This document shows positions 1 through 44,839 of a DNA stretch of 44,839 bases, piece by piece. A model generated the notes under the pieces. It saw nothing but the letters and a program-made list of their open reading frames with translations, had not been told where the DNA came from and made no database searches. Positions within the stretch are counted from its first letter, which is position 1; each line of letters starts with the position of its first letter. The stretch is from positions 1-44,839 of the forward strand of contig JAFUXZ010000135.1 of NCBI GenBank assembly GCA_017470795.1. The letters are read 5' to 3'. This DNA comes from Paludibacteraceae bacterium. GTDB taxonomy: Bacteria; Bacteroidota; Bacteroidia; Bacteroidales; Paludibacteraceae. The position numbers and the translations under genes are program-made.

Positions 1-11
1 CTCGCCAGCAC
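1..11. repeat. Terminal direct repeat, left copy (CTCGCCAGCAC)
   Basis: Exactly identical to 44829..44839. Confidence 0.9.
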
Positions 12-160
12 CGCAGGCATTTTTTAGCGCTGACAGTACCTTCGGCCCGCGCAAAAATAAATTTTCGATGGGGTGGAGTGGCAAAAAACAGTTATTGCCT
101 TCGCGCGTCGTTGCGTTTTTTTTCTGCAGCTGTCAGCAAAGATCGATCGCTTTGCTTGTG

Positions 161-862
161 CTACTTCATAATCTGTGCGACGTGGTGCTCGAACCTTTTG
201 CTCAGCTTCTCCGCCACCAGTTCTTCGATCGTCTCTTGTGCTCGGCCGCTGATCATCTGCGGCACCGACAATGTCCGGACTGCTTCGATCGGCATGCGAC
301 TGCTTTCACTCTTGCGCTGGAACGGAAGAGTACTGCCACCGTTGCCGCTCGCGATGAACGTGCCCGGCCCGAGTGAAACGCGGCTGCCTTTGATGATCGT
401 CGCTTTCACGTTGTACTTCTTCGGTGGTCTGATCGTTGCCACCTCGTTGCCGCTCGCAGTGTTGATCGCTTGGCCCGGCACGCGGATCGCTCTGCTCTGC
501 TGTCCCGCCGGACGTGCCTTGGGGGACTGGTTAAAATGGGAGGGGGTGAGGGTTCTTCCTTTATACTCGAGGGAGGCACCGTCAACAGACACGCCGCTCA
601 CTTTGATCTGCGTCGCGCCCCGCTTCACTCGCGGGCCCGCTTCCTTAATTGCTCCACCGTCCACGCCGTACCACTGGCGGATCCCTTTCGATACCCACGC
701 TGGTGCTCGGCTTGTGAAGTCCGACACGGTTCGCTTGATCGCAGTCTCGCCTCCGCTCTCCAGTTTCTGGAGCTGGCGCAGCAGCTTGTCTGCGTCCTTC
801 AGGGCGACGTTAAATCCGCCGCTCGTGCGTCGAGCCGCACCGGCATAGAATAGATTGCTCAC
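161..862 (-). CDS. Putative tail-completion protein (lambda gpZ / HK97 gp10-like), last gene before the genome end
   Basis: ORF 161..886 trimmed to the GTG at 862, which follows GAAGGAGG with a 7-nt spacer. The C-terminal pattern GTFIASG..LPFQRKS..RMPIEAV..ETIEELVAEKL resembles gpZ-type proteins. This is from memory, not searched. Confidence 0.5.
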   Translation of the reverse strand: MSNLFYAGAARRTSGGFNVALKDADKLLRQLQKLESGGETAIKRTVSDFTSRAPAWVSKGIRQWYGVDGGAIKEAGPRVKRGATQIKVSGVSVDGASLEYKGRTLTPSHFNQSPKARPAGQQSRAIRVPGQAINTASGNEVATIRPPKKYNVKATIIKGSRVSLGPGTFIASGNGGSTLPFQRKSESSRMPIEAVRTLSVPQMISGRAQETIEELVAEKLSKRFEHHVAQIMK

Positions 863-924
863 CGCGCCGCCTCCTTCCGCATACACAAAAACGCCCGGCT
901 GCTCAGTGCGTGCCGCGCGTCTGT

Positions 925-965
925 GGTTGTCCGTCGGTCGTCCGCTGGTCGTCCTGCGGTCGTTT
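925..965 (+). repeat. Iteron cluster A: four 8-mers at 11-bp phase (GGTTGTCC, GGTCGTCC, GGTCGTCC, GGTCGTTT)
   Basis: Units start at 925, 936, 947 and 958. Positions 936..963 are 28/28 identical to 11475..11502. Confidence 0.85.
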
Positions 966-977
966 CCGACAGTTTAC

Positions 978-1007
978 ACTATAAACCGGGCTTCTGATCT
1001 TGTTCAA
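978..1007 (-). promoter_or_regulatory. Candidate sigma-A-type promoter reading into iteron cluster A and the gpZ-like gene
   Basis: On the minus strand: TTGAAC (1002..1007), an 18-nt spacer, then TATAGT (978..983). Confidence 0.25.
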
Positions 1008-1102
1008 CCTCACTTACTCCTTTTTGCTCCCATTCACTCCTAAATTGTCCCCACACAATGCCCTGTGCCGCGTTTTTTCAATGGTTGTCGATATATTTAT
1101 CG

Positions 1103-1150
1103 AAAAATAAAAAAATCCCGCCAGAGCGCCGAATATTGGCTCGTGGCGGG
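1103..1150 (-). terminator. Rho-independent terminator after the late-regulator gene
   Basis: GC-rich stem of cccgccagagc (from 1117) with gctcgtggcggg (to 1150), containing one bulge. It is followed on the minus strand by ATTTTTTTATTTTT. Confidence 0.55.
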
Positions 1151-1161
1151 TTTCGCCTGAT

Positions 1162-1668
1162 TTATGGCAGGGAAGTGGTGCTTCCGGGTGGAAAAACTGC
1201 TGCGAGGTGCTGCAGAGCCTCGCCGTGCACCCGGAACGTGCGCTTCATGTACCGCTCCGGGTTGTCCTCATACTCGTCGAGCATGCCGAAGAGTGAGAAG
1301 GCGATCGGCTCCCAGCCCTGCGTGTCGATGTACCTCATCTCGAGTACGCCTTGCTCGTCCGGATCAGCCAGCAGGTTGATCATGTCCTCGAGTTCCTTCC
1401 GCAGGTGCCGCTCTTGTCTCGTCAGCTTCGAGATCTTCTGCTCGAGCTCGTCCTTCTTCTCAGTGTAGCGCTCGGCCTTGGTTGGTCTCTTCTGTCCTCT
1501 GCCGGACGGCATACCCGAGAAGTTGGCCGTCGGCAGCGTGTCTATCTCTTCCATGAGGTTTTCCAGTCTCGTGATCAGCAGGTCGATCCGGCGCTGCAGA
1601 TCCCCGTAGCTCTTCAGCTTTGCTTTGATCTCGCCGGTGTCCCTTGGCCGTGTCTGTATTTCCTGCAT
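1162..1668 (-). CDS. Putative late-gene transcriptional regulator (sigma-70 region-4-like / phage RinA-ArpU-type position)
   Basis: ORF 1162..1725 trimmed to the ATG at 1668 after AAGGAGG. It has an N-terminal coiled coil and a C-terminal LEMRYIDTQGWEPIAFSLF HTH-like segment. It sits just before the packaging end of the genome. Confidence 0.45.
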   Translation of the reverse strand: MQEIQTRPRDTGEIKAKLKSYGDLQRRIDLLITRLENLMEEIDTLPTANFSGMPSGRGQKRPTKAERYTEKKDELEQKISKLTRQERHLRKELEDMINLLADPDEQGVLEMRYIDTQGWEPIAFSLFGMLDEYEDNPERYMKRTFRVHGEALQHLAAVFPPGSTTSLP

Positions 1669-1711
1669 GGCTTCCTCCTTAGTCAATAACTTACTTAAAC
1701 GCCCGGCGCTT

Positions 1712-3040
1712 TTATTGCATGCCAAGGCCCCGGACTATATCTTGTTCTCTCTCTGATAGTTCCCATCTATGCGCTGCCGCTCGCTCCGCTGCCGCTCGCT
1801 CCGCTGCCGCTCGCTCCGCTGCCGCTCGCTCGCTGATCAGGTAGCCTTTGCCGTAGATCGCTTTGCCGTATTCCTTTTGTGCGTCCAGCGCCGAGATCGG
1901 GCAGGACTCCTTCACGCTCACCCGGAAGTCGACGCCGTACTTGCTGTACCTCTGCACCGCTGCGCTGGTGAGTACGCAGTCCGGGTAGCTGTACTTCGGG
2001 AGCTCCTTGTGCTGCTCCCGGAGGTTCTCTTCGTTCGCGTACCTGACGGCCGCGTATAGTGTCGGAGCCGTCCGGATCCGCAGATCCTTGTCCTCGAGGT
2101 TAGTCAGGAATGATGTGCTGACCGTGGCGCCGTTCTCATACGTCACGCCCACGCCGACCGGCAGGGCGCAGCCAGCTGCAGCGCTGGCCGAAGAGAAGAG
2201 CGTCAGGGCGGGTGCGAAGAGAAAGAACTTAATCCCGTTCTCCATGTACCACGCGAGGATCTCGCTCAGTATGCTGAAGGGCGGGTTGTCGACGACGATC
2301 GCGTTCTTCTTGTACTTGTACGACTGATAGTCGCCGCCCGGGTAGAATGGCCGGACGAAGTTCTTCCGGTCGAGGTTGTATTCGTTGGCCACCCAGTCGG
2401 CCACGGCGTCATATACGATGTCCGGGGTGTAGCAGTCGTCGGTCGTTCTCTTGGCCTCGAACTTCTCGATGAACTCTTGATACTCTTCCGACTCTTCGTC
2501 GAGGTCGTCGTTGTCGTAGCGTTCCCGGTTCTCGAACCAGTCGTCGCCCTCATACCCCTCTTCATTGATCGCGTCGATCAGTCCGTCGGTCAGCTCCCTG
2601 AGTGTCTCGTCGGTGTAGCCGGTGAGCTCGATCGGCACGTCGTCCATGTCTACTTCCGCGAAGATCTCCGCGAGTTGCTGGCGGTCAATCTCTGCCAGCT
2701 CCGCGATCCGGTTGTCGGCCAACAGGTCGGCGTACTCTTCGGCCTCGCTGGCGTAGTTCTGATAGTCTACCGGCACCCGCTTCAGGCCGAGGGACTTGGC
2801 GGCCAGCAGGCGGCCGTGTCCCTTTACGACGTAGCCGGAGGCGGTGCTCACCGTGATCGGCGCCCTCCAGCCCGTCTGCCGGATGATCTGAGCCAGTAGG
2901 GCGATCTGATCCTCCGGGTGCGTGTTCGGGTTCCGGGGGTTCGGGATCAGCTTCTTTATGTCTACAATCTTATCGTGGGCGCAGAACACTGGCACGGTGT
3001 CGGCCACTGCCTTGTAGTCTGCGTCGGTTCTATAGTTCAT
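1712..3040 (-). CDS. ParB-like N-terminal domain fused to an N6-adenine DNA methyltransferase
   Basis: The N-terminus (KKLIPNPRNPNTH..GHGRLLAA) is ParB/Srx-like. The catalytic motif IV is VVDNPPFS. The C-terminus carries (ERAAA)x4. Confidence 0.75.
   Translation of the reverse strand: MNYRTDADYKAVADTVPVFCAHDKIVDIKKLIPNPRNPNTHPEDQIALLAQIIRQTGWRAPITVSTASGYVVKGHGRLLAAKSLGLKRVPVDYQNYASEAEEYADLLADNRIAELAEIDRQQLAEIFAEVDMDDVPIELTGYTDETLRELTDGLIDAINEEGYEGDDWFENRERYDNDDLDEESEEYQEFIEKFEAKRTTDDCYTPDIVYDAVADWVANEYNLDRKNFVRPFYPGGDYQSYKYKKNAIVVDNPPFSILSEILAWYMENGIKFFLFAPALTLFSSASAAAGCALPVGVGVTYENGATVSTSFLTNLEDKDLRIRTAPTLYAAVRYANEENLREQHKELPKYSYPDCVLTSAAVQRYSKYGVDFRVSVKESCPISALDAQKEYGKAIYGKGYLISERAAAERAAAERAAAERAAAHRWELSEREQDIVRGLGMQ
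1773..1832. repeat. 15-bp tandem repeat x4 (gctgccgctcgctcc) inside the methyltransferase 3' end
   Basis: Read directly from the sequence. The last unit has one substitution. It encodes AAAER repeats. Confidence 0.9.
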
Positions 3041-3609
3041 GCTTTGCCTCCTTCGAGCTGTTCGTTCATGTTCTTGGTGATCGCTGCGCGGACTCGATCC
3101 TGCAGATGCTTGTCGGTCTCGCCTTCGTTCCGCTTCACGCCGTACTTCTTGGCGACCTTGTCGAGCGCGTCGCCGGTCGCAGGCTTAGGGATCGGTGCCG
3201 TCCTCTTCATGTGGAGCTTGTCCTTTGTGGCTGCTGCGAACAGGATCCGCTGCTCGTAGTGCCTGTTGATCTCGCCCGACTGACGTTCGACGCCGTAGAT
3301 CGGGCCGAGGGTGTTCAGCGTCATGCCGTGCATGGCGTCCTTCAGTGTCAGCGCTGTGTGGATCCTTCGAGCCGCTTCACGCAGCCGTCTGATCAGCTCT
3401 GTTGCTTCAGCCAGCAGGAAGATTATCAGCACGACCGCTGCCGGGATCCAGATCAGGCCGCAGGCAGTCAGGCTCCAGTCTATGCCCGGCAAGAAGCCGA
3501 GGGCCTTGGCTGCGATCAGGGCGAGCCATACGGCCACGCCGGCCGCAAGCTCAATGGCGATCGCTTTGTTTATTTTGTCTTTCTTCTCCGTGGTCGTGTT
3601 CCTCTTCAT
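3037..3609 (-). CDS. Hypothetical membrane protein
   Basis: ATG at 3609 after AAGGAGG. Two or three hydrophobic helices are present (AIAIELAAGVAVWLALIAA, LIWIPAAVVLIIFLLA). ATGA overlap with the next gene. Confidence 0.6.
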   Translation of the reverse strand: MKRNTTTEKKDKINKAIAIELAAGVAVWLALIAAKALGFLPGIDWSLTACGLIWIPAAVVLIIFLLAEATELIRRLREAARRIHTALTLKDAMHGMTLNTLGPIYGVERQSGEINRHYEQRILFAAATKDKLHMKRTAPIPKPATGDALDKVAKKYGVKRNEGETDKHLQDRVRAAITKNMNEQLEGGKA

Positions 3610-4012
3610 CTTCTGCCTCCTTGCTGTAGAATGTGAACTCCACCCACATGATCTTCTTGCTGTGGTCGGTGGCGCTGCCGGTGATCCTGCAGTCGTCCTC
3701 GATGATCTTCTTGACGATGTCCGCTCTGATCACGTCGCTGAGTGTGGACTTCTCGCCGCGTTCGCTCTTTGCTTCCTGAGTTTCCACGAAGGTGATCAGA
3801 TCCTTCTGGAGCTCTGCGTCTATTCTTTCAAAGAATCCCATCTTCTTGTCCTCCTTGTTGTTATCTTCAAAGATTGTGTCGAGCACCGGGCGCACTCCGC
3901 CGGGTGCGTACTTGTAGATCAGGACTCGGGGCAGGCGAGGGAAGAACTGTCGCCGGTCGAGTCTGAGCATGTAGTTCGGTTTCGAGACGTTCCTTTGTTT
4001 CGCCCTCTTCAT
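3551..4012 (-). CDS. Hypothetical protein with a possible second in-frame start at 3841
   Basis: ATG at 4012 follows AAGGAGG. The in-frame ATG at 3841 also follows AGGAGG. Confidence 0.5.
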   Translation of the reverse strand: MKRAKQRNVSKPNYMLRLDRRQFFPRLPRVLIYKYAPGGVRPVLDTIFEDNNKEDKKMGFFERIDAELQKDLITFVETQEAKSERGEKSTLSDVIRADIVKKIIEDDCRITGSATDHSKKIMWVEFTFYSKEAEDEEEHDHGEERQNKQSDRH

Positions 4013-4024
4013 GGTCTTGCCTCC

Positions 4025-4507
4025 TTATATGCTGAGGTCGAACAGGCTGATCTGTCCGTATCGTTCTTCGAGATATAGATCAGCCCACTCGCGGCACTCG
4101 CGTTCCTTGCAGAAGCGGGGACTGATTCGCTGCGGGAGCCAGTATGGCCACACCTCTTTTGTTATCATGTCCACCGCGTAATCCTGCCCGTCTCTGGTAT
4201 ATGATCTTAGGTTGCCACCTGCACCGGGATCGTGTGTCCATAAAAGCTCGATCTCGCTGCGGATTTCCTTCTCTGTGACCTCGTGGCCGGGCTTCGCGTA
4301 CATCTTGTGCTCGTAGTCTTCCTGCGGATTGCTGCCAGCGATGTGAACGTATAAGTCGCGGTAGCTGTCGAACTTCAGGCGCTTGGCCTTTTTATTCGGC
4401 CGGACTTCGAGGTGGTAGAGTCCCTCTACACTGTCCCTGATTGTGTAAATGTTTCCGCCGACCTTGCACTGAAGGCAGCAGGCCTTGTCCGGCCTCGACC
4501 ACTTCAT
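4025..4507 (-). CDS. Hypothetical protein
   Basis: 160-aa ORF, ATGA-coupled to the upstream small ORF. Confidence 0.6.
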   Translation of the reverse strand: MKWSRPDKACCLQCKVGGNIYTIRDSVEGLYHLEVRPNKKAKRLKFDSYRDLYVHIAGSNPQEDYEHKMYAKPGHEVTEKEIRSEIELLWTHDPGAGGNLRSYTRDGQDYAVDMITKEVWPYWLPQRISPRFCKERECREWADLYLEERYGQISLFDLSI

Positions 4508-4647
4508 GAGTCCTTCTCCTTCCGCTTCATGTACTCCCGGTGCATTATCTCGGCTTCCTTGTCAGCTGCCGCCGCGACCAGACAGCACGCGTAGGCGAGA
4601 GCTGCGCAGAAGAGTGCGATCCCGATTATGATGATTTTGCCGATCAT
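4504..4647 (-). CDS. Small hydrophobic protein of 47 aa, below the ORF-track size cutoff
   Basis: Hand translation gives MIGKIIIIGIALFCAALAYACCLVAAAADKEAEIMHREYMKRKEKDS. The start reads AGGAGGacggcATG. The stop overlaps the next ATG (ATGA). Confidence 0.5.
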   Translation of the reverse strand: MIGKIIIIGIALFCAALAYACCLVAAAADKEAEIMHREYMKRKEKDS

Positions 4648-4660
4648 GCCGTCCTCCTTG

Positions 4661-4900
4661 TCATAACTCGCAGCGCTTGTCGCCTTCCTCGATCTGGCAG
4701 CCCTCGATCACCCACGTGTCGAGCGCGATCGACAGGTTGAAGAGTGCCACCTTCAGCGCGTCCTTGTAGGCCTTCCGAAGGATCGGCTTGTGATCCGCCG
4801 GAGCATTTGCATATAGCTTCTCGTGTTTCTTCGTGTGCTGCACTTCCTTCAGCTGACCGAGCACGGTTTCAAGTTCCTTCGTGTAGTTGTAGTGTTTCAT
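4661..4900 (-). CDS. Hypothetical protein
   Basis: 79-aa ORF with a GGAGGTG RBS and an ATGA junction. Confidence 0.55.
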   Translation of the reverse strand: MKHYNYTKELETVLGQLKEVQHTKKHEKLYANAPADHKPILRKAYKDALKVALFNLSIALDTWVIEGCQIEEGDKRCEL

Positions 4901-5289
4901 GGCTGCACCTCCGGGAAGGGAAGGCCGCCCTCTTCAGGTCTTGGCGGCGCCTCCTTGATCAGCCTCAGCGCTTCGAGTGCGCTCCCCATGCCTCCGTGTG
5001 TCGTACCCTGCGAGATCAGTCTTTTGAACACGGCAGGGCCGTCGTCACCGAACAGATCCTCCGCATAGGTGTAGAGCTCAGGATAGCCGTCACCATCGCC
5101 GCTCTCGTTCCAGTTTTCCGGCAGGGCGTCCTCGTCCACGTAGTCGGTCGGGTTCATGTAGAAGTCGAGATGCTCAATGACCTCGCGGGCCTCTGAGTTG
5201 ACGATCCTCTGGTGGTTTTTCATCACTCTCGCGATAGCCTCTGCGGTCATTCCGAAGCGCTCGATCAGATATGCGTTTACGTCTTCCAT
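4897..5289 (-). CDS. Hypothetical protein
   Basis: ORF 4897..5343 trimmed to the ATG at 5289 after GGAGGTG. Confidence 0.55.
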   Translation of the reverse strand: MEDVNAYLIERFGMTAEAIARVMKNHQRIVNSEAREVIEHLDFYMNPTDYVDEDALPENWNESGDGDGYPELYTYAEDLFGDDGPAVFKRLISQGTTHGGMGSALEALRLIKEAPPRPEEGGLPFPEVQP

Positions 5290-5293
5290 GTCT

Positions 5294-5527
5294 TCACCTC
5301 CAAGGGCAGTCTGTTGGGTGTCCCTCTTCATGCGCCGCTTCATCCGGCAGCGATTCGAGAGGGCAGAGCGGGTTGCGCTCCTTGTCTGCGTGTTCGTAGT
5401 AATGGCCCACAGGATACTTGAAGCCAGCGAGGACGCACTTGTAGAAGTCGTCGTCCGCCTTTACCATGAGAGGGCAGAAGAAGCAGCCCTCCGGCATTTC
5501 CATGTTCCTGATCGCGATCCTGCTCAT
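5294..5527 (-). CDS. Hypothetical Cys-rich protein
   Basis: ORF 5294..5704 trimmed to the ATG at 5527 (MSRIAIRNMEMPEGCFFCPL), which is ATGA-coupled to the upstream stop. Confidence 0.5.
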   Translation of the reverse strand: MSRIAIRNMEMPEGCFFCPLMVKADDDFYKCVLAGFKYPVGHYYEHADKERNPLCPLESLPDEAAHEEGHPTDCPWR

Positions 5528-6183
5528 GACTTCCTCCTTCTGGCCTTCTTGGCCGCCCTGCGCTTTGCGCGGTTGCCGTCCGGGTGTGGCATGTTCTTCG
5601 GGGAGTATGCTTTGACGAGTCCGGCCTTGATCCCGCACTCTGTACACATGAGCTTGACGCCCTGCGTCAGCTGCAGGCGGTGTGCTTCCGGGAACTCGTA
5701 GCACTCAGCCCCGCACTCCGGACAGCTGATCAGCTTCCAGTCCGGGTGGCTCTCGCTTACGTCGCCGAGGTTCTTCTTCATCGGCAGCAGCAGGATCCCG
5801 CCCTTGTCTGTCGGCTTCCTTGGTTCGACCTTTACGTCCGGGAAGGGAAGATCTCCCGGCACTTCCTCGTCCGGATCCTCTTCCTGCTCGACCTTCAGGA
5901 TCTCCAGCTGTTCGTCCTTGAATGTCAGTACCATGTCGGTGACCGGCTTCTCTGCGTCCCAGTCGGCCTTGAAGTCCTCCCAGCTGTCGTGCAGCTGCAT
6001 GCCTGCCTCGGTGAGGCTCTGCCAGATCGTCTTGGCCATGACTTCGGCTTCTGGATCCTCCCAGCCGTAAATGTGCCAGCTGTCCGGATCGTAGCTCCAC
6101 TTCGCGACGTAGATCTTGTGGCCGTCTATCGGCCAGCCTGTGTCCTTTGCTATGGCGGACACGACCAGTGGTTTGTATGCCAT
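5524..6183 (-). CDS. Hypothetical protein with a C-terminal zinc ribbon and basic tail
   Basis: CPECGAEC...CTECG motifs are present, and the protein ends in RAKRRAAKKARRRKS. The RBS is good. Confidence 0.6.
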   Translation of the reverse strand: MAYKPLVVSAIAKDTGWPIDGHKIYVAKWSYDPDSWHIYGWEDPEAEVMAKTIWQSLTEAGMQLHDSWEDFKADWDAEKPVTDMVLTFKDEQLEILKVEQEEDPDEEVPGDLPFPDVKVEPRKPTDKGGILLLPMKKNLGDVSESHPDWKLISCPECGAECYEFPEAHRLQLTQGVKLMCTECGIKAGLVKAYSPKNMPHPDGNRAKRRAAKKARRRKS

Positions 6184-6208
6184 GTTCTTGCTCCTTGTTC
6201 TTCGGTGT

Positions 6209-6571
6209 CTATGCTTCGAGCTTTACGGCCGAGACCTTCTTCCTCGAGACAGAGACGCCGTCCTTTGTTTGTTTTATTGATATGGTTGAGTCGGTCAGGC
6301 GGAAGGTGGCGCTCTGCAGGTAGTCGAACACGCAGAGCTTCCCGGTGTCCTTCAGCGAGTCGATCACCTCTTCGGTCACGATGTCCATGCCGAACTCTTT
6401 CGCAGTCTCGCCGCAGATCTTCTCGATATTGTCCGAGCACTGCCGCACGCGTTTGAGGTTGTTGTCGCACGTGCAATTCTCGGATGCGATCCTGTTCGCC
6501 TCGTTCTGGTCTTCAGCCTCTACGAGTCGTGTCTGGCCGCAGAACAGGCACGTGCCGGTCATTTGTTCCAT
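6209..6571 (-). CDS. Hypothetical protein
   Basis: 120-aa ORF with an AGGAGG RBS. Confidence 0.55.
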   Translation of the reverse strand: MEQMTGTCLFCGQTRLVEAEDQNEANRIASENCTCDNNLKRVRQCSDNIEKICGETAKEFGMDIVTEEVIDSLKDTGKLCVFDYLQSATFRLTDSTISIKQTKDGVSVSRKKVSAVKLEA

Positions 6572-6584
6572 GTCTTCCTCCTTG

Positions 6585-6800
6585 TCATTTCTTGTTGATC
6601 TTGTTCATGCGCTCCACCTTCTCGGTGCGCGATGCGTATATATCCATGGTTGCCTTGTGATAGCACTCAGGGCAGAGCAGCTGCTTGCTCCGGCCTGTGT
6701 TGAACTCTTCCATCCAGCGCCGCTCGTAGACCTTGCCGCAGGTGGAGCAGGTCGCCTCTTCATGAAGCTCGGGCCGATATAGTCTTATCCTGCTTGCCAC
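6585..6800 (-). CDS. Small zinc-ribbon protein
   Basis: ORF 6585..7154 trimmed to the GTG at 6800, which follows AGGAGG by 8 nt and lies just after the upstream stop. CSTCG...CPEC motifs are present. Confidence 0.45.
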   Translation of the reverse strand: MASRIRLYRPELHEEATCSTCGKVYERRWMEEFNTGRSKQLLCPECYHKATMDIYASRTEKVERMNKINKK

Positions 6801-6802
6801 TC

Positions 6803-7342
6803 TTAGCGCCTCCTGAATTGATCCGGCTTGTCGCAGGTCGCCCAGTGAGGCACGTGCACCAGCTCGGTGTGGTCTCCGGTTGCGTCCGTGATGTCGCCTC
6901 CGATGATCTTGCCGGAGCGGTCGAGGTACTTGTTCTTGCTCTTCGGGTTCGGCACTATATTGACCGGGTAGGCGTCGCACGGCATTGACTTGCCGGAGCT
7001 CGTCGTCCTCCAGATGATCGGGGCGCCGCAGCTGCGGCAGCGTGTGATGTTTGGTTGCATATCGTTCCTCCATTTCCTCGCGAGTCGATGTCTTGATATA
7101 TAGCCCGGCCCGATGTAGATCGGCTGCTTGTGCACCCAGTAGAGCGGGTTCCACTCGCAGCGCCAGCAGGCTGCGCAGTATGGCTCGTGCCTGTGTTTAC
7201 AGTCCCAGCACTCGCTGATCATGTTGTAGTCGTTGAACTTCGGTGAGTAGACCATATAGGCTGCCCCGCCGATGATCACCAGAAACGGCAGCGAGAACAG
7301 TGCCAGCGCTCCGATCGCGATGATCTTGTCTATTAGTTCCAT
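6803..7342 (-). CDS. Hypothetical membrane-anchored Cys-rich protein
   Basis: N-terminal transmembrane helix (IIAIGALALFSLPFLVIIGGAAY) followed by several CxxC pairs. Confidence 0.6.
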   Translation of the reverse strand: MELIDKIIAIGALALFSLPFLVIIGGAAYMVYSPKFNDYNMISECWDCKHRHEPYCAACWRCEWNPLYWVHKQPIYIGPGYISRHRLARKWRNDMQPNITRCRSCGAPIIWRTTSSGKSMPCDAYPVNIVPNPKSKNKYLDRSGKIIGGDITDATGDHTELVHVPHWATCDKPDQFRRR

Positions 7343-7372
7343 CGGTTCTCCTTCCGGGGATCTTGTCCCTCT

Positions 7373-8209
7373 TCATTGGTTTTTCTTCTTGCTGTCCCTC
7401 TGCAGCTGTCCGATCTTGGTGGTGAGCTTGGCGACCTGCAGAGCTGCCGCCGTGATCTCCGGATCCTCCGACCTGAGCCCGCTCTGGTTCAGCCTCGCGT
7501 GTTCCGCTCTTGTGATCAGGGCGAGGTTGCTGAGGTCGAAGTTCTCGCGGTTCCCGTCGAGGAAGGTCACGAACATGCCCTCCGGGATCGGCCCGTTGTG
7601 CTGCTCCCAGACGAGCCGCTGCTTCTGTCTCCAGTTGACCTGCTTCTTGGCGTTTGGCTGGTCGTCGATCTTCACCCAGATATAGCCGTCGGAGAGCTTC
7701 TTCTCGGTGCCGACCGGCTCGGTCTTCGGTGGTTTGTTCTCGCTTCCGAAGAACGAGTGCTCGCACTTTGCCCGGTGCTCCGGTGTCATTTTCTTGCCTT
7801 TGTTCCACGCTTCACTCTTACGGCCCTTCTGGAAGTGACCGTCCCGCCCGGTCTTGAAGTCGTGGTTCTTCATGCAAGCCACGATACTGCCGAGGCTGCG
7901 CTGCCGATCCGGGAAGCGCCGGTTGAACTCTGCGTGGCACTCCTTCCGGGAGTGTCCGGGTGCGTAGTCTCTCAGGAAGGCCAGCTCGTCCTCGGTGTAA
8001 AACTTCGGATCCTTTGGCTTCGGTTTTCGCGTCCTGCCGCATCTGATCTTGCGGTTCTTCATGGCTGCGATCATGTTCTCGAAGGTGTGGGTGTGGCCCG
8101 GGAAGCGTCTGCCGAGTTCCTCGTAGATCTCACGCCGCGAGTGTCCGGGCGCGTACTCTCTCAGGAAGGCCAGCTCTTCGTCTGTCCATACTCTTCGGCC
8201 GTCGGTCAT
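7373..8209 (-). CDS. HNH homing-type endonuclease with a duplicated N-terminal module
   Basis: The C-terminus reads WRQKQRLVWEQHNGPIP..FLDGNRENFDLSNLALITRAEHARLN, which is HNH_3-like. The N-terminal motif DEELAFLR-YAPGHSR occurs twice. Confidence 0.7.
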   Translation of the reverse strand: MTDGRRVWTDEELAFLREYAPGHSRREIYEELGRRFPGHTHTFENMIAAMKNRKIRCGRTRKPKPKDPKFYTEDELAFLRDYAPGHSRKECHAEFNRRFPDRQRSLGSIVACMKNHDFKTGRDGHFQKGRKSEAWNKGKKMTPEHRAKCEHSFFGSENKPPKTEPVGTEKKLSDGYIWVKIDDQPNAKKQVNWRQKQRLVWEQHNGPIPEGMFVTFLDGNRENFDLSNLALITRAEHARLNQSGLRSEDPEITAAALQVAKLTTKIGQLQRDSKKKNQ

Positions 8210-8466
8210 TTATTCTGTACCCCCCCCGAAGAGTCTCCGAGAAGGTGCTGCGCCACCTTGATGTCGTCGTTCATGTGATCATCGAAGAAGCGGGCGGCCG
8301 ACAGCATGGTGTTGGCGTTCTTGATCACCTGCGAGCTGATCGCTGCGATCCCCTTGGCGCGGCCGAGCTCTTCCTTCAGCTCGTCGCCGGTCAGTTCTTC
8401 GTCGCCGAGGCGCTCCAGCTCCGCGAAGAGGTGGTCGTTCAGGTCGGTGAGTTTATTCTTAGTCAT
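8206..8466 (-). CDS. Hypothetical protein
   Basis: 86-aa ORF with an RBS and ATGA coupling downstream. Confidence 0.55.
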   Translation of the reverse strand: MTKNKLTDLNDHLFAELERLGDEELTGDELKEELGRAKGIAAISSQVIKNANTMLSAARFFDDHMNDDIKVAQHLLGDSSGGVQNK

Positions 8467-8656
8467 GACCCTGCTCCTTTCTGGCTTGCTCTCTCTGCAG
8501 GGCGTCGCGTCCTCGTCTCATGGCTGCCAGCAGGCAGAGCGTCTGGTTGTCTAAATTGTCGTTCATGCTCATGCTGAAGATCGCGTTCTCAATGACTTCG
8601 ATCGCCATCTTGTCGTCTATGTCCTGAGCTTTGATCAGTGGTGGTATCTTTTTCAT
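8459..8656 (-). CDS. Hypothetical protein
   Basis: ORF 8459..8791 trimmed to the ATG at 8656, which overlaps the recU stop (ATGA). Confidence 0.5.
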   Translation of the reverse strand: MKKIPPLIKAQDIDDKMAIEVIENAIFSMSMNDNLDNQTLCLLAAMRRGRDALQREQARKEQGHD

Positions 8657-9237
8657 GGTGTTGCTCCTTGTTCTATTCCGTCGAGCAGCTGGATCATGCC
8701 GTCCCGCCAGTCGATGCGGAAGGGCTCCAGCTCTGCCCGGTTCATGCTTTTGTGTCCGTAGATCTCGCGCATGTCGCGCCACGTCTCCCACGGTACCCGG
8801 TAGACGTTGTCGAGGCCCATGGCGACGACTACGAAGGCGAGGGCGCCGAGGCTGTTGTGGTGCTCCAACCGCTCGCGTTGGTCTTCAGTGACGGCGCTCT
8901 GGCTGATCCGATCCTGCCGGGTGCTCTTGGCCTCAAAGACGATGCTGCGGCCGCCGGTCAGGGTTCCCTTGAAGTCCGGCTGCGCTCTCTTGGTATATAC
9001 GGCGAGGAATTGCCCCTTGCGGTTAGGGCGTCCGATCTGCTTGATCGGCTCCGGCGTTTTCTCGATCTCTGCTGTCCCGGCTTCCTTGTACCGGAGCAGG
9101 GCCGCTTCAATGTGGAACTCGAACGCCTCGCCCTCGCGCTTGTTGGCGAGTCCCTGCGCCCGGTGCTCGTCCCGCTTCAGCTGATCCTCTTCAAGCAGCA
9201 GGTCTGCGTACTTCTCCGGCAGCGTGTCCCAGTTCAT
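8653..9237 (-). CDS. recU: Holliday-junction resolvase, RecU family
   Basis: PD-(D/E)xK-type pattern PDFKGTLTGGRSIVFEAKST, plus overall RecU-like length and layout. Confidence 0.7.
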   Translation of the reverse strand: MNWDTLPEKYADLLLEEDQLKRDEHRAQGLANKREGEAFEFHIEAALLRYKEAGTAEIEKTPEPIKQIGRPNRKGQFLAVYTKRAQPDFKGTLTGGRSIVFEAKSTRQDRISQSAVTEDQRERLEHHNSLGALAFVVVAMGLDNVYRVPWETWRDMREIYGHKSMNRAELEPFRIDWRDGMIQLLDGIEQGATP

Positions 9238-9779
9238 GGCCTCACCTCCGGATCCTCTTCATGCTTCACGACGTAGTCGATCTCCTTACCCGGGTTGGGT
9301 CTCAGCCAGCGCGCCATGTCGAACACGGTCTGCGCTTCGATCTTGACGATGCTCGAGGCAGTGTAGCTAAAGATCCCGCTGTCCTCTGCATAGACTCCGG
9401 CGCCCGGTGTCGTGATGTTGACGCAGCCGTATGCTGCCTGATCTTCTTCCGGATCGTAGGCGCCCGGATCGAAGCCGTCGCGGATCGGTATGCTCAGCTC
9501 TTCGGCGAGGCGGATCTCCGCAGCCATGCCCTCGGACGGTTCGCCGTACACCCAGAGCTCGTCGCATAGGCTCAGAAGGTCGAGCCCTGCGGATAGTCCG
9601 ATGCGGCGCTGCTCCGGATCGTTGTCGTCGAGGTACTGCGTGAAGAGCAGGTGAGGCGCAATCGGGATCACGTCCGGGTGCTCTGTCATGGCTTTCAGGC
9701 TGTAGGCCCTCGCGTTCTTTGTGTTCTCTTCGACGTTGCCCCGGTAGGGGCTGCAGATATAAACGAGCTTACTGCGCAT
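9234..9779 (-). CDS. Nucleoside 2-deoxyribosyltransferase-like (DUF4406-type) protein
   Basis: The N-terminus KLVYICSPYRGN and LCDELWVYGEPSEGMAAEI are typical of this fold family. This is from memory. Confidence 0.5.
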   Translation of the reverse strand: MRSKLVYICSPYRGNVEENTKNARAYSLKAMTEHPDVIPIAPHLLFTQYLDDNDPEQRRIGLSAGLDLLSLCDELWVYGEPSEGMAAEIRLAEELSIPIRDGFDPGAYDPEEDQAAYGCVNITTPGAGVYAEDSGIFSYTASSIVKIEAQTVFDMARWLRPNPGKEIDYVVKHEEDPEVRP

Positions 9780-10539
9780 GTTGTCCTCCTTCCGCGGCTT
9801 TGAGTGCTATGGCGGACAGGCTGTTCGGATCCAGTTCTCCGCGTTCCTTCTTGGCCTTCCATGCGGCCAGTCTGGCCTTGCGCTCTTCCTCGTCCCGGAT
9901 CATGGCCAGCTCCAGCTGGCGCTTGTTCTCAGCCTTCTGCTCTGCGAGCTGCAGTTCCTTCTCGCGGCGCAGTTCCTCAGCGCCCTCGATCAGGCGGTAG
10001 CTCGTGTCCGGGAGGGCTGCCTGCTGGCCGGTGATCTTGGCCGTGATCGGCTGCGGCGTCATGGCGTCGGTCTTGGCTCGGTCGTACATTGGAGAATACT
10101 GTCCCAAAAATGCGACTCTATCCATGCCGGGCTTCGATCCCGCTTCACCGGTGTGCATGTCGTAGAGGTTCTTCCAGCCGACGATCTCCACGGCCCGGGC
10201 GATCAGGGCAGGGAGCTTGTCCTTGGCCTCGTCCCACTGTCCACGCCTGAGCGTGAAGAGCAGGTCACTGACTGCGGCCCATGCCAGATCCGGCGGCACG
10301 ATCTCCGGGTGCGTGGTCTCCAGCATGAGCTCGCGGATCTCCGCGATGCTTGGCGGCCACTTGCTGGTGGCGATGTGCTTCCGGACTGCGAGGCCGACAG
10401 CTGCAGCGTCGTCAGCTGCGAACATTGTGGCCAGCAGGCCGACGTAGTTGTTGACCTCGTCGTGGCTTCTGAACTTGTCGTAGTTCGGGTAGGCTGTCAC
10501 TATTACCGCTGCCATTTTTGCGGCGTCTGCCTTTGTCAT
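9769..10539 (-). CDS. Replicative helicase loader-like protein (SPP1 G39P-like N-terminal domain)
   Basis: AAVIVTAYPNYDKF...SKWPPSIAEIRE matches the G39P N-terminal pattern. It lies directly downstream of the replisome organizer. Confidence 0.55.
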   Translation of the reverse strand: MTKADAAKMAAVIVTAYPNYDKFRSHDEVNNYVGLLATMFAADDAAAVGLAVRKHIATSKWPPSIAEIRELMLETTHPEIVPPDLAWAAVSDLLFTLRRGQWDEAKDKLPALIARAVEIVGWKNLYDMHTGEAGSKPGMDRVAFLGQYSPMYDRAKTDAMTPQPITAKITGQQAALPDTSYRLIEGAEELRREKELQLAEQKAENKRQLELAMIRDEEERKARLAAWKAKKERGELDPNSLSAIALKAAEGGQHAQ

Positions 10540-11438
10540 ACTCTCAGACCTCCTTCCTCTTCGGCCACTATGTCGGCGAGAGCTGCGAGGGTGCCGCCTG
10601 CGGATCCGGTGCGGATCGGTGCGCGGCGCACTGTGTTCTCGTATTTGCCCTCGAGGACTTTGGCCATGTTGTCGCTCTTCATGAGCCAGTCGAAGTCGGC
10701 TGCCCAGTTGCGGTCGTTCACTCCCTTCAGGAACGGTAACGCCTCCGCCATGTCGAATAGCTCAATGAAGGTGCCGAGGTTGCCCTTGTACTCCTTCCAG
10801 CGTGCTGCGATCGCCTTCTTGCGGTTGGCGCTCAGCTTCCGGATCCTCGGATAGCTCGGGCAGTGGTCGTGGTAGCACGTCTTGATCACTTCGTATGGGA
10901 TCGGGTCGGCTGCAGCCGGTTCCGACTCTTCAGAGGCGTTAGCCTCTGAAGTAAAAGAAATATCTACTCTACTCTTCTCTACTCTACTCTTCTCTTTGCC
11001 GTCGGTTTCTTCGCGGTCGTCCGTCGGTCTGTCCGTCGGTCGTCCGTCGGTCGTTTCTTGGTCGTCCGCTTGTTGTCCGTTGGTCTTTGCCCTCCGGAGA
11101 CGGCTGCGCTCGCGCTCGGCTTCGCGCTTCTCGACGAGCTTCCCGGCGTACTCGTACCAGTCGTGCAGCTCAAGGCCGCCTTCAGCTGATATGTCGAGAA
11201 GACCCGCATTTTTCAAGGCTTCCACGAACTCGTCAGCGTCGCCGTCCCACTGCGCTGCGCGCGCGATCGAGCGGTTGCTGATGCCTCCGAGGGAGCCGTC
11301 CGGAGCGTTGTCGAGCGACCAGAGCCAGATCAGAACGAGCATGCCGGTGACCTTTACCGGTTCGATGTCCAAAGAATCGGACACGCTGAGGACTTTCTTG
11401 TGATCTCTCAGTGTTTGGTCAATTTTTATCCATGCCAT
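10536..11438 (-). CDS. Phage replisome organizer / replication initiator (SPP1 G38P-like), with internal iterons
   Basis: The N-terminus is MAWIKIDQTLRDHKKV..LIWLWSLDNAPDGSL. An acidic linker encoded by the iteron array is followed by a conserved C-terminal domain. Confidence 0.6.
   Translation of the reverse strand: MAWIKIDQTLRDHKKVLSVSDSLDIEPVKVTGMLVLIWLWSLDNAPDGSLGGISNRSIARAAQWDGDADEFVEALKNAGLLDISAEGGLELHDWYEYAGKLVEKREAERERSRLRRAKTNGQQADDQETTDGRPTDRPTDDREETDGKEKSRVEKSRVDISFTSEANASEESEPAAADPIPYEVIKTCYHDHCPSYPRIRKLSANRKKAIAARWKEYKGNLGTFIELFDMAEALPFLKGVNDRNWAADFDWLMKSDNMAKVLEGKYENTVRRAPIRTGSAGGTLAALADIVAEEEGGLRV
11004..11089 (+). repeat. Iteron cluster C inside the replication gene: about eight GGTCGTCC-type units at 11-bp phase, candidate origin
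   Basis: Units start at 11004, 11015, 11026, 11038, 11049, 11060, 11071 and 11082. An adjacent direct repeat ctactcttct is seen at about 10968..10995. Confidence 0.8.
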
Positions 11439-11463
11439 TGTGGTTTGCTCCTTTTTCCGTTTT

Positions 11464-11515
11464 GGTCGTTTCTCGGTCGTCCGCTGGTCGTCCTGCGGTC
11501 GTCCGTCGGTTATGG
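11464..11515 (+). repeat. Iteron cluster B: five units at 11-bp phase between ssb and the replication gene
   Basis: Units start at 11464, 11475, 11486, 11497 and 11508. Positions 11475..11502 are identical to 936..963. Confidence 0.85.
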
Positions 11516-11896
11516 CCCTTCATAGCCTCCGCCGTCGTAGTAGCCGCCGTCTCCGTAGTCTCCGGCAGGTTCAGCTGCTCCGGCTCTCGGTGAGTCCAGC
11601 GGCTCGATGTTGTCGGCGACGATGTAGACGTCCTTGCGGTTCTGGTCGTGCTTGTCCTTCCACCTGTTGGTGTCGAGGTGGCCGTCGATCGCGATCAGGC
11701 GGCCCTTGTGCAGGTGTTTGCTCGCGAACTCCGCCGTGTGGTTCCAGCAGGTGACCGGGAAGTAGTTCGGCGGTGCGTTCCTGTCGCTGGTCTTCTTGCT
11801 GACGGCGATGTCGAAGTGAGCGACGGCAGCGCCTCCGGGTGTGTAACTCAGCTCCGGATCATTGGCGAGCCGTCCGATCTCTTTCACGTCATTCAT
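11510..11896 (-). CDS. ssb: Single-stranded DNA-binding protein
   Basis: OB-fold SSB pattern GRLANDPELSYTPGGAAVAHFDIAV...FPVTCWNHTAEFASKHLHKGRLIAIDGHL, with a Gly/Tyr-rich tail. Confidence 0.8.
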   Translation of the reverse strand: MNDVKEIGRLANDPELSYTPGGAAVAHFDIAVSKKTSDRNAPPNYFPVTCWNHTAEFASKHLHKGRLIAIDGHLDTNRWKDKHDQNRKDVYIVADNIEPLDSPRAGAAEPAGDYGDGGYYDGGGYEGP

Positions 11897-12632
11897 TTGG
11901 TTGTCCTCCTTGTCTTCTCATGGCCGCTTCATTGTCGAGCAGGCGGCAGATCTCGTCGTACTGCTGGCGGGTGATCGTGTGCGGATCCTCGGCGCCGTAG
12001 TCGTTGTAGATCTTGCTGTTCACCTGCTGCATACTTATGCCTGCGGCCTCGGCCTTCTTATACATGCGGTCGATCTGTGGGCCCGTGAGCGTCCGTCTGC
12101 CGTCAGACTTCGCCGCTGGGCCGTTTTTAGCGTTTCGTTGGGTGTTTATACCTTGTGCGCTGTTTCGTGGCTCAGCAGGGCGCTGTGGCGGTTCCTGCGC
12201 GGCTCTCTCGCTGGCACAGTCCTCTTCATGTAGGATCATCTGCTCCGGGATGATGTGGAACTTGCTGCCGAAGTACACGCTGAGGCCGTGATCCCATGCC
12301 GCAGCCTTGGCGTCTGCAGGGCCCTTGTCACTGGTTCCGATCGTGTGGATCGTTGCCTCCAGCCGGTCGCTCGGCTTCTCGCTGTTAGTCCAGCGGACGG
12401 TCAGGTCTGACTCGTAGATCCAGATCAGGCGCTCGGTGCCGTCCTTGGTGCGCTGCCAGAAGGTGGTGTGCTCGACGGCAGCCTCGCAGACCGGGTCGAA
12501 GTTGATCCCGGCAGCGATCAGCTGCTCCGCGAGTGATCCGTTGTCCGGATCCGTCGGGTCGAAGATCCTGCAGAACTTCTGCTGCAGGGTGGTGACCGGC
12601 GGCTTCTTGGCCGGTGCTTTAGTCTCCGCCAT
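11889..12632 (-). CDS. Hypothetical protein, possibly recombination-associated by position upstream of ssb
   Basis: 247-aa ORF with a good RBS. No motif was recognised with confidence. Confidence 0.5.
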   Translation of the reverse strand: MAETKAPAKKPPVTTLQQKFCRIFDPTDPDNGSLAEQLIAAGINFDPVCEAAVEHTTFWQRTKDGTERLIWIYESDLTVRWTNSEKPSDRLEATIHTIGTSDKGPADAKAAAWDHGLSVYFGSKFHIIPEQMILHEEDCASERAAQEPPQRPAEPRNSAQGINTQRNAKNGPAAKSDGRRTLTGPQIDRMYKKAEAAGISMQQVNSKIYNDYGAEDPHTITRQQYDEICRLLDNEAAMRRQGGQPNE

Positions 12633-12789
12633 GGCCGCCTCCTTCCTTGCGCACCTCCGTCACGACGATGATGTGCGCATCCTCCTTGTGTGGTTCGGTC
12701 TCGATGCCGTGCTCCTTCAGGAACGCGGTCGTCTCTCTGCGGTCGCGTTCGTCTCCAACCAGTATCGTGTCTCCGGGTTTCAGGAACAT
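12619..12789 (-). CDS. Hypothetical small protein
   Basis: ORF 12619..12855 trimmed to the ATG at 12789 (TAATG junction) after AAGGAGG. Confidence 0.45.
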   Translation of the reverse strand: MFLKPGDTILVGDERDRRETTAFLKEHGIETEPHKEDAHIIVVTEVRKEGGGHGGD

Positions 12790-13487
12790 TACTCCGCCTC
12801 CTTGAAGAACTTGTGGCCGTTGATCGTCAGGACGTAGTCCTGCGTTTCGTGCCATTTGCTCTTTGTCTTGTCCGGGGCGTAGAAGTACTTGATCGGCTCA
12901 GCTGTTACGACCTCCCCGAAGTCGAAGACGGCCTGCACCGCGTCGAGTGATTCCTGCGAGGCGGTTGGCCGCTCTGAGCTGTAGCCGTACTTGCGGACGG
13001 CCACGTCCGGGCGGATGCTGTCGTCCTCGCAGCTCTGCAGGATGCACTGGGCGACAGCCACCTTCCCGGCGTATGGTTCGCCAGCCGCTTCAGCCTCGAC
13101 TACCTGAGCAAGTGTCAGGCGCTCCTTGTCTGTCAGCTCGTAGCGCTTCTCCATGCCGGACTCGAGGGCCCATTCGTTGGTGACGTGCTGCCAGCTGATC
13201 GGTGTGCCGTCCTTGTAGCCCTCGCGGGCGACAGTATAGAACACTGCCGGATCCGCTGCGGCGTTGCTCTCAGCCTCGACCGGCTTGTGGAGGGCGTAGC
13301 CCAGCCCGATGCCGATCAGAAGGATCAGGGCGAGTAGGGTGAGGGTCGGCCACTGTCTTTTGACGAAGCGGCTGGTCTTTGATATAATTGCTGTGCTGGA
13401 GGTCTCGCGCGAGTGCCCCCCGGTGTAAGAGTCGCTGCCTGTTTGCGCGTGGAGCGGCTCTTTTGTTTTGTTCATGTTCTTGTTCAT
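12789..13487 (-). CDS. Membrane-anchored SleB-type cell-wall hydrolase
   Basis: Transmembrane helix WPTLTLLALILLIGIGLGYAL. The Hydrolase_2-like core reads LAQVVEAEAAGEPYAGKVAVAQCILQ....YFYAP. Confidence 0.65.
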   Translation of the reverse strand: MNKNMNKTKEPLHAQTGSDSYTGGHSRETSSTAIISKTSRFVKRQWPTLTLLALILLIGIGLGYALHKPVEAESNAAADPAVFYTVAREGYKDGTPISWQHVTNEWALESGMEKRYELTDKERLTLAQVVEAEAAGEPYAGKVAVAQCILQSCEDDSIRPDVAVRKYGYSSERPTASQESLDAVQAVFDFGEVVTAEPIKYFYAPDKTKSKWHETQDYVLTINGHKFFKEAE

Positions 13488-13678
13488 GGTTTTGCTCCTT
13501 GTGGTTTCTGCTGGCGCTCCTGCTGCCAGCGTTTGAAGTCGGCCTGAACGGCCGGGTCTTTGAATAGCTCTCTGACGCCGCCGATCAGGGTGCGGCAGAG
13601 TGCGTCAGTCTCGTGATCCGGAAGTGCGTCGAGGTTTACGGCGACGTGCTCCGGATCTCTTGTTTTCACTTTTTTCAC
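13484..13678 (-). CDS. Hypothetical protein
   Basis: GTG start at 13678, 6 nt after AGGAGG. The stop is ATGA-coupled to the hydrolase gene. Confidence 0.5.
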   Translation of the reverse strand: MKKVKTRDPEHVAVNLDALPDHETDALCRTLIGGVRELFKDPAVQADFKRWQQERQQKPQGAKP

Positions 13679-13811
13679 CGTGTACCTCCTTGTTGTAAAG
13701 TCCCCGGCAGTGCGGGCAGATGTACCCGTGCTCCGGGAGGATCAGCTGCAGGCTGACGTTCCAGTCCTTCCCGCAGACTTTGCAGGTCTCATGCCTGCCG
13801 CCCCTCTTCAT
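13605..13811 (-). CDS. Small zinc-ribbon protein
   Basis: CKVCG...CPHC motifs are present. The 3' end overlaps the next gene by 74 nt, so that end is uncertain. Confidence 0.45.
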   Translation of the reverse strand: MKRGGRHETCKVCGKDWNVSLQLILPEHGYICPHCRGLYNKEVHGEKSENKRSGARRRKPRRTSGSRD

Positions 13812-13978
13812 GCTCCCGGCATGAGGTTGGGCTTCTTCTTAGGTGTCTCTGTTGCTGGTTTGTCTGCGTACTGGCCAGCGCTGGCGCCGGTCGTCTTGTC
13901 CGCTTCCTTCTTCATGCAGTCGCAGTGTTCCCCATGGTCGAGGTGCGCGCCGCAGTTTGGACAGACTTCGTACTTCAT
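13808..13978 (-). CDS. Small zinc-ribbon protein of 56 aa, below the track cutoff
   Basis: Hand translation gives MKYEVCPNCGAHLDHGEHCDCMKKEADK... AGGAGG lies 6 nt upstream. ATGA junctions are present at both ends. Confidence 0.5.
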   Translation of the reverse strand: MKYEVCPNCGAHLDHGEHCDCMKKEADKTTGASAGQYADKPATETPKKKPNLMPGA

Positions 13979-14154
13979 GCTTTGCCTCCTTCCTTATCGG
14001 CCCGGGCGAGCTGCCTCTGCAGCCGCTTCACTCCCATGGCTGCGCCGATCATGTCGCCGGCCCGCAACTGGCCGAGTATAGTTTTGTATGTGTTGCGCGG
14101 GATCCTGTCGCGGATCGCCTGCAGTTCCTTGTAGATCTTCGGATCGTATCTCAC
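13975..14154 (-). CDS. Small hypothetical protein of 59 aa with a GTG start, below the track cutoff
   Basis: The start reads GGAGGcactaaGTG. Hand translation gives VRYDPKIYKELQAIRDRIPRNTYKTILGQLRAGDMIGAAMGVKRLQRQLARADKEGGKA. The stop overlaps the next ATG. Confidence 0.45.
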   Translation of the reverse strand: MRYDPKIYKELQAIRDRIPRNTYKTILGQLRAGDMIGAAMGVKRLQRQLARADKEGGKA

Positions 14155-14165
14155 TTAGTGCCTCC

Positions 14166-14396
14166 TTAGCTGACCGGCGCTTCGTCCGGCAGCGCCGGCG
14201 TGTTCGAGAATAGGTAGGTGATTTTGCAGTCCGGGAAGAGGTTCTGCTGGATCAGGAAGGCGATCGCGACAGTGAAGTCGCCCTTGCCTCTGAGCCAGTT
14301 CCTTATTGTGTCCGGAGACTTCTTCGCCACCTTCGCGAGGTCTCGTGCGTCGAGATCCCTGCGCGCCATTTCAGCGACCAGATTCGGATATGCCAT
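14166..14396 (-). CDS. Cro-like HTH DNA-binding protein
   Basis: The HTH segment is LDARDLAKVAKKSPDTIRNWLRG. It sits in the early leftward operon opposite the repressor. Confidence 0.6.
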   Translation of the reverse strand: MAYPNLVAEMARRDLDARDLAKVAKKSPDTIRNWLRGKGDFTVAIAFLIQQNLFPDCKITYLFSNTPALPDEAPVS

Positions 14397-14568
14397 TGTG
14401 CGGTTCCTCCTTTCCTGTGTATTCCTTGCGCCTCTTCATCCATGCCCTGATCGACGTGACTATATCGTAAACGAGAACGCATGCGCCGGACGCGGCGACT
14501 GCGATCAGGCTCAGGTCGAAGCAGAGCAGGGTCGTCTGGATGATGTTCAAGTGTTTCACTCCCTTCAA
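14371..14568 (-). CDS. Possible small membrane protein; the start is uncertain (TTG or GTG)
   Basis: Hydrophobic core LLCFDLSLIAVAASGACVLVY. There is no ATG start. The 3' end overlaps the cro-like gene. Confidence 0.3.
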   Translation of the reverse strand: MKGVKHLNIIQTTLLCFDLSLIAVAASGACVLVYDIVTSIRAWMKRRKEYTGKEEPHNGISESGR

Positions 14569-14627
14569 TGTTCTCGCGGACTCGCGACCGCCGTTAGTAG
14601 CGCCGCCCCGGAGGGCGGCACTCTGCT

Positions 14628-15206
14628 TTAGCCGAACAGGTAGATGTTGCTCTTCAGTGCCACGAAGGGCAGCCCGTTTTTCGGTGTATAGCCTTCGATG
14701 TTGTAAAGGTACTGCTCGAGGATCTTGCCGCAGCGATTGACCACGCGCTCGCCGATTACTTCGACGAAGTTGCCGGTGATGCTGCCGCCCTTGATCGGTT
14801 CGTCGTACATTTCCTCGCTCAGGATTTTCTCGACCGGTTCGATCACCGCGTTCTCGACGAGGTCGCAGTAGGTTGCGACGAGGATCTCTTCGAGCTCGTC
14901 CCAGCTGTCGACGATCCAGCGCGGGCCTCCGATCGGGTTCTCATGGCTGCCGTCTCCGCAGTACGTCAGATCCAGCGCTTCATCTGTCACGACCAGCCTG
15001 CCGTCGTACTCGTAAATGAAGGCAGCGCCGTCGAGGTAGTTCCAAACGGCCCATGCTTCTGCTGAGAAGCTGGTCGGAAGCGTCAGTTCGACCGCTGTGC
15101 TGGCGTGCTCTGGGTTGTTTGCGTCGACTGGGCGGGTGCCTGCGCCGAGTCTGATCACGACTTCGTTGTCGTCTCTTTCAAATTTCAATGTTTTCATGTT
15201 TTCCAT
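14628..15206 (-). CDS. Acidic hypothetical protein, first gene of the early leftward operon
   Basis: ATG at 15206 after AAGGAG. By my count, D+E outnumber K+R by about 20 over 192 aa. No family was recognised. Confidence 0.6.
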   Translation of the reverse strand: MENMKTLKFERDDNEVVIRLGAGTRPVDANNPEHASTAVELTLPTSFSAEAWAVWNYLDGAAFIYEYDGRLVVTDEALDLTYCGDGSHENPIGGPRWIVDSWDELEEILVATYCDLVENAVIEPVEKILSEEMYDEPIKGGSITGNFVEVIGERVVNRCGKILEQYLYNIEGYTPKNGLPFVALKSNIYLFG

Positions 15207-15224
15207 GTTGGTGCTCCTTTCAAT

Positions 15225-15240
15225 TTCCGATGTATCGGAA
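15225..15240. promoter_or_regulatory. Operator O1: perfect palindrome TTCCGAtgtaTCGGAA
   Basis: Read directly from the sequence. It lies just downstream of the leftward -10 element. Confidence 0.65.
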
Positions 15241-15251
15241 CTTCTTCTCCT

Positions 15252-15279
15252 ATTATAACGGCATGTCGGAAGATTTCAA
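15252..15279 (-). promoter_or_regulatory. Early leftward promoter
   Basis: On the minus strand: TTGAAA (15274..15279), a 16-nt spacer, then TATAAT (15252..15257). A TCGGAA half-site (15266..15271) lies in the spacer. Confidence 0.55.
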
Positions 15280-15297
15280 GCCTTTTTTATAAAATTT

Positions 15298-15313
15298 TTC
15301 CGATTTGTCGGAA
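15298..15313. promoter_or_regulatory. Operator O2: perfect palindrome TTCCGAtttgTCGGAA
   Basis: It has the same half-sites as O1 and lies between the two divergent -35 elements. Confidence 0.65.
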
Positions 15314-15320
15314 AAACTTA

Positions 15321-15349
15321 TTTTCACTCAGCTTTTGGTAGGGTATAAT
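15321..15349 (+). promoter_or_regulatory. Rightward promoter for the repressor-integrase operon
   Basis: TTTTCA (15321..15326), a 17-nt spacer, then TATAAT (15344..15349). GGGAGG RBS before the ATG at 15385. Confidence 0.5.
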
Positions 15350-15384
15350 TAAAGAGCGCAAACAGGATTGAAGGGAGGCAGGAT

Positions 15385-15732
15385 ATGAGGGAGCGACTTA
15401 AACAGATCATGGAAGAGCGCGGGATCAAGTCCGCGCAGCTGGCCTCAAAGGCTGGTTTGAGCACGTCAACCGTCGCCGATATTCTCAGCGGGAAGGTGAA
15501 CGAGCTCAACGTCGGAGTGTCGAAGATCGTGAAGATCGCCGACGCGCTGGGCGTGTCAGTCGAGTTTCTTTACGATATGCCGGAACCGGAGCAGCTGCGA
15601 GCTGAGACCGAGCAGGAACGCGAGCTTCTGAGAAGTTTCCGAGCATTGAACAGTGAAGGCCGCGCGAAGGCCGTCGCATATATCGAAGATCTCGAAGACA
15701 CGGGCAAGTATCGAGGCGGTGATTCGGTATGA
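15385..15732 (+). CDS. XRE-family HTH repressor (CI-like)
   Basis: The HTH segment is IKSAQLASKAGLSTSTVADILSG. It is divergent from the early operon and ATGA-coupled to the integrase. Confidence 0.75.
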   Translation: MRERLKQIMEERGIKSAQLASKAGLSTSTVADILSGKVNELNVGVSKIVKIADALGVSVEFLYDMPEPEQLRAETEQERELLRSFRALNSEGRAKAVAYIEDLEDTGKYRGGDSV

Positions 15733-17309
15733 AAAAAGACGAGAGCCGCCAGCTGATCCGGGCGGTGATATACGCCCGGTACTCGAGCAGCGGCCAGCGC
15801 GAAGAGAGTATAGAGGGACAGATCCGGGAGTGTCGTGCCTTTGCAAAAAGGAACGGCTTCACGGTCGTTGGTGAGTACGCCGATCGGGCGCTCACCGGCA
15901 GGACAGACAGGCGGCCGGACTTCCAGCGCATGCTGCGGGACGCGGAGCGCGGAGCCTTCGAGGCGGTGCTCTGCTGGAAGATGGATCGCTTCGCCCGTAA
16001 CCGATATGACTCCGCGACGTATAAATACCGGCTGAAGAAGTGCGGCGTCCGGCTGTATTACGCAGCCGAGACGATCCCGGAGGGGCCGGAGGGGATCATT
16101 CTCGAGAGCGTTATGGAGGGCTACGCGGAGTACTACTCCGAGAACTTGTCGCAGAACGTGAAGCGCGGGAACTATGAGAGCGCGAAGGAATTGAAGACGC
16201 TCGGCCTGACGCTGCTCGGACTCAGGAAGGGAGCCGACGGCCGCTTCGAGATAGATCCGGAGACTGCGCCAGTCGTGCGCAGGATCTTCGAGGAATACGC
16301 TGCCGGGATCCCGGCGAAGGATATATACAAAAAACTGAACGACGAAGGGTATCGGACGACGCGGGGCGGCCGCTTCAACAAGAACTCGATCCGGAGGATC
16401 ATCCAGAACGAGCGGTACGCTGGCGTGTACCTCTTCAAAGATATGAGAGTTGAGGGCGGGATCCCTGCGATCGTTGACCGGGATCTCTGGGAGAAGTGCC
16501 AGAAGGTCGCGCAGCAGCATCACGTCTCGCCCGCAGCTGAGCGCGGCGTGTCGTACCTGCTGACGACGAAGCTGTTCTGCGGGCACTGCGGCGAGGCTAT
16601 GACCGGCGAGAGCGTGAGCTCGATCTACTACTATTATGTCTGTAATGGCCGCAGGGCGCACCGATGCAAAAAGAAGCGAGCCCCGAAGCAGTGGATCGAG
16701 GATCTGGTCGTCCGGGAGCTGGCGGCCCTGATCCACTCCGACGAGTTTATCGAGGCCGTGGCCGACAGCTGCGTCGAGTACCAGCAGCGCACCCGGGACA
16801 CGGCAGATCTGGACGCGCTCGAACGACGGCAGCGGGAGAACGAGCAGGCGATCCGGAACACTCTCGCAGCGATCGACGCCGGGATCATCACGGACAGCGT
16901 GAAGTCTCACCTCGTAGTGCTGGAGGCCGAGCGGGCGGATCTTGAACGTGGGATCGCGCAGCTGCTCATAGCTGAGCCGGACGTCGACCGGGAGCAGGTG
17001 ATCTACTTCCTCGAGCGGTTCCGGGACGGGGATCTTGACGATCCCGGGTACCGGCAGTTCTTGGTCGACACGTTCCTGAACGCTGCGTACCTATACGACG
17101 ACGACCGGATCCTGCTGGTGCTGAACTATACGCAGGAAGGCGAGCGGGTGACCTTGGAGCTGGCCGAAGCGGCTGCCGAGGACGACGGCGTGAAGATTTC
17201 GTGTTTCGCGCCGTCAGGCCCGCCAAATGGCGCGAATACGAAAAAAGCGCGGGAGCTGGTTCTCCACTTTGTAGAGAAGGCGGTCGCCGTGCTGATAGAA
17301 TTGCGCTGA
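15729..17309 (+). CDS. Large serine recombinase (integrase)
   Basis: Resolvase catalytic N-terminus VIYARYSSSGQREESIEGQ, followed by a recombinase domain, then a zinc ribbon (CGHCG...YYYYVCNGR) and a coiled coil. Confidence 0.85.
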   Translation: MKKDESRQLIRAVIYARYSSSGQREESIEGQIRECRAFAKRNGFTVVGEYADRALTGRTDRRPDFQRMLRDAERGAFEAVLCWKMDRFARNRYDSATYKYRLKKCGVRLYYAAETIPEGPEGIILESVMEGYAEYYSENLSQNVKRGNYESAKELKTLGLTLLGLRKGADGRFEIDPETAPVVRRIFEEYAAGIPAKDIYKKLNDEGYRTTRGGRFNKNSIRRIIQNERYAGVYLFKDMRVEGGIPAIVDRDLWEKCQKVAQQHHVSPAAERGVSYLLTTKLFCGHCGEAMTGESVSSIYYYYVCNGRRAHRCKKKRAPKQWIEDLVVRELAALIHSDEFIEAVADSCVEYQQRTRDTADLDALERRQRENEQAIRNTLAAIDAGIITDSVKSHLVVLEAERADLERGIAQLLIAEPDVDREQVIYFLERFRDGDLDDPGYRQFLVDTFLNAAYLYDDDRILLVLNYTQEGERVTLELAEAAAEDDGVKISCFAPSGPPNGANTKKARELVLHFVEKAVAVLIELR

Positions 17310-17315
17310 GAACGA

Positions 17316-17358
17316 AAAAAGACGCCCGGAGGGATAATTCCCCGCCGAGCGTCTTTTT
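17316..17358. terminator. Bidirectional rho-independent terminator between the convergent integrase and lysin genes; also an attP candidate
   Basis: AAAAAGACGC...GCGTCTTTTT forms the outer stem. The inner stem is imperfect (CCGGAGGG/CCCCGCCG). Confidence 0.6.
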
Positions 17359-17415
17359 GTTTGTCTGTGGCGATATTTCCCGCCCTGCTGCCGGGAGGGC
17401 GGCAGGGGAGATGGT

Positions 17416-19062
17416 TTACTTCTTGACCGACGCCATGGCTGCGATCGTCTTCGGGCCCACGAGGCCGTCCGCTTCCTTCGCGCCGAACATGTCGGTCTGG
17501 AACTTCTTGACCGCTGCGAGGGTCTTGTCGCCGTAGATCCCGTCGGCAGTTTCGCCCTGTGGGAGGGCTCCATACCAGACGAGGAACTCCTGCATCAGTG
17601 CGACTCTGTTCGAGATCTCGCCGTGTCTGATGATCACCGACGCAGCGTTCACGGATCCGATGTACCTGTGCACGCGCTTGAAGCTCGCGTACTTCTTGTC
17701 GGTCAGATCCCTGACGCGGATCGAGTTGTTCCACTTCTTGGAGTTTCTGACGTTGTCGTCGCCTCCGCCAGCCTCCACGAGCTTGCCGCCTCCGATGTAG
17801 AGCGCGACGTGCGTGTCGCTGCATAAGACGTCGCCCGCCTTCAGCTTGGACTTCGCAGGCTTGCCGAGATTCTTGAAGAGCGTCGACTTGTCATAGCCGC
17901 GGCCCTTGTGGAAGCCCCACGAGGTGCCCTTGCTGCAGAGCTTCATGGCTGCCTGATCGCAGCCGCCGTGAGCCCATGCTGCACCGACGAACGGATTGCA
18001 GCAGTAGGTTCTCTCATAGTCTACGATGCCGGCCTTCTTCTTGCTCTTCGGCTGCGTTTTGCAGAAGAAGCAGCCGTTGTGGTGGGCGTCCTTGCCGTGG
18101 CCATAGTGGAAGCGGTTGTCGCCAGCGATCCATACGGCCCAGCGGATCGCGTCCGCGATCACCTCGGCGTTCGTTTTCACGAGCTTCATGGTCGGGAGCT
18201 TTCCGGTGTAGGCTTTCTTTTCCTGCTTAGGGCTCAGGATCTCGTTCACGCGCTTCTGGACGGCGTTGTAGTCATAGCCGCACTGAGTGAGCGCCAGCTT
18301 CCTGCTGTCGCCGCTGCCCCAGCCGCCTGCGATCACTTCGCGCGCCAGTTCGTCCACGGACTTCTTCGCCGGTGTCGTCAGGCCGTTCCCCGTATAGCGG
18401 ATCAGCACCTTGAGTCTGCTCACATACCTGCCCGCGAGCTTCCTGTCGGCTCTTATGTCGTCGGCCTTGTTTTTGCAGCGTGTACTGTCGGAGACTTTGC
18501 CGTCTCCCATGAGTAGGATGAGGTGCTGGAACTCGGTGCCGGTGAACAGGCCGCCGATGTCGCCCGGCTGCACCTTCTCCTTCGGGATCACCTTGCCGCC
18601 GTTCCGGATCACTTTGATCTCCTTGATCTTCAGAGCCTTCTGCGCGATCTTCAGCGCGTCCGCATCCGTCTTGGCCTTCAGGATCTTCTCCATAGTGCCA
18701 TTGTCGAGCACGCCGCAGTTGCATGGGATCGGCAGCCCGCCGTGATGCCAGCAGGCGATCACCCAGCCGATGCACTGCCAGCCGAGGTTCTTGCCTCCGT
18801 GCGGGTGGCACTTTGCGCACTCGTGGCCGTATGGCTCCGTCCAGAAGATGTACCGGTAGTCCTCCGCGGCGGTCTTGATAGCCCACGCTCTGATGTTCTG
18901 AATGATCAGTTCGCGGCAGCAGAGCAGCCGGTTGACTTCCGTCTGGATCTCTTCCGGGTTGTAGCCCTTCTTCCGGAGGGCGTCGACTCTGGCCTGTCCG
19001 CTGCCCCAGTCCCCTGCGATCACCTCGCGGGCGATCGCCATTGTCTTCTTGTCTGTCGCCAT
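17416..19062 (-). CDS. Multidomain cell-wall hydrolase: two copies of (Cpl-7-like repeat + Cys-peptidase/NlpC-P60-like domain) plus a C-terminal PG_binding_1 domain
   Basis: ORF trimmed to the ATG at 19062 after AAGGAGG. AREVIAG-WGSG occurs twice. The C-terminus DGIYGDKTLAAVKKFQ...DGLVGPKT is a peptidoglycan-binding motif. Confidence 0.7.
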   Translation of the reverse strand: MATDKKTMAIAREVIAGDWGSGQARVDALRKKGYNPEEIQTEVNRLLCCRELIIQNIRAWAIKTAAEDYRYIFWTEPYGHECAKCHPHGGKNLGWQCIGWVIACWHHGGLPIPCNCGVLDNGTMEKILKAKTDADALKIAQKALKIKEIKVIRNGGKVIPKEKVQPGDIGGLFTGTEFQHLILLMGDGKVSDSTRCKNKADDIRADRKLAGRYVSRLKVLIRYTGNGLTTPAKKSVDELAREVIAGGWGSGDSRKLALTQCGYDYNAVQKRVNEILSPKQEKKAYTGKLPTMKLVKTNAEVIADAIRWAVWIAGDNRFHYGHGKDAHHNGCFFCKTQPKSKKKAGIVDYERTYCCNPFVGAAWAHGGCDQAAMKLCSKGTSWGFHKGRGYDKSTLFKNLGKPAKSKLKAGDVLCSDTHVALYIGGGKLVEAGGGDDNVRNSKKWNNSIRVRDLTDKKYASFKRVHRYIGSVNAASVIIRHGEISNRVALMQEFLVWYGALPQGETADGIYGDKTLAAVKKFQTDMFGAKEADGLVGPKTIAAMASVKK

Positions 19063-19073
19063 GGCATACCTCC

Positions 19074-20552
19074 TTAGTTGTAGCAGTGGTTCATGTCCGT
19101 GTTGCCTTTGACGCCGTCGACCTTCCCGGTGCTCGTGTACTGCCATAAAAGGAAGGAGCCCTTGTACTGGCACTCCTTATAGTACTGAGCACACCAGACC
19201 TTGTACGGCAGCTTGGCCATGTCGAGCTGGTTGTTCAGCCACGAGGTTGAGGCGTAGATCATAGCCTTCGCGCCGGTCTTCTCGATCTCGTCGCAGAAGC
19301 CCTTGATCGCTGCCGTCCTCTTAGCCTTTGACAGCACGGTGTCGTTGGCCCTGCCCGGGCGTCTCTTGCCCTTCTCGGTGTAGAAGACGTTCTCGCTGTC
19401 TACTCCGATAGGGTAGGCCAGCTCCACGCCCGCCTTCTTGATCAGCTCGAGAGTGTAGCGTGCTTCCTCCCGGCCTTCGGCCTCAGTGATCGCCTCGGTG
19501 AAGAAGTACACACCGAGGGCGAGCCCGGCCTTCTTCGCGCCGGTGATGTGGTTTATAAACATGTCGTCCTGATTCAGCTTCGCCGTCGAGCAGCCGCGGT
19601 ATCCGCAGCGGACGATCACGCCCTTGACGCCCGCCTTCTTGACTTTGGCCCAGTCGATCGCCGACTGGAACTCGCTGACGTCGATCACGGTGTGCTTCCC
19701 GGAGGGCATGGCTGCTGCTGCGGGTTTGCTGGGCGTCTTGTTCGGAGGTTTCAGCGAATTGATGATCGCCTGCGCCTTCTTCTTGCTGTTAGGCCCGAAG
19801 ATCCCGTCGACCGTCAGGCTGTAGGTCGCCTGATAGTCCATGATTGCCGCCTCGGTCTTGCTTCCGACGTCGCCGTCGACCGAGAGCTTGGCATTGATGC
19901 ACCAGTTCAGGAAGGTCTGCACGGCCTTCGCGTCGGCTCCCTTGGTGCCGTTCTTCACGGTTCCGGACGGGAGCTTCCCGGTGTACGGAGTTGTCGGCTT
20001 GTAGGTGGTGACCTGCTTGCCGAGCCTCTCGACGATCCAGACCTTGGCCACGCAGCCCTTCATTGATTTCTCGTAGCTGTACCAGCCGTCGTGATCTCTT
20101 CCGCCGGAGTCCTTGCAGTAGAACATGTGGAGCCCGTTCTTAATCTTGTAGCCGGTGAAGGCCACGTAGTGGCCGCCAGCCGTCCAGCGCGTCCCGTTTG
20201 GCGCCTTGTTCGAGTTGAACAGGATAATGCCGATGCGGTTGCCCTTGTTCAGTTCCTTGAAGGCCACACTCATTGGATCCGACCACACGCGCACGACCGT
20301 CTTGTGCCCGAGGTGCTTCAGCGTCTCGGTGATGCCGTTCCACGTTGTGCCCTGATTTCTGATAGCGAAGCCCTGTTTGATCATCCACGGGCGCAGGCTT
20401 TCAGGTGTCCAGTTTTTGTATCTGTCCTGCTCCATGGCCACGTGTACGCATGCGCAGCACCCGCAGCCGTTACCTCCGAAGGACGAGGACTTGACCGGGT
20501 ATGGTTTACTTGACCACCTGCTGTTCAGCTGCTTCCAGATCTTCTTGTTCAT
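19074..20552 (-). CDS. Endolysin: papain-like Cys peptidase, PG_binding_1 and GH25 muramidase domains
   Basis: ATG at 20552 after GAGGAGG. Cys/His pair in GCGCCAC...GGHYVAF. VDGDVGSKTEAAIMDYQ is the binding domain. VIDVSEFQSAIDWAKVKKAGVKGVIVR is GH25-like. Confidence 0.8.
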   Translation of the reverse strand: MNKKIWKQLNSRWSSKPYPVKSSSFGGNGCGCCACVHVAMEQDRYKNWTPESLRPWMIKQGFAIRNQGTTWNGITETLKHLGHKTVVRVWSDPMSVAFKELNKGNRIGIILFNSNKAPNGTRWTAGGHYVAFTGYKIKNGLHMFYCKDSGGRDHDGWYSYEKSMKGCVAKVWIVERLGKQVTTYKPTTPYTGKLPSGTVKNGTKGADAKAVQTFLNWCINAKLSVDGDVGSKTEAAIMDYQATYSLTVDGIFGPNSKKKAQAIINSLKPPNKTPSKPAAAAMPSGKHTVIDVSEFQSAIDWAKVKKAGVKGVIVRCGYRGCSTAKLNQDDMFINHITGAKKAGLALGVYFFTEAITEAEGREEARYTLELIKKAGVELAYPIGVDSENVFYTEKGKRRPGRANDTVLSKAKRTAAIKGFCDEIEKTGAKAMIYASTSWLNNQLDMAKLPYKVWCAQYYKECQYKGSFLLWQYTSTGKVDGVKGNTDMNHCYN

Positions 20553-20874
20553 CGTCTTCCTCCTCTTCATCTTCCGCTTCTGCTTCTGCTTCGTCCTCTT
20601 CGCCTTCGTCGAAGAAGTAGTCGCCGACGTAGCCGGCCTTCTTCTCAGCTTTCAGCTGACGGGTGAGGCCGGTGCCAGCGCAGGCCTCGTCTGTGAAGTC
20701 GTTGTTGTACCAGAACGCGATGGCCGCAGCAGCGACCGTGAAAATGTAGGAGACGATCCTGTACACGGTGTTGGCCGTTTCGTTTCCGAAGTCCGGCTCT
20801 CCGACCTGAGAGATCGCCTGATTAATGATTGCGACCGCCAGCAGCGCCGTCCTGATCTTGGTTCCTCTGTTCAT
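20506..20874 (-). CDS. Holin, SPP1 family-like, with an acidic C-terminal tail
   Basis: MNRGTKIRTALLAVAIINQ...FWYNNDFTDEA matches the SPP1-holin pattern. Two transmembrane segments are present. Confidence 0.65.
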   Translation of the reverse strand: MNRGTKIRTALLAVAIINQAISQVGEPDFGNETANTVYRIVSYIFTVAAAAIAFWYNNDFTDEACAGTGLTRQLKAEKKAGYVGDYFFDEGEEDEAEAEAEDEEEEDDEQEDLEAAEQQVVK

Positions 20875-20889
20875 GTGTTCAGTCTCCTT

Positions 20890-21249
20890 TCATTCTTCCT
20901 TCCAGTCGAAGAGCGCGGCGATCCCTTGTTCTGTCAGGAACTCCTTCTGCTTGTGTTTGATTTCCGTCGCATAGTCCAGCGCCGCGTGCATGTCCCCGTT
21001 GCACTTGGCGTCAGGGATCCGCTCCACGGCGCGGGCGGTAGCCTCACCGAGTGCGATCGAGGCGTTCACGCTGTTGATCAGTGTGATCTGGAACTTCTCC
21101 AGCTTTGCCTCGCGATCGGCGGCGTCTTTGCGTCGTTTTTGTTCTTCCTTCTCGCGCTTGGCCTCAGCCTTCTGGATGTTGTGCTCTATGAGCCAGAAGC
21201 AGAAGGCGGTCACCGCGGAAGGAATGACTGCTAAAAAAATCTGATTCAA
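20890..21249 (-). CDS. Holin-like membrane protein (LL-H holin-type layout)
   Basis: TTG start at 21249, 7 nt after AAGGAG. One N-terminal transmembrane helix plus a coiled coil. First gene of the lysis block. Confidence 0.45.
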   Translation of the reverse strand: MNQIFLAVIPSAVTAFCFWLIEHNIQKAEAKREKEEQKRRKDAADREAKLEKFQITLINSVNASIALGEATARAVERIPDAKCNGDMHAALDYATEIKHKQKEFLTEQGIAALFDWKEE

Positions 21250-21265
21250 TGTCCTTCTCCTTGCA

Positions 21266-22366
21266 CTAAAGTGCCGCTCCTTTGCGCTTAAAAATGACGT
21301 TTTCCGAGATCCATTTCTGGAGCCCGTAAGTGCTGCAGTGCTTCATGAGTCCGAAGTAGCTCTGCATAGTTGAGTCCACCGCCTCGAAGTCTATGAGGCC
21401 CTGCTCGTACTCCTTGGCGATGTAGAACATGCGGGCCTTCATCTTCCTGACCGACTTGCGCGTCAGCTTCCGGTAGCCCGGATAGATGCGGCAGCCGACG
21501 AAGGTGATCCCGCGTTTGACGAGTCCGATCGTGGTCTTGCTGTTTAGATCCAGATGCAGTCGGTCGTTCAGGAAGATCTCGATCAGTTCCCGGCACTCGT
21601 TCAGCCGCTTCACGTCCGAGCTCAGCAACACCATGTCGTCCATGTACCGGACGAAGAAGTGCTCGCGGAGCTCGTGCTTCACATACTGGTCGAGCTCGTT
21701 CAGGCATACGTTCGCAAGCATCTGGCTTGTCAGGTTTCCAATCGGCATGCCGACCTCGAAGAGCCGCTCCCACGGCGGCACCTCGTCGGCGTTCTTGCCC
21801 GGAGGCAGGCCGAAGGGTGTGTGGTCGCAGTTCACGATCTCGTCCATGAGCCAGTGGAAGCCGTCCTCGTCCGGGTATTTCCTGCGCATGATGCTGAGAA
21901 GGATCTCGTGATCCACGCGGTAGAAATACTTCGAGACGTCCAGCTTCAGGTAGTACCACGGCTCGGGCTTGCGATCGACGAGGGTGCACCAGTCCTGCAG
22001 CTTGTCAGCTGCTCGCGTGGTTCCTTTGCCGACACGGCAGCCGTAGCTGTGGAAGATCATGCCGTTGTCGAGCTCGCCATTGATCTGCAAATAAATCGCC
22101 CACTGGACGACGCGATCCCTGAAGCCCAGAGCCATGACGAGCCGCTTCTTTGGCTCGTAGACGTAGAACTCCCGGTACCTGCCGACCTCGTAGGCGTGCC
22201 AGAGCAGATCGTTCTGTATGCTGATCAGTTCTTCCTCGAGGTTTGCGCTGAAGGCAGCCACGTCGTCGCGGTACCACTTCTCCTTACAGGCGTTGTGATA
22301 TGCTTCCAGCAGGTTCTCCCACGAGGCGATGCGCTCCAGAAGGGAAGGCTTTACGGTTTCGAGCAT
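21266..22366 (-). CDS. DGR reverse transcriptase
   Basis: ORF 21266..22576 trimmed to the ATG at 22366 after AGGAGG. It carries the DGR-hallmark motif PIGNLTSQ and the catalytic motif YMDD. It lies adjacent to the TR. Confidence 0.9.
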   Translation of the reverse strand: MLETVKPSLLERIASWENLLEAYHNACKEKWYRDDVAAFSANLEEELISIQNDLLWHAYEVGRYREFYVYEPKKRLVMALGFRDRVVQWAIYLQINGELDNGMIFHSYGCRVGKGTTRAADKLQDWCTLVDRKPEPWYYLKLDVSKYFYRVDHEILLSIMRRKYPDEDGFHWLMDEIVNCDHTPFGLPPGKNADEVPPWERLFEVGMPIGNLTSQMLANVCLNELDQYVKHELREHFFVRYMDDMVLLSSDVKRLNECRELIEIFLNDRLHLDLNSKTTIGLVKRGITFVGCRIYPGYRKLTRKSVRKMKARMFYIAKEYEQGLIDFEAVDSTMQSYFGLMKHCSTYGLQKWISENVIFKRKGAAL

Positions 22367-22750
22367 TTGCCCGTCCTCCTTTTGCGTTTGGTTTTGGTGG
22401 CTTCGCGTGTGACAATCCATTGACCGCAGCAGAAGATCCGCAGCCGCCACCGTGCTGCAGTCCCCTGCAGGTCTTCTCCCGTATGAGGGACTGGCCAGTC
22501 TGCGCGGGTTGCACGTCGCCCCGGTTGTCCGGCTGCGGCGTGCGATCATCTTTAGCTTTTCAGCTGGGAAGTACACCCCTTTGACTCTTATGTTCCTGCG
22601 AGGCCTTGACCTTCAGGTCTAACGAATAGAGCCGGAGCGGAGCGGAAGCCGATGTTCGTGTTCGTGTTCGAGCGAGCGTTGTTGCCGTTCAGATAGAACA
22701 GACCTGCGTTCGTGCCGTTGTTCCAGTTGCCCCCGCGATACACGCAGCGC
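22367..22750 (-). ncRNA. DGR template RNA: TR (22636..22750) plus a 269-nt spacer leading to the RT gene
   Basis: No credible coding potential was found. This is inferred from canonical DGR organisation. Confidence 0.6.
22636..22750 (-). repeat. DGR template repeat (TR)
   Basis: 115 bp collinear with the VR, with no indels. In the VR frame it reads RCVYRGGNWNNGTNAGLFYLNGNNARSNTNTNIGFRSA, which is rich in AAC codons. Confidence 0.92.
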
Positions 22751-22779
22751 CTCCTTATACGGCATACTCCCCACGTCGC

Positions 22780-23124
22780 TCACTCGTCGGATCTGATCCA
22801 CCCGCCGAGCATGCGTCCGATTTCATTGAGCTCTTTGCTCCATACTTCGTGCAGTCCCGGAGAGATCAGACGATCCTCCGGGCTGACAGCTGTGTCGACA
22901 AAATTTCGCAGCACGTCCAGCTCGATGTCCATTTCGGCCTGAAGCTGGCGCCGCTTTTGTCCGCGCGACCGGTTGGCCTGAATACATAGCCGCAGCATAT
23001 TGCTGTAGGCTTGGTTCAGCTGTTCCCGGTAGACGAACTTCTCCGGCTTGCGCATGTTCTTGGTGCGCTCGCCGGTGCGGATCATGGATCGAACGATGTG
23101 CTGCCGCAGTTGTAACGTATCCAT
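22780..23124 (-). CDS. avd: DGR accessory variability determinant (Avd, four-helix-bundle type)
   Basis: 114-aa basic helical protein located between the target gene and the TR. AAGGAG RBS. Confidence 0.75.
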   Translation of the reverse strand: MDTLQLRQHIVRSMIRTGERTKNMRKPEKFVYREQLNQAYSNMLRLCIQANRSRGQKRRQLQAEMDIELDVLRNFVDTAVSPEDRLISPGLHEVWSKELNEIGRMLGGWIRSDE

Positions 23125-23148
23125 GTTTTGCTCCTTCTTCGCGGGGTT

Positions 23149-23172
23149 GGGGCGGCTTTTGCGAGCCGCCCC
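23149..23172 (-). promoter_or_regulatory. GC-rich hairpin downstream of the VR (9-bp stem, 6-nt loop)
   Basis: ggggcggct / tttgcg / agccgcccc. It starts 24 nt after the target stop codon and 44 nt after the end of TR/VR homology. Confidence 0.6.
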
Positions 23173-23195
23173 GGTCAGATTTTCAGATTGCCAGA

Positions 23196-24299
23196 TTAAC
23201 CGATCCCCTCAACATAAGCGGAGCGGAAGCCGAAGGACGCGATCGTGTTCGAGCGAGCGCTGTAGCCGTCCAGATAGAACAGACCTGCGCCCGCGCCGTA
23301 GCCCCAGCAGCCCCCGCGAAACACGCAGCGCTCGCTGATATTGTGGTTCCAGTACATGTAGTCGCCTTCGTAGTCAGCGGCGGCAGCGCCTTCGTCAGGG
23401 AGCAGCGCGAGCGCTCTCAGGAGCAGCTTCGCAGCGTCGCTGATTGAGCTATCGGCGGTTACGTCGCCGAAGAGGCAGCCCTTGTAGTCGCTCTGAGGAC
23501 TGGCGATGCTTGTGCTGTACTTCCATTTGTTGCTTGCAAAGTCGAGCTTCACGGTCGTGCCGGTCGTGTTCTGTACGGAGTCGCTAATAGAGCTGGTCGG
23601 ATCCACGAGTGTTCCGTCGGAAGCCTTGATTGCTTTCCACGCCGAGCTGGTTGAGTTCTGCGGATTGTCCGGATCCGCCGCGTTGTTGTTCTCGAGGATC
23701 TGCAGCTCGCCCCAAACGAGACGTATGCCGCCGATCCACTCGTTGACGTTGCCGTTCAGATCTGCGATGCCTCCGAGTGTCTTGTCGTGGTACCACTCGA
23801 CAGGGCCGGTGCCGGTGGCGACTCTCTGGATCCTGCCGCTGCCGTCGCGAGCCATTGACGGGATCGCTCTGTAGCCGGTCTCGCGGCTGTCCTTGCCGTA
23901 GTTGTTATTGCCGTAAGGCATGAAGCTGTTCTTTTTGCACCAGAGTGCGATCGCGGCCCACTCGGCTGCAGTCATAAGGTGCCAGCCGTTCCCCTTGGCT
24001 TCGCAGCGTGCGAGCGAGTTGTCGAAGTTGATGCTGTTCGCCGGATCCTGCGCTGGCAGGGAGTAGGCCACACCGTTGTGGATGCAGTTCTGATACTTTG
24101 AGCACCAGAAGCCGTCGATCTCGCGGCCGTTCACGAAGAAGGCCGGATGCACCGAAGCGTCGTCGGTGTTCAGCACGTCGCTGAGCTTAAACTTCGGGAT
24201 GTAGACCATGACCGAAGGCAGCTCGGTCTCGTCGAGGATCACGCTGTTGTTCGGTGCGATCATCTGCACCGCCAGATTTGTAAGGTCAAAATTTGCCAT
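23196..24299 (-). CDS. DGR target: C-type-lectin/FGE-sulfatase-fold receptor-binding protein with a C-terminal VR
   Basis: GNGWHLMTAAEWAAIALW and NVNEWIGG are FGE/CLec-like motifs. The C-terminus RGGCWGYGAGAGLFYLDGYSARSNTIASFGFR is the VR. It is the last gene of the tail-fibre block. Confidence 0.85.
   Translation of the reverse strand: MANFDLTNLAVQMIAPNNSVILDETELPSVMVYIPKFKLSDVLNTDDASVHPAFFVNGREIDGFWCSKYQNCIHNGVAYSLPAQDPANSINFDNSLARCEAKGNGWHLMTAAEWAAIALWCKKNSFMPYGNNNYGKDSRETGYRAIPSMARDGSGRIQRVATGTGPVEWYHDKTLGGIADLNGNVNEWIGGIRLVWGELQILENNNAADPDNPQNSTSSAWKAIKASDGTLVDPTSSISDSVQNTTGTTVKLDFASNKWKYSTSIASPQSDYKGCLFGDVTADSSISDAAKLLLRALALLPDEGAAAADYEGDYMYWNHNISERCVFRGGCWGYGAGAGLFYLDGYSARSNTIASFGFRSAYVEGIG
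23217..23331 (-). repeat. DGR variable repeat (VR)
   Basis: 98/115 identical to the TR. All 17 differences fall at TR coding-strand adenines. Confidence 0.92.
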
Positions 24300-24314
24300 T
24301 GTCTTGCTCCTTTC

Positions 24315-24644
24315 CTATGCGATACTCCAGAGGGTGAGTACGACGTCGCCCATGTCGAGCGGGATCTTCGCTGGTGGATCCGTGTCGCCCTCTTCATGTG
24401 GTTCATACTCAGCCTGTGGGATCGCGATCTGCGCGACGTAGCGCATACCGGAGTCCGGGCTGATCACGAGGTTGCCGGATCTGTCAGAGCAGATATCGAC
24501 GTCGACCGGCCAGTCCTTCTGGTACTTGGCGCAGTTGATCATGATCTCGTCGTCACCAAAAAAGAGCTTTGTGCCGCTCTGCTCGTAGTCGATCTTCGGG
24601 CCCTCGTTCTTCTCAATGACTTGTACGCTTGATTGTTTTGCCAT
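24315..24644 (-). CDS. Hypothetical tail-fibre-associated protein
   Basis: 109-aa ORF with an RBS, tightly packed between fibre genes. Confidence 0.55.
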   Translation of the reverse strand: MAKQSSVQVIEKNEGPKIDYEQSGTKLFFGDDEIMINCAKYQKDWPVDVDICSDRSGNLVISPDSGMRYVAQIAIPQAEYEPHEEGDTDPPAKIPLDMGDVVLTLWSIA

Positions 24645-24645
24645 T

Positions 24646-25086
24646 TTAGAGTCCTCCTTTTATCCTGAGTGTGACGGTGACGCTGGTCGCGCTTCCGTCA
24701 AATTCCACCTTGAAGCCGTTCAGCAGCTTGTCGGTGATCTTGATGTCTCCGACCTCACCGCCGGAGTGCGCTGTGATCTCGACGTCCACGACGTAGGTCT
24801 TGTCGGTTCTCACTTTGGTGAGGTCGATGGTCGTCTTCGAGTTGTTGAACGGGTATTTCTGGTTGTTCGTCAGAGTGACCGTGTGCTCTTCGACGGCCGC
24901 TTCATTGTCGAGGCGGTGCTCCAGCTCCTTGATGTAGATCATCATCTGAGCTTCCGCGATCGCTCCGTCTTGGATGCCGTTCTCCATGTTGTTGAAGTTC
25001 CCGGCGCTCTGCGGTGTGCCCTGCTGAATGACCTCTCCAGTGTCCGGATCGACCACCTTGTCGAGCCAGTGGGTCTGGTTATACAT
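24646..25086 (-). CDS. Putative short tail-fibre / baseplate-distal protein
   Basis: The N-terminus MYNQTHWLDKVVDPDTGEVIQQGTPQSAGNFNNMENGIQDG is a common N-terminal motif of Firmicute phage fibre proteins. This is from memory. Confidence 0.55.
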   Translation of the reverse strand: MYNQTHWLDKVVDPDTGEVIQQGTPQSAGNFNNMENGIQDGAIAEAQMMIYIKELEHRLDNEAAVEEHTVTLTNNQKYPFNNSKTTIDLTKVRTDKTYVVDVEITAHSGGEVGDIKITDKLLNGFKVEFDGSATSVTVTLRIKGGL

Positions 25087-25107
25087 GCGACTTGTTCCTC
25101 CTTTCCT

Positions 25108-25419
25108 TTAGGCTGTGACTTCATAGATCGGGATCGTGATCTTGATCATGACTCCCTGCCCGGCGACCTTCTGGATCGCTCTCGTCTGATATGCTGCGAC
25201 CTCGCCGCGAGCGTCGATTAGGCGAGACGCGCTGATAGTCACCGCCGAGCTGTCCAGCTGCGGGAAGGTGGCCATGATCACAAGCGTGTCGTCCTCGATT
25301 GCCTTCTTGTTGATGTCTCCCGAGTGCCACGTGCTGCCGACCTGCACCTGCACGCGGACGATCGACCGGAGCCACTGCTCCCGGCGATACTTCAGGAAGT
25401 TGCTCTGAAAATATGCCAT
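25108..25419 (-). CDS. Hypothetical tail protein
   Basis: 103-aa ORF with an AGGAGG RBS. Confidence 0.5.
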   Translation of the reverse strand: MAYFQSNFLKYRREQWLRSIVRVQVQVGSTWHSGDINKKAIEDDTLVIMATFPQLDSSAVTISASRLIDARGEVAAYQTRAIQKVAGQGVMIKITIPIYEVTA

Positions 25420-25434
25420 GCCGTCCTCCTTTCT

Positions 25435-26124
25435 TTATTCTCCGCACACGCGGGTTCCGCACTGCACTATGTCATACCGGGAAAAGATTGTTGCCGGTTC
25501 TGCTTCGATGCCGGGATCGTTGACCGCGGCGCCGACCATAGCCGGGGCGGGATAGGTTCCAGCCTCCCGGAAGAAGTCGTACTTGTAGTCCGCATAGTCG
25601 AAGCGGGCGTCGACCTCCTGAGACTGCTCCCAGTAATAGAAAACGCCCGCGATATGCGAGCGTGCGTTCTTGGCCGATCGGACGGCCTCGATGAATTTCG
25701 CGTAGTCTTCCTGCGTGATCTCTTCGTTCGTCGTTAATGCAATAAATGTGAACGGGCTGCCGCCGATCTCGTACCACTCGACCACGTAGCCTTCGCCGAA
25801 GTATGCGGTGATCAGCTGCTCGACGGCCCACTTGGTGCCGCGCTTGCGCTTGATCAGCTGCGCCGCTTCAATGGTCGCCCGCTTCTCGTCGAGGCCGAGG
25901 GTGTCGTCGTACCAGTCCACGTCCAGCTCCCACGCCAGCGCGTCGCACTCTTTGGAGGTCAGGTTCTCGATCTGATCCCACGTCCGGATCGTCGGGATCC
26001 GCTCCGAGGGTGTCCGCAGCAGGGTGTCCATGGCGGCGCTCAGTGCGATCACTGCCTCGTCGCCCCTCATGAACGACGGCAGTAGCTTCAGGAACTCGAG
26101 CTCCGACAGTTTCATGCCAGCCAT
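25435..26124 (-). CDS. Baseplate/tail protein, P2 gpI-like (XkdU-like)
   Basis: LLPSFMRGDEAVIALSAAMD matches the gpI pattern, and the gene follows the gpJ-like gene. Confidence 0.6.
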   Translation of the reverse strand: MAGMKLSELEFLKLLPSFMRGDEAVIALSAAMDTLLRTPSERIPTIRTWDQIENLTSKECDALAWELDVDWYDDTLGLDEKRATIEAAQLIKRKRGTKWAVEQLITAYFGEGYVVEWYEIGGSPFTFIALTTNEEITQEDYAKFIEAVRSAKNARSHIAGVFYYWEQSQEVDARFDYADYKYDFFREAGTYPAPAMVGAAVNDPGIEAEPATIFSRYDIVQCGTRVCGE

Positions 26125-26136
26125 GTGATCACCTCC

Positions 26137-27465
26137 TTAACGCGCGACGTGTGTCACGGTCGCGTTGCCTGAGAACTTGGCGACGGTAGTCTCGCCCAGC
26201 TCGGTGTAGACCGGCGACGTGATCTCGACGCGGGTCGCTCCCGCGTTCAGGATCAGTTTCATAAGTTCGGACGGGTTGATGTCCTGATCGAGCGCGGAGT
26301 CCTGCCAGTAGACGTAGCTGTCGATCGCTCCGCCGGATCCTTCGACCGCCGACACGACCGCCGACTCGTTCGCGCTGGTCGTGTAGTAGGTCAGGACGAT
26401 GTCGTAGGACTCGACGCTTGGAGCCTCGACCGTCACGAGGTCGGTGAGAGGTTTCACGTCGTCACTGCTGCAGACCTCCAGCACGTCGGCCAGCACGTCC
26501 TCAGACGGCAGCTCGCCGCCTGCGCAGATCGGCACGATCTTCACTCGGCCGCGCATTTCCCGCTCGATCTCAATGTCGACCGTGCTCGCGCTGGCCAGCG
26601 TTCCCGCCAGTGTGATCGTGAGCAGGTCGTGTGTGTATTCTTTTGTGTAGTCGGTGCCCTCGACTGCCTGAGCACCTCCGGCCTTGTAGACTTTCAGAGT
26701 GTCCGGCAGCAGGGTGTCACCGCCCCGGAAGATGCAGCCGCCGTAGACGGTCAGCGTCTCCGTGAGGGTTTCCTTCTCAGATATGACGACCACGTCAGAC
26801 ACGAGAGGGTTGGCCGACAGAGCCCAGTACTTGTAGGCCTTGGCCGGGCCTGCCGTGCTGAGCTTGTTCTCGGCTTCCCGGATCCTCTCGCGGTAGCTGT
26901 CGTCGTCCTCGATGTCTCCGCCTCCGGCCGTCTCTGTGAGGTTGGCCACTGCGTCGATCAGCGGCACCTGCGACACGTCTCTGATCCTGCAGATCTCGTT
27001 CGGGCCGATGCCGTTGTAGTCGCTGCCGCCCTCCGTAGCTGTCGCCGGGACGTCAACATATAGCGAGCCCGCTGGCAGCACTGCCGTGACGTCTGTCGCG
27101 AAGTAGTGCTCGAAGTCGTTGCTCACCCAGACTCCGGCAGGGATCACGAGGTTCGACGGGTTCGCAGTCTCGATCGAGAAGCGCAGCGTCGTGGTCGCGT
27201 ATGTCGGATCCAGTCGCTCGACGTCTCGCGTCTCGCCGATCGAGTCCAGCACGTCGTCTCTGGCATACTGCAGCATCTTCTGTCTGCAGGCGTCGTTCAC
27301 GGCGCTATAGACGGCCACGATCACCTCAGTGAGCGCCTCGCCGAAGATCCTGCGCTCGTCTCCCGGATAGAGCGGCTCTGCGACGCCGTTCTCCAGTTCC
27401 TCGAGTATCGCGTCCCAGATCTCGGCCGCGCTCGTTTCGATGAAGTTCAGTTCGTCCTTGTCCAT
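26137..27465 (-). CDS. Baseplate J-like protein
   Basis: 442 aa, in the gpJ position after the gpW-like gene. TAATG coupling. Confidence 0.7.
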   Translation of the reverse strand: MDKDELNFIETSAAEIWDAILEELENGVAEPLYPGDERRIFGEALTEVIVAVYSAVNDACRQKMLQYARDDVLDSIGETRDVERLDPTYATTTLRFSIETANPSNLVIPAGVWVSNDFEHYFATDVTAVLPAGSLYVDVPATATEGGSDYNGIGPNEICRIRDVSQVPLIDAVANLTETAGGGDIEDDDSYRERIREAENKLSTAGPAKAYKYWALSANPLVSDVVVISEKETLTETLTVYGGCIFRGGDTLLPDTLKVYKAGGAQAVEGTDYTKEYTHDLLTITLAGTLASASTVDIEIEREMRGRVKIVPICAGGELPSEDVLADVLEVCSSDDVKPLTDLVTVEAPSVESYDIVLTYYTTSANESAVVSAVEGSGGAIDSYVYWQDSALDQDINPSELMKLILNAGATRVEITSPVYTELGETTVAKFSGNATVTHVAR

Positions 27466-27737
27466 TAGCCCACGTCCTCCTTCCGTTTGATGTTTGCGAG
27501 CAGGGCGAAGTCGCCGTCAGAGCTGTCCACGTCTGCGAGGTTCAGCTCAGCCTCCACCCGGGGCTCATAGATCTCGAGCACCCACTCCGCGTCCGCGACT
27601 GCGTCCACGTTTGAGACTGGCTGGTCGACCAGTGTGCCGTCTCGTCCCCTGACTCTGTCGTATGCGACCTCACCGCGCACGATCCGCAGCAGGTTGGCCG
27701 CGCAGATCTCCGGGTTTCCGTTTCCGCTTGATCTCAT
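27465..27737 (-). CDS. Baseplate wedge protein, GPW/gp25 family
   Basis: NLLRIVRGEVAYDRVRGRDG...EIYEPRVE is the gp25-like pattern. Confidence 0.65.
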   Translation of the reverse strand: MRSSGNGNPEICAANLLRIVRGEVAYDRVRGRDGTLVDQPVSNVDAVADAEWVLEIYEPRVEAELNLADVDSSDGDFALLANIKRKEDVG

Positions 27738-27755
27738 AGTTTGCCTCCCTCTGCA

Positions 27756-28481
27756 TTACTTCTTTTTCTTCTTCTTTTTCTTCTTGCTGGTTTTCTTCTT
27801 CTTGGTAGCCACGAGCGACAGATCCTTGACTCTGACCTTGTTCTTCAAGCCCTTCAGCGTGGCGATCCCTTTGGAGATCTTCGTGACCTTGTAGGTCTTC
27901 TTCTTGACCTTCTTCGAGATCTTCTTGCCGTTGCTGTACTTGCTGCCCTTGATCTTGACCTTCGAGCCCTTTTTGATCGTGGTCTTGCTGGAGCTGGAAC
28001 TTGAAGCGCTGACCTTCTTGTTGCGCTTGCCCATGCGGCTTGCGTTTCCGTTTCCGACCTTCAGCGCAGACACGCCGAGGTAGCTGGTCGACTTCTCGTT
28101 GTACTCCTTAAACTGGAACGTCAGGGTGGCTTCCCGGAAGCGGCCCTTGTCGTCGAGCTTAATGCCTGAGACCTTGACGTCCCTCAGCTGTAGCAGCGGC
28201 CCGAACTTCGTGCCGTTGATGTAGAGATATTCCGTCGCCGTGACGAGCTTTTTCCAGCTCGCGATCTCGCTCCGGATATTGACGCCCGCGTTCGCATTGA
28301 GCGTCGTCTTGAAGCTGATCTCGATCAGATCCATGCCGCGGTTGTTGCTTAGCGAGTTGTCTTCCGTTCCGCTGTTATCGTCGGCGATCTGTGAATAAGC
28401 GACGCTTAGATCCTGCAGCGCTGTGATCTGCTGAGGGCTCACCGTGAATGTCTTCGGGCCCCATTTCGCCATGTCAGCCAT
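27756..28481 (-). CDS. Tail/baseplate protein with a lysine-rich SH3-like C-terminal region ending in poly-Lys
   Basis: The C-terminus reads ...KKGSKVKIKGSKYSNGKKISKKVKKKTYKVTKI...KKKKTSKKKKKKKKK. Confidence 0.55.
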   Translation of the reverse strand: MADMAKWGPKTFTVSPQQITALQDLSVAYSQIADDNSGTEDNSLSNNRGMDLIEISFKTTLNANAGVNIRSEIASWKKLVTATEYLYINGTKFGPLLQLRDVKVSGIKLDDKGRFREATLTFQFKEYNEKSTSYLGVSALKVGNGNASRMGKRNKKVSASSSSSSKTTIKKGSKVKIKGSKYSNGKKISKKVKKKTYKVTKISKGIATLKGLKNKVRVKDLSLVATKKKKTSKKKKKKKKK

Positions 28482-28493
28482 GCGATCACCTCC

Positions 28494-28823
28494 TTAAACC
28501 GGGTTCCCGGTATTGCTGCCGCCGGACTGGACGCCGCCGTGCTTATGCTTGGCCAGCCGAACGCCGCTGTCTGTGAGATTGTTCGAGCTCAGCTTTGGCA
28601 GGAACTCGCCCCAGTCGCCGTCCATGCGACCGAGCAGCAGCCCGGTGCCGTCGTCGAACTCGCAGTACACGACCTCGTCGCCCGGCTCCAGTTCGCCGGT
28701 GTCGCCGCGTAGGTGCCACGGGACGTTCAGCTTCGCGGTCGCTTTGTCTTCCTTGTCGAGAGGAACGACCCGCGCCTTGTTGCCGCTGATCGTGGCGATC
28801 TCGCCTTTGTGTATCTGTCCCAT
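28494..28823 (-). CDS. Small baseplate spike/assembly protein (gpV / XkdR-like)
   Basis: ORF 28494..29162 trimmed to the ATG at 28823 (TAATG junction, GGAGG 8 nt upstream). Confidence 0.5.
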   Translation of the reverse strand: MGQIHKGEIATISGNKARVVPLDKEDKATAKLNVPWHLRGDTGELEPGDEVVYCEFDDGTGLLLGRMDGDWGEFLPKLSSNNLTDSGVRLAKHKHGGVQSGGSNTGNPV

Positions 28824-29737
28824 TAGTAGTCCTCCAGTAGCTTCCTGAAATAAATGGTCGACGCGTTCCGCACATAGTCGTGGCGCACCTTGTAGACGAA
28901 CACAGGGCCGTTCCAGATGCTCGCCTTCGGTGTGCTCAGGTCGAACAGGCTGGCAGCCGCGAACTCCGTCTGCAGGGCCTTTGTGAAGCGCCCGGTGTAG
29001 GCGTACTTGTTCGCGTTCCGCAGCAGGCCGCGAGCGAAGCGCTCTGCCTCGCCGTCGCTGGTCGCTCGGATCCCGGAAGGCCGCAGGGTGTTGTTGTAGC
29101 CCTCTGGTGCATCGAAGCTGCCGGAGCAGCTGCCGGATGCCACCTCGCAGCTGCCGAAGCACTGCGACCGGTTGTCGTAGTAGGCGAACATGCCGTTGTC
29201 GCCGATCTCCAGCTCACCGGTCGGCGGGATCGCCTCCAGCTCCGCCTCGTCGTATAGGATCAGCCGCCCGTCGTAGACGATCATCTGGCAGCCTTCCAGC
29301 ATGGCGAGGCGGGACAAAAAGGCGAAGTCGCTCTCGTTGTCCTGCGCGATGTACGGATAGACCTGATCGGTCACGCCGTAGCTGTCGAAGGCGAGACCGT
29401 GCTCGTCGGCGATCATTTCACCGAGCTGAAGCAGGTGCACGCCCTCCCAGCTGTTGCTGTTCTTTGTTTTGGCGCTGAGCGGTACCGACAGCGCCCGGAT
29501 TGTGAAGAAGCCGTTCTCGGGAGTCATTCGGTGCACGTACATGATCCCGGTGTCCGCATATCCTTCCTTGACTTGGATCTCGTCACCTTCGGCCGGTTCC
29601 CACTCACTCCAGACCCCCTTCGGATCATTGAAGCGCAGTACGACGCCGTCGGCCTGCTTCTCTGCGAACATTTCATGCACGCAGTAGTTCAGGGAGATGT
29701 CGCCGTAAATGTCCACGCCGTTGTAGTAGATGTTCAT
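28823..29737 (-). CDS. Late-control gpD-like tail protein (XkdQ-like)
   Basis: 304 aa, positioned between the LysM gpX-like and gpV-like genes. Confidence 0.65.
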   Translation of the reverse strand: MNIYYNGVDIYGDISLNYCVHEMFAEKQADGVVLRFNDPKGVWSEWEPAEGDEIQVKEGYADTGIMYVHRMTPENGFFTIRALSVPLSAKTKNSNSWEGVHLLQLGEMIADEHGLAFDSYGVTDQVYPYIAQDNESDFAFLSRLAMLEGCQMIVYDGRLILYDEAELEAIPPTGELEIGDNGMFAYYDNRSQCFGSCEVASGSCSGSFDAPEGYNNTLRPSGIRATSDGEAERFARGLLRNANKYAYTGRFTKALQTEFAAASLFDLSTPKASIWNGPVFVYKVRHDYVRNASTIYFRKLLEDY

Positions 29738-30018
29738 GAGTCGTCTTCCTCTTCATCCTCTTCGTCTTCGTCGCTGCTCGCGTTCAGCGAGTCTTCATCC
29801 CGGCGCCACGGTGGGAGGGTGTCCGGCGTCTCTGCGTCCTCGACGATCGGGAGGTAGAGCTCCACGTTCGCCTCGAAGATCAGCACGTCTGCATAGTCCG
29901 GGTTGTACTCGATGATGTAGTGCGAGAGCCGCTCGTCGCCGTACATATCCAGCGCGAGCTCGTCGAAGGTGTCGCCCTCTTGCGTGATGTAGGTTATGTA
30001 GGCCGATACTCTACGCAT
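29734..30018 (-). CDS. LysM-type tail protein X-like, with an acidic tail
   Basis: YITQEGDTFDELALDMYGDERL...NVELYLP is the LysM/gpX pattern. It lies directly after the tape measure gene. Confidence 0.6.
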   Translation of the reverse strand: MRRVSAYITYITQEGDTFDELALDMYGDERLSHYIIEYNPDYADVLIFEANVELYLPIVEDAETPDTLPPWRRDEDSLNASSDEDEEDEEEDDS

Positions 30019-33000
30019 ACTGCGCCACCTCCCTCATGCTTACAAATTCTTCGAGCCAGTCGAAGAACTCTGCCTCGTGCGCCTTCAGCTCGGCCATGAT
30101 GCCGGAGCCGTCGCCGCCGTCGGCGTTGACTGTCGGCGACCATGTGAAGCCGCTGAAGTCGTAGTTGATATAGATGCCTCCGCCGCTGGCCAGACCGCCG
30201 AGACTGAAGTTGTCCATGGTGAGAAGCTGACCGGCCTTGGCGACCAGACCAGCCTCCGGCTGTCCGTATGATGCGACCGCAGAGATCGCGCTGTTCAGGA
30301 TCCTGTCGAGCTCGTCCCAGAGTTTCGACAGCGGCAGCACTGCTTCAGCTCCGGCCTCGCCGCCCACGAGCAGTCTGTTGCCAGCTGCACCGAACGCGGT
30401 CGGCTGTGTCAGGATGCCGCCCTCCTTGTAGTAGCTGACACTGAAGTGTGGAGCGCTTGGCGGGTTCAGGCTGAACTTGCCGCTGACTGACACGTGCGGC
30501 AGCTTCAGGTGTGGCAGTGACCAGCTGAAGTGCAGGGCGCTCTTGATCGCTGAGATCGCAGAGCTGACGGCGCTCTTCGCTGCGTTGATCTTGCTGCTGA
30601 TGCTGCTGTATATGCTGCCGAAGATGCTCTGCACCTTTGCGAGAGCTCCGGACAGCACGCTGCTGATCGTGGATCTGATCGAGTTGAACACGGACGTCAC
30701 GGCCGCCTTCGCGTTTGCGAGCTTGGTCTTGATCGTGCTGGTGATGCTGTTCCAGATCGAGGCCGTCACGGCCTTGACTGCGTTCCACGCTGCGCTGATC
30801 AGCGACTTAATGACGCTGAGCACCGAGCGCAGCACGCCGGTGATGATCTGCCATACACCCTTGAAGATCGTTTTGATCCCGTTCCACATGGTCGACCAGT
30901 CCCCGGTAAAGATCCCGGAGAACACGTCGAACAGTCCGGTCAGTATAGTGAGCGCTCCCTGCAGGATCGAGGCGATCGCAGAGAAGGCGTTCCCGAAGAG
31001 CGGTGCGAGGATCGCGCAGAGCTTCTCCCAGACCGCTTTTATCACGTCGGTGATGCTTGTAAACTCGAAGCCCATGTCGTTGAGCCGCTGCACAATGCCT
31101 GCCTCGAAGCCCGCGAAGGCTCCTTTGAGTCCGTTCCAGATCGAGAGGATCCTGTTCCGGAACTCTTCATTTGTCCGCCATAAGTGCATAAAGGCGAGCG
31201 CGAGGGCCGCCACGATCGCGATTATAGCCAGCACCGGAGCACCTACGCCGCCGAGGGCGGTGGCGATCCCGGTGAAGCCCTTCTTGACGTAGCCCAGCCC
31301 GGCGACGACCTTTTCCCACTTGGCGGCGATTATTACCGCCGAGAGAGCGCTGATCACGACGCCCAGCTCCGGCAGGTGATTAAGCAGCCACGTGGCCGCC
31401 GGTATCACGTCGTCGGTGATCGTCTGCACGATCTTCCTCATGGCCGGCTCTGCCTTGTCGTAGATCTTCAGCTGCAGCTCTTCCCATGCGCTGTTCATGT
31501 TCTTCAGATCGCCTGCGAGGTTGTCGTTCATGACCTCGGCCATCTCTTCTGCGGCTCCGGTCGATCCTCGCAGCGCGTCCTCATAGCCAGCGATGTTGTC
31601 CATGCCCTCGTTCAGCAGAAGGTTCAGGCCCTTGGTCGAGTCTGCTGTGAACGTGGAGCTCAGGGCTGCCGCTCGCTCGGCGGAACCCATGCCGTCGGTC
31701 GCCGCTTCGACGTCCTGCAGGATCGCGGTCAGGTCTCTGTAGTTGCCCTGTGCGTCCTGCACTGCGATCGAGGTGTCGCCGATCTGGATCGCGCCGTCCT
31801 TCATGCCCTTGGTGATGTCTCGCATGATCGCCGACATGGCGGTTCCTGCTTTCTCACCTTTGAGGCCTTGGTTGGCCATGGCCTCGAGCATTGATGTCAC
31901 GGTCTCGATGTCCTGCCCGGCCGCGTTCAGGTTGGCGGCGCAGTTCTTGTATGCACCACCGAGCTGCTCCGCGCTGGTGTTGCTGTTCGCCTGCGCGTAT
32001 GCCAGCATGTCGGCCATGTAGGTTGCTTCCCCGGCCTCCATGCTGAAGGCGGACAGGTAGTCAGTGACCATGTCGGACGCTGCGCCCAGTTCCATACCAG
32101 ATGCCGCCGCGAGGTTCAGAACGCCGGGCAGCGCTGCCGTGGACTGGTTGGCGTCCCAGCCCGCGAGTGACATGTACTTCAGAGCCTCCGCTGCCTGCGT
32201 GGCGCTGAACACGGTGGTCGCGCCGTATTGCCGGGCAGTGGCCTCGAGCTGTTCGAGCTGTTCGCCGCTTGCCCCTGACAGGGCGCCGACCTCACTCATG
32301 GCCGCACCGAAGTCCTGCCCCAGCTGCAGCACGTTCCCGGCGAGATTTTTCACGCCTTGGATCGCGCTCCGGATCGCGTCGGCCGCGAGGTTGGCGAGGG
32401 CTCCCTTGAATACTGTGAAGCCGTCCTCGGCCTTTCGGGCCGCCTGATCCGCGTCCTCGAGCGAGTGATCGAGCTTGTCCGCTGCCTGTTCGGCTGCGGC
32501 CATCTTGACCTTGTTTTCCTGCAGTTCTGTCGACAGTTTCTCGATCTGTCGGGCGAGCTGCTGCGACTCTTCGGTCGTGTCTTCCTCTGACAGCTGCAGC
32601 TCGACGTATCGCCTCTTCAGCTGTTGCAGGGTGCTGTCCTGCTGCTTGATCGTGCCCTCCAGCTGTTCGGTGGCGTTGCCCGTCTTATCGAAGCCGGCCG
32701 CCAGTTTTTCGACCGCGGAGTAGGCGTTCTGCAGCTCGCTCTTGTTCTCGTCGATCTCGCTGCTCAGCTGGTCGATCTGCTGCGCAAGCTGCTGGGCCTC
32801 TTCAGATCCTTCCTCGCCTCCGAGGGCGTAGTCTGCATAGGCCTTAACTGCCTGCTGCAGTTCCGCTTCCTGTGTTCTGATTTTTGCGGCGAGCTTCTCG
32901 CCAGCGCTGGCCGCCTGCATGGTCTCAGCTGACATTTTGTTCAGGCCGCTGACGGCGCTGTTCATGGCTTTCTGTAGCGAAGGACTTAACACGCCGGATA

Positions 33001-33031
33001 TCTCAATAGAGGTCTCCAGTGTCCTGCTCAT
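30011..33031 (-). CDS. Tail tape measure protein
   Basis: 1006 aa, with a coiled-coil N-terminus, hydrophobic central segments and repetitive S/A-rich helices. Position after the chaperone. Confidence 0.85.
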   Translation of the reverse strand: MSRTLETSIEISGVLSPSLQKAMNSAVSGLNKMSAETMQAASAGEKLAAKIRTQEAELQQAVKAYADYALGGEEGSEEAQQLAQQIDQLSSEIDENKSELQNAYSAVEKLAAGFDKTGNATEQLEGTIKQQDSTLQQLKRRYVELQLSEEDTTEESQQLARQIEKLSTELQENKVKMAAAEQAADKLDHSLEDADQAARKAEDGFTVFKGALANLAADAIRSAIQGVKNLAGNVLQLGQDFGAAMSEVGALSGASGEQLEQLEATARQYGATTVFSATQAAEALKYMSLAGWDANQSTAALPGVLNLAAASGMELGAASDMVTDYLSAFSMEAGEATYMADMLAYAQANSNTSAEQLGGAYKNCAANLNAAGQDIETVTSMLEAMANQGLKGEKAGTAMSAIMRDITKGMKDGAIQIGDTSIAVQDAQGNYRDLTAILQDVEAATDGMGSAERAAALSSTFTADSTKGLNLLLNEGMDNIAGYEDALRGSTGAAEEMAEVMNDNLAGDLKNMNSAWEELQLKIYDKAEPAMRKIVQTITDDVIPAATWLLNHLPELGVVISALSAVIIAAKWEKVVAGLGYVKKGFTGIATALGGVGAPVLAIIAIVAALALAFMHLWRTNEEFRNRILSIWNGLKGAFAGFEAGIVQRLNDMGFEFTSITDVIKAVWEKLCAILAPLFGNAFSAIASILQGALTILTGLFDVFSGIFTGDWSTMWNGIKTIFKGVWQIITGVLRSVLSVIKSLISAAWNAVKAVTASIWNSITSTIKTKLANAKAAVTSVFNSIRSTISSVLSGALAKVQSIFGSIYSSISSKINAAKSAVSSAISAIKSALHFSWSLPHLKLPHVSVSGKFSLNPPSAPHFSVSYYKEGGILTQPTAFGAAGNRLLVGGEAGAEAVLPLSKLWDELDRILNSAISAVASYGQPEAGLVAKAGQLLTMDNFSLGGLASGGGIYINYDFSGFTWSPTVNADGGDGSGIMAELKAHEAEFFDWLEEFVSMREVAQYA

Positions 33032-33049
33032 GCGCTCACCTCCTTGTTG

Positions 33050-33145
33050 TTATCTGTGTCTCTTGCCGCCTCTGCGTGCTGAGTGCTGCTGCTTGATCCG
33101 TTTCTGTTCTTCTGCCAGATCCTCGGCCGCTTCGGCGTACTCCAT
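33050..33145 (-). CDS. Small ORF in the -1 frame of the chaperone: either a TAATG-coupled 31-aa peptide or the frameshift extension of the tail assembly chaperone
   Basis: Hand translation gives MEYAEAAEDLAEEQKRIKQQHSARRGGKRHR. The -1 frame is open for roughly 100 nt upstream of the chaperone stop. Confidence 0.35.
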   Translation of the reverse strand: MEYAEAAEDLAEEQKRIKQQHSARRGGKRHR

Positions 33146-33561
33146 TATGAAGTCTGTGATTCTTTTCCTTTCGAGATCGGTTTGGCTGGTGTGGTAGACT
33201 CTGGCGTAGTCTCGGAGCGCTCGTCGGAGTCGTTTTCCGTTGAATCCTCTTCCGACGAGAGCATAAAATTTCTGCCGATCTTCATCGCTTCCATGGTGTC
33301 CTTGCCCTTCATGCGTTCGAGGTCTGCGAAGTCGATGTCCCTGTTCACTGCGATGATTGCAGCGAAGCCGAGATATAAATGCAGGCCCGGATCGAACTCA
33401 GCAGCAGGGGAGAGGCTCATGGTCTTCATGCCTGTGGCCGCCTTCTTCTTGGCGTCCGCTTCGGCAAAAAGCAGCGCGTCGATCTCGTTGATGTCGTAGG
33501 TCAGTGTGTTAACTTCTTTCCCGTTGATCATGATCGGGTTCTTCAGGTTCAATGTTTCCAT
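33145..33561 (-). CDS. Tail assembly chaperone
   Basis: 138 aa with an acidic C-terminus, located between the tube and tape measure genes. Confidence 0.65.
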   Translation of the reverse strand: METLNLKNPIMINGKEVNTLTYDINEIDALLFAEADAKKKAATGMKTMSLSPAAEFDPGLHLYLGFAAIIAVNRDIDFADLERMKGKDTMEAMKIGRNFMLSSEEDSTENDSDERSETTPESTTPAKPISKGKESQTS

Positions 33562-33585
33562 GTTGGTGCTCCTTTCGTGTCATAC

Positions 33586-33620
33586 AAACAAAAGCCACCG
33601 CCCAGCATGTGAGCGGTGGC
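33586..33620 (-). terminator. Rho-independent terminator or attenuator after the tube gene
   Basis: Stem GCCACCGC (33594..33601) with GCGGTGGC (33613..33620). It is followed on the minus strand by TTTTGTTTGT. Confidence 0.55.
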
Positions 33621-33640
33621 CCTGCGTGTTGGGTTTCCTA

Positions 33641-34144
33641 TTACAGCAGGCTGGAAATGTCGGTGTAGTAGTCGGTACCGGCCACTCTCAGGACGCCGGA
33701 CAGACGATCCACACAGAGGTATTCCTCCCCGTTGCAGTAGATCTGCTGGCGGGTGACTGTGTAGGTGGTCTCGGCTTCCGTTGCGTTTCCGAGCTCGACC
33801 TCGAGCTCCGGAGTGCTCAGCGGGATCGCTCTCACGAACGCCTTGCAGCCCTCCGGCTTGACAGTGCCGTCGCTCTTGACGACGTCCTGCACCCAGCGGA
33901 ACTCCAGATCCAGCGGTTTCAGCTTGTTCAGCTGGCCGAGTCCTTTGTCGATGCCGATCTTAGTGATCGAGAGCTCCATGTTCTCGAGCAGGCCGACGAG
34001 TGGCACGGTCATGTTTCCCATGGCCTGCACGTCTGTGGTCAGGAACTCGAGGGACGGGAGCGTGAAGGCGACGTCTTTCGCGACGAGCTGCCCGCTCTCG
34101 TAAACGGTGTCGGCGATTACCGGGCCTTTAATATCATTCCACAT
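33641..34144 (-). CDS. Tail tube protein (P2 FII-like)
   Basis: 167 aa. FTLPSLEFLT...VPLVGLLENMELS matches the tube pattern, and the gene follows the sheath gene. Confidence 0.75.
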   Translation of the reverse strand: MWNDIKGPVIADTVYESGQLVAKDVAFTLPSLEFLTTDVQAMGNMTVPLVGLLENMELSITKIGIDKGLGQLNKLKPLDLEFRWVQDVVKSDGTVKPEGCKAFVRAIPLSTPELEVELGNATEAETTYTVTRQQIYCNGEEYLCVDRLSGVLRVAGTDYYTDISSLL

Positions 34145-34160
34145 GTTTGCACCTCCTTAA

Positions 34161-35615
34161 TTACGAGAAGAAGGCAGCGAAGCCTTCGTCTGTATATGTG
34201 ACGCGAGCAGTGCCGGACTTGAACGGCGGCGTGTTAGTGACGTTGAAGTGCCATACGAAGTCGCCGTTGATCATGTCGCTGGCCGGGTTCTCCGACTCGA
34301 CGAAGAGCACTTCAGGCTCACCGATCAGCGCTCCGATGCCCTTCAGTCTGTCAAGTTTCGCCATCTCCGCGTTGAGGATGCTGTCGCGATCCTGCGGAGT
34401 CATAGGCTTGTCGATCTCGACGCCATGATCAAGCTGGAAGCTGTTCGTGATATACATGAGAGTCCTCAGCGTAGCGTCGAAGATCGCGCGGGCGTCCATG
34501 CTGCCATTGTAGGTGTAGGCCGCAGTGTGAGGGCCCCAGAGCACCCAGCGGCCGCCCCAGAAGGCTGCAGTCGTGATGCCTTTTTCGTTCAGGCTGTTCG
34601 CAGTCTCCTGATCGAAGCCCTTGTTGGTGCTGTTCGCTCCGAAGTACTGCGCGGTCGCCATGATCTGCTTGTTCGACGGAGACTCGAACGGCACGCCCTC
34701 GTGTCCCTGATCGACCGCCAGCATGGTTGCTGCGCAGACTGTGGACAGGTGGAACACGCGATCCTGTGAGTCCTTGACCTCTGGCCAGAACACCTTGGAG
34801 TTCTCCGCGTCGTAGCCGTTGGTGGTCTTCCATGTGATCGCGTCTGCGATCGTTGCGACGTTTGTCAGCGGAATGTCTGCCAGCGCGAAGCCGTCCCAGT
34901 GGCCGTTCAGCTTTGTGACCGTGCTCACCATGGCAGTGTAGACCGCAGGCTTGTCACTGAAGCCCGGAGCCGCCAGCACGTTCAGCACCGCGTTGTGGTA
35001 CTGATAGAGCAGCTCGAAGGCGAAGAGGCCTGTGTAGGCTCCGGCCGCTGTCTTGGATCCGACGATCGCAGCAGCGTCGACGGCTGCAGGGTTCACTTCG
35101 TTGAAGGTTGCAGTGAGGGTCTGAGAGGCGGCGCCGGTCAGCATTTTGACGACGACCGTCTTCTTCGCGAAGTTGTAGTCGAGGGTGTAGTCGGTGCCCT
35201 CTACCTTGTCCTCGATCGCGAAGGTGTCGAGGATGATCGTGTCGCTCTCGAACTCGCAGCGATAATTTGCGAACACGAGGCTCTGCGATGTCGCGGCGCC
35301 GGTCTTCTCATGAGCGACAGGATCCAGCACGTTGACCACGTAGATCGGCCCGACGTTCTGGACGGAGTTGTCGAAGTGCTCGGCGAAGGCCTCGCAGAGC
35401 GTGAAGCTGCTCCAGTTGTTAGAGTATCCGAGCTTGTCCTGCGCGTCACTCATGTTGGAGACTTTGATTGGCATGTTGACGAGATCCTTGCTGGCGTAGC
35501 CTCTGATCAGGTTCACTGGCGCGGTGCCGATGTAGCCGACCACGACGTCGCCCTGCGTGATCCTTTTGACCTTGCTCGGTGTGATCTCGCCGTATGCTCC
35601 GTGTTTGTAAGCCAT
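34161..35615 (-). CDS. Tail sheath protein
   Basis: ORF trimmed to the ATG at 35615 after AAGGAGG. The N-terminus MAYKHGAYGEI is typical of sheath proteins. 484 aa. Confidence 0.8.
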   Translation of the reverse strand: MAYKHGAYGEITPSKVKRITQGDVVVGYIGTAPVNLIRGYASKDLVNMPIKVSNMSDAQDKLGYSNNWSSFTLCEAFAEHFDNSVQNVGPIYVVNVLDPVAHEKTGAATSQSLVFANYRCEFESDTIILDTFAIEDKVEGTDYTLDYNFAKKTVVVKMLTGAASQTLTATFNEVNPAAVDAAAIVGSKTAAGAYTGLFAFELLYQYHNAVLNVLAAPGFSDKPAVYTAMVSTVTKLNGHWDGFALADIPLTNVATIADAITWKTTNGYDAENSKVFWPEVKDSQDRVFHLSTVCAATMLAVDQGHEGVPFESPSNKQIMATAQYFGANSTNKGFDQETANSLNEKGITTAAFWGGRWVLWGPHTAAYTYNGSMDARAIFDATLRTLMYITNSFQLDHGVEIDKPMTPQDRDSILNAEMAKLDRLKGIGALIGEPEVLFVESENPASDMINGDFVWHFNVTNTPPFKSGTARVTYTDEGFAAFFS

Positions 35616-35628
35616 TTGCTTGTCCTCC

Positions 35629-36258
35629 TTATAAAAATTCGTTGTATGCTTCCGGTGACCGTGGAGCGACTCCCGTGTCGATCTCGAAGCTGATCCAGTT
35701 GTGCCAGTACGGGTAATAGTCCCAGATGTTCCCATCTTCGACGAACATGCCGTACTTGATCGGCTTATTGGTGGCCAGATGCAGCCCGTCTATGTACTCG
35801 GCGCCCTCGACCGCCCGCAGTACGCGGTCGGCGAAGTTGAATGAGTCGCGCCAGCCGTCCATGTTCCGGACGTAGCTCTGTTCTGCTCCGTCGGTCGTGC
35901 GGTAGTAGGATATACCGCCCACCGCGTCGGGATCCTCCGTCGGTCTGTATGATGCGTCCCCGTGCGCGCCGGGGTTCCAGCACGCGAGGCATAGCCGGAT
36001 CTGAAGCGTGCGCCTGCTGCTCTGCAGGTCGTCAGAGCCTTCCATCAGCTGTACGCACACGGAAGGGATCGGAGCCGCCACCGAAGGCGGCAGAGCTTCC
36101 TTGCCGGGAACATAGAGAGGGAAGGCCGCCGGGTTGACCATGGCGACCTCATAGCTCGCGTCGTTCTTGTAGTCGTCCGGCAGCTTTAGTTCGATGCCGG
36201 GGCAGACGTCCTCGTTCAGCCAGTTCACGAGCGTGTCTATGACCTGCACTAAATTCAT
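35629..36258 (-). CDS. Putative neck / tail-completion protein
   Basis: 209 aa, located between the head-tail genes and the sheath gene. No specific motif recognised. Confidence 0.5.
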   Translation of the reverse strand: MNLVQVIDTLVNWLNEDVCPGIELKLPDDYKNDASYEVAMVNPAAFPLYVPGKEALPPSVAAPIPSVCVQLMEGSDDLQSSRRTLQIRLCLACWNPGAHGDASYRPTEDPDAVGGISYYRTTDGAEQSYVRNMDGWRDSFNFADRVLRAVEGAEYIDGLHLATNKPIKYGMFVEDGNIWDYYPYWHNWISFEIDTGVAPRSPEAYNEFL

Positions 36259-36270
36259 GCGCCCACCTCC

Positions 36271-36588
36271 TTATCCTGTCCGGTTCTGGCGTAGAGCGAC
36301 TTCGGCGAGTCCCATGTGCCGGTACGCTTTGACCACGATCAGCTCGCGGCCGTCCACGTTCAGCGGTCTGCCGGGATCCAGATCTTTCGGCAGGTCGTCC
36401 ACCTTAGCGAAGATCACGACGTCGGCCTCTACGAGTCCGAGGATCTGGCCCCTCTTTAGAGCGTTCATCTCGTCGTTGTTCATCACGCAGGGGATCGTCT
36501 TGCCCTCGATCCGGTGTTCCTCAGCGAACTCGTCGAGGTTCAGGAACACGGTGTCGAGATCCGCAAGGATCCGTTCCTTGAAGGTCAC
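36271..36588 (-). CDS. Putative head-tail connector protein
   Basis: 105 aa with a GTG start 4 nt after the upstream stop. The call rests on position only. Confidence 0.45.
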   Translation of the reverse strand: MTFKERILADLDTVFLNLDEFAEEHRIEGKTIPCVMNNDEMNALKRGQILGLVEADVVIFAKVDDLPKDLDPGRPLNVDGRELIVVKAYRHMGLAEVALRQNRTG

Positions 36589-36592
36589 CGCG

Positions 36593-36898
36593 TCACTCTT
36601 CGACCTCCGCAGCGTCCGCCTGAGCCTCAGCTGCTTCGATCGCCGCGATCACTTCCGGTTTGCCTTTTGCAGCCTTAACGTCTACGCCGCGCTCTGCTGC
36701 CAGCTTCCTGAGATCGCTCATTTTCATGTCCTCGTAGTTTGTGCCCTCCGGGGACTCCACCTTGACGGCCACGCCGAGAGCTATGAGCTCGGCTTCTCGC
36801 TGCGGGTTGACGGAGAACGGGCCGGAGGCCGGTGTCATGGCCTCCACGCTTCCGTCGGCCTTCACGAGGCCGTAGGTGGCCTTAATCATTTTGATCAT
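36593..36898 (-). CDS. Small head-module protein with a C-terminal HeH/Rho_N-like motif (paralog 2)
   Basis: MSDLRKLAAERGVDVKAAKGKPEVIAAI is the HeH-like segment. The N-terminus resembles that of the upstream gene. Confidence 0.55.
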   Translation of the reverse strand: MIKMIKATYGLVKADGSVEAMTPASGPFSVNPQREAELIALGVAVKVESPEGTNYEDMKMSDLRKLAAERGVDVKAAKGKPEVIAAIEAAEAQADAAEVEE

Positions 36899-36909
36899 GT
36901 TGTGGCCTC

Positions 36910-37404
36910 CTATACTTCAGGATCAGCGGCACCCAGATCAGGCAGCTCGTCGTCTTCTGCTGCGGCTGCCATTATGGCGTCGATCAGATCCGCCTTTGTC
37001 GGGCGTCCCTTGACCTCTATGCCGAGCTCTTTGGCCAGCTCGCCCAGCTCCGGGTTCGTCAGCTGCTTCAGCTCTTCCGGATCCATCTTCTCTGCAGCCG
37101 GGGCCGGTTCGTTGGTCTCGTCTGCTTCGTCTTCCGGTTCGTCAGTGTCCTGATCCTCCGGATCTTCGTCCGGATCCTCCGGCGGTACCGGCTGATCCTC
37201 CAGCTGACCGACCATGCCGTCCATGGCGACCTGCAGCGACTCGCTGTCGTCACCGAAGGCGAGAGCGGCCACGCCGAGTCCGATCAGGCGATCGGCTTCC
37301 TCGTCGCTGACCTCAAACGGCTGGTCGTCTGCGGTCTTCAGCTCGACCACATAAGGCTGCGGCCTGAAGCCGTAGGTGCCGTTGATAATCTTGATCAGTT
37401 TCAT
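36910..37404 (-). CDS. Head-module protein with an acidic linker and HeH/Rho_N-like motif (paralog 1)
   Basis: Trimmed to the ATG at 37404 after AAGGAG. NPELGELAKELGIEVKGRPTKADLIDAI is the HeH-like segment. Confidence 0.55.
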   Translation of the reverse strand: MKLIKIINGTYGFRPQPYVVELKTADDQPFEVSDEEADRLIGLGVAALAFGDDSESLQVAMDGMVGQLEDQPVPPEDPDEDPEDQDTDEPEDEADETNEPAPAAEKMDPEELKQLTNPELGELAKELGIEVKGRPTKADLIDAIMAAAAEDDELPDLGAADPEV

Positions 37405-37431
37405 CGTGTGCTCCTTTCTGCCGCGCACGGC

Positions 37432-38490
37432 TTACAATACTGCGTTCGCGAAGTATCTCCACGGTGCCATGTTGATCGGAGCAGGGAGCGGACGGGATGC
37501 CAGTCTCAGCTTCCTTGTGTCCTTGTTCTGGTCTACGACCAGTTTCGGGATCCTCTGGCCTGTGAAGGTCTCGTGCTCGTCGGATCCATAAGGGATCTGA
37601 GTGACGGCGCCGTAATATCTCTTGCCGCAGCCCGGAGCTGTAACCATGGCGGACTTGACAGGGAAGAAGCTCTGCTTCTGGCCGCTGTCGTCCACATATC
37701 TCTCTCTCACGACGTAAATGTCGAGAGTGTAGCCGTCGAAGTCGAGGCGGCCGACTCTGGAGACGCCCGGATAAGCTATGCTGCCCTGAAGCTCGCCAGC
37801 CTCGATGCGTCTGTTGTCGAGAAGCTGCTGCAGGTCGCTAAACTGGCTGACAGTCGCCCATGCGGTCGAGCCGAGAACGAGGTCAGATGCAGGGAGTCCG
37901 TGCTCTGCGAGAGAGTCACACATAGCCACGACGTCTGCCTTCATGATCGCGAAGGTTGTCCATGTTTTGCCGGTATATGTTGCCGGGTTGGATCCTGTGC
38001 TGTCGTAGAAGTACAGAGTGAAGCTCTGGCCCTGAGTGTCGGCGTCGATGTATTCCTGTACGGTGACGCCGTTGTTGATCATGACCTGAGCGGCCATCCA
38101 CTCTTCACGTCTTGTGATCCTGCGGGTGAGGTCTGTCAGGTCGCGGACTGTCAGGTTGCGAGCTCTGTCAGCTGCAGTGCTTCCCGGATAGAGTGCCTCG
38201 CCGAAGCCTCTCTTCCTGAGATCGTCGAGAGTGAGCAGGCGGGAAGGTGCGATCATTGGAGGCTCGAACTCCAGCACCTTGTAGCCGTCACGCGCGACAG
38301 GAATGTCGCCAGCGTTCGGATTGACGAACGGAGCCATCTTCTGGTCGCCGTTCATGTACTCGATCAGCACCTTGTCGGTCGCGAACTCGTCGGTCTCTGC
38401 GAAGTAGCGGTCACGGAAGAACGTGGTCTCCGGTACGATTTCCTCGGCCATACCGGCGAGGTAGTAGGTGTCAAAAAGATTCAGGTTCAT
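37432..38490 (-). CDS. Major capsid protein, lambda gpE family
   Basis: 352 aa with N-terminus MNLNLFDTYYLAGMAEEIVPETTFFRDRYF. It follows the decoration gene. Confidence 0.8.
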   Translation of the reverse strand: MNLNLFDTYYLAGMAEEIVPETTFFRDRYFAETDEFATDKVLIEYMNGDQKMAPFVNPNAGDIPVARDGYKVLEFEPPMIAPSRLLTLDDLRKRGFGEALYPGSTAADRARNLTVRDLTDLTRRITRREEWMAAQVMINNGVTVQEYIDADTQGQSFTLYFYDSTGSNPATYTGKTWTTFAIMKADVVAMCDSLAEHGLPASDLVLGSTAWATVSQFSDLQQLLDNRRIEAGELQGSIAYPGVSRVGRLDFDGYTLDIYVVRERYVDDSGQKQSFFPVKSAMVTAPGCGKRYYGAVTQIPYGSDEHETFTGQRIPKLVVDQNKDTRKLRLASRPLPAPINMAPWRYFANAVL

Positions 38491-38509
38491 CGTTGTACCT
38501 CCTTCTTTA

Positions 38510-38911
38510 TTAGTTAGACACGGCTGCGAGATAGATCCCGCGCGTGCGCAGTGCGTCCTTCTCGGCTGCGGAGAAGGTGTGGCCGCTCTTGACGACCAGC
38601 TTTTCCGGATCGAAGCAGCCCATCTCGAATACTGCAGCGTTGACGTCTGCGGAGGTGCCGACCTCGATGTCCTCGGCGAGGATGCAGTCCGGTGTCAGTG
38701 TCTCGTTTGACTCTGCAGTTGTTCCGAGGATCACCAGCTTGCCGTCTCCGGCAGTACCACCGCTCTTAGCGAGCACGGTGCCTCTGACGAGTGTGCCAGC
38801 TGTTCCCAGTTTGCGGATCGTGCCGCCGCCGACCTTGACTGCCGGTTCGATCCCGGAGATCAGGCCGTCGTAGTTCATGGTGTCAACCACTCTGCTCAGT
38901 GTTCTTGCCAT
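38510..38911 (-). CDS. Head decoration protein, lambda gpD-like
   Basis: 133 aa. DGLISGIEP..VRGTVLAKSGG matches the gpD pattern. It lies between the protease and the capsid gene. Confidence 0.7.
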   Translation of the reverse strand: MARTLSRVVDTMNYDGLISGIEPAVKVGGGTIRKLGTAGTLVRGTVLAKSGGTAGDGKLVILGTTAESNETLTPDCILAEDIEVGTSADVNAAVFEMGCFDPEKLVVKSGHTFSAAEKDALRTRGIYLAAVSN

Positions 38912-38912
38912 C

Positions 38913-40139
38913 TTACTTTCCCTCCTTTGCTGCCTTAGCTGCAGCGCGGCCCTGCGCTCTGCGCTCTTCCTTAGTTAGCGGTTTGTTGCTCTCGTCCTCT
39001 TTGGCGGCTGTGGCCGTGACCTTCTGAGCGCCGGATGCAGCGTTGTCGGCTGCGACGTTGTCGAGGTGTGTGGCTCCGAGTGCTGCCTGAGCCTGCATGG
39101 CTCTGAGAGCGAGCTGTTCAGCTGTGCAAGGGTTCTCGCCATACTTGGCCTCCTGCACCAGCTCTTCGTCGCCGACGACAGCAGCGATCTCGTCGATCGC
39201 TCTCTGGCGGGCTCTCTCGTCCGCGACTGCCTGAGCGACAGCTCGATCGGCAGCTTCCGCCTCGATCTGAGAAACGAGCTGCGGTTCTGCCGTTCTGAGT
39301 TCTTCGGTGTTGTTGAAGCTCATCTTTGTTTCTCCTTTCTGTGATTCTTCAGTTTCACCTGTTGCCTTTATATCTTCGGCCTTTGCGACCGGGGATATCT
39401 GTTTGATGTTGAGACTCTCAGGAACGTGGAGTCCCTTCACGTCGTGCCGGATCCCGGCGACCATGAGCACGTCCTTGCCGAGCATCTTCATGTCCGGATC
39501 TGCTCCGTTGAGAAGTTCGTCGGCGAAGCCCTTGTCGATCGCCTCCTTGCCGGTCATCCATGTTTCGCGGTGCATCATGCTTTTGAGGTGTTCCGTTTCG
39601 TCGCCAGTCTTGGCTGCGTAGATCTCCACGCAAGCTGCGTTCGCGTTGTCCAGCATTTTGATGATCGCCTTCAGGTCGTCGATGTTGCAGTAGTCGACCA
39701 CTCCGCAAGCTGCCTCGTGGATCATCACGATGCTGCCCGGATACACGCTGACGGTGTCGCCTGCGCACATGATCACGCTGGCCGCACTGGCCGCGATGCC
39801 TTCGACGACGACGTTGATCTCGGCGTTCAGTGACTTGATCGCGTTATGGATCGCGATGCCCGTGTAGAGATCGCCTCCGCAGCTGTTCAGCTTGACGGTG
39901 ATCTTGCTCTTGTCCTTGACCAGTGCGAGATCTTCCATGAAGCCCTCCGGCGTGATATACATGCCCGGCTCCGGTTCACCCGTCCACCAGTCGATCGGCT
40001 GCTGACTCAGGACGTCACCGTATAGCACGATCTCGCCCTCGTCTTCTGATACGCTGGCGATGTTCCAGCACCTTCCGGAGTTTCCTGCAGGTACCGGGCC
40101 CGCGTAGAATGTAGGGCTGCGTCTTTTAAGATTGTCCAT
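38913..40139 (-). CDS. Prohead protease (S49/ClpP family, gpC-like) with a C-terminal scaffold-like region
   Basis: LNSCGGDLYTGIAIHNAI...GIAASAASVIMCAGD..IVMIHEA is the protease core. The C-terminus is a long Ala/Glu-rich helical region. Confidence 0.8.
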   Translation of the reverse strand: MDNLKRRSPTFYAGPVPAGNSGRCWNIASVSEDEGEIVLYGDVLSQQPIDWWTGEPEPGMYITPEGFMEDLALVKDKSKITVKLNSCGGDLYTGIAIHNAIKSLNAEINVVVEGIAASAASVIMCAGDTVSVYPGSIVMIHEAACGVVDYCNIDDLKAIIKMLDNANAACVEIYAAKTGDETEHLKSMMHRETWMTGKEAIDKGFADELLNGADPDMKMLGKDVLMVAGIRHDVKGLHVPESLNIKQISPVAKAEDIKATGETEESQKGETKMSFNNTEELRTAEPQLVSQIEAEAADRAVAQAVADERARQRAIDEIAAVVGDEELVQEAKYGENPCTAEQLALRAMQAQAALGATHLDNVAADNAASGAQKVTATAAKEDESNKPLTKEERRAQGRAAAKAAKEGK

Positions 40140-41784
40140 TGTTCAGTTCCTCCTTCACTCTTTTGGTTATCTCTGCCACTATGGCTCCGACCAGTAGATT
40201 GACCGGATCCTGATCCTGTTGGTTGTCTGGCAGTGCCTCCGCGAGCTGGTCGTTCTCGATCGCCAGCTGTGCGACGTTGTCCTGCCACTGCCCGCCGTTG
40301 AGCTTGATCGTGCTCTGTTCGTGCGTGCTGAAGCCGTGCTGGATCGCCAGCACTTCAGCCTCGATCTCCTTGGTCGGGTCGAGCATGCCCTGAGACGGGC
40401 CGATCCACTCGCTGCCGAGGTACGCCTTCCGGATCGCTGCGTTCGAGAAGAAGCCCGGTGCGAGGATCCTGCCTCTCGCCACTGCCTCCGCGAGCCAGAT
40501 CTCATAGATCGGGCGGCAGAAGTCTGACGTAAACCACTTACGCCTCATTTGGAAGGCCTTCCACGCTTCCAGCAGGGCGGCACGGCTGGCCGAGTAGCTG
40601 GCGTTGAAGGCTTTCATGAGCAGATCTTTCGGGATCTCCAGCGCCGCACCGACCTGCGTTGCGACAGCGTTCACGAAGTTGTCGAAGCCTCCGGACGGTC
40701 TCTTCGGATCTGCGAAGACGACGTCCTCGCCCGGTTCCAGTATGTTGACCGTACCGGCGCCGAGCTCGTACTCGTTCGGATCACGGCTCACCTCCGGGGT
40801 GCTGTCCGGAACTCCTGCGACGTCGCCCCAGCCGACCTCATTGAACGGCATTTCAGCCGTGCCCGCGTTCGTCTTGATAAACGCAGCGAAGCAGCTCTCG
40901 ATGTTGGCCGCCGTGAGTTCTGAGTCTGTGTATCTTCTCAGCTGCAGCAGCGGTTCGATCACCGGCGCGAGATAGGTCACGCCACGATACTGCTCCGGCC
41001 GCTCTGAGTCCATGAGCTGCAGGATGTTCGGCAGTCCGGTCAGTTCGCCGTAGGCCTCGACGCGGACGTATTCCTGCTTCTCGCCGTTGATCTCGTTCGG
41101 ATAGGTGTTGTGGACGTAGTAGGCGACGATCGCGCCGTCGCTGTTGACCTCCACGCCGTCAAAGATCTTGTTCCCGTTGTCCGCCTTGCCGTCTGTGAGC
41201 AGCTGACCGGCCTTGCCCGGTGTCCGGATCCTGTCCGCCTCCACTATGTGCAGCCGCAGGCTGTACGGCATGAGGTTGGTCGGTTCATACTGTTTAATGA
41301 TCACGAAGGCGTCTCCGCTTGTCAGCCATGAGCTGAAGGCGAGTTGTTGCATGCTGTAGAAGTCGTTGACGCCGGTCGCGTCGCAGGCTCTTTTGTTCTC
41401 GGCCCAGAGCGCGAACTCCTTCTCCGTCTTCCGCTGCCAGATCGCAGCCTTCTCGGGTGTCATGCCGAGCGCCTCGTGGTCGATTTTCGACTTCAGTTGC
41501 AGGCCCATGCCTATGACGTTGGTGCGGTTCGTTGTGATCGCAGACTTCGCGATCGGCGTGCTCATGACGAGCATGCGGCCGCGTTGCCTTAGCGTGTAGT
41601 TGTTCCAGTCGATGTCCTCGCGAGGTGACCCACTCCTTGCCGTGAAGCCCTTCAGGGACTTCTTCCGGCGGCTCGCTCCGGCTTCGCTGTATCCTTTGTT
41701 CTGTGGTGCACCGACGTGCGGCGCACGCTCTCCCTGCGGTGTCTTCTGCAGGGACTCCTTAATGTTCTCGCCGATGATAATCAC
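40126..41784 (-). CDS. Portal protein, lambda family
   Basis: 552 aa, in the position after the gpW-like gene. The start codon is uncertain because the GTG at 41784 abuts GGGAGG. Confidence 0.8.
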   Translation of the reverse strand: MIIIGENIKESLQKTPQGERAPHVGAPQNKGYSEAGASRRKKSLKGFTARSGSPREDIDWNNYTLRQRGRMLVMSTPIAKSAITTNRTNVIGMGLQLKSKIDHEALGMTPEKAAIWQRKTEKEFALWAENKRACDATGVNDFYSMQQLAFSSWLTSGDAFVIIKQYEPTNLMPYSLRLHIVEADRIRTPGKAGQLLTDGKADNGNKIFDGVEVNSDGAIVAYYVHNTYPNEINGEKQEYVRVEAYGELTGLPNILQLMDSERPEQYRGVTYLAPVIEPLLQLRRYTDSELTAANIESCFAAFIKTNAGTAEMPFNEVGWGDVAGVPDSTPEVSRDPNEYELGAGTVNILEPGEDVVFADPKRPSGGFDNFVNAVATQVGAALEIPKDLLMKAFNASYSASRAALLEAWKAFQMRRKWFTSDFCRPIYEIWLAEAVARGRILAPGFFSNAAIRKAYLGSEWIGPSQGMLDPTKEIEAEVLAIQHGFSTHEQSTIKLNGGQWQDNVAQLAIENDQLAEALPDNQQDQDPVNLLVGAIVAEITKRVKEELNNGQS

Positions 41785-41871
41785 CTCCCTTCAATTTGAC
41801 GAGCCCGGGAGAGCCAAGGAGCTTAAACTCTCCGGGCGGTCAATGTAACAGGCTTTTGGCCATTGTTACCT

Positions 41872-42135
41872 CTACCAGTCCCTCGGGATGATCCCGACGG
41901 CCTTCCTGCGCCCGCCTCCAGCGAGCTCTGCCTCCAGCTCTTCCAGCTTCTTCGTGAGCCGGTCGATCATGTCTTGGATGTTCTTCAGGGAGATCTGTCT
42001 GCGCTGAAGGCTTCGGGATCCGATTGTGTACTGCTGCACGTCCTCGTTCAGGATCTCCGCCTCTTTGCCGATGTAGTAGTCGAGGCGGGTGCGAGTCAGC
42101 TCAATCTCCCGCTCTATCGTTTCTTTTGTTCTCAT
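41872..42135 (-). CDS. Head-tail joining protein, lambda gpW-like
   Basis: Trimmed to the ATG at 42135 after AAGGAG. 87 aa, helical, located between terL and the portal gene. Confidence 0.55.
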   Translation of the reverse strand: MRTKETIEREIELTRTRLDYYIGKEAEILNEDVQQYTIGSRSLQRRQISLKNIQDMIDRLTKKLEELEAELAGGGRRKAVGIIPRDW

Positions 42136-42146
42136 AGCTGATCTCC

Positions 42147-44072
42147 TTACCAGTCTTCGGTTTGTGATGTTCTTGACCTCTTCGGTCGCTGCGGCCATCG
42201 TGGCTGCTCGACTCTGTCGTCGATGCCTTTCAGCCGCTTCTCGACCATGAAGGTGTCCGGGTTGATGATCCGGAAGCCTGCGTTCGCATAGTTCCGGCAG
42301 TCGAGGGCCTCATTGCGGTTGTGGCCCGGGATCTTGACCCAGCGCCAGACGTTCCCGCGCTTGGTCTGTGTCAGCTCCAGCTTCTCGGACAGCAGGCCGC
42401 TGAAGTAGTACGTGTCATAGCCTCGCGACTCGTCGAGAGGGAAGTGGCAGTACTTCGGCCCGGGTTCCTGCACCTTCAGGGCACTCATGATCGACTCCTT
42501 GCCAGCGTCCACGCCGAGGGTGTAGAGCCAGCAGGTTATCTTCTTGTTGTCCTTGACCGGCACCTTTGACGGCGGTGTCACGAGCGGGATCCCGTCGCCG
42601 CCCTTGCCTTTGATCGCGAACACGCGGCGGTTCTTGCGTTCCCGGCAGCGCGCATACACTTCCTGAGTGTAGTGGCCGCCGGAGTCCACGCAGGTGATCG
42701 AGATCCGGAGGCCCTTGCCGTCCGCGAAGCGGTAGACGTGGCCCACGACGTCGTCAAGCTGCTGCCAGACTTCGTCGGTGTCCGGTTTCCCCATGATATA
42801 TCCCTTCTGGATCCCCCACGTCTCGCCGTAGTGGCCGTGGCCGACGACCTCGTACTCCAGACGGTTGTCCTGAGTATCGACGCCGCAGGTGAGCACAAGC
42901 ACGCCCTCCGGCAGCTCGATCGGCGTCCCGTCTTCCCGGTGACCGTAGTCCTCGCGCCTTGCGAGCATGGTGTCCTCGTCCTCGATGCCTCCGCGATCTT
43001 CCCAGAGCTCGCCGAGCAACGTGTTGTAGACGACCTTCAGTTTCTCCGGATCGTGCCGGTTGTCGAGGAACTCGAGCACGATCTTCTCCCACGGTGTCCA
43101 TGGTGAGCTGAAGGCGTTCAGCCAGAACGAGCGCACGCCCGTCCGCTCGACTGCGTCCGGATCCTCCGCGATCCACTTGGCGGGCTGCCTGCGCATGGTT
43201 TCCTCCGGTATGAGGCAGCCGCAGTGCGGGCAGGCCCACGTGATCGGGCCGGTTATTGTGTAGACCTTCTTGCCGCGTTGCTTCTTCGTCTCGAAGTCGA
43301 AGTGCACGCGATCGAAGATGATCTCGCCGTATTCTCCGCACTCAGGGCACTGGTGGCACCAGCGTTCCTGCGTGCCTTGGTAGTAGGCCGTCTCGATGTT
43401 CGAGGCGCCCTTGATCGTTGGCGTCGATACTTCGACGGCTTTTTTGTTGTAAAAGGTCGACTGCCTCGCTTCGGCCAGCTTCCACGGGTCGCCCTCTGTA
43501 CCTGCGCTCACCGCCCAGCGGTCTCGCTCGTCGCCGATCACGTAACGCGCCGGGGTCGACGCCAGTGCCGAGGCGCTGTTGGATCCGGTGATCGTGAGCA
43601 TGCCGCCCGGGAAGGACTTCTGCAGGATCGTGTTCCCGCTGTCCTTCGCCTTGACGTCTGCGACTTTCGACTTTAATCTGCTGCAGTCTCTAATCATCGG
43701 AGACACACGCAGCCTCGAGAACTTTCGCGCGTCCTCGAGCGTCGGGTGCACGTATAGGATCGAGCCGGGATCTTGGTCGATGATATAGGCGATCACGTTC
43801 AGCTCGAACTCAGATTTTCCGACCTGAGACGCTGCGACCATGACCTCCTTGCGTACCTTTGGATCCGTGAAGGCTGCCATCGGTTCTTCGAGGTACGGCG
43901 TGCGGCTTGTACGCCACGGCCCCGCCTCCGCTGAGTTCTCAGGTGACAAGCGGCGATATTTGTCAGCCCACTCTGCGACTGTTAATTCCTCCGGCGGTCT
44001 GAATTGCCGGACGGCGGGAGCTATGGCCTTATTGAGCTTGCGGGTGGCCTTCTTACTCGTCCTCGTCTTCAT
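42147..44072 (-). CDS. terL: Terminase large subunit, lambda GpA family
   Basis: Walker A-like motif AASQVGKSE. Zinc-ribbon motifs CPECGEYG...CPHCG. The ATG at 44072 is preferred over 44153 because of an upstream GGAG and only a small overlap with terS. Confidence 0.85.
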   Translation of the reverse strand: MKTRTSKKATRKLNKAIAPAVRQFRPPEELTVAEWADKYRRLSPENSAEAGPWRTSRTPYLEEPMAAFTDPKVRKEVMVAASQVGKSEFELNVIAYIIDQDPGSILYVHPTLEDARKFSRLRVSPMIRDCSRLKSKVADVKAKDSGNTILQKSFPGGMLTITGSNSASALASTPARYVIGDERDRWAVSAGTEGDPWKLAEARQSTFYNKKAVEVSTPTIKGASNIETAYYQGTQERWCHQCPECGEYGEIIFDRVHFDFETKKQRGKKVYTITGPITWACPHCGCLIPEETMRRQPAKWIAEDPDAVERTGVRSFWLNAFSSPWTPWEKIVLEFLDNRHDPEKLKVVYNTLLGELWEDRGGIEDEDTMLARREDYGHREDGTPIELPEGVLVLTCGVDTQDNRLEYEVVGHGHYGETWGIQKGYIMGKPDTDEVWQQLDDVVGHVYRFADGKGLRISITCVDSGGHYTQEVYARCRERKNRRVFAIKGKGGDGIPLVTPPSKVPVKDNKKITCWLYTLGVDAGKESIMSALKVQEPGPKYCHFPLDESRGYDTYYFSGLLSEKLELTQTKRGNVWRWVKIPGHNRNEALDCRNYANAGFRIINPDTFMVEKRLKGIDDRVEQPRWPQRPKRSRTSQTEDW

Positions 44073-44622
44073 CAGAGAGGGCTCCGAAGCCCTGACGATC
44101 CTTGACCCGCCGCTGGTACTTTTCCGGATCGTACTTGTAACCCGCGAGCTCATTAAGGATCTTGTGACATTCTGCGAGTATTATGGACGATGCCTCGCTC
44201 GCGTTTGCTGCCTTTGTGACGTCCACTGCCAGACGTCCGGGCAGTGCGAGGATCAAGCTCCGGATCGTGTAGACGAGGTCTTCTGTCATGGCCTCGACGT
44301 CTTCGCTCCGGTGCATTTTCCCCTCCAGCTCCTTGAGCTGCATTTCTGCGATTTTGTCTTTGCTTTGTTTGATGTTGGCCTCCGCCCTGAGCTTGTCGTA
44401 CTCCGCTGTGGAGTACTCTTCGCCCTTGTCCTTGTTGGCCAGCCGGTCATTCAGGTACCGGATGTAGGCTTGGATCGTCGGGAGTAGGTCGAACTTATAC
44501 GGCCGCTTCCCAGCGACCGGCAGCACGCCGTCCTTCGCGAGCTGCTGCACACGGCGCTCAGTGAGGCCGAAGAGCTTGGCGATCACTGGCGTCTCTTGTA
44601 GGTTTTGTTTCGTTTCGGCCAT
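44053..44622 (-). CDS. terS: Terminase small subunit
   Basis: Trimmed to the ATG at 44622 after AGGAGG. The N-terminal HTH is LFGLTERRVQQLAKDGVLP. It lies immediately upstream of terL. Confidence 0.7.
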   Translation of the reverse strand: MAETKQNLQETPVIAKLFGLTERRVQQLAKDGVLPVAGKRPYKFDLLPTIQAYIRYLNDRLANKDKGEEYSTAEYDKLRAEANIKQSKDKIAEMQLKELEGKMHRSEDVEAMTEDLVYTIRSLILALPGRLAVDVTKAANASEASSIILAECHKILNELAGYKYDPEKYQRRVKDRQGFGALSDEDEDE

Positions 44623-44734
44623 GATCGCCTCCTTCGTTTTTTTTCGACAGGCCATTTCGTTTGAGGCCGTTTTCCTGCACATATTCAAAACGACGCCCAG
44701 AAGGCGCCGTTCCTTTGAATTTTCGCCACTTTGC

Positions 44735-44775
44735 GCGCGTCCGTCGGTTGACCGCAGGTTGACCTTCGGTCGACC
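44735..44775 (+). repeat. cosB-like array: GCGCGTCC, GGTTGACC, GGTTGACC and GGTCGACC at exact 11-bp phase
   Basis: Units start at 44735, 44746, 44757 and 44768. The array lies between the genome end and the terS start. Confidence 0.8.
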
Positions 44776-44828
44776 AAACGAAACGAAAAGGCCTGAAAAA
44801 AGATTTTCAAGTCTGGCGAAGTTTTGGG

Positions 44829-44839
44829 CTCGCCAGCAC
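44829..44839. repeat. Terminal direct repeat, right copy (CTCGCCAGCAC)
   Basis: Identical to 1..11. Confidence 0.9.

Follow-up and report, generated by a model that had tools for sequence, protein, structure and literature searches.

The closest described relative of the element studied here is the diversity-generating retroelement (DGR) of the Faecalibacterium phage FP_Lagaffe (Lagaffevirus lagaffe, NC_047911), which has already been published (Cornuault et al. 2018, PMC5883640; PMC11792537). Its order runs from baseplate J/I genes and three small ORFs through a target gene, avd, the template repeat (TR) and the reverse transcriptase (RT) gene to small ORFs and lysis genes, and another target, gp40, lies at a remote site in that phage and carries a variable repeat (VR) of its own. 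The same order is seen in the prototype DGR, the mtd-avd-TR-brt cassette of Bordetella phage BPP-1, which tail genes precede and lysis genes follow, and homing in that system requires a hairpin after VR (PMC3240598). For the diversified protein, the closest solved homologue is TaqVP, a DGR variable protein encoded on the chromosome of the bacterium Thermus aquaticus (5vf4).

In the window (the whole 44,839-nt stretch of DNA that was analysed), we re-found the four elements that had been predicted, all on the minus strand and in the order of BPP-1: a target gene (23196..24299), avd (22780..23124), TR (22636..22750) and an RT gene (21266..22366). Every defining feature of a DGR that is open to in-silico testing was present, and the region is very probably a canonical, evidently active DGR of a Lagaffe-related phage that is temperate and has a contractile tail, operating by the mechanism proposed below. 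The synteny of tail genes, target, avd, TR, RT, small ORFs and lysis genes is the same in BPP-1 and Lagaffe. The original prediction also placed the cassette between tail-fibre and lysis genes. Lysis genes do lie downstream, after small ORFs, but on the other side we found baseplate J/I homologues followed by three small ORFs of unknown function, and no recognisable tail-fibre genes.

The resemblance to Lagaffe extends from gene order and orientation to the sequence itself, with 72% nucleotide identity over the whole cassette, 79% amino acid identity for the RT and 65% for the target (Lagaffe gp26), and TR length, the threefold ATCTG flank and the hairpin distance are all equal. The two genomes are colinear and have an end sequence in common, yet no more than 49% of the window can be aligned, with an identity of about 70%, and the phage therefore belongs to another species than Lagaffe, and possibly to another genus. 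Further differences are an IS30-type transposase/integrase in Lagaffe at the place of the large serine recombinase encoded in the window, lysis genes that are unlike those of the window, and the single VR of the window. No tRNAs were found in the window. Because no close copy occurs among GTDB species representatives (the best is a Lachnospiraceae MAG with 75% RT identity), the host is presumed, by relation to Lagaffe only, to be a member of the gut Clostridia. Since the nearest described element is published and has the same layout, this DGR belongs to a known kind. General knowledge of DGRs is unchanged by it, the sole possibly new element being an [A/C]TCTG array at the VR flank, and its value is as a clean natural example, in an uncultured phage related to a Faecalibacterium phage, of a DGR that is evidently active.

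TR is non-coding, 115 nt long and contains 27 adenines; aligned to it, VR (23217..23331, also 115 nt) spans codons 324-361 of the 367-codon target. The two differ at 17 of 115 positions, and all 17 mismatches fall at TR adenines (hypergeometric P ~1e-13) and at codon position 1 or 2. Read in the VR frame, TR contains ten AAC codons, and 16 codons would be re-randomised, so that as many as 2.4e15 proteins are accessible and a stop codon cannot arise. A scan of the window with TR, adenine positions ignored, found no second or remote VR, and the window holds no further copy of TR. Nor does it hold a separate homologue of Lagaffe gp40, the sole homologue being the primary target itself. The 3' end of VR is an adenine-free, GC-rich block of 17 nt (TCGGCTTCCGCTCCGCT, 23217..23233) that is identical in TR (22636..22652), where the last adenine lies at 22653. 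This block is the counterpart of the (G/C)14 segment of BPP-1; it is invariant in all strains, and beyond it the similarity between TR and VR ends abruptly.

Unlike BPP-1, the window has no IMH/IMH* similarity past the GC block. Instead, the position of the BPP-1 IMH is taken by a VR-specific flank of three AATCTG units at 8-nt spacing (23176..23198), which overlaps the TAA stop codon; no other such cluster occurs in the window. In relatives, the array consists of 3-5 [A/C]TCTG units, spaced 7-8 nt and located between VR and the hairpin, and it is present at every VR 3' flank examined. Family means are 2.57 copies after VR and 0.00 after TR, against a background of 0.14, and in 2.1 Mb all 36 of 36 array clusters lie at VR 3' flanks. 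At the remote second VR of Lagaffe, the array falls within coding sequence and is not accompanied by a hairpin. We tentatively propose that, in this RT clade, the array takes over the function of the BPP-1 IMH, marking the DGR acceptor and telling VR from TR. If so, the targets of DGRs could be predicted from sequence even where they are remote, and the array might serve as a guide for retargeting these gut-phage DGRs. Full-text literature searches for an earlier description of the ATCTG array gave only a PCR primer, and periodic [A/C]TCTG arrays at VR flanks are possibly undescribed so far.

A GC-rich hairpin or cruciform (GGGGCGGCT-CGCAAA-AGCCGCCCC, 23149..23172) lies 45 nt past VR, compared with 4-34 bp in the published set. 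It has a 9-bp stem and a 6-nt loop, where BPP-1 has a 4-nt GRNA tetraloop; its stems covary across relatives, and it is the counterpart of the hairpin on which homing depends in BPP-1. The target-site elements are thus all represented: an adenine-free block at the 3' end of both repeats and a GC-rich inverted repeat downstream of VR, as in BPP-1, together with unrelated VR and TR flanks. The hairpin was also considered as an intrinsic terminator; a terminator scan makes no call, and the hairpin is not terminator-like because no T-run follows it.

RNA structure around TR was analysed with RNAalifold and pair counting on 32 relatives, and strong covariation across these relatives supports the helices. 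Overall, 89.8% of cells are paired, compared with 65% in shuffles and 29-49% when the helices are slid; double-change cells number 190 versus 53, and the score was reached by none of 500 shuffles. A long-range duplex like the 'cPRT Stop' joins an upstream strand in the avd-TR gap (GGGGAGUAUGCC, 22761..22772) to an Sp strand (GGUGUACUUCCC, 22566..22577); it was predicted by RNAalifold unaided, is paired in 96.5% of cells and shows double changes in 6 of 8 pairs. In BPP-1, by contrast, the upstream strand lies inside avd. The template:primer duplex is formed by a TR-flank strand (22628..22633), which begins 2 nt past the TR/VR similarity, and by 22583..22588, with compensatory changes in 5/5 counted pairs. 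The latter strand, AGAGUC, together with AAA (22580..22582) makes up the Sp primer strand (22580..22588), in which AAAGG is nearly invariant in the 32 relatives and the AAA would supply the candidate priming adenosine or adenosines, by comparison with Sp A56 of BPP-1 (PMC6182149).

Two further helices lie in the spacer. Stem-loop 1 (22596..22616; 85.7% paired, double changes in 5 of 7 pairs) is a candidate Avd-binding stem-loop, likened to that of BPP-1 (bioRxiv 10.1101/2023.10.23.563531). Stem-loop 2 (AGCU-GAAA-AGCU, followed by AAAGA; 22549..22565) shows double changes in 4/4 pairs and a conserved adenosine run, and it matches the stem-loop and A-minor adenosines of BPP-1. The window and BPP-1 have in common the template:primer duplex, the long-range stop duplex and the stem-loop plus adenosines, which confirms the BPP-1 RNA architecture in a distant Bacillota-phage clade, and the exact coordinates of each cis element should be useful for reconstituting or retargeting a gut-phage DGR. 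The spacer is longer than in BPP-1 (269 versus 140 nt) and has no match in Rfam at E <= 1. Its distal, non-coding part (22367..22548) varies between strains, L082 and L088 having substitutions there as well as indels of 14 nt and 1 nt; 22548..22790 is essentially invariant among strains.

By homology to BPP-1, these elements suggest how the cassette may work. The avd-TR-spacer-RT transcript would fold so that 22583..22588 pairs with the sequence immediately 3' of TR, placing an adenosine of the AAA run as a cis-primer. RT-Avd would then make cDNA of TR, starting within a few nucleotides of 22636, misincorporating opposite the 27 TR adenines and ending at the long-range duplex 22761..22772 / 22566..22577. 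The cDNA would replace VR, to which the adenine-free GC block, the VR-specific flank and the GC hairpin would direct its homing, and the predicted outcome is re-randomisation of the 16 codons, located in the C-terminal lectin-fold surface of the target.

A solved homologue settles the fold of the target protein. The protein exceeds the cut-off of Pfam FGE-sulfatase (PF03781; 27.6 versus 23.3 bits), and its residues 27-363 align with residues 34-384 of TaqVP (E 6e-49), a full-length homology that includes the C-terminal RGG-W...GFR frame holding the variable residues. Together with the TR/VR comparison, these matches bear out the earlier description of a 367-aa C-type-lectin/FGE-fold protein ending in a variable repeat, and they place the target among the CLec-fold DGR variable proteins of the FGE-sulfatase subclass (TvpA/TaqVP type). 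Before the TaqVP-like fold begins, the protein has only some 26 residues, and the N-terminal domains of Mtd are absent. BLASTP detected no sequence similarity between the target and Mtd (E 3.4), and because the likeness is at the level of fold only, we did not class it in the Mtd family. From homology to TaqVP, the variable residues are predicted to form one solvent-exposed binding surface.

By analogy, gene position and fold make the target most likely the distal host-binding protein of the phage. It is rather unlikely, though a serious alternative, that the target is diversified but is something other than a receptor-binding tail tip, for instance a decoration protein, a binder of mucus or glycans, or a protein that is not part of the virion. 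Its PHROG family (2889, E 8e-133) has no annotated function, the resemblance to Mtd does not reach the sequence level, TaqVP is a bacterial protein with no ligand assigned to it, and the second target of Lagaffe, gp40, sits among replication genes and not tail genes. Hoc-like capsid proteins, moreover, are diversified in other Faecalibacterium phages (PMC5883640). However, the target is encoded in a phage tail/baseplate module as its last gene; J/I homologues and then three small ORFs come directly before it, and tail fibres occupy this slot in P2-like phages. The order is also that of BPP-1, whose receptor-binding protein is Mtd, and with VR set aside, no gene of the block diverges more among strains than the target (pi 0.089 versus about 0.03). 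High divergence is typical of host-recognition genes.

For diversification in nature, the population evidence is unusually direct. We collected ten public metagenome contigs with an Avd identical to that of the window, and strain counts refer to n=11. TR is identical at 115/115 positions in the 11 strains, and VR is variable at 27/27 TR-adenine columns but at only 4/88 other columns (Fisher P 2e-22), in agreement with the anticipated polymorphism at TR-adenine positions. Across the 11 VRs, 52% of A-sites are mutated; in-vitro misincorporation by bRT-Avd is reportedly also 52%, equal to this level. Even between 99.9%-identical genomes (over 4.5 kb) with an identical template, the VRs differ at template adenines: L083 differs from the window at just 2 of 4530 nt, each of them a VR A-site, and L090 at 5 nt, 3 of them at VR A-sites, while 21 of the 28 differences of L086 lie inside VR. 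Because such genomes differ only or mainly at VR adenines, the events must be very recent. Among the three near-identical genomes, the VR differences are confined to two adjacent codons. Whole-tract replacement would not yield this pattern, but repair in patches, selection, or a consensus assembled from mixed populations might.

Transfer from TR to VR is also visible in L002, whose TR substitutions recur in its own VR; in the comparison with L002, TR is the most conserved element of the cassette. More broadly, adenine-biased TR/VR pairs were found in 66 of 80 viral and 36 of 55 genomic relatives. TR and the Sp core have zero diversity among strains and the neighbouring stretches vary, which therefore indicates purifying selection. 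Against this background, it is improbable that the cassette, intact in sequence, is a silent relic in this genome and that the strain variation records past activity of the lineage. In its favour, the RT of strain L089 is split into two ORFs, the VR of the relative L005 has decayed, with indels and non-A mismatches, and cultures of Lagaffe_CP yielded no DGR signal at the level of reads (PMC11792537). In the window, however, all ORFs are intact, as are the catalytic residues and the RNA helices, and neither the near-identical genomes that differ mainly at VR adenines nor the lack of diversity in TR and the Sp core fits a silent element.

Avd and the RT were both recognised by family. The 114-aa product of avd (accessory variability determinant; pI 9.6) scores 86.4 bits against the NCBIfam equivalog model DivGenRetAVD (cut-off 80), matches Pfam bAvd (E 2e-16) and belongs to PHROG 3206, 'Avd protein of DGR', so that the basic Avd-like protein of the original prediction can be called an Avd. 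By sequence it had no match among solved structures, and its pairwise similarity to BPP-1 bAvd is limited to the C-terminal GRxLGxWI motif, with membership clear at the profile level.

The RT (366 aa; Pfam RVT_1) carries both motifs that had been reported for it, IGNLTSQ (21722..21742), which fits the DGR signature [I/V/L]GxxxSQ, and the catalytic YxDD as YMDD (21635..21646). Its best PDB match is BPP-1 bRT (8ub7, E 4e-42; group II and retron-type RTs 5e-12 or weaker), with 32% amino acid identity over 95% of its length, and it belongs to PHROG 1423 (E 1e-135), its full-length phage homologues being DGR RTs. In the alignment, the bRT residues K29, F66, R74, I181, Q187, D138 and D215/D216 are conserved, covering both catalysis and adenine mutagenesis, in which R74 and I181 have a role (bioRxiv 10.1101/2020.04.29.068544). 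It is scarcely credible that this is an RT of a different kind, from a retron, a group II intron or a defence system, and that the repeats are an ordinary duplication homogenised by gene conversion: RefSeq-type annotations often label such RTs 'retron-type' and there are weak matches to group II, retron and DRT models, but these fall far under curated cut-offs (group II 96.9 bits versus 300; retron 43 versus 235), the bRT match scores 147.6 bits versus 48.6 or less for other classes, the motif is IGNLTSQ and not QGxxxSP, and gene conversion can yield neither one-directional, adenine-restricted changes nor a TR that stays constant while VR is hypervariable. A PADLOC search for a defence-system RT returned just generic RT and weak DRT matches.

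For the DGR RT itself, translation is likely to begin at the ATG that follows, at 8 nt, a Shine-Dalgarno sequence AAGGAGG. The reading frame upstream is open to GTG 22576, and the RefSeq annotation for Lagaffe uses a start of this kind, giving 436 aa; no such product is on record. We regard the extension as non-coding because it carries the 14-nt and 1-nt indels, which are out of frame, among strains and because gene callers give 366 aa in relatives, and it overlaps the conserved Sp RNA helices.

The region is a canonical diversity-generating retroelement (DGR) that closely copies the structure of the cassette published for Faecalibacterium phage FP_Lagaffe (Lagaffe), the nearest deposited phage, with which it aligns end to end at 72% nucleotide identity (79% identity for the RT protein and 65% for the target). 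The four minus-strand elements of the original prediction were all recovered: a 367-aa target ORF (23196..24299), a 114-aa avd ORF (22780..23124), a non-coding template repeat (TR) with a clean core of 115 nt (22636..22750), and an RT ORF that begins with an ATG at 22366, preceded by AAGGAGG, and ends at 21266. Repeat comparison places the corresponding 115-nt core of the variable repeat (VR) at 23217..23331 on the same strand, at the 3′ end of the target gene, and a repeat finder returned 22636-22759 versus 23217-23340 as the single long direct repeat of the region. A search of the window for an additional TR copy, also with adenine positions disregarded, returned none. TR and VR differ at 17 of 115 nt, and all 17 mismatches fall at TR adenines, of which there are 27 (hypergeometric P 1e-13), and at first or second codon positions in the frame of the target, where the TR reads with ten AAC codons. 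The 27 adenines allow 1.8e16 DNA variants and the 16 variable codons 2.4e15 protein variants, and no substitution can reach a stop codon.

The RT matches Pfam RVT_1 and contains IGNLTSQ, the DGR signature, as well as a catalytic YMDD. Assignment to another RT class finds little to recommend it: among solved structures, group II intron- and retron-type RTs score no higher than 48.6 bits, compared with 147.6 bits (E 4e-42) for the RT of the prototype DGR of Bordetella phage BPP-1 (bRT; 8ub7), by far the best relative; the protein lies far under every cut-off of curated group II, retron, and DRT RT models; and PADLOC returned only generic RT and weak DRT matches. In the alignment to 8ub7, bRT residues K29, F66, R74, I181, and Q187 are kept together with the catalytic aspartates, and R74 and I181 have been shown to favor adenine mutagenesis (bioRxiv 10.1101/2020.04.29.068544). 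Full-length homologs of the RT among deposited phages all come from known DGR phages (Lagaffe, BPP-1/BMP-1, VHML, Mushu, crAss-like phages, and Shimadzu). The accessory variability determinant (Avd) is basic (pI 9.6) and scores 86.4 bits against an NCBI Avd equivalog cut-off of 80. The DGR-type RT and the basic Avd-like protein proposed from the sequence are both borne out. The target exceeds the Pfam FGE-sulfatase cut-off and is homologous along its entire length to TaqVP, the Thermus aquaticus DGR variable protein (5vf4, E 6e-49). Because it has no pairwise similarity to the BPP-1 target Mtd (E 3.4), the target is a fold-level analog of Mtd and not a member of the Mtd family.

To assess activity in natural populations we used assemblies in place of reads, taking ten independent metagenome contigs that encode exactly the same Avd, which together with the window give eleven genomes. 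Across these, the TR is identical at 115 of 115 positions, and in the VR 27 of 27 columns at TR adenines are variable, versus 4 of 88 others (Fisher P 2e-22), one of the four being due to a 3-nt deletion; the predicted restriction of variation to TR-adenine positions thus holds on assemblies. Nucleotide diversity is 0 in both the TR and the avd-TR gap; the VR reaches 0.147, and most neighboring genes lie at 0.014-0.036. The closest pairs make the same point: a contig differing from the window at two sites in 4,530 nt (L083) has both at VR adenine sites, a second (L090) has three of five there, and in a third (L086) 21 of 28 differences lie within the VR. Taking the eleven VRs together, 52% of their adenine sites carry a mutation, a natural figure also shaped by selection and equal to the 52% misincorporation frequency of bRT-Avd in vitro. 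In a more distant relative (L002), both TR substitutions recur at the matching VR positions, as expected for TR-to-VR transfer. Of the IMG/VR relatives, 66 of 80 have adenine-biased TR/VR pairs, as do 36 of 55 genomic relatives, with the same layout in nearly all.

Among the three genomes that are about 99.9% identical (the window, L083, and L090), 24 of the 27 VR adenine-site states are common, and the VR differences are confined to two adjacent codons, 336-337 (window 23290..23294). This pattern would not arise if fresh cDNA replaced the whole tract; patchy conversion or repair, selection acting on point changes, or assembly of mixed populations into a consensus may each be its source.

The RNA around the TR has the architecture known from BPP-1, in which a template:primer duplex joins the TR 3′ flank to the spacer and terminates at the adenosine used for priming, the spacer pairs at long range with a segment upstream of the TR (the “cPRT Stop” duplex), adenosines follow a short stem-loop, and Avd-binding stem-loops stand directly after the TR (PMC6182149; bioRxiv 10.1101/2023.10.23.563531). 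RNAalifold, run without guidance on an alignment of the avd-end/TR/spacer region from 32 relatives, predicted exactly these nested helices on the minus strand: a template:primer duplex (22628-22633 with 22583-22588), next to an A-run holding the candidate priming adenosine (22580-22582), a stop duplex (22761-22772 with 22566-22577), a first stem-loop (22596-22616), and a second (22549-22565) of the form AGCU-GAAA-AGCU followed by AAAGA. By pair counting, 89.8% of pairs in the helices are standard, compared with 65% after shuffling and 29-49% with partners slid; cells with changes on both sides number 190 against 53 expected, and the helix score was matched by none of 500 shuffles. The template:primer duplex begins 2 nt past the end of TR/VR similarity, and the similarity may stop there because cDNA synthesis would start at that point. 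Among the eleven strains, 22548..22790 is essentially invariant and the distal spacer (22367..22547) accumulates substitutions and out-of-frame indels. A 2024 preprint reports these RNA elements to be conserved in 207 DGRs, and the helices confirm the BPP-1 mechanism for the clade of the window while adding nothing new in kind; the population evidence and the map of cis elements are useful as confirmation, and the cassette as a whole will not surprise a specialist.

The distal half of the spacer exists as two alleles among these strains (contigs L082 and L088 compared with the window), with 51 differences including a 14-nt indel; the proximal 90 nt are invariant, and TR, Avd, and proximal spacer are identical across both alleles. 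An in-frame extension of the RT ORF to GTG 22576 was rejected as coding, since the distal-spacer indels among the eleven strains are out of frame. The open stretch in the window (22367..22576) resembles that of Lagaffe, whose RefSeq RT (gp28; 437 aa, 23260..24573 of L148, the Lagaffe locus) starts upstream, within the spacer RNA; this public annotation is probably over-extended.

On the DNA target side, the last 17 nt of the VR form a GC-rich block free of adenine, identical in the TR copy and paralleled in the BPP-1 VR, and the flank from this block to a GC-rich hairpin reads TAATCTGGCAATCTGAAAATCTG. The hairpin (23149..23172, minus strand) differs in stem sequence among relatives with pairing kept; it has a 6-nt loop and lies 45 nt from the VR, whereas the published consensus is a GRNA loop of 4 nt, located at 4-34 bp (PMC3240598). 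A terminator was considered and rejected for it, as no T-run follows and the terminator scan did not call it. Between VR and hairpin lies an array of [A/C]TCTG units (23176..23198, minus strand) spaced by 7-8 nt, with three to five copies in the clade. In 61 viral relatives the 60 nt 3′ of the VR contain a mean of 2.57 copies, compared with 0.00 after the TR and 0.14 in background, and the pattern was seen again in an independent genomic set. The VR-flank cluster is the sole one with at least three copies on either strand of the window. Across 135 loci (2.1 Mb), 33 of 36 such clusters lie directly 3′ of a detected VR and the remaining three after a decayed VR or one cut by a contig end, so that all 36 mark a VR. 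The remote second VR of Lagaffe has five copies next to it, inside the gp40 coding sequence and with the hairpin absent; the array therefore tracks VRs and not gene ends. The array sits where BPP-1 has its IMH, which itself reads TCTG..CCTG..CTTG, and a search of the accessible literature turned up no earlier account of the array. We tentatively propose that it might serve the RT clade of the window as an acceptor-site signal. Arrays also occur in a related locus (L001) at 768..804 and 10919..10939.

The window is the genome of a contractile-tailed phage, encoding terminase, portal, protease, sheath, tape measure, baseplate hub/J/I, the DGR, holin, two cell-wall hydrolases, and a large serine recombinase. 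Its completeness, with ends at a cos-type packaging site, is suggested by an 11-nt terminal direct repeat, CTCGCCAGCAC, at 1..11 and 44829..44839, by Lagaffe genome ends at the same points with the junction GGGCTCGCCAGCACCGCAGGC common to both; a lambda-like terminase is consistent with this. The two genomes are colinear over 49% of the window at about 70% identity, and the phage is a new species-level relative of Lagaffe, present in many public metagenomes, SRR12529323, ERZ27256825, and ERZ12289766 among the samples that carry it. The published Lagaffe DGR comprises RT, Avd, and an FGE/Mtd-like target, with excess read variability over the VR (Cornuault et al. 2018, PMC5883640); a 2024 study then described a second VR, located in gp40, and found adenine-specific variation when 18 cognate genomes were compared (PMC11792537). 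The window lacks such a second target. As originally proposed, the DGR precedes the lysis cassette; the genes before it, taken then for tail fibers, are instead the end of the baseplate/tail module, with three small ORFs of unassigned function separating a P2-I-like baseplate gene from the target. The target is probably a receptor-binding protein, given its distal position in the tail module, a gene order shared with BPP-1, where Mtd binds the receptor, and its divergence among strains outside the VR, the highest of any gene in the block.

That part of the target gene (23332..24299) has a diversity of 0.089, compared with about 0.03 in neighbors, among strains with identical Avd and TR, and falls into two allele groups with ~130 differing sites, which suggests that the body of the binding protein is exchanged as a module on top of DGR variation. 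Signs of decay are seen in three related loci: an RT broken into ORFs of 234 and 125 aa (L089, 4333..5433), a VR with an in-frame 3-nt deletion (L091, ~1354..1465), and a VR with indels and non-adenine mismatches against its own TR (L005, 5036..5147). RTs of the clade (35-60% identity) also turn up on contigs assigned to Nanoarchaeia, Planctomycetaceae, and Saccharibacteria MAGs (L098, L129, L138, and L139), either mis-binned phage contigs or a sign of a wider host range. Where Lagaffe has an IS30-type transposase/integrase, the window has the large serine recombinase (Resolvase, Recombinase, and Zn-ribbon; 15729..17309, plus strand), and the integration module has therefore been swapped between related phages. 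The lysis cassette (17416..20874, minus strand) comprises two large hydrolases, one with GH25, PG_binding_1, and a C39-like peptidase, the other with two CW_7, NlpC/P60, and PG_binding_1, and an SPP1-type holin with an extremely acidic C-terminal tail (EEDEAEAEAEDEEEEDDEQEDLE).

Follow-up and report, generated by a model that had tools for sequence, protein, structure and literature searches.

The window, i.e., the whole stretch of 44,839 nt of DNA that was analyzed, encodes on its minus strand a 367-aa protein (23196-24299) which bears a variable repeat (VR) at its C-terminus and thereby represents the target, or variable protein, of a diversity-generating retroelement (DGR). The predicted gene product matches Pfam FGE-sulfatase (2.9e-6) and phrog_2889 (8e-133), and among solved structures it is most similar to TaqVP, a DGR variable protein from Thermus aquaticus (5VF4; E 6e-49, residues 27-363). 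On the basis of these similarities, the protein is assigned a C-type-lectin/FGE-type fold. Genes for Baseplate_J and Tail_P2_I proteins are located upstream, and the synteny corresponds to that of the 'BPP-1 Mtd-like protein' of the Faecalibacterium phage Lagaffe. By analogy, the target is probably a tail receptor-binding protein. When species-representative genomes were searched for the host, the nearest match, found in a Lachnospiraceae MAG, reached only 75% aa identity.

The second protein of the cassette is the accessory variability determinant Avd (22780-23124, minus strand; 114 aa, pI 9.6), assigned to Pfam bAvd PF22296 (2e-16) and phrog_3206 'Avd protein of DGR' (1e-35). The distance from the avd stop codon to the template repeat (TR) is 29 nt, which places a small basic Avd directly upstream of TR as required for architecture B1 (Wu et al., 2018). 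The DGR reverse transcriptase (RT; 21266-22366, minus strand; 366 aa) is related to Pfam RVT_1 (4e-21) and phrog_1423 (1.5e-137), its best solved structure is the BPP-1 bRT (8ub7, E 4e-42), and it retains intact IGNLTSQ (residue 209) and YMDD (residue 241) motifs. The same RT start, ATG at 22366, is used in independent gene calls of relatives. An extended 436-aa RT ORF starting from GTG at 22576 was rejected, as it covers covarying RNA helices, is broken by a 14-nt indel in relatives and is passed over by gene callers in favor of ATG 22366. Likewise, the 51-aa ORF at 22588-22743 was dismissed as a gene, being merely TR read in frame.

Between avd and the RT gene, the non-coding TR (22636-22750, minus strand) comprises 115 nt with 27 adenines. 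Its counterpart is the 115-nt VR (23217-23331, minus strand), coding for target residues 323-360 of 367. In a preliminary description of this DNA, the two repeats had been aligned without gaps at a constant offset of 581 and with 98/115 identities. Rerunning the alignment and tabulating the mismatch types gave the same outcome, including all 17 mismatches (22653, 22655, 22656, 22659, 22661, 22679, 22683, 22689, 22709, 22710, 22713, 22719, 22721, 22722, 22727, 22728, and 22739), each of them at a TR T on the plus strand and thus at an A on the coding minus strand, as well as the 10 TR adenines said to be unchanged. The changes from TR to VR are A>G in nine cases, A>T in seven and A>C in one, and the hypergeometric probability that 17 mismatches in 115 positions all fall on the 27 TR adenines is 9.7e-14. 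The earlier translations of TR and VR in the frame of the 367-aa ORF were reproduced exactly as well; only the number of AAC codons in TR had to be corrected, from nine to 10. The other adenine-bearing codons of TR are 3 ACG, 2 TAT, 1 ATC, and 1 GCA, with 14 adenines at first, 12 at second and 1 at third codon positions.

Both ends of TR are free of adenine, with GCGCTGCGTGT at the 5' end and GGCTTCCGCTCCGCT at the 3' end, and the homology between TR and VR ends abruptly on both sides. The GC-rich GGCTTCCGCTCCGCT, which is also the 3' end of VR (23217-23231, minus strand), is nearly invariant among 29 family members compared. Past it, the repeats diverge completely, as had been described, with 11/59 of the next positions matching, i.e., at chance level. 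This 15-mer is taken to correspond to the (GC)14 portion of the initiation-of-mutagenic-homing element (IMH). Scanning the non-adenine positions at full length and in 50-nt sub-windows, together with tblastn using both Lagaffe targets, revealed no second VR in the window. High polymorphism is also found at target codons about 197-310 (23369-23710), for which a DGR origin was rejected, as it consists of discrete diverged haplotypes for which a template is lacking.

The 269 nt from TR to the RT start (22367-22635, minus strand) correspond to a structured spacer RNA (Sp). On the same strand, helix P1 (22628-22634 with 22582-22588), the tetraloop stem-loop P2 (22595-22617) and stem-loop P3 (22554-22565), the latter followed by AAAGA, are predicted. 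The loop of P2 reads CAAG here, BPP-1 and many relatives having UACG instead, and the element is, by analogy, a candidate Avd-binding stem-loop. TR itself is enclosed by a duplex of 12 bp, whose 5' arm GGGGAGUAUGCC (22761-22772, minus strand) begins 8 nt past the avd stop codon and pairs with a 3' arm at 22566-22577 (minus strand). Across 29 sequences, 98.5% of cells of this bracketing duplex are paired, with compensatory double changes in 7/12 pairs, and by analogy it is equated with the 'cPRT Stop duplex' that Handa et al. described. For the RNA helices, 91.7% of cells are paired versus 33-51% with partners slid, double changes are present in 23/31 pairs and the observed score was reached by 0/500 shuffles. 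RNAalifold predicts 56 pairs, 23 of them with compensatory changes. The helices agree with elements known from BPP-1 and from 207 further DGRs, and the predicted RNA comprises the BPP-1-type features (Handa et al., 2018, 2024) of a 12-bp duplex, a P2 tetraloop stem-loop and P3 followed by AAAGA. Conservation of the distal spacer domain is limited to the Lagaffe-like subclade. Rfam gave no family match to the spacer RNA or elsewhere in the window, and searches of the TR 3' end versus the spacer for the TR:spacer priming duplex and the priming adenosine yielded no consistent register across the family.

Via an exact-protein look-up of Avd, 10 near-identical phages were found in other metagenomes from different samples. 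Comparison of the VR alleles, suggested already in the preliminary description, revealed that TR is identical at 115/115 positions in all 10 genomes, whereas their VRs are all different and vary almost only at TR adenines. In nine ungapped comparisons among these phages, 127/130 VR-versus-TR differences are at TR adenines and three at other positions. One of the relatives (L050) shows 100.00% identity over 6227 flanking nt, yet differs at 2 VR positions, and another one (L054) is 99.58% identical outside and 81.7% inside VR. Different VRs are carried by genomes with flanks that are identical or 99.6-99.98% identical, and nucleotide diversity of VR amounts to 0.148 versus 0.049 for the flanks. 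Among the 11 genomes, in contrast, zero polymorphism was observed at 22567-22796, comprising TR and the RNA core, which implies purifying selection. The occurrence of the same TR together with differing VRs in near-identical phages points to recent DGR activity in this lineage, and current activity of the DGR in this genome may be inferred from the same population comparison. Beyond these close relatives, IMG/VR contains 30 relatives with the same pair of 113-120 nt and mismatches almost only at TR adenines, and besides these 30 loci the adenine-restricted pattern recurs independently in 65 and in 36 others. An exact-pattern scan with TR as A->N (115 nt) had no match in viral, genome or metagenome collections, for which this pattern is too strict.

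A fossil DGR, having been active in an ancestor and leaving the present VR as a frozen product in a copy that no longer diversifies, is improbable. It would be compatible with the cultured Lagaffe_CP, for which no read-level VR variation was seen though cognate genomes varied (Gulyaeva et al., 2024, PMC11792537), with activity of this genome being deduced from relatives and with a hairpin loop downstream of VR that departs from the GRNA tetraloop. However, every ORF is intact with the catalytic motifs kept, TR and the RNA core (22567-22796) are devoid of polymorphism in 11 genomes and different VRs are borne by phages with identical or 99.6-99.98% identical flanks. An ordinary partial gene duplication with chance adenine bias, or a mutational or assembly artefact, has the existence of a direct repeat and nothing further in its favor and is already refuted by the adenine restriction (P ~1e-13), by the same pattern arising independently in the 30, 65, and 36 other loci, by the position of the invariant copy in non-coding DNA between avd and RT and by the agreement of TR among independent assemblies. 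The locus is, with high confidence, an intact DGR of the architecture target-avd-TR-RT. It belongs to the tail module of a phage that resembles Lagaffe and presumably infects gut Clostridia. The TR/VR interpretation given in the preliminary description was right, and the remaining DGR components were all found in canonical order.

The 3' flank of VR carries additional elements. The target stop codon TAA is followed by three AATCTG repeats with a spacing of exactly 8 nt, TAATCTGGCAATCTGAAAATCTG (23176-23198, minus strand), present on the VR side only. The pattern TCTG-N4-TCTG-N4-TCTG occurs once in the window versus 0.01 expected, and the AATCTG array is kept in 28/28 distinct family loci. In related DGRs, it was detected in 32/57 (IMG/VR) and 13/36 (genomes) VR flanks versus 0/57 and 0/36 TR flanks, respectively. 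Lagaffe's second VR, located inside coding sequence, is followed by the array as well, and this persistence in DNA despite shifting codon phases argues for a function at the nucleic-acid level. A sister subclade carries CTTG in place of the CTG motif. Across this RT clade, the conserved CTG array is positioned between the adenine-free VR end and a GC-rich hairpin, here an inverted repeat (23149-23172) with a 9-bp stem, GGGGCGGCT and AGCCGCCCC, and the 6-nt loop CGCAAA, beginning 44 nt past the end of VR homology. Pairing of the stem is kept across relatives although its sequence changes, and the loop has 6-8 nt in the Lagaffe subclade, whereas the majority of the remaining RT clade has GATA, GGCA, GGTA or GAAA. 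By analogy with the function established by Guo et al. (2011, PMC3240598), the hairpin is a putative counterpart of the hairpin/cruciform target-recognition element of BPP-1. Its role as an intrinsic terminator was rejected, as it has no downstream T-run and the terminator scan makes no call.

These elements also bear on the previous reading of the 3' ends as IMH versus IMH*, IMH* being the TR counterpart. The shared GC-rich 3' end and the divergence thereafter hold, but TR and VR do not differ in the 15-mer and have nothing in common in their flanks, unlike in BPP-1. With the 3' element being the same in both repeats, the classical IMH/IMH* difference is not visible, and as the flanks are unlike, the recipient mark must lie in the VR-specific flank, which holds the CTG repeats and the hairpin. 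Such a location is known from some DGRs (Wu et al., 2018, PMC5758913). Tentatively, and at somewhat less than even odds, the array of 3-5 CTG repeats with 7-8 nt spacing might belong to the DGR target site as a sequence-specific component that has so far escaped description and that marks the recipient repeat, for example, by binding the pentameric Avd, the RT-Avd complex or a host replication factor. In the literature searched, comprising papers accessible without subscription, no description of a CTG periodicity beside VRs was found.

The element is a canonical DGR. It thus represents a new member of a type already known, carried by a newly found phage related to Faecalibacterium phage FP_Lagaffe (MG711461), the DGR of which has already been published (Cornuault et al., 2018, PMC5883640; Gulyaeva et al., 2024, PMC11792537). 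Between baseplate J and the lysis genes, the two phages agree in gene order, their targets are 65% identical at the aa level and Lagaffe shares the threefold AATCTG array, the hairpin position and the spacer RNA structure, with a TR/VR pair of likewise 115 nt at an offset of 583 instead of 581. Nevertheless, nucleotide identity in the DGR/tail region is only 72%, lysis and replication modules are unlike, and the second VR of Lagaffe (32592-32706) and the second FGE-type gene harboring it are both missing from the window. Elsewhere in the window, megablast revealed no similarity to deposited phages.

With the prototype mtd-avd-TR-brt of Bordetella phage BPP-1, the cassette has in common the architecture, Avd, the C-terminal placement of VR in a tail protein with CLec fold, the GC-rich 3' repeat end and the GC hairpin after VR, besides bRT being the best PDB match of the RT. 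In contrast, TR has 134 nt in BPP-1 versus 115 nt here and the spacer about 144 nt versus 269 nt. Moreover, TR/VR likeness in BPP-1 runs on as a 21-bp IMH/IMH* segment with few differences, while it ends here at the GC-rich 15-mer. The BPP-1 hairpin directly follows the stop codon and has a GAAA loop, whereas 44 nt with three CTG repeats intervene here and the loop has 6 nt; in BPP-1, the 4-nt GRNA loop was critical in a hairpin with a stem of 7-10 bp (Guo et al., 2011). BPP-1 carries TCTG..CCTG..CTTG inside its 21-bp IMH. The hosts differ as well, with Bordetella on the one side and a putative Gram-positive gut anaerobe on the other. TaqVP resembles the target over nearly its full length, sharing the FGE-type C-type-lectin fold and a C-terminal VR of about 40 residues, but is a cellular, apparently intracellular protein and not part of a phage tail module.

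By homology to BPP-1, diversification would proceed from transcription of the avd-TR-spacer-RT region and folding of the RNA such that the 12-bp duplex brackets TR. RT-Avd would then bind the folded RNA and prime cDNA synthesis in the spacer, so that it enters TR at the adenine-free 3' end. Except opposite adenines, TR would be copied faithfully. Finally, the cDNA would replace VR between the two adenine-free ends, and the CTG repeats and GC hairpin in the 3' flank of VR, which are absent at TR, would identify it as the recipient. Up to 16 codons could be re-randomized in this way (about 2e15 protein variants), altering the ligand-binding face of the putative C-type-lectin receptor-binding protein and presumably allowing the phage to track changing host surface receptors.

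With this locus, the Lagaffe-like gut phages gain a further DGR that is very clean and apparently active. It is of use for annotation and provides a natural example of hypervariation in a receptor-binding protein with about 2e15 possible variants. In addition, the RNA architecture that cryo-EM revealed for BPP-1 gains support from covariation within a clade of Gram-positive phages. How the mutagenized cDNA finds and replaces VR is still incompletely understood (PMC12875486, 2026). The VR-specific periodic CTG array coupled to a hairpin may be new, and as a conserved and easily mutated cis-element it would offer a direct handle on precisely this step.

The cassette of the diversity-generating retroelement (DGR) is complete on the minus strand and runs in the order target, avd, template repeat (TR), spacer and reverse transcriptase (RT). 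The 367-aa target gene (23196-24299, minus strand), in which the variable repeat (VR) encodes residues 323-360, is separated by a 71-nt intergenic region from avd (22780-23124, minus strand), the product of which has a pI of 9.6 and is recognized as bAvd by Pfam and as 'Avd protein of DGR' in phrog. The TR (22636-22750, minus strand) begins 29 nt past the avd stop codon, and a non-coding spacer of 269 nt on the same strand leads to the gene for a 366-aa RT (21266-22366, minus strand) with IGNLTSQ and YMDD motifs. The closest solved structures are the RT of the Bordetella phage prototype BPP-1 (bRT, 8ub7, E 4e-42) and, for the target, the C-type-lectin fold of the Thermus aquaticus variable protein TaqVP (5VF4, E 6e-49), and all DGR-defining features testable in silico are present in the window. 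Baseplate_J and Tail_P2_I genes and three small conserved ORFs lie upstream of the cassette, one holin and two lysins downstream. As the window begins and ends with the same 11 nt (positions 1-11 and 44829-44839, CTCGCCAGCAC), it is probably a circularly closed assembly of one complete phage genome (about 44.8 kb, compared to 44.9-46.6 kb in near-identical contigs). The two large lysin-like ORFs (17416-19173 and 19074-20570, both minus strand) follow an SPP1-type holin, the second being called with PG_binding_1 and Glyco_hydro_25 domains in relatives, while in the near-identical relative L049 a CHAP/SH3 lysin occupies this position instead, and the lysis module is therefore mosaic. Besides, a 241-aa ORF of the tail module (27756-28481, minus strand) has a long, lysine-rich C-terminus (KKKKTSKKKKKKKKK) encoded by an AAG/AAA-rich run (3' end near 27756-27800) immediately upstream of the next gene, a homopolymer-like tract that could be prone to slippage.

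Pairwise alignment of 22636-22750 with 23217-23331 (plus-strand coordinates) resulted in 98/115 identities at a constant offset of 581 without gaps, reproducing exactly the repeat pair of the preliminary description. Tabulation of the mismatches likewise confirmed that all 17 are located at minus-strand adenines of the TR (A>G in nine, A>T in seven and A>C in one case) and that ten of its 27 adenines are unchanged in the VR; given that 27 of the 115 positions are adenines, the probability of 17 random differences all falling at adenines is 9.7e-14. The adenines occupy first, second and third codon positions 14, 12 and 1 times, respectively, in AAC (10), ACG (3), TAT (2), ATC (1) and GCA (1) codons, the AAC count having been given one short, as nine, which was the sole error of observation. 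Computed over all 27 adenines, the TR could encode 1.8e16 DNA and 2.4e15 protein variants, and stop codons are never produced. TR/VR homology ends abruptly, with matches at only 11 of the 59 positions following the common GGCTTCCGCTCCGCT.

In IMG/VR, 47 loci encode relatives of the target, 30 of which show a pair of 113-120 nt at an offset of 570-730, the two copies differing almost solely where the downstream one has an adenine. At least 24 contigs in public assemblies encode an Avd protein identical in sequence to that of the window, and ten of them, from different samples, were fetched for the comparison of VR alleles that had been proposed along with the repeat pair. In all ten of these near-identical phages the TR is the same as in the window (115/115), whereas every VR is different from the others, and of 130 VR-versus-TR differences in the nine comparisons without gaps, 127 fall at TR adenines; the tenth VR shows a 3-nt deletion. 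From 22567 to 22796, a stretch comprising the TR with its immediate flanks, polymorphism is zero. Compared to the window, identity outside and inside the VR is 99.98 and 97.4% in L057 and 99.58 and 81.7% in L054, and in L050 the flanks are 100.00% identical over 6227 bases, yet the VR differs at two positions. Such TR invariance alongside VR variability among near-identical genomes is the mark of very recent DGR activity in this lineage. In the window, L050 and L057, 14-15 VR substitutions are shared and the sole difference is one 5-nt patch at TR-adenine positions 38, 41 and 42 (window 23290-23294), which could stem from short-patch conversion or recombination or, equally, from a consensus artefact or chimera of a mixed metagenomic population. 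Just upstream of the VR, target codons ~197-310 (23369-23710, minus strand) are far more polymorphic than the remaining locus (nucleotide diversity among near-identical phages 0.11-0.20, identity classes 75-85%). These variants appear as discrete haplotypes with small indels, and the polymorphism therefore resembles ordinary divergence or recombination affecting a lectin-fold insert, not DGR action.

An alignment of 29 family members, from 38 nt upstream to 100 nt downstream of the TR, was analyzed for helices, and the predicted pairings of the TR-spacer region are shown by covariation. Over 31 pairs, 91.7% of the cells are paired, compared to 33-51% after shifting the partners by 1-3 columns; compensatory double changes occur in 23/31 pairs, and none of 500 shuffles reached the observed score. 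A bracketing duplex of 12 bp (22761-22772 with 22566-22577; 98.5% of cells paired) encloses the TR, and is accompanied by helix P1 (22628-22634 with 22582-22588), stem-loop P2 (22595-22617), capped by the tetraloop CAAG in the window and UACG in many relatives and BPP-1, and stem-loop P3 (22554-22565) followed by AAAGA. These helices are one-to-one counterparts of RNA elements from the BPP-1 cryo-EM structure that have been predicted in 207 other DGRs, among them a 'cPRT Stop' duplex (~13 bp) in which sequences on either side of the TR pair with each other and a tetraloop-capped Avd-binding stem-loop just 3' of the TR (Handa et al., bioRxiv 10.1101/2023.10.23.563531). A priming duplex and priming adenosine were not located in the DGR RNA of the window, and an Rfam search of the spacer region gave no family match. 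A 436-aa RT ORF starting at GTG 22576 was rejected because of a 14-nt frame-breaking indel in relatives, the start at ATG 22366 chosen by gene callers and the structured RNA. Hence, the RT starts at ATG 22366, preceded by AAAGGAGG. The deposited RT annotation of Faecalibacterium phage FP_Lagaffe (437 aa, L001 4665-5978) likewise extends ~70 codons into the covarying structured RNA.

On the VR side, the target stop codon TAA overlaps the first of three AATCTG repeats spaced by exactly 8 nt (23176-23198, minus strand), followed by a GC stem of 9 bp with a 6-nt loop (23149-23172) and the avd ribosome-binding site. A terminator function of this hairpin was rejected, as a T-run is absent after the stem and a terminator scan gave no call. 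Efficient retrohoming in BPP-1 requires a GC hairpin/cruciform 3' of the VR, the 4-nt GRNA loop of which is critical, and in other phage DGRs GRNA tetraloops cap stems of 7-10 bp that lie 4-34 bp from the VR (Guo et al., 2011, PMC3240598). The hairpin of the window agrees in position and stem but not in the loop, which in the Lagaffe-like subclade has 6-8 nt ending in AAA (CGCAAA in the window), while most other RT-clade members have the 4-nt GRNA loops GATA, GGCA, GGTA or GAAA. Of the distinction between the initiation-of-mutagenic-homing element (IMH) at the VR and its TR counterpart (IMH*) suggested earlier, the GC-rich, adenine-free common end with subsequent asymmetry held, whereas the similar-but-different IMH* pattern of BPP-1 is absent. 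Neither this IMH* similarity nor the GRNA tetraloop, both BPP-1-specific target-site details, is found as such. In the window, it must be the VR-only flank that discriminates the recipient repeat.

The pattern TCTG-N4-TCTG-N4-TCTG occurs once in the window (23176-23198; expected 0.01), and three to five CTG at 7-8 nt spacing directly precede the hairpin in all 28 distinct family flanks. Among 57 distinct VR flanks from 80 IMG/VR loci with RTs 40-80% identical to that of the window (L080-L159), 32 have chains of at least three (25 with four repeats, 4 with five), versus none of 57 TR flanks and 0.9% of random 70-nt windows of these loci; in species-representative genomes (L160-L214) the values are 13/36 (all at least four) and 0/36, the relatedness of the loci limiting the statistics of all these counts. 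All 13 positive genome-set loci have RTs at least ~45% identical to that of the window. No other periodic trinucleotide comes near CTG (32 loci) in frequency, the next being the overlapping ACT (12 loci). The unit approximates W-A-A-CTG-R at spacings of 7 nt (61 cases) or 8 nt (34), and one sister subclade has CTTG repeats instead. The 21-bp IMH of BPP-1 itself reads TCTG..CCTG..CTTG, with the middle motif missing from IMH*. In FP_Lagaffe (L059), five TCTG (32721-32755), spaced 8, 8, 9 and 7 nt apart, come after a second VR even though this VR lies within coding sequence, and homologues at only 58-62% protein identity keep 3-5 such repeats with shifting codon phases. No description of CTG periodicity beside VRs was found in the literature searchable without subscription. 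The array may represent the sequence-specific part of the recipient site and is put forward as a lead. JAQUYS010000047.1 (L165), a contig binned as a Candidatus Nanoarchaeia MAG, also carries a DGR; its RT shares 60% identity with that of the window, and its four ATCTG repeats and hairpin are the same as in the Firmicutes phages. This contig is probably phage DNA that was mis-binned and not evidence of a DGR in archaea.

The analysis directly shows which components are present and in which order, differences restricted to adenines, an invariant TR with variable VRs in near-identical genomes, the RNA pairings (through covariation) and a flank specific to the VR. By analogy with BPP-1 and other studied DGRs, an RT-Avd complex would bind the TR-spacer RNA, cis-prime and copy the TR with misincorporation opposite adenine, and the cDNA would take the place of the VR between the adenine-free ends. 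The recipient would be marked by the hairpin, possibly also by the CTG array, and the diversified C-type-lectin surface would bind host receptors.

Among deposited phages, FP_Lagaffe (MG711461) comes closest: its target-avd-TR region is 72% identical to that of the window at the nucleotide level, and its genes, with annotations for an Mtd-like protein, an Avd-like protein and a reverse transcriptase, are in the same order. Megablast of the remaining window against deposited phages gave no match. FP_Lagaffe differs from the window in DGR module sequence, in its other modules and in having a second VR (Gulyaeva et al., 2024, PMC11792537), located at L059 32592-32706 inside a second FGE-type gene (31798-33060). 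Both are absent from the window with its single VR, indicating that the number of DGR targets varies among related phages. DGRs of Lagaffe-like Faecalibacterium phages have already been published (PMC5883640, PMC11792537), and the main value of the DGR described here lies in its clean population evidence and in the lead to a cis-acting element.
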